Source of the DNA: Candidatus Velthaea sp.
GTDB taxonomy: Bacteria > Vulcanimicrobiota > Vulcanimicrobiia > Vulcanimicrobiales > Vulcanimicrobiaceae
Reading direction: 5' to 3'
DNA: 25,377 nucleotides
Assembly (NCBI GenBank): GCA_050012475.1
Contig: JBEKHC010000078.1
Location: forward strand, 1-25,377
How positions within the stretch are numbered: position 1 is the stretch's first letter; each line of letters starts with the position of its first letter. The position numbers were made by a program, and so were the translations under genes. The notes under the pieces are model-generated. The model did no database searches and had not been told where the DNA came from. It saw only the letters and a list, made by a program, of their open reading frames with translations. This document shows, one piece after another, positions 1-25,377 of the stretch.

Positions 1-301
1 GTGTTCACCTTCGGCCAATCGAACTACGCGGCGGCGAAGGTTGGAGTCATCGGTTTCACCAAAGCGCTTGCAGTCGAAGTGGCGCGCAACAACATCACGG
101 TGAACGTCGTTGCTATCGGTGCGATGGGCACCGAAATGTGGGGCACGGTTGCCGACCAGATCAAAGAGAAGGTTTACGAAAAGATCCCGATTCACCGCAC
201 CTGCACGACACAAGAGGCCGCGCGCGGCGTACGCTTCTTAGTCGTCGAGGGCGCCTATATCACCGGTCACGCCCCTGAACATGAACGGCGGCATTTACTA
301 G
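1..301 (+). pseudogene. 3' part of an SDR oxidoreductase (PhaB/FabG-like acetoacetyl-CoA or 3-oxoacyl reductase), cut by the window edge, with a +1 frameshift near the C-terminus
   Basis: FGQSNYAAAKVG (YxxxK) and NITVNVVA motifs. Removing one C from the run at 272-275 restores a typical SDR end, YITGHALNMNGGIY-TAG (299-301). Confidence 0.8.
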
Positions 302-510
302 GGCTGACCCAGGCCGACGTCATCGATCTGCCCTATAGGCCAAAACGGCCAGAGTGTATCACGTAGGGAATCGCCGAGCAGATCGGCCAGATCGGCTCGC
401 ATGCTCCGTCTTCACGATGATATATCTATTGTCACCTTAGTGCCGACTCAGGTTTACGCCACTTTGGCGGGCTTCCTAAACACTCGTCTAGCCTCGAAAG
501 GTCGAATATT

Positions 511-1065
511 ATGGCGACTCAACCGATTCAACCAACTGCTCAGGACGTTGCCAACCCCGCACCGCTAGGCCTCGCGGCGTTCGCACTAACCACGTTCATT
601 CTCTCAATGGCTAACGCTGGCCTGATCCCAAAGGCTGCGGAGAGCGTCTTTTTGGGCGCGGCCCTAGCGTACGGCGGACTCACTCAGCTGTGCGCCGGGA
701 TGTGGGAATTCCGGCGGAACAACACCTTCGCTGCAACGGCCTTCAGCTCGTACGGCGGGTTCTGGATATCGCTCGCGTTGCTCGTGTGGTTCTTTTTGCC
801 CAAGGACCCCTCCGCCATTCCGGCGGGAGTGGGGATCTTTTTGCTGGCCTGGTCCATCTTCACCCTTTACATGACGTACGAAGCTCGCAAGCATGCCAAA
901 CCAGTCTACGTGACCTTCCTGCTGCTGGCGCCGACGTTCTTTTTATTGGCCTTCGGTGCTCTGTTCCATGCAACAGTGCTTACGACAATTGGAGGCTACC
1001 TGGGCATCCTAACGGCGGTCGCCGCCTGGTACGCCTCATACGACGCCCTGAGCAAGTCCAGCTAA
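511..1065 (+). CDS. satP: Acetate/succinate uptake transporter, GPR1/FUN34/YaaH (SatP) family
   Basis: Signature ANPAPLGLAAF, YGGLTQLCAGMWEF and SYGGFW; about six hydrophobic helices; 184 aa. Confidence 0.92.
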   Translation: MATQPIQPTAQDVANPAPLGLAAFALTTFILSMANAGLIPKAAESVFLGAALAYGGLTQLCAGMWEFRRNNTFAATAFSSYGGFWISLALLVWFFLPKDPSAIPAGVGIFLLAWSIFTLYMTYEARKHAKPVYVTFLLLAPTFFLLAFGALFHATVLTTIGGYLGILTAVAAWYASYDALSKSS

Positions 1066-1095
1066 CTCCAATCTTTCTACATCGACAGCATGAAA

Positions 1096-1424
1096 CGCTA
1101 GCGGGGACGCGCTATTGCGTAAGCTTGCGGTGCTGCTGTGCGCGTCGGCGACGGAGCCGGGCGATATCGTTGCGCCCAATGAAGGCGATGAGTTTTGCGT
1201 GGTGTTGGTGGATGCGGAGAAGTCGCGTGCCATCGAGCGTGCGGAACGATTGCGGGCGAGCATCGCGGAAAGGAACTTCAGCGGATTGCACGCGCCTATT
1301 GCGGGAAGAGAAGACGTGCAAGAAGACCGGCCGCAACGGCGTTTCCTTTTTCGGCGTCGACGCATCACTCGTTCGCGGCGACGGCGCTACCGATGAGCGT
1401 TCCGCTGATCGACGACGCGAGTAA
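1096..1424 (+). pseudogene. GGDEF 3' fragment, copy 1 (most decayed of the long copies)
   Basis: ASGDALLRKLAVLLCASATEPGDIVAPNEGDEFCVVLVDAEKSRAIERAERLR; GGDEF has become EGDEF. Relative to copy 2 it lacks 95 bp (equivalent to 5210-5304). It ends [37 protein letters not shown]. Confidence 0.9.
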
Positions 1425-1497
1425 AGAATACGCCCGACCAACGAACGACAGCAGGGTTCATTTCCAATTATACCTGTCGGAGACGCTGCGCGGTCAT
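1425..1497 (+). repeat. Conserved tail downstream of the GGDEF fragment
   Basis: CCGACCAACGAA...AGACGCTGCGCGGTCAT matches 5420-5490. Confidence 0.7.
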
Positions 1498-1668
1498 CCC
1501 CAAGGCGCTGATGCGGCCGTTGCGATTCCTTGATCGCGTTGCCGATGACTACGTCGGCTAGGCGGGTTATTGGAGCGCGTCTGTCGAGTCTTAGCACACT
1601 CGGCGCCGCCTTCGCCGCGCACCGTTGGTGGTCGACGGGATGCGGCCGAATTTGGAGAATCAGCGTCG

Positions 1669-2062
1669 ATGCCTATCGATGAAGTGCTGGCTGCGCGTGC
1701 GCAGCGAATTGACCGACCGAACCGAAATCACCGAACGACGGATGTTCGGCGGCTTGGCGTTTTTAGCGAACGGCCAGATTCTCGTTGCCGTCAGCCGTAC
1801 GGGCTCGTTGCTCGTACGCTTGGAATCGGCGCAAGAGCGTGACGCGCTACTGGTTCAGCACCACGTCAGTCCGATGATCATGGGCGCACGCGTCGTCGAG
1901 CGCTTCGTTTACGTTGATCCAGCAGCGCTCGCATCGACCGCACAACTCCGCGAATGGATCGCGCGAGGCTGGACGGCTCTGACTGCATCTGCTGCCAAAC
2001 GGTCGCCGGCGCGCAAGCGGAAGGCTCCTCGAAGCCGGCCATTTACGGCCAGCCGTCGATGA
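1669..2062 (+). pseudogene. TfoX/Sxy N-terminal domain family protein with an early frameshift
   Basis: GGAG RBS, then MPIDEVLAAR in one frame, continuing VRSELTDRTEITERRMFGGLAFLANG...LLVRL...LREWIARG in another. Consistent with loss of 2 bp in the GCGCG run near 1693-1697. Confidence 0.8.
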
Positions 2063-2200
2063 AGTACGCCGCCTGTCCGGTGGTAAACGCCGACTTGCCC
2101 TCGACCTGCAAGGTGATCACTTCGCTGGCCTTCCGAGGTTCGCCCGGTCGCCCAAACGGAGCGTTGGACGATCGCCGTTCGTCCGTCGGTGTCATCGATG
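2043..2200 (-). pseudogene. Possible degenerate SDR C-terminal remnant
   Basis: PFGRPGEP...SAFTTGQAAYFIDGWP resembles the SDR C-terminal pattern PxGRxGxP...SxFxTGQxxxIDGG. No upstream SDR motifs are recognisable. Confidence 0.35.
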
Positions 2201-2440
2201 AGGCGTTGCGCCGATAGTGGCATGTCGCTGCGCTTGCAAATCGGCTGCGGACGCACTGGCGCTGAAGTATCGGGCTTTTACGGACGCTGCAAAGTTGAGG
2301 CGTTCGCGATAATTTCGCGGCAAGCCACCACGTACGCAAGGGCCAGATCTTCCGCATTGCCACCAAACCGCTGCCCATCCAAATCGCTGAGCGATGGCCA
2401 TAAAAAATGTATCAACGTAATCAAGCAGACGACTTAGCTC

Positions 2441-2484
2441 GTGGTTCCTCTGCGGCGATGGCGAAGTGACGCAGCCCGGTCGAT
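2441..2484 (+). repeat. Orphan copy of the GGDEF-downstream tail
   Basis: GTGGTTCCTCTGCGGCGATGGCGAAGTGACGCAGCCCGGTCGAT aligns with GTTCGTTCCACTGCACCGATGACGGCGAAGAGACGCAGCGCGGTCAT (5444-5490). Confidence 0.6.
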
Positions 2485-2781
2485 CCGGAAATGACCCTCC
2501 TTGCAACGCTTGACAGGCGTCGGCGCGCTCTGCAGCGCGATCTTTCGAGCGGGCGGCAGTCGTCTGCTCGAACGGCATCGGTCGCTGCTTGCGCGATGCG
2601 AGTGCCATGCGAGTGCCGCGCGATCTTCGCCTGCAACGGAGGCAGACCAGTCGACCTTTGCAAAGCTTTGCCGAGCCCCTCTGGTTGCAGGTTGCAAGGA
2701 AGTCAGCGGCTAAGCGGCCGTTTCATCGACCTTCGGGATACAGTTACCGATGGTCGTCGGTGATGGTTGCCGGAGGTCGTC

Positions 2782-3654
2782 GTGAAGCGCCTTTGTCTTG
2801 CAGCATTGTTTTTGCTTCCGATCTTGGTTTCTTGCGCCGGAGGCAGCGGCACCACACCTGGGCCCGTGCCGCAGAAGACCGTCACGACGGACGCGCGAGT
2901 GAGTGGCGCATTGACGGTAACCGCGACCGCGGCCACACTTCAAGCCGCTGAAGCGATCGCTCAGGGCCACGCTTCATCGTTTCCGCAGGCCAAAGACAAC
3001 GACGACGGCATTAGCGTGTATCCGAAATCGCTCACCTTCACTTCGCGGCATTCGCAAACGGTGACCGTCAAGGTTCATGAGGCGACGAAGGTGTTTGCGG
3101 GCTCCGAGGACAGTCGGGTGGCGACCGTGTCGCCGTCCGAGCAACGGGTTCGCAACTCCGACGGCGGATCGCTGACATTCAAGATCAAGCCGCGCACGGA
3201 CGATCCGGGCGCGACCCTGGTCTGCTTCCTGACCGCGGAATGGCACTTCGGCTGCGTCGAAGTCCGGATCGGAAGCGCAGTGCCGTCGCCGTCGCCGTCG
3301 CCCCCCGTGCCCTTCACGTTCAACCCGCCCTCGCCGCTCCATTTGGCGGGAGACGGCTTCACGACGGTAGCGGTTTCAGAGGCAAGCTACAGCGGACAAT
3401 TCAGCGTCACCGCCTGCAGTATCGCCTCGAGCGCCGGCGGATCGTGTGCAACGTACAAAAATGGTTGGGCCTGCACTGCGGTCGGCGCCGCAACGGCGAT
3501 TATGGTTCAATTTTATCCGGCCTCCGGCGGGACCACGGATACGACCTTTGATGCCGCGGTTGCCGTCGGCCCGTCTCCACCGAGCGTGAGCTGTCGGTTC
3601 ACGCTGGAGGATGCAAACGGGCACACTGCGATGTACACGATAAACGCCCCGTAG
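2782..3654 (+). CDS. Hypothetical lipoprotein, beta-rich/Ig-like modules with a Pro-Ser linker
   Basis: GGAGG RBS at 2772-2776; MKRLCLAALFLLPILVS-C lipobox; PSPSPSPP linker; several Cys pairs. Confidence 0.75.
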   Translation: MKRLCLAALFLLPILVSCAGGSGTTPGPVPQKTVTTDARVSGALTVTATAATLQAAEAIAQGHASSFPQAKDNDDGISVYPKSLTFTSRHSQTVTVKVHEATKVFAGSEDSRVATVSPSEQRVRNSDGGSLTFKIKPRTDDPGATLVCFLTAEWHFGCVEVRIGSAVPSPSPSPPVPFTFNPPSPLHLAGDGFTTVAVSEASYSGQFSVTACSIASSAGGSCATYKNGWACTAVGAATAIMVQFYPASGGTTDTTFDAAVAVGPSPPSVSCRFTLEDANGHTAMYTINAP

Positions 3655-3790
3655 CAGTCGGAGCATCGCAACCGCGCGGAAAGGTCCGAATCTGCGGATG
3701 CGCCCGAAGCTCTGCGCTGCGCGCCGGTCAAGCCGGTCATACTGCGAAAAACATCGGACGTCCTGATGCGGCTGCCGAGCGCGAAGGGCG

Positions 3791-4378
3791 CTAGACCGCG
3801 CCGACGGTCTGCTTCCAGCGCGCACAGACGCCGCGCAGCAGCGACGGATAGACAACGAGTTTTCGGAACGGATCGATCAGCGCCATGTAGACCGCTGTAA
3901 GCCGGCCGACACTGCGCACGTAGACGGCAAAATAGAAACGATAGGTGCTCGCCGTTTCAACCAGGGCGCTCAGCGCAGCGGCGTGGGCGGTGCTATTGAT
4001 CAGCTCGACCAACTGTTCGTTTTCGAACCGGTATACTACGCGGAAGAGCCCGTCGCGCCGGCCCGCCGGCAAGAGCGACCTCGTCCGATCCGCGACCGTC
4101 AGCCGATCTGCGAACGTTTCGGCACCGGTCGTCGTGGAGGGTGCACGATCCCAACCGAAAAGCCGGCCGATAAAAAAGCGCACATTCAACAATGCGCCGA
4201 CAACCAGTGAGGGCGTGAACACAGGCCCGCTCGCGACTCGAAGAAATTCGTCGAGCGTGATGCCGCGGCGTGAGCGCGGCAGATCGATCACCCATGCGTC
4301 GTGAAGCGGCACGCCCGCGAGAAATGCATGTACCCGCAATGGAAGCTCTTCGAACTCTTGCGCCGAAATCCGCGGCAC
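3791..4378 (-). CDS. DUF2867-like domain protein
   Basis: Probable GTG start at 4378 (MPRISAQEF...). LHDAWVIDLP, LFRVVYRFENEQLVELINSTAHAA and YMALIDPFRKLVVYPSLL resemble the DUF2867 pattern. Confidence 0.7.
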   Translation of the reverse strand: MPRISAQEFEELPLRVHAFLAGVPLHDAWVIDLPRSRRGITLDEFLRVASGPVFTPSLVVGALLNVRFFIGRLFGWDRAPSTTTGAETFADRLTVADRTRSLLPAGRRDGLFRVVYRFENEQLVELINSTAHAAALSALVETASTYRFYFAVYVRSVGRLTAVYMALIDPFRKLVVYPSLLRGVCARWKQTVGAV

Positions 4379-4826
4379 GGCAACTGCCCCCTGAGTCCTG
4401 TATTGCTCTGGTATTCGAGCAGAATCTGCGGTTCCCCACGTTGATCGCACATCGTCCGCAAACCGCCGCATTGCCTCACCAATCACGTCCTCGTAAAGCT
4501 GCGAATGCGCGTCGGCATCTCGAAAACCTTCACGAAGCTGATCCGCGTATCCCATAAATCCGTTCCGAAAAGAAGGGCGGAATACCGGTCGACGAGCTGC
4601 ACGCCGTTCACGGGGCGGGAACGACATACGACTCGATGGGCAGTTGGAAGAAGTGAGGGAGGCGAGCGCGCGATCCAGTTCACCGAATACGACACCAGTT
4701 TCTCGCGAACCATGGCGTAGTGTCTTGGCCTCCGGCTCGACGTTTCGGGATCGTACGAGAAGCTCCCCGAGAGAAGCCGAGCGAACCGGAGTTTCTCTTT
4801 AGGAGCACCAGGGGCGCCACCGATAG

Positions 4827-4953
4827 GCTTGCGATTTCCGGCAAAGGCACTTCGAGATTAATCGGGCCATACTCGTGCCTCGTGGGACCCTTGGGGGTTC
4901 ACGGAGGGTGCCGGGTCTTCGGCAAGCGTTGTGCGCACTTGGAAGTTGTCTAC
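4827..4953 (+). repeat. Putative integrative-element end/att arm joined to the GGDEF fragment
   Basis: Roughly colinear with 14014-14140. By hand count about 47/58 identity in the first block and 25/26 in the terminal GTTGTGCGCACTTGGAASTTGTCTAC. Confidence 0.75.
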
Positions 4954-5409
4954 CGCTTTAAACGATGGAATGACAACTACGGCCATGCCAGCGGGGATGC
5001 GCTTTTGCGCGCGCTTGCGGCGTTGTTGCGCGCCGCGGGGACCGAGCCGGGCGATATCGTGGCGCGCAATGGGGGCGATGAGTTCTGCCTGGTATTTGCC
5101 GAAACGGAAAAGTCACGTGCCATCGAGCGTGCGGAACGGTTGCGCGCAAGTATCGCCGAGGCGGACTTCAGCGGACTGCACGCGCCAACGGCGGGAAGAG
5201 AAGAAGTACGGATCAACGCGTCGATTGGTGTTGCGTGCTTCCCGGTTGATGCGCAATCGCCGGAGACATTGTTGGAAAAGGCCGACGAGGCAATGTATCA
5301 CAGCAAGAAAACCGGCCGCAACGGCGTTTCCTTTTTCGGCGTCGACGCGGCACTCGTTCGCGGCGACGGCATTGTCGAAGAGCGTTCTGCTGATCGACGA
5401 CGCGAATGA
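4954..5409 (+). pseudogene. GGDEF (diguanylate cyclase) 3' fragment, copy 2, open reading frame
   Basis: RFKRWNDNYGHASGDALL...ARNGGDEF...ASIGVA...LLEKADEAMYHSKKTGRN. The first beta strand and DxD acidic residues are replaced by the unrelated HLEVVY. Confidence 0.92.
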
Positions 5410-5490
5410 AGCAGAGGCGCCGACCAACGAAACTGCAGCGAAAGTTCGTTCCACTGCACCGATGACGGCGAAGAGACGCAGCGCGGTCAT
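5410..5490 (+). repeat. Conserved tail downstream of the GGDEF fragment
   Basis: Similar to 1425-1497, 2441-2484 and 18413-18463. Confidence 0.7.
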
Positions 5491-5739
5491 GCGATAAACT
5501 CCGTACGCGGAACGATGTACGGAGCATGTACGAGATCATTTCGCGTGAGTGGATGGGCTCGTTAGAATCAAAGAATCGCGCCCATGTCGCCTGGGTAGTT
5601 GCTTTCGGTAGCGATGTGGTGCCAACGCGACCATAGAATTCATTATGTGCGTCCCAGACCGGCAGCCATCGGTCGAAGTCTTGTGGAGTGACGGAGCGAA
5701 CCCGAACACGATTCGACCGCCAAATCTACCTGGGCGCCG

Positions 5740-6065
5740 AGTCGCGACCGTAGGCGCAAAAGTTCTCCAGAGCCGCGCTAGCAGCGCTGCGCGGCCGCGA
5801 TGCACGACGCGATTGCGGCGCCGAGCGCATCATAGGTGGGCCGGCTCCGAACCGTAATCGCGGCGTCCGTGCAGGCCAGCCCCGCATACGCCGAGTTCGA
5901 GCGGACGCATCAGCGTGAGCCGCAGGGCAACGTGAAACCAATCGAGGACGTGCTCTGCCTGCGAGCTCATGCGCATCCGGATGTTGCGAACGGTGTTGCC
6001 GCCGTCGGAGAGAAAAACAAGCTGCCGATTCATTGGAAAGCTCTGCGACGCGAGCGGTCGCAGTG
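5740..6065 (-). mobile_element. ISKra4-family (IS256/Mutator-related) transposase internal fragment, degenerate
   Basis: LASQSFPMNRQLVFLSDGGNTVRNI...AEHVLDWFHVALRLTLM matches the ISKra4 FLSDGG...LDWFH region. Weak continuation (LENFCAY) to about 5740. Confidence 0.75.
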
Positions 6066-6071
6066 GCGATA

Positions 6072-7457
6072 TTAGCACTTAGGGAGATGGAATTCCACGG
6101 CCAAGCCGCCCAGCGAAGTCTCTTTATATTGCATGCTCATATCGGCGCCGGTTCGGCGCATGGTGTCGATGACGCGGTCGAGCGAGACGTAATGAGGCTG
6201 TTCGGTATCCATGGCCAACCGTGCAGCCGTAAGTGCTTCGACGGCAGCCATCGCGGTGCGCTCGATACACGGAATCTGGACGAGCCCCCCAATCGGATCG
6301 CAGGTCAGTCCGAGCATGTGTTCCATCGCAATTTCGGCGGCGCTGGAGATCTGCTCGGCTGTCCCGCCCATAGCCGCGACGAAACCGCCGGCGGCCATCG
6401 ATCCTGCCGCGCCGATCTCTCCTTGGCAACCGACCTCCGCGGCGGCGATCGACGCATTACGCTTATAGAGCGTACCGATGGCGGCAGCGGTTAGTAGGAG
6501 ATCGAACGTCCCCTGCTCGGTGGCGTGCTGACAGAAGTTCTCGTAGTACGCGAGCACCGCGGGAATGACGCCGGCCGATCCCAACGTCGGCGCCGTCACC
6601 GATCGGCCGCCCGCGGCATTCTCTTCTCCGACGGCGATTGCATAGAAGCTGATCCAATCCACGACGGCTAACGGATCGTCGAGCGAAGATCCCTCGAGGG
6701 CCTCGAGTCGCTTATACAGTTCCGGCGCGCGCCGGCGGAGATTCAGTCCGCCGGGTAGGACGCCTTCATGCGTTTTTCCGGCGTCGATGGAACCACGCAT
6801 CGTGGTGAGGATGAGCCGCAAACCGGCTGTGATCTCGGCATCGCTTCGCCAGCAGCGTTCGTTCGCCAACATCAGATTGGCGATGCTCAAGCCGGCCGTG
6901 TCCGCCATGACCAGCAATTCGGCGGCTGAGGCGAAGTCGTACGTCGCGGCTGCTCTTTGTTTTGCCAGCTGCTTGCCCAGCAGCTCTTGCTCGGTGACGA
7001 CAAAACCGCCGCCGATCGAGAAATAGACTTGCTCGGCAAGCACGGTTCGATCGACGCCGTACGACGTGAAGCGAATTGCGTTCGATGCGCCCGGGAGTGT
7101 CTTCCCGCGCCAGAACACCAGGTCGACCGGCTCGTCGAACGCCACCGCGTACTTGCCGAGCAGCTTGATGGACTTGCGCGTCTGAACGGCCGCGATGAGC
7201 TCACCGATTGCAGCGGGATCGACGGTGTCAGGCTTTTCACCCATCAACCCCAGCTGGATCGCGCGATCGGTGCCGTGACCCAGGCCGGTGAGGGCGAGCG
7301 AACCGAACAATTCGCACGAAATCCCCCGAACGTCGGCGATGATCCCCTGCTCTTCGAGACCATGGGCGAACAACGCGGCCGCCACCATCGGCCCAACCGT
7401 GTGGGAGCTCGATGGGCCGATACCGATTTTGAAGATATCGAAGACGCTATTTGCCAT
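6072..7457 (-). CDS. sdaA: L-serine ammonia-lyase, Fe-S dependent, single chain
   Basis: [72 protein letters not shown]. Confidence 0.97.
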
Positions 7458-7463
7458 CGCTAT

Positions 7464-8133
7464 TCATCCTTGGAAAAAGCTGGACGGTGCCGCGTGCGCA
7501 GCGACCGCCGGCGCGCTGTAGATGCGCGTGAATCGAAGCCCCAGAGCGGTCAAGATCGTATAGCCGATCGCACTCGAGCGAGCCGCGAGATCGTCCACAC
7601 TGATCTGGCCGCCGAGGACTTCCGCCATCGTCGCCGCATGCAGCAGTTGCTCGGGTACGTCGGTGGCATCGAGCACGGTGAGGTCCATCGACGTGCGCCC
7701 CACAAACGGGCACCGATAGCCTGCGACGATCGCTTCGGCGCCGGATGTGGTGCGACCGTCGGCGGCCCCGACAGCAACGGGAGACCCGTCGGCACAGCCC
7801 AGACTCAGCGTCGCAAGGTGCGACGGGCGCTTCGTCGTCCAGTGGGCATTGTAGCCGACGGTCTCGCCGGCTTTGATCGAGCGCACTTCCAAAATCCGCA
7901 CGCGCAAGGACAACGCCGGCTTCATTCGGATTGGGATGACCCGGTGTCGGATTGCCGCCGTAAAGTGCGAAACCCGGGCGAACCAGATCGTAGAAGGGGC
8001 GGCTGGCAAGGAAAATGCCGGACGAATTCGCGAGGCTCGCCTCGACCGTGCGGTCGAAGTAGCCGCGCAGTTCCTCGAATTGCGCGATCTGATGGTGATT
8101 GCCCGGATTATCCGGCTCTTCCGCTGCGAACTC
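7464..8133 (-). pseudogene. alr: Alanine racemase, 5'-truncated and frameshifted
   Basis: SLANSSGIFL...YDLVRPGFALYGGNP, a +1 A at 7925/7926, then MKPAL...GETVGYNA...GCADG...GRTSMDL...IGYTILTALG. No AVVKAxAYGHG PLP-lysine region is found upstream. Confidence 0.9.
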
Positions 8134-9078
8134 ACACTCCGTGCCGCCCTCGAGTTCGAGCCGATTCTTGTCCGTCACCACCCGCGAGGCGAACGGCCAC
8201 GAAGTCGTCCTGATTGGCCAATCCTTGAAAATTTTTTTGAACTGCCGATCACGGGGCGCAAGCCGTACTCCATATACAGCATACAAGCGCGACGCTGTCG
8301 CGCGCTAAACCATTGAGAACGTAGATCGTCGCGTGCGGAACAATTGTTCGTCGCACGCACTACATTGGTCATCGCACCTGCTCCCCAACCATTTTCGCAC
8401 CGTGCCGACATGGCCCGACGCATGTTCAACGAGTCCCTGGAGTGCCAAGATTAACGTGATGGCCGAATTTCGGTGCCAAGCTTGACCATCGCACCAAGCG
8501 GGCAAGCGACGCAGCAGTTACGTCTTTCGAGTGACCGTAATCCCCGCGTTTCGAGAGTCTAGCGCAGCCGCGGGTGAGCCGGTATCGTGAAATACATGGA
8601 ATTAATCTTCGTCCGCACCTCTCCCGATGACGGCCACCAGATCGCTTTCAAGGCGAAAGCAACTCAATGAGCTCTTGGGGTCTACTCACTTAAATATAAG
8701 ATCGCGATAGCAGCAGGACGTTACAACCTGTTGGGACGTTTCTCGCCAGAGCATTTTGCCGGGGACCTGCAGATACTGAGAGCTACGTACGAACTGCCAA
8801 TAAACAGTAAACAACGACCCTTGCATACGAGCCGGAGAGCGACCCCACCCAAAAGACATCTCAGTTTGCTCTTCGCCAAGTTTGTCACAGAGCGGACGCA
8901 ACTAAAAAATGGCCTACCGGCCTACTTAAATTTCAGATAAGCAACGGATACGATCGAAAACGGCGCCGTTCCATGAATTTAACGGTACCAACAAAAGTTC
9001 AACTGCTGTAGACTCGGGCGACGGCGCGAAAGAAAGTTCTGCCAGCATGCCGCGGGCAAGAAAATATGGTTCAACTCG

Positions 9079-9453
9079 ATGCAGGTCGTCGACACGAGTG
9101 GCGCTCCCAGGGCAATCGGCCCGTACTCGCAGGCAATCGTCGTGGATGGGTTTCTTTTTACATCCGGACAGATTCCGCTCACGCCAAGCGGTGATGTAGT
9201 CGCGGCCGACATTGAGGCACAAACGGACCAGGTCTTGAGCAATCTCGCGGCGGTGATCGCCGCCGCCGGCGCATCGCTCTGCGACGTGGTCAAAACGACG
9301 GTATTCGTCATCAATCTGGACGACTTTGCGCGCCTCAATGCTGTGTACGAACGTCACTTCGGCTCGCACAAACCCGCCCGCTCAACCGTGCAGGTCGCAC
9401 GCTTGCCGCGCGACGTCTTGGTGGAGATCGAATTCATCTGTCGCCTGCCTTAG
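9079..9453 (+). CDS. ridA: RidA family reactive imine/enamine deaminase
   Basis: APRAIGPYSQA, SGQIPL, VVKTTVF, KPARSTVQVARLP, VEIE. Confidence 0.95.
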   Translation: MQVVDTSGAPRAIGPYSQAIVVDGFLFTSGQIPLTPSGDVVAADIEAQTDQVLSNLAAVIAAAGASLCDVVKTTVFVINLDDFARLNAVYERHFGSHKPARSTVQVARLPRDVLVEIEFICRLP

Positions 9454-9495
9454 GCGCAACATAGCGCGTCAGGGAAGCTGAAAAGGGAACGGACT

Positions 9496-10917
9496 ATGGC
9501 TCAGACCAAATTAAAACTTCTGCTAGACGAAGAGCAGCAGCACGAAGGTCAAGACCTGCACCGCGGGCTCAAGGATAGGCACATCCAAATGATCGCTATC
9601 GGCGGAGCGATCGGTGTCGGATTGTTTTTGGGCTCGGCCCGCGCGATAACGAAGGTGGGTCCAGGCTTGGTGGTGTCGTACGCCATCGGCGGTGCGATCA
9701 TTTTCTTAATTATGCGCGCGCTCGGCGAGCTGCTGCTCTACCGGCCGGTTTCAGGATCGTTTGCCACCTATGCCGGAGAGTTTGTCGGGCCATGGGCGGG
9801 ATTCATGACCGGTTGGTCTTACTGGTTTATGTGGGTGGTCGTCGGTATGGCGGAACTCACGGCCGTGGGAGTCTACGTCCACTACTGGTTTCCTGGGGTT
9901 CCCCAATGGGTCCCGGCTCTGATAGCCCTGGGCCTGCTGTACCTCGCGAACCTTATCACCGTGGCGCTCTTCGGGGAACTCGAGTTCTGGTTTGCGCTCA
10001 TTAAAGTCGTCACCATCATCGCAATAATGGTTATCGGCTTGGTGGTCATCGTGTTCCATCTAGGCGCTCTGGGGCCTACGGCAAGCTTCTCCAACTTGTG
10101 GACGCACGGCGGCTTCTTCCCCTTCGGTGCGCTCGGCGTGGTGCTAACGCTGCAGATCGTTATGTTCGCCTACCAAGGTGTGGAACTGATCGGCGTTACT
10201 GCGGGCGAAGCGGAGAACCCGGAGACGGTGCTTCCCAACGCGATCAATAAGGTTATTTATCGGATTCTGATCTTCTATGTCGGCGCGTTGCTGATTATCA
10301 TGTCGCTGGTCGCCTGGAACCAATTGAGTCCCACGACCAGTCCGTTCGTCTACATCTTCACGAAGGTAGGCATCCCTTATGCGGCAATAATCGTCAACTT
10401 CGTCGTCATCACTGCCGCTGCATCGTCGTGCAACAGCGGACTCTTCAGCACGGGGCGCATGCTCTATAGTTTGGCCAAGATCGGGCAAGCTCCACGAGCG
10501 TTCGGCAAAGTTAGCAGCCGGCGCATCCCCGCAACGGGCGTTACCGTGTCAGCCGCGCTTATGCTCATCGGCGTCGCGCTAAACTACATCGTTCCCGCGC
10601 AAGTTTTCGTGTACGTGACGAGCATATCGCTGGTGGGATCCCTGTGGACCTGGGCCCTGATCGTCATCGCCCACCTCGGGTACCGCAAAGCGGTCGCAGC
10701 CGGCGAGGCTCGCGCGGTCTCCTACCGCATGCCCGGATCCCCGTATACCAATTACATCGTGGTCGGGTTTATCGTCCTCGTTGCGATATTCCTGAGCTTG
10801 GATCCGAGCACTCGCGTGGCACTGTATGTCGCCCCCGTGTGGTTCGCCATTCTGGCCATCGGCTATCAGTTCACGAACCGGACCGCGACACCGAAGCCGC
10901 AGTCCAAGGCCGCGTAA
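9496..10917 (+). CDS. APC-superfamily amino acid permease (CycA/YifK-like; substrate not certain)
   Basis: LHRGLKDRHIQMIAIGGAIGVGLFLGS, FGELEFWFALIKV, GVELIGVTAGEAENP, SSCNSGLFSTGRML; about 12 TM segments. Confidence 0.93.
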   Translation: MAQTKLKLLLDEEQQHEGQDLHRGLKDRHIQMIAIGGAIGVGLFLGSARAITKVGPGLVVSYAIGGAIIFLIMRALGELLLYRPVSGSFATYAGEFVGPWAGFMTGWSYWFMWVVVGMAELTAVGVYVHYWFPGVPQWVPALIALGLLYLANLITVALFGELEFWFALIKVVTIIAIMVIGLVVIVFHLGALGPTASFSNLWTHGGFFPFGALGVVLTLQIVMFAYQGVELIGVTAGEAENPETVLPNAINKVIYRILIFYVGALLIIMSLVAWNQLSPTTSPFVYIFTKVGIPYAAIIVNFVVITAAASSCNSGLFSTGRMLYSLAKIGQAPRAFGKVSSRRIPATGVTVSAALMLIGVALNYIVPAQVFVYVTSISLVGSLWTWALIVIAHLGYRKAVAAGEARAVSYRMPGSPYTNYIVVGFIVLVAIFLSLDPSTRVALYVAPVWFAILAIGYQFTNRTATPKPQSKAA

Positions 10918-10926
10918 GGAGCAGTC

Positions 10927-12165
10927 ATGGCCGTTACTTTGTCGCCGAGCGACGCAGTTACCCTCGAAGACGTCGTTGCCGCGCGAGCACGGATCGCCGG
11001 CGGCGTCGTGGAAACCCCGTGCACTCACTCGATTCCGCTCTCCGAATTGTGCGGTGCGGAGATCTTCTGCAAGTTCGAGTACCAGCAGCGCACCGGCAGC
11101 TTCAAGGAACGGGGCGCACGCAACACGCTTCTGCAACTTTCGCCGGAGCAGAAAAAGCGCGGCGCCATTTCGGCCTCCGCCGGGAATCATGCGCTGGGCA
11201 TGGCCTACCACGGCCGCCTTCTAGGCATCCCGATCACCGTCGTGATGCCGCGCTTCGCGCCGTTGATCAAAGTTGCGAACTCGCGCAGGCTGGGCGCGAC
11301 CGTCGTGCTGGAGGGTGACGACCTCGCGCAAGCACGCACATACGCGTATACACTTGCCGCAGAAAAGGGACTGGCTTGGGTCCACGGTTACGACGACGCG
11401 ACGATCATCGCCGGTCAAGGCACGATCGGCCTCGAGATCATCGAACAAGTGGAGGATATCGATGCGGTCGTGGTCGCGATCGGCGGCGGCGGCTTGATCG
11501 CGGGCATCTCACTTGCGGTAAAGTCGCTGCACCCAGACGTCGCCGTGATCGGTGTCGAACCGAAGAACGCCGCTTGCTTTTCCGCGGCACTCGCTGCCGG
11601 AGAGCCCGTCGACATCAAGGTGTTGCCGACACTGGCCGACGGGCTGGCGGTGGCGCGCGTCGGAGCGCGTTCCTTCGCGATTGCGCGCGATCGCGTGGAG
11701 AAGGTCGTCACGGTTGACGAGACGGCGCTGGCTACGGCGATCCTGCGTCACATCGAAGTCGAGAAGATGGTCATCGAGGGCGCGGGAGCCGCGCCGCTCG
11801 CCGCGTTCCTCGCCGGAAAGCTGCCGGAGCTCAAAGGCAAACGCGTCGTGCTGGTGCTTTCAGGCGGCAACATCGATCTCAACATGATCGACCGTGTCAT
11901 CGAGGTCGGGCTGGTGCACGATGCGCGCATCTGCCGCTTTACCGCGGTGATCATCGATCATCCCGGCGGCTTGACGAGCCTCTCCGGGTTGATCGCTGCA
12001 ACCGGTGCCAACATCAAGGAAATCGCGCACGACCGCGTCTTTTCCGGCCCCGATATGTCGGCGGTCCGGGTCGTATGCACGGTCGAGACGGCCGACGCTG
12101 AACACCGCGACCGTTTACTGTCCGCGCTGCGCGCGGCGGGCGTTCAACTCATTCTCGATCCTTGA
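10927..12165 (+). CDS. ilvA: Threonine/serine ammonia-lyase (PLP) with a C-terminal ACT domain
   Basis: KFEYQQRTGSFKERGA (PLP Lys), ASAGNHA, IAGQGTIGLEI, GGGGLIAG, LSGGNID, and ACT-like DHPGGL. Confidence 0.93.
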   Translation: MAVTLSPSDAVTLEDVVAARARIAGGVVETPCTHSIPLSELCGAEIFCKFEYQQRTGSFKERGARNTLLQLSPEQKKRGAISASAGNHALGMAYHGRLLGIPITVVMPRFAPLIKVANSRRLGATVVLEGDDLAQARTYAYTLAAEKGLAWVHGYDDATIIAGQGTIGLEIIEQVEDIDAVVVAIGGGGLIAGISLAVKSLHPDVAVIGVEPKNAACFSAALAAGEPVDIKVLPTLADGLAVARVGARSFAIARDRVEKVVTVDETALATAILRHIEVEKMVIEGAGAAPLAAFLAGKLPELKGKRVVLVLSGGNIDLNMIDRVIEVGLVHDARICRFTAVIIDHPGGLTSLSGLIAATGANIKEIAHDRVFSGPDMSAVRVVCTVETADAEHRDRLLSALRAAGVQLILDP

Positions 12166-12233
12166 AGTCTCGAACCATTACCGTCGCGCAATCAAAGCCG
12201 CGAACTCACCATCGTCTTGGAGGCGAATAAGCT

Positions 12234-13421
12234 ATGACAACCAAGAAGACCGCACTCGTTCGTGAATCCCTACATTGGCCGTCGAATGGCCAGGCGCCGT
12301 CCAACATCAAGATCGGCGTTCCGAAGGAAGTCAAGAACTTCGAGCAACGGGTTTCCCTCACGCCAGCCGGGGTGCGCGAGCTGACGCTGCTCGGACATCA
12401 GGTTCTCGTCGAGCGAAACGCCGCCTCGGGCATCGGCATCTCCGACGACGACTATCGGGCCGTCGGCGCCGATGTGGTCGATAGCGCCGCCGAGGTGTTC
12501 GCCGGCGCCGATCTGATCGTGAAGGTGAAAGAGCCGCAGCCCGAAGAGATCGCGCGGCTGCGCGCCGGCCAAGTTTTGTTCACCTACCTGCATCTCGCCG
12601 CGGACAAGGCGCAGACCGAGGGGCTGATGCGGTCGGGCGCCACCTGCATCGCCTACGAGACCGTCACCGATGCCCGCGGCGCATTGCCGTTGCTTTCGCC
12701 GATGAGCGAAGTTGCCGGACGCATGTCGATCCAAGTCGGCGCGCATTGCCTGGAGAAGGAACAGGGTGGCGCCGGCATTCTGCTCGGTGGCGTGCCGGGC
12801 GTGCCGCCGGCCAACGTGGTCGTGCTGGGCGGCGGCGTATCGGGAACCAACGCCGCGCGTATGGCGGTCGGACTCGAGGCGAACGTCACCATCATCGATC
12901 AGTCGCTGCCGAGGCTCAAGGAACTGGACTTACAGTTCGGCCCGCGCGCCAAGACGCTGTTCGCGACGGCCTTGGCAATCGAGACCGCGGTGCTCGCCGC
13001 GGACTTGGTGATCGGTGCCGTTCTCGTGCCCGGCGCCATGGCGCCCAGGCTCGTCTCACGTGAGATGGTGCGCGCGATGCGACCCGGTTCGGTGCTGGTC
13101 GACATCGCCATCGATCAAGGCGGCTGCTTCGCAACGAGCAAGCCGACCACCCATTCGGCGCCCACGTTCGTCGACGAAGGCATCGTTCACTACTGCGTCA
13201 CCAACATGCCCGGTGCGGTTGCGCGGACCTCGACGTTCGCACTGGAACACGCGACCTTGCCTTTCGTGATCGCGCTGGCCAAGAAGGGTTGGCACCAGGC
13301 GCTTGGGGACGATCCGCATTTGGCGCACGGGCTCATGGTGCACGCCGGGAAAGTGATGCATGCTGCGGTGGCGGAGCAACTCGGGCTGCTTTTCACAGCA
13401 CCGGAGTTGGCACTCGCGTAG
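12234..13421 (+). CDS. ald: Alanine dehydrogenase
   Basis: KIGVPKEVKNFEQRV, KVKEP, FTYLHLAA, PMSEVAGR, VDIAIDQGGCF, YCVTNMPGAVARTST; GGAGG RBS at 12219-12223. Confidence 0.97.
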   Translation: MTTKKTALVRESLHWPSNGQAPSNIKIGVPKEVKNFEQRVSLTPAGVRELTLLGHQVLVERNAASGIGISDDDYRAVGADVVDSAAEVFAGADLIVKVKEPQPEEIARLRAGQVLFTYLHLAADKAQTEGLMRSGATCIAYETVTDARGALPLLSPMSEVAGRMSIQVGAHCLEKEQGGAGILLGGVPGVPPANVVVLGGGVSGTNAARMAVGLEANVTIIDQSLPRLKELDLQFGPRAKTLFATALAIETAVLAADLVIGAVLVPGAMAPRLVSREMVRAMRPGSVLVDIAIDQGGCFATSKPTTHSAPTFVDEGIVHYCVTNMPGAVARTSTFALEHATLPFVIALAKKGWHQALGDDPHLAHGLMVHAGKVMHAAVAEQLGLLFTAPELALA

Positions 13422-14013
13422 GCACGCCCTCGGCTCACTTGCGATAATTCGCACGCCGACAGGCCGCGCGGATCGGCCTCATATCCGGTCTCCGCATCCT
13501 AGGCCAGCACTTTCGGTAACGCCTCTGACGGGCGCCCCGAGGGGCTTGCGCACTCGAGGGAAAGCCCAAGGGTTCCCGCGCCGACCGACCGGTAGTTTTC
13601 AGCCGGGCCATTTCGCGGACATATACAACGATTCCGCAAGCCAGCGGGCAAGGTAGCTGGCAAGCGTATCCGGACTCCTCTGGGCGACAGTTCCTCGATG
13701 TCGTGCCCAGAGGTCGGCAACGTCTCGCCGGAGTTGGGTCTGGGTGGCGGCTCACGGTGCGGCGTTGGCGCTTGTCGTCGAGTCCCCGGGCGGCTCGAGC
13801 TGCGCGGCCCAGAGACCCGAATTCTTATGGAAAGACCGCGGCATTGCCCCAGGGTCGCCATTTGCCGGTACTCACCAGCGGCCCCGGTTGCCGGAGCCAT
13901 AGCCAGTAGTTTCGATAGCCCCGGACATGTGCCCAGAGCACTGAAAGTTGGTCTTCGGGAGTACCACCGATGGCAAGGCGGCCGGACGACTTGGTATCGC
14001 ATGTTTGAATTAC

Positions 14014-14140
14014 GCTCGCGATTGCCGGCGAAGGCACTTCGCAAACAATCGGGTCATACTCGTGTAACGTGCGGATCGCGGGCGGCTCAGAAGATGCCGG
14101 CTTCTCTTGATTGTGTTGTGCGCACTTGGAACTTGTCTAC
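14014..14140 (+). repeat. Second copy of the putative element end/att arm
   Basis: Matches 4827-4953 and abuts the GGDEF fragment at the same base. Confidence 0.75.
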
Positions 14141-14461
14141 CGCTTTAAAAGCTGGAATGACAACGACAGGCATGCCAGCGGCGATGCGCTTTTGAGCGAG
14201 CTTGCGGTGTCGTTGCGGGCTGCGGCGACCGAGCCCGGCGATATCGTGGCGCGTAATGGGGGCGATGAGTTTTGTGTGGTGTTGGTGGACGCGGAGAAGT
14301 CGCGCGCCATAAAACGCGCGGAACGATTGCGTGCAAGTATCGTCGAGGCGGACTTTCGCGGGCTGCATGCGCCGTAGCCAGCGGAGAAGAAGTGCAGATC
14401 AGCGCATCCATCGGTGTCGCGTGCTTTCCGGTTGACGGCGCAATCGCCGGAGACACTCTTG
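14141..14461 (+). pseudogene. GGDEF fragment, copy 3, frameshifted and 3'-truncated
   Basis: RFKSWNDNDRHASGDALL...ARNGGDEFCVVLVDAEKS; -1 frameshift near 14374, +1 near 14437; ends at QSPETLL and is joined to IS66 sequence. Confidence 0.9.
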
Positions 14462-14824
14462 GCTGCATCGAGATCGACTACAATGCCGCCGAACGCGCAT
14501 TGCGCTGCGTGGCGCTTGGGCGCAAGAACTATCTGTTTGCCGGCTGGGATGCCGGCGGAGATCGCGCCGCGGCAATCTACAGCTTATCGGGTACTGCCAA
14601 ACTCGACGGGCACAATCTCGAAGCGTTCCTGCGCGAGGTGATCGCGCGAATCGCTGACCATCCAATTGCGCGGATCAACGAACTGCTGCCCTGGCATCTA
14701 CAGCCGACCACCACTATTGCCCTCGCCGGCAAGGATGCTGCCCCCCAACTCGCACCACCGGTGTGGCCACCTCTCAGTCGTCGCGGTCTATTTGCCGTCA
14801 AGACGGCCTCCAGAAGACGCTTAC
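14462..14824 (+). mobile_element. IS66-family remnant: TnpC C-terminus plus right terminal inverted repeat
   Basis: IEIDYNAAERALRCVALGRKNYLFAG...AAAIYSL...INELLPW. It ends ...AGACGCTTAC at 14824, whose reverse complement GTAAGCGTC is the typical IS66 terminus. Confidence 0.9.
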
Positions 14825-15590
14825 TTTATAACGAGGGTGGGGTGGCGCTCACCGATATCTTCCGCCAATCGAACGGGGGCCGCATCCTCGTTGTAGACTC
14901 GGAGGAACGATCGATGGCGTCTCGCACCTGTGCGGGAGCCGTGAAACTCGCGCCTTTAAGAGCGCGTCGGCGCAGGATGCTGAACCAGCATTCGATCTGA
15001 TTTAGTCAGGACGAGTAGTTCGGCGTGAAGTGAAAATGCACGATCGGATGGCGTTGATGAAGCCAGTGATCGCATTTCGGCTTGTGTGTGTTGAGATGTC
15101 GAGGACGACGTATCTTGCGTCCGCGATGCTCGAACCGTGCCGGATCGCCAAGAGTGAGCCCGCACCCTGGATGGGTAAGGCGAATGGGCGATTACCTTCT
15201 CGCCGAATCGAAGGCCACCTCACGATCGAAGCGTTAAGATTTTGGGATGCGATCGCGAGCACAATGATCCGTTAAGATTCAGGGCCTACTATGGGCGGCA
15301 GAACGATGTCTGCCTAGCCACGATCTATAGCAACAATTGATCCGACACCGCGCAAGGCACTGTCGGCCCTGCTCAGCGTGCAAACCTTATTTGCTCCGTT
15401 TAGGGCGTCAGCGAAAGGACGAACATTGACGAAATCATACCTGGAGGCGTCGAACGAGCGTCAAAGCCGTGTCGCGCTCGCGACTTTGAACGCAGTTCAG
15501 TCGACAGCGCTTGCATCAATTCAGGTTACACTTTCCCTCACCCGTGTCGCTCTAGGCTCGCCCCGATTTGTCGTTCGTGTCATCACCCAG

Positions 15591-15911
15591 CTAACAGCAG
15601 CATTGCCGCGTGAACGCGTCGTCGAGCAGCAAGGCATGCATGTCAAACTTCTTACCGATATAGTCGTCAAACCACCCAATCGGGGGACCCGCGTCGGGAA
15701 CGCGCGGCTCGTTCCCGCCGATGATGAGCTGATCCATCGGCGGAAGGCACAGTCTATCGACAAGCAAGGCGTGCACTTTCGCGAGGCATCGGTTAGCAGA
15801 GGAATCGCAATGGTCGTGAAGTCCGACGATATGCCCTTGAGTCATGAAGAACTCGACATCGACCGTCATGCCGTCACGGGCGATGCCGATGTCGACGGGC
15901 CGATTATCCAT
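15591..15911 (-). CDS. Hypothetical protein (uncertain; an overlapping + strand ORF 15378-15962 is the alternative)
   Basis: Protein-like composition (MDNRPVDIGIARDGMTVDVEFF...); no recognised motif. Confidence 0.25.
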   Translation of the reverse strand: MDNRPVDIGIARDGMTVDVEFFMTQGHIVGLHDHCDSSANRCLAKVHALLVDRLCLPPMDQLIIGGNEPRVPDAGPPIGWFDDYIGKKFDMHALLLDDAFTRQCCC

Positions 15912-17266
15912 GAGATGATCCGTGTTGCGCGCGCCGAAGAGAGGATCAACGGTAGCTGTTGACGGCGCTTTTTGGGTGCGTAACGCTGCAGGCGGCGGCA
16001 AAGTGAGCCGAACGCCGGCGGCCTGCAGACGTAGGGAATCGTGCCGACGATTGCGGCGCGGCGGTGAGTCGATCTGATCTTGCGCACAGCAGAGCTGCTC
16101 GCGAAGACGGCGTCCGTCCGGATTTTAGCGAGTGCGGTTCGTTAGGCCATTGAGCGTCTCGTAGACGGCGCTGAACGGGTGTCCGCTAAGTGCTTATCCG
16201 AGATCGTTTAGGCAAGTAGCCTAACGATTGTACGAACTACGTATTCTGCGATTCGCCAGCATCGCTTCCGTTCAGCAACGGGATTCTGCGAACGCCAACG
16301 GTCATTCTGTTCAACACGAGCTTCCGACGAAGGGGCCGAGCAGGGTCGTTTATCGTACGCAGATCCAAGGGCTCTCCTTCATCGGCGTACCGCCATTGCA
16401 TCATGACACACAGGTGGGCCGGTTGCTCACACGATGTCCAGGGGTAGCGCCGTGTGGATTGGTCTTCGGTGCGCATTCTAGAACGCCGCAGAACGCCGAA
16501 GATTGACGCCGAAGAGAAGATCGGGCGTCAATGAGGGGAATCGGCGCAATAAATAGGGCGCGCCGATGCCCATTTGCTCGCGGAGAAAGAAAAGAGCCGC
16601 CTCAACCCTGCCGTCGAGCATATGCTCATGCAAAACTAGCGAGGACCACTACCTCGTCGGCAGCAGTCTCCGGATGCTTGAATCTCGTCGCACGCTGCGT
16701 ACCAAACATTTCCGCACCTTGAGGGCAAGCTGATTCGCGCAGTCCTTTTTCCCGTGGACGGTCTGCTTTTGGGACGCTCTCCGCACCCGGTCCTTGCGGT
16801 CGCGAAAACCCGGCCCGAGCGATGAGGCGCCAAGAAGGCCCACTTCGCACCTTTGGTCTTAGCTACGGTCAGTCGGCCGATTGGCGCTCGAGATCTCGCA
16901 GCCGAGAAGTGCAGCGAAGCTTTGCGGGCCGAGCTAGCGGAGCACGGCCGAAACGGAAGGCCGAGCGCGAGCTGAACGACGACCTCGCGCACGATGTTCG
17001 CCGCAAGCTGCGCGAGCAAGGCGCCCGCGATATCGCCCGCGAGGCCATTCTCGCAATCGTCACAGGGCTCTGAGTAACGTTTGGCCGGAGCCAAAAGGCG
17101 AAGCAAAGCGTAAACATGAGTTCGAGGACGCGCTCGTGACTGCCGCATGCTATCGGCATACGCTGGCGCTTCAGGCTGCTCAAGCCGCGATCGCGCGAAA
17201 CTGGACCGCAACGCCGGTCGGGCTGGCGGCGATTCGCGAACATCACTACTCGGAGGACAACCGACG

Positions 17267-17425
17267 ATGCGGGCTGCCATGACTGATGACGACGACTATG
17301 AAGACGACGATGAAGACGACGACGCGCAAGCCGACATGCTCGCCGAACTGGAAGAACTCGCCGAACTCGGTCGGCCGACGCCGGTGATTCGAGAGCACCA
17401 CTATGCAGAAAGAGGCCGACGATGA
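17267..17425 (+). CDS. Small, highly acidic hypothetical protein (52 aa)
   Basis: GGAGG at 17252-17256; MRAAMTDDDDYEDDDEDDDAQADMLAELEELAELGRP...; the stop overlaps the next ATG (ATGA at 17422-17425). Confidence 0.5.
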   Translation: MRAAMTDDDDYEDDDEDDDAQADMLAELEELAELGRPTPVIREHHYAERGRR

Positions 17426-18278
17426 GCTATGGAACTGAAGAGCCGGAAGCAACGAGTTGCCGTAGACGATCGAGGCCGGGTGACACGCTTTCCCGACCCT
17501 GCGTTCGGCGCGTGGTGGGGGCAATCGCCGTTCCCTTAGCCCGCGCCCTTGGCTCCATCGACTCCGCCGTCAATCTTTCGATTTTTGTACGCCGACCTCT
17601 CAGCTACTGCGACTGGGTCTGACTCCTCGCGACCGTGCATCATCGACCACGACGTGCGCTTTTCGATGCGGACCAACGCCGTTTTTGGTCGATGCGAGGC
17701 CGCCCAGTTCCCGATGCAAGCTGTTCCTTCGTAAAATGGTCTCGGCCACGGCGGAGCTGCCCTGTCTCGCATAGCGACGTGGCGCGTGTTTGCCTTTGCT
17801 TTTGTACACCAGCTCGGCCCCCGCGATGATAATTCTAACGCGGCTCAATCCCATTCCCCAGAGGATCTCTGTCAACGCTTCAGCCCGTACATCGCCGCAC
17901 GACTGCAAGACTCGATACCGACCGGCCCGCTACGGCCTTTGTCGTCCCGGTCTCTCACCTGTAAGTTCACATCAGGTTTTCTGGCGTACAATAAGTTCCG
18001 CTTCTTGAGGGCACCCCCATATCGCTACGGCGAACGAGAAGGCGCGAGAGCACAACTAGACGTTCACCCTTGTGGCGCAACCCGAACTTACATTTCTCTC
18101 AACATAAGCGCGCTATGGTTGTTGGAAGCAATCCCATCTTTTCGACGCGTGTCAAGTTGACCGAGGTCTGATGAAGGTTCGTCGCCGGGCACGAAAGCCT
18201 GAAGAGCGAGAATTTCGCGCTCAATGGCATGGTCGCGTTATCGTGACGCAATCCCATGACTGATGCGTAGTCGAATGA

Positions 18279-19340
<1,062 letters not shown>

Positions 19341-19823
19341 CGCCGGCGACGGAAGCGCCAATTTTGGCGAACTTCATCAACGCGTTGCCGGTGTCGACCG
19401 TCGACATCTACCCTTGAGCGGTGCGGCGATGGTGTCGGCATTGACCGGTACCGCATCGATCGCTTTGCCGCAACGCGCGGCACCCAGTTATGGGCGAGAC
19501 AGAGCCTGGTTTGCGTCGTTCCGCCGACGACAGTCACGACCCGGTCGCCGTGCCCTGCACCTGAACGAGCATAGGGTTCCACCGGCGACCGTGTATACCG
19601 CTAGAGCCAGTCTCACCGCCTGTCCAGCTTTGTAGTGAACGTAGCCATTCAGCTTGTACGGTGTTCGAAGCGGAACGACTGCGCGCAAAAATCATCGAGC
19701 CGAACGTTGGCGGGCTTCAGGGCCGCTCGTGATCATCGGCCCGTCCGTTGCGGCCCGGGACGTTGCGTGACCCGGCGGCCCCACTTCCCGCCATGACGCG
19801 TCGTAGAGGGACGAAGCCGATAC

Positions 19824-20079
19824 TCAATGATAGAAGTACGGATCGAGGACCGTGACTAGGACGACCGAGTCGACCGGCAACGCATTCTTTGCAGCAACGC
19901 ATCGTATCGCTGCTTCGTCCGGCCCGTCGTAGATGCAATAGGTTTTCTTTTTATCTGCGCTGACGAACGAATGAATCCACGTCACGCGGTCCGCATTGTT
20001 GGTATTGATGACGAGCTCGCAGATTCGTTGGAATGACGAGCCCTTCGGGAAACATACGCGCAAGCATGAACCAAGGCAT
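19824..20079 (-). pseudogene. DUF4242-family protein with a frameshifting deletion
   Basis: RBS, then MPWFMLARMFPEGLVIPTN in one frame and VTWIHSFVSADKKKTYCIYDGPDEAAIR...LPVD...VLDPYFYH in another. The span of 256 bp is not a multiple of 3. Confidence 0.8.
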
Positions 20080-20250
20080 ACGAATTCTCCCTTTCCGAAG
20101 CAGGTGGGGCGGCGCTGGCTATTCGCCGTCGCGCAACGGTTTGGGCAAACGTAACTGACTCAAACGCACGTTAGGCAGATGAGAACGAAGGTTGAAAGAC
20201 CATCGGCGATGACGTTTCGGGCGAAAACGTCACCGAACAGGTGATTCTGA

Positions 20251-20670
20251 TCAGATTGATGGATCGAAGACAACGTCGACGATGTAGCGTCCGCCGACGG
20301 CTCGACCGTCGACGCGTGCCGCTTGGTACGTCGAAGCGCGTACCGCGTCTAATGCGCTGCGGTCGAATCGCGCATGACCGCTCGATGCGAGCAGCTCCGC
20401 GCTCGTGAGTTGTCCGCTCGCGTCGAGGTCGACCTCAATCTGAACCGTGCCACCGATGCTCGCGAGTTTTTCAAACGACGGCCATTCGGCGGGCGCGCGG
20501 CGGACAATCCTCGCTTGCGTCCGCGTGGGCGAAGAAACTGCGTCGAGATCGTGACTCTTGTCGGCAACGGCGACGTTTCTGAGCGTGAGCGAGTCTTGGG
20601 CAAAAGCGGGCGCGGCCGCTCCGATAATAAGGGCGGCGCTCGCCGCGACCACGAGACGAAGCTTGTGCAT
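20251..20670 (-). CDS. TonB C-terminal domain protein with a signal peptide
   Basis: AGGAG RBS; MHKLRLVVAASAALIIGAAAPAFA signal; GTVQIEVDLDASG...SSGHARFDRSALDAVR...YQAARVDGRAV is a TonB_C pattern. Confidence 0.85.
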   Translation of the reverse strand: MHKLRLVVAASAALIIGAAAPAFAQDSLTLRNVAVADKSHDLDAVSSPTRTQARIVRRAPAEWPSFEKLASIGGTVQIEVDLDASGQLTSAELLASSGHARFDRSALDAVRASTYQAARVDGRAVGGRYIVDVVFDPSI

Positions 20671-20793
20671 GAGAACACTCCTGGCAAAAAGTTGGAGCAT
20701 GCTGACGATGAGCATGCGCTCTTTAGGGACGATGCGACGAACATGAAGTCGTCGATTCACCGAAAACTATCCGGTCGGGGCCGTCGCCGCGAA

Positions 20794-20943
20794 TCAGGGC
20801 AGGTTGCGAACGCGGAGCTGAGGGTGTAGCCGTGGTCCCCAACCGGTAAAGAGTGCGGTGGAGGGGCCGTTGCGAACGAACCGCGGGCGCCGCGTCTCGC
20901 CGCTCGACATGTCGACGGCGGATGTGAGGTTGCGGTTCGTCAT
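20794..20943 (-). CDS. Small hypothetical ORF (49 aa), below the ORF-track cutoff
   Basis: GGAG RBS 7 nt before ATG; MTNRNLTSAVDMSSGETRRPRFVRNGPSTALFTGWGPRLHPQLRVRNLP; same strand as, and upstream of, the TonB-like gene. Confidence 0.4.
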   Translation of the reverse strand: MTNRNLTSAVDMSSGETRRPRFVRNGPSTALFTGWGPRLHPQLRVRNLP

Positions 20944-21203
20944 TATTGGCTCCGATCATGAGGGTTGAGGGATCTGGAGCAATGATGCGCCCGCGGGGTG
21001 AGCGCGATAACTCACAACCACACGAATTACCTACACAACTGAATCTACACAGAAGCACGCGGAAGGCGGTCGCCGTGCGGCCTTGCGGCTATTTCGGCGC
21101 GCCGGCGCCGGGCGCTGAGGCTCTGCTCGAGCAAGTCTGCGAGCGCGAACGGGTCAGGCGGCGTGAGGACGGCATCTCCAGCGAAGCGAAGACCGCCCGT
21201 ACG

Positions 21204-23714
21204 GTGAAGGAGCGGGAGATCCAGGCTGTTCGCTCTTCGGACTTCGGGACGCTCCTGCGGCGCCATCGGCTGACCGCCGGACTGTCGCAGGAGGCCCTGG
21301 CTGACCTCGCTCGCATGAGCACGAACGGTATCGGCGCACTCGAGCGGGGCGATCGCCGCACGCCCCAGCGCGAAACGCTCGCACTCTTAGCCAAAGCACT
21401 TGGGCTGGATGCCGAGCAGCGCCGGGAGTTCGAGGCCGCCGGCATGCGTCCCGGGACGTTGCGCCCCGGGGACGGCCGAACGTCGATCGCCGGCGCGCGC
21501 TCGACCGAGGACCGGGGCCAGCAAGTCCGCAACAACCTGCCGATCGCCTTGACGAGCCTTATCGGTCGCGACGTCGAGATCGTCGAGATCAGCGCGCTCG
21601 TGCGCGAGCATCGACTCGTCACGCTGACGGGTGCCGGAGGCGTCGGCAAGACGCGGTGCGCGCTCGAGATTGCCACGCGGTCGCTCAACGACCCAGACGC
21701 CGGCAACGGCGCATGGTTGATCGAACTCGCCCCGCTGCGCGACGCGGCGTTGATTTCCGCAACGATTGCGCGCGTGCTGGAGCTCCAAACAGCGCAAAAC
21801 GACCAGTTGCTTGAGACCCTGCTTTCGTACCTCAAGCAAAAGATGCTGCTCCTGATCCTCGATAATTGCGAGCACCTCGTCGAGGCTGTCGCAAGCGTTA
21901 GCAACGCGATCCTGCGCGGCTGTCCGCACGTGCGAATCCTTGCGACGAGCCGCGAGCCCCTCAGAGTCGCCGGAGAGCACATCTACCGCATGCCGTCGCT
22001 GAGTGTCCCGTCAGCGCAGGTTGCCAATCGACTGGCGCTGTCCGACGCCGGCAGATACGGGGCCGTGATGCTTTTTGCCGAGCGTGCGCGTGCAGCCGAC
22101 CATCAGTTCATTTTGACCGACGGCAACACGCAGATCGTCGGCGAAATCTGCCGCCGACTCGACGGCATTCCGCTGGCGATCGAGCTTGCGGCAGCGTATG
22201 TGGCGACCCTTCCGCTCAAAACAATTTCTGAGAAGCTCGACGGGCGATTTGCGATACTCACCGGCGGCGATCGCACCACATTGCCGCGGCAGCGGACGAT
22301 GCGCGCGCTCATCGACTGGAGCTACGACCTGCTCTCCTCGCAAGAGCGATTGCTGCTTGTCCGTCTAGCGGTGTTCCAAGGCGGGTTCACCGCCGACGCG
22401 GTCACCGCCGTCTGCGTTGATGAATACGCCCCGGCGAATGTCATCGAGCTGCTATCGTCTTTGGTCGGAAAATCGCTGGTCGTCGCCGAAATCACGGGAG
22501 ATGCGGTCCGCTATCGTTTACTAGAATCGGTGCGCGCGTACGGACTCGAGAAAATCGATGCGATGGGAGCGCTCGTACGAACTGCGGAGCGACATGCACG
22601 CTGGGTTGCGCAATTCGCAGAAACCGCGGCGAAGCAGTATTGGGAGCTCTCCTTCGAGCAATGGCTGGTATCGGTCGAACCGGAGCTCGATAACGTTCGT
22701 GCGGCGCTAGACTGGATTCGTCGCAACGAGAGCGCCGCCGTCATGGGAGCGCAAATTGCGGGCAATCTCCACGGCCTTTGGGCGTGGGGGACGCTTATCG
22801 GCGAGGGTGGAGACTACTTGGAAAACGCTCTTGATTGCGTCGCTGAAGCCGATCATCCCCGAACAGTGGCGACCATCCACTACGCGATTGCCGATATCAA
22901 CGTCGGAGCAAAGCGAGTTCCCGCCGCCGAGCGCGCGTACGCACTGTTCGAGCAAATCGACGATCGATTTCAAATGGCGAACAGCTTGGTGGTGTTGTGC
23001 AGAGGATATCGCCAGATGGGGCGCCATGAGGCTGCCCAACTGGCAGCAACGAAGGCATTGCGCGCCTACCAAACGCTCGGGCGGACGACCTCTTGGCAGT
23101 ATGCTTGCGCGCTCACTGCAAGTGCTGCGATCGAAGGGAACCTGGGCCGCTACGACAGGGCTAGAAATCTTGCAGAAGAGGCGATGACATTGTCCCAGAC
23201 GCTTGGTGATCGCCTCCAGTTGGCCACCTGCTGCATCCACTTGGGTGAACTTGAGTTCAAGGCTGGCGAAGTGACCGAAGCAATCTCGCACGCTCTGGAA
23301 GCAGCAGACATGTTTGGGAGTTTTCGAGATTCTGCTAGCGCGGGATGGGCTCTGCACAATGCCGCCGCTTACCTCATCGCCTCCGGTGACTTGGAGCGCG
23401 GGAGGTTGTGTGCCATCGATGCCTTAGTTGCTTCGCGCGACGCTCGATCTGCAGTCAATATTACGATCGCCATTCTACAAATAGCCACGACGATGTCGCT
23501 CCTTGGCAACGCTAGACGCGCTGCCGTACTGTGCGGTTACGTCGATAAGTGGTTCCGCGAGAGTGGCTTCGAACGCGAATTCACTGAACAACAGACGTAC
23601 GCGTTGCTGGTGGCCGCGCTTTGCAAGGAGCTCGCTGAAGACGAGCTTCTTCAACTCACCATGGCGGGAACCGAGCTCTCGGAGGCGCAGGCCGTCATCG
23701 AGGCGCTTCGATAG
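21204..23714 (+). CDS. XRE HTH + STAND/NB-ARC-type ATPase + TPR-like transcriptional regulator (start uncertain; ORF open from 20946)
   Basis: FGTLLRRHRLTAGLSQEALA...ERGDRRTP (XRE); NNLPIALTSLIGR; Walker A GAGGVGKT; Walker B LLILDNCEH; LATSREPL; LDGIPLAIELAA; YRLLESVRAY; helical repeat C-terminus. Confidence 0.92.
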   Translation: MKEREIQAVRSSDFGTLLRRHRLTAGLSQEALADLARMSTNGIGALERGDRRTPQRETLALLAKALGLDAEQRREFEAAGMRPGTLRPGDGRTSIAGARSTEDRGQQVRNNLPIALTSLIGRDVEIVEISALVREHRLVTLTGAGGVGKTRCALEIATRSLNDPDAGNGAWLIELAPLRDAALISATIARVLELQTAQNDQLLETLLSYLKQKMLLLILDNCEHLVEAVASVSNAILRGCPHVRILATSREPLRVAGEHIYRMPSLSVPSAQVANRLALSDAGRYGAVMLFAERARAADHQFILTDGNTQIVGEICRRLDGIPLAIELAAAYVATLPLKTISEKLDGRFAILTGGDRTTLPRQRTMRALIDWSYDLLSSQERLLLVRLAVFQGGFTADAVTAVCVDEYAPANVIELLSSLVGKSLVVAEITGDAVRYRLLESVRAYGLEKIDAMGALVRTAERHARWVAQFAETAAKQYWELSFEQWLVSVEPELDNVRAALDWIRRNESAAVMGAQIAGNLHGLWAWGTLIGEGGDYLENALDCVAEADHPRTVATIHYAIADINVGAKRVPAAERAYALFEQIDDRFQMANSLVVLCRGYRQMGRHEAAQLAATKALRAYQTLGRTTSWQYACALTASAAIEGNLGRYDRARNLAEEAMTLSQTLGDRLQLATCCIHLGELEFKAGEVTEAISHALEAADMFGSFRDSASAGWALHNAAAYLIASGDLERGRLCAIDALVASRDARSAVNITIAILQIATTMSLLGNARRAAVLCGYVDKWFRESGFEREFTEQQTYALLVAALCKELAEDELLQLTMAGTELSEAQAVIEALR

Positions 23715-23737
23715 GGGCTTCCCATAGCGGCGCAGAC

Positions 23738-24385
23738 TTACCCGCCGGTGTCCGCGTTCTCGACCCGTGGACGTAACCGAACGCGGATTGCGCATCGTGC
23801 GCGGTCGAGTGCGGTTCGATCTCCGTGAAGGATGAACGCGGTGTTTGCCGCGACCAAGAGAGCGTTGCACTCGAACGCGATTTGCGAAGCCGGCGCATCA
23901 TCGAGCAGTCCAGTCGCTTGCGCCTCAGCGACGTTGCGCTCGAGAAGCTGCATCCACTGACGCTGATACTTCGCGATGCGCTCGCGAACCGGACCCGGTC
24001 GCGCGCCGACCTCCGCCGCGGCCACCGCGAAGAAACAGCCACCCGGAAAAACCAACCGCTCGACGTACGACAAAAACCGTTCGCAGAGTTGTTCGATCCG
24101 TTCGCGTGGCACGAGGGCAGCTTCCGCCGGCGCGATGATTTCGCGCACGAATATTTCGCGCGCAGCCTCGATGGTCGCGAGCTGCAACCTTTCCTTCGAG
24201 CGGAAGTGCGCGAAGAGCCCGCTTTTGCTGATCCCCGATTCCTCGGCCAGCCGTCCGATAGAGAGCCGCTCCAGACCCTCGACGGTCGCCAGCCGCACCG
24301 CCGTCTCGAGGATCGCCCGCCGCGTGCGTTCCCCATCTAATCGGATCCGTCTCTCCGGGGCGCCGTCTGCGGGATTTTTCGACAT
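23738..24385 (-). CDS. TetR/AcrR family transcriptional regulator
   Basis: GERTRRAILETAVRLATVEGLERLSIGRLAEESGISKSGLFAHFRSKERL; FPGGCFF in the C-terminal domain. Confidence 0.95.
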   Translation of the reverse strand: MSKNPADGAPERRIRLDGERTRRAILETAVRLATVEGLERLSIGRLAEESGISKSGLFAHFRSKERLQLATIEAAREIFVREIIAPAEAALVPRERIEQLCERFLSYVERLVFPGGCFFAVAAAEVGARPGPVRERIAKYQRQWMQLLERNVAEAQATGLLDDAPASQIAFECNALLVAANTAFILHGDRTALDRARCAIRVRLRPRVENADTGG

Positions 24386-24391
24386 TGCTAC

Positions 24392-24443
24392 TTGACAAGA
24401 TAGCACGAACGGTCGTATTTGTTAAGAGCGAACGATCGTGCTA
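24392..24443. promoter_or_regulatory. Divergent promoter region with two inverted TetR-type operators
   Basis: TAGCACGAACGGTCGT (24401-24416) and the inverted GCGAACGATCGTGCTA (24428-24443). Minus strand: TTAACA-17-TATCTT with an extended TG. Plus strand: TTGACA at 24392 with only a weak -10. Confidence 0.75.
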
Positions 24444-24459
24444 ACTCAGGGAGGTGCCC

Positions 24460-25026
24460 ATGATTGCCAAGGCTTCACTCGTGGCCGGCCGCCAAGCCCC
24501 GCTGCGGCACGCCTACCTCGAAGATCCGCAACGTGCCCTCAGCGTGAAATGGGCCGCAACCAAAGCGGCCGCAGGCGCTGATGCGTTCCACTCCGTGGTT
24601 GAAATCGGCAAAGGCTACGGAGTGTCACAGCGGCTCGGGATCGATCACACGGTTGGTGGCGACCACGACCTGCCGAATCCGGCGGATCTGCTCTGCGCGG
24701 CGCTGGCCGCTTGCGAGGACTCGGCCGTACGCATGATCGCCGATCTTCTCGGCGTTCGGATCCTCGATCTAACCGTGGAAGTCACGGGCGACGTCGACGT
24801 ACGTGGCGCCCTCGCAATCGATCGCTCGGTCAAAGTTGGTTTCCGCTCGATGAATTGCCACGTGCGTTTGCGCGTGCCGCAAAGCACCGAGCAACCGCGA
24901 CTCGCTGCACTGCGCAAACAGTCCGAGGCGTCATGCGTCAATCTCGATACGCTCCGCTCCGGCGTCCCAGTCGCTGTCGACTTCGCAGTCGAAATCGCCG
25001 ACGAGAGGTCTTCCTCGGCAGGTTAG
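24460..25026 (+). CDS. OsmC/Ohr family protein
   Basis: GGDHDLPNPADLLCAALAAC, VEVTGDVDVRG, second Cys in SCVNLDTL; GGAGG RBS. Confidence 0.9.
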   Translation: MIAKASLVAGRQAPLRHAYLEDPQRALSVKWAATKAAAGADAFHSVVEIGKGYGVSQRLGIDHTVGGDHDLPNPADLLCAALAACEDSAVRMIADLLGVRILDLTVEVTGDVDVRGALAIDRSVKVGFRSMNCHVRLRVPQSTEQPRLAALRKQSEASCVNLDTLRSGVPVAVDFAVEIADERSSSAG

Positions 25027-25332
25027 CGTCGTCCGATCTCCGCACATCGTTTGCGTTACGTACGCTCGTCATCGCATCTGTCGCTGTCCAATCCGGGCGA
25101 ACCGCGCACGAGAAAATGCTCGACGAACCCGAATTGGAGTTCAACTTCTCTGCTTGCCACGTTCCGCCGGCTTGCCCGCTTTACTCAGCTTGTCGGAAAT
25201 CGAGCGCCTTCCCGCTTAAGAAGCACTCGGCGGCATCTTAATGCGTGAATCTGTTACGACAGTGCACGGCGTGCGTTTAATCTTCTGACGGTGTAGGATA
25301 GTAGGACCCCGTCGTTTAGTAGAGGTTTGGAA

Positions 25333-25377
25333 ATGACGCAAACGTTAGACGAAATACAAGAGCAAGAGCAAGAGCAA
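25333..25377 (+). CDS. Start of an ORF cut by the window edge (MTQTLDEIQEQEQEQ), ending in a CAAGAG tandem repeat
   Basis: GAGG RBS at 25322-25325, ATG at 25333, (CAAGAG)x3.5 at 25357-25377. Confidence 0.5.
   Translation, partial: MTQTLDEIQEQEQEQ

Follow-up and report, generated by a model that had tools for sequence, protein, structure and literature searches.

The window, that is, the whole stretch of DNA analysed here (25,377 nucleotides), is contig C78 of G000, a metagenome-assembled genome of Candidatus Velthaea sp. whose assembly comprised 5.36 Mb in 204 contigs, with a completeness of 93.8% and a contamination of 5.3%. Among species genomes, the loci closest to it carried the labels Vulcanimicrobiota and Ca. 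Velthaea. The window contained four copies of the 3′ part of a diguanylate cyclase (DGC) gene, all on the forward strand, which were delimited by Pfam and sequence comparison. Copy 1 (1093..1445) had an internal deletion and no recognisable foreign arm. Copy 2 (4954..5409) was open to its stop codon, covered positions 41–160 of the GGDEF profile (PF00990) and was 80% identical to the native gene on C127, with 41 synonymous and 21 non-synonymous codon changes. Copy 3 (14141..14462) carried a 1-nt frameshift and was cut off by the C-terminal remnant of an IS66 transposase (14461..14694, forward strand; PF03050, PF13817). Copy 4 (18320..18463) consisted of the last ~90 nt of the DGC gene followed by shared downstream sequence. 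The post-stop sequence (5410..5490, forward strand) was common to copies 1, 2, and 4 as well as a copy on C40 and was absent from C127 and G003. An isolated piece at 2444–2481 resembled this post-stop sequence and is possibly a fifth, fully decayed junction.

The copies were separated by cargo units, whose contents were assigned by Pfam. The unit between copies 1 and 2 (1446..4824) encoded a TfoX-N protein, a 295-aa protein without Pfam match and a DUF2867 protein. That between copies 2 and 3 (5410..14011) encoded L-serine dehydratase, part of an alanine racemase, a RidA-like protein, an amino-acid permease, a PLP enzyme and alanine dehydrogenase; no recombinase was found in it with Pfam, and its only matches were short, scattered ones in four relatives. 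The unit between copies 3 and 4 (14463..18305) was decayed and held IS66 and group II intron remnants (Pfam, Rfam), the latter a D1–D4 fragment on the reverse strand (17737–17955; RF02005, E 4.6e-30), near which no gene for a reverse transcriptase was seen. The alanine racemase (7447–8286) and aldo/keto reductase (18512–19361) genes of the cargo were frameshifted or truncated. Short frames at 5833–6078 of the window, which had no Pfam match, and at L004:1861–2088 are presumably pieces of ISKra4-type transposases.

Copies 2 and 3 were each preceded on the forward strand by a long foreign arm (4825..4953, 129 nt, and 14012..14140), a putative end of an integrative element. The first-pass annotation had described 4827–4953 and 14014–14140 as homologous and equal in length, which was borne out: both were 127 nt long and were identical at 88 of 127 positions (69%) in a gap-free alignment. 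Identity was uneven, with a distal block of ~80% (61 nt), a middle part of 22/52 and a proximal part, adjoining the junction, of 25/26, for which 0 matches were expected from 100 shuffles. The further claim that these 26 bp were better conserved than the coding part that follows stood on average (96% vs. 195/233 or 84%) but was not significant from two copies, as 25/26 was also reached by 12 of 208 coding windows of 26 nt; it became convincing with all eight genomic copies, which lay 0–4 nt from the 24-mer of copy 3. Translation of the arms gave HLEVVY and HLELVY where the gene has FVDTD, as had been noted. The arms folded no better than shuffles (z from −0.01 to −1.8), and no Rfam match was found in the copy-2 arm. 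A weak sigma-70-like promoter on the reverse strand (14139–14110) overlapped the copy-3 half-site.

A 10/12 match to the arm end, previously noticed in front of copy 4, was real. With a matrix built from the eight arms of the genome, the 15 nt ending at 18320 (18306..18320, forward strand) scored p = 1.2e-4 per site, which makes it likely that copy 4 is an internally deleted junction, preceded by a remnant of the distal arm part. Upstream of copy 1, the same matrix detected no arm (best p = 0.007). In addition, a word of 17–18 nt, GTGCC(A)CAGAGCACTGAA, occurred upstream of the copy-3 arm (13929–13945) and at C165:3275–3292, where it directly truncated the DGC fragment of C165.

Junctions and the native gene in the genome

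The last 24 nt of the arm occurred eight times in G000 (up to 5 mismatches allowed, 0–4 found), distributed over six contigs: two each on C78 and C66 and one each on C40, C165, C183, and C190. In all eight cases, the arm end was followed by the 3′ part of one conserved DGC gene, joined at an identical codon, and the junctions within any one contig had the same direction. About 24–30 nt were common to all junctions, and beyond ~40 nt a clear arm likeness was found only between the two window arms (z = 20), the value for C183 and C190 being z = 5. From these alignments, the 125-nt arm is read as the end of one element lineage. Further DGC pieces without arm were present on C78, C66, and C40, with one direction within each contig. 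The divergence of the fragments was mainly at third codon positions, indicating that they were once working gene ends.

The native DGC gene, which encodes a 5′ domain and GGDEF and follows a Crp-like gene, was located on C127, 90 nt from the contig end. At C127:659/660 (L007), a 50-nt gap upstream of the motif broke its frame, representing either a strain variant or an assembly error; contigs of the X1 and X5 runs carried 50 more letters at this gap, and P0036 was the full 397-aa product. In one RNA run, only 0.09 of the words were present. The six junction contigs were joined neither to the native gene nor to priA, and their ends were linked only by C40–C178 and by metagenome overlaps. No joint at an att site was found in the public assembled contigs of five runs, a search that covered assembled contigs only.

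The DNA between the junctions was accessory. Over 20 kb of the window, relatives were matched only by the DGC and by short scattered pieces in four of them, and the GC content between junctions was 57–62%, compared with 64% for the genome. The cargo near the junctions of C66 (L002) and C190 (L006) included aldehyde ferredoxin oxidoreductase, MoaA, ThiF/cysteine desulfurase and Mrp/NADH-dehydrogenase-like membrane subunits. Profile searches of the six junction contigs gave no PF00589, PF00239 or PF07508 match, and Pfam families of integrases or transfer proteins were not found among 82 scanned proteins, which came from the window, the remaining arm contigs and G003. Neither a large serine recombinase nor a remnant of one was found in G000, G003 or the genomes of L047 and L118. 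No significant Pfam match was obtained for 16 frames around the arms, and a search of antisense frames gave five weak matches to multi-repeat proteins, of which the four scanned were Ig- or fn3-like and were not recombinases. Elsewhere in G000, three tyrosine recombinase matches lay in a row on C179, a layout that we take to be RIT-like.

The same breakpoint in other genomes

All of the 80 orthologous loci held a copy with DxD before (R/H/N/E/Y)FK. Among the matches listed (120 proteins), 99 had DxD, 18 had foreign residues at the same point, one of them being the window's own, and three started later. DxD was found in all 92 homologues longer than 300 aa among the matches listed, and the arm was in frame in none of them. 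Thus, the arm is foreign to the gene, as the first-pass annotation had held; it had also raised the prospect of full-length homologues with the arm in frame, and the number of these among the matches listed was zero.

The breakpoint recurred in two other genomes (L047 and L118) as well as in 17 other database proteins. The gene order of L047, in genome G368, was an intact DGC gene, one XRE gene, a related arm, a whole 3′ fragment that was 73% identical to the intact gene, one gene and priA. The DGC gene was close to priA in many relatives, and G001 and many others held one copy there, which represents the empty site. Judged by gene order, L047 corresponds to an island that is accompanied by a displaced fragment and occupies the DGC–priA position of its host. 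The order of L118 was an intact DGC gene, one DUF4760 gene, an arm with CTTGGAAG in the same register and a decayed fragment. At L035, a unit of ~0.9 kb contained the DGC 3′ end, DUF4160 and DUF2442 genes and an arm. A decayed 60-nt DGC piece without arm was also found 6.2 kb downstream of the intact gene in G003 (L029:10754–10813), and G003 probably had such a unit too.

In the database proteins P0005–P0008, four differing 3′ halves were preceded by a near-identical arm of 43 codons, which was a homologue of the two window arms. The arms of P0006–P0008 were identical at 43 of 43 residues, and their 3′ halves were only 81–84% identical. In translation, the copy-2 and copy-3 arms matched the arm of P0006 at 21/43 and 28/43 residues, respectively. 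The occurrence of one arm on differing 3′ halves indicates that gene halves from different hosts have become linked to one and the same element end.

The search for the arm across metagenomes that had been proposed earlier gave seven matches. All of them were near-identical to loci of G000 and are therefore not independent lineages. The exact arm pattern had 0 matches in 185,579 species genomes, and viral contigs gave 0 matches with three patterns and two proteins. Within the 353 genomes of the order, the junction pattern was found in G000, in G368 and, at one mismatch, in two intact genes. A looser junction pattern was useless, as it matched ordinary GGDEF genes in 223 of the 353 genomes. Second DGC matches in nine other genomes were long GGDEF proteins, and the short-frame matches were rejected for G341, G061, and G108 (DxD intact), G009 (plain frameshift) and G330 (contig edge).

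The G085 island and the probable crossover point

When the DGC search (196 of 353 genomes) was crossed with a search for PF07508 (47 of 353), one coincidence, G085, was obtained. In this genome, a 7.4-kb island split the DGC orthologue at the Lys codon of the motif; its cargo comprised a C5 methylase, Vsr, HTH, a small serine recombinase and KTSC. The left part of the gene ended with D-N-F-K and the right part resumed with K-R-V-N-D, with AA common to both. The foreign flanks had a dyad about this AA at 14 of 21 positions, compared with at most 9 at other centres. A large serine recombinase with Resolvase, Recombinase and zinc-ribbon domains started 44 nt from the junction and read into the island, in two frames in the assembly. 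Its relatives were P0001 (589 aa, full-length; 65% identical), P0002 (57%) and P0003 (46%), none of which has the accession prefix of P0006–P0008. The split gene was regarded as the orthologue because its 5′ domain matched and an M48 peptidase gene lay downstream; the Crp neighbour was not found there. G085 was the only split orthologue among those checked in the 353 genomes, with G198, G231, and G246 left out. Among 30 recombinase loci plus G010, a DGC fragment adjoined only in G085, and eleven other serine recombinase loci had no GGDEF frame or clear arm upstream. The first-pass annotation had considered that the arm might never occur near a recombinase; in G085, a serine recombinase lies 44 nt from an att junction at the same motif of an orthologous gene.

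It had also proposed that the arm was a site of recombinase binding and crossover, with crossover near ACCGCTTTAAA. The crossover position fits, the best estimate being AA in the Lys codon of D-x-D-R-F-K (4960..4961 and 14147–14148, forward strand); the binding and the enzyme are inferred only, and no recombinase adjoins the arms of G000. The G000 arm resembled the half-sites of G085 in three registers, with scores of 21.5/42 at −10, 19.5 at AA and 18.2 at +7 (mean 10.9, sd 4.2), and so likeness alone does not fix the crossover. The window arm agreed with the dyad at 10–11 of 14 positions when shifted 10 nt leftwards and at 8 of 14 when centred on AA, fits that occur genome-wide at frequencies of 1e-4 to 1e-5 and of 5e-3, respectively. 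TTG occurs at several spacings in the arm, so these matches bear on likeness to the G085 half-sites and not on the position of the cut. A matrix of the G000 arms scored the G085 arm at p = 0.024 only.

Codon conservation was more informative. The Phe before the Lys was invariant in the 99 intact proteins and was replaced in 6 of 20 arm-type proteins, whereas the invariant residues from the Lys on deviated in 3 of 120 cases (Fisher p = 3e-4 vs. Phe, for rows that are related). With genomic junctions added, the counts were 9/30 vs. 20/180 (p = 0.01, rows again related). The codons for R-F are thus probably the element's, which favours AA as the crossover. Two other positions were set aside after this result: CG at 4954–4955, which had weak symmetry, and CT at 4950–4951, a possible alternative from the ambiguous register scan.

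The putative att half contributed by the element (P half), which the eight junctions share and which probably includes the 6 nt that read R-F, would be 4929..4959 for copy 2; for copy 3, the half-site together with AA would be 14116..14148 (both on the forward strand, from the arm alignment). The window holds the left half of the dyad only, and its register is ambiguous. The half-site described in PMC3783163 measures 25 bp; the conserved arm is longer, reaching 30 nt from AA. A 14-nt block identical to the right half-site of G085 was found inverted, 30 nt upstream of the C165 arm (C165:3173–3193, L001), as the sole exact copy in G000; no partner site was found for it, and near-matches lay in two promoter regions.

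Proposed stacked islands and competing explanations

Our best reading is that these att junctions consist of an element end and a displaced gene half, left by stacked, gene-restoring islands that now lack an integrase. That the junctions were made by elements is held with high confidence. That the arm is the element-side att half of mobile elements that used a large serine integrase and inserted in a stacked, gene-restoring manner is considered rather likely. An incoming circle would carry the arm, the crossover and its own DGC 3′ half. Recombination at the Lys codon would rebuild a full-length gene with the 3′ half of the newcomer, and the old 3′ half would be pushed to the far end, behind the arm. 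As the target would be rebuilt, a next element could enter at the same point, and units would stack. The integrase genes would later have been lost, or an element missing from the assembly would supply them in trans. The gene would take on another 3′ half whenever DNA between junctions was excised. Against this model, the island of G085 disrupts the gene, and a gene-restoring version was never seen with its integrase. The disrupting element could plausibly have become a restoring one if it was excised aberrantly, together with the right junction and the host 3′ half; the att of the resulting circle would then have comprised the arm and a gene half. According to PMC3783163, serine integrases normally do not recombine product sites; the model therefore needs either an enzyme as relaxed as those of the Ccr/DsiB kind or a gene half that can serve as a P′ arm.

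The histories of the two gene halves bear on this exchange. P0036 and P0059 were identical over residues 2–249, through RFK, and differed from the next codon on. Beyond RFK, the identities were 87% and 70%; the 3′ part of P0036 was identical to that of the gene of G000, and the 3′ part of P0059 resembled copy 3. P0059 contained indel-like stretches and is known from protein sequence only, and the three shared codons would probably be too few for a chimeric join. Among 30 close proteins, the distances of the two halves of the 5′ domain correlated better with each other (rho 0.63) than those of 5′ and 3′ parts (0.18–0.24). A comparison of 5′ and 3′ trees on the genome loci gave no resolution. 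These sequence comparisons are evidence for an exchange of the 3′ half in the working gene.

The same stack could have been built by a tyrosine integrase, in which case the 129-nt arm would be a long attP arm that carries remote binding sites, and restoring the gene would be ordinary for the family. Target restoration and stacking are typical of tyrosine elements (PMC5704250, PMC4383910), the long arm is conserved across samples, and G000 has 14 PF00589 matches. None of the 14, however, was on any of the seven contigs with an arm or DGC fragment, so that no PF00589 gene lay at an island end; just ~24–30 nt are shared by all junctions; and the sole recombinase at the motif, that of G085, is a serine enzyme with half-sites that resemble the arm. 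We consider a tyrosine integrase unlikely.

Homologous recombination without an integrase at the stacking step is similarly improbable. Elements would then only disrupt the gene, and the stack would grow from right junctions of donors (arm, 3′ half and downstream genes) through the ~450-nt DGC part. The only integrase-bearing case, G085, is disruptive, no unit has kept an integrase, and the fragments were interspersed among full-length DGCs of close species in a quick protein tree with mostly open forks, all of which would fit. In contrast, the switch between P0036 and P0059 falls within three codons of the motif and not inside the 450 nt, the DGC fragments were 77–85% identical, which is low for RecA recombination, and no left junction (5′ DGC part plus foreign arm) was found in G000.

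It is very doubtful that the arm encodes a replacement N-terminus of 43 residues and that the fragments are gene duplicates for short GGDEF proteins (catalytically dead modulators) and not att scars. In P0005–P0008, the reading frame extends 43 codons upstream to a Met, which is the codon where the two window arms begin to resemble each other. The Met codon, however, is AGG or ACG in the window, copy 3 has an in-frame TGA in its arm, 10 of 12 differences in the distal 61 nt are at first or second codon positions, the residues of the other junction proteins are unrelated beyond about 10 codons, and several fragments are frameshifted within 30 codons. The equally remote idea of assembly or binning artefacts, to which the 204 contigs, the 5.3% contamination and the position of the native gene 90 nt from a contig end with a 50-nt gap lend some weight, is already largely refuted, as independent metagenome contigs repeated 5 of 8 junctions at 97.7–100% identity, an X1-run contig spanned 4460–5340 with zero differences, and three junction copies lie on C78 with the same layout in L047 and L118.

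Two other origins of the arm were rejected. The 3′ end of a group II intron was rejected because no Domain 5/6 preceded the 3′ exon and Rfam found only the D1–D4 fragment on the other strand. An IS110/IS1111 end with bridge RNA was rejected because the arm folded no better than shuffles and the one IS110 gene on an arm contig was 1.7 kb away behind other remnants.

The proposed stacked, gene-restoring islands have parallels among known systems. SCCmec at rlmH has a repeat under 20 bp at the end of its gene, unlike the half enzyme domain displaced in G000. The closest are the ssrA islands of Dehalococcoides (DsiB/DsiA, CcrB-like serine recombinases; PMC3146451) and cis-mobilizable elements (CIMEs). 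Like the units of G000, the ssrA islands are arranged in tandem downstream of a single-copy gene; a displaced 3′ fragment delimits each of them, immediately preceded by a foreign motif (of 15 bp in the ssrA islands), and 15 islands lack the integration module. They use the tmRNA gene as target, with a repeat of 20 bp, whereas in G000 the target is the middle of a protein-coding gene and the displaced part amounts to ~450 nt (150 codons, GGDEF among them). Their six-gene module was not found in the units of G000. CIMEs and their site-specific accretion (PMC5704250) resemble G000 in that att sites are kept, integration and transfer genes are lost, and elements are stacked at one target; the assembly contained no autonomous element adjacent to the units of G000. 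In that review, gene-sparing integration is tied to tyrosine recombinases at gene ends and serine-recombinase IMEs disrupt their targets, whereas the units of G000 are gene-sparing in our model. The tRNA/tmRNA islands of Islander (PMC4383910) are likewise marked by a displaced fragment but use tyrosine integrases and RNA genes, whereas G000 displaces half an enzyme domain.

The large serine recombinase elements covered by PMC10083194 share with G085 the Resolvase–Recombinase–zinc-ribbon architecture, a dyad att about a 2-nt centre and intragenic insertion. The window units differ from them in having no integrase and, as proposed, in restoring the gene; since the defining gene is absent, they were not filed as autonomous serine-integrase elements. 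The terms 'GGDEF' and 'diguanylate' were absent from the main text and supplements examined of PMC10083194. The literature searched, which included few subscription papers, yielded no report of an element that integrates into a diguanylate cyclase gene. Stacking with displaced fragments is already known; new are the target inside the DxD-x-FK motif of a DGC, the ~150 displaced codons and the evidence for a change of the 3′ half.

The locus is likely a hotspot of gene acquisition in an uncultured soil phylum, with cargo for amino-acid catabolism, tungsten/aldehyde oxidoreductase and toxin–antitoxin functions, and it suggests a target of serine integrases that was absent from the literature searched. 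If a serine integrase does use a site whose right half is host-coding, insertion would be repeatable and leave the gene intact, a departure from the usual rule that the target is disrupted in one round only. Short 'GGDEF proteins' predicted in these genomes would be att scars, and the two halves of the gene would have different histories. More tentatively, an undescribed clade of serine integrases may use Asp-x-Asp-Arg-Phe-Lys of the Eremiobacterota DGC as a self-renewing landing site, at which integrase-free cassettes with a spare catalytic half would stack in an integron-like manner, each insertion or excision swapping the GGDEF half between species and adding or dropping metabolic operons.

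Finally, three related serine recombinases (L190, L191, and L210, of G134, G168, and G098, respectively), which were 34–40% identical to the G085 enzyme, adjoined the same 3′ gene end (…QAADEMLRIANNLQRG), which we take to be flagellar rod-like. The recombinases of L193 and L194 adjoin what is presumably a DprA-like fragment.
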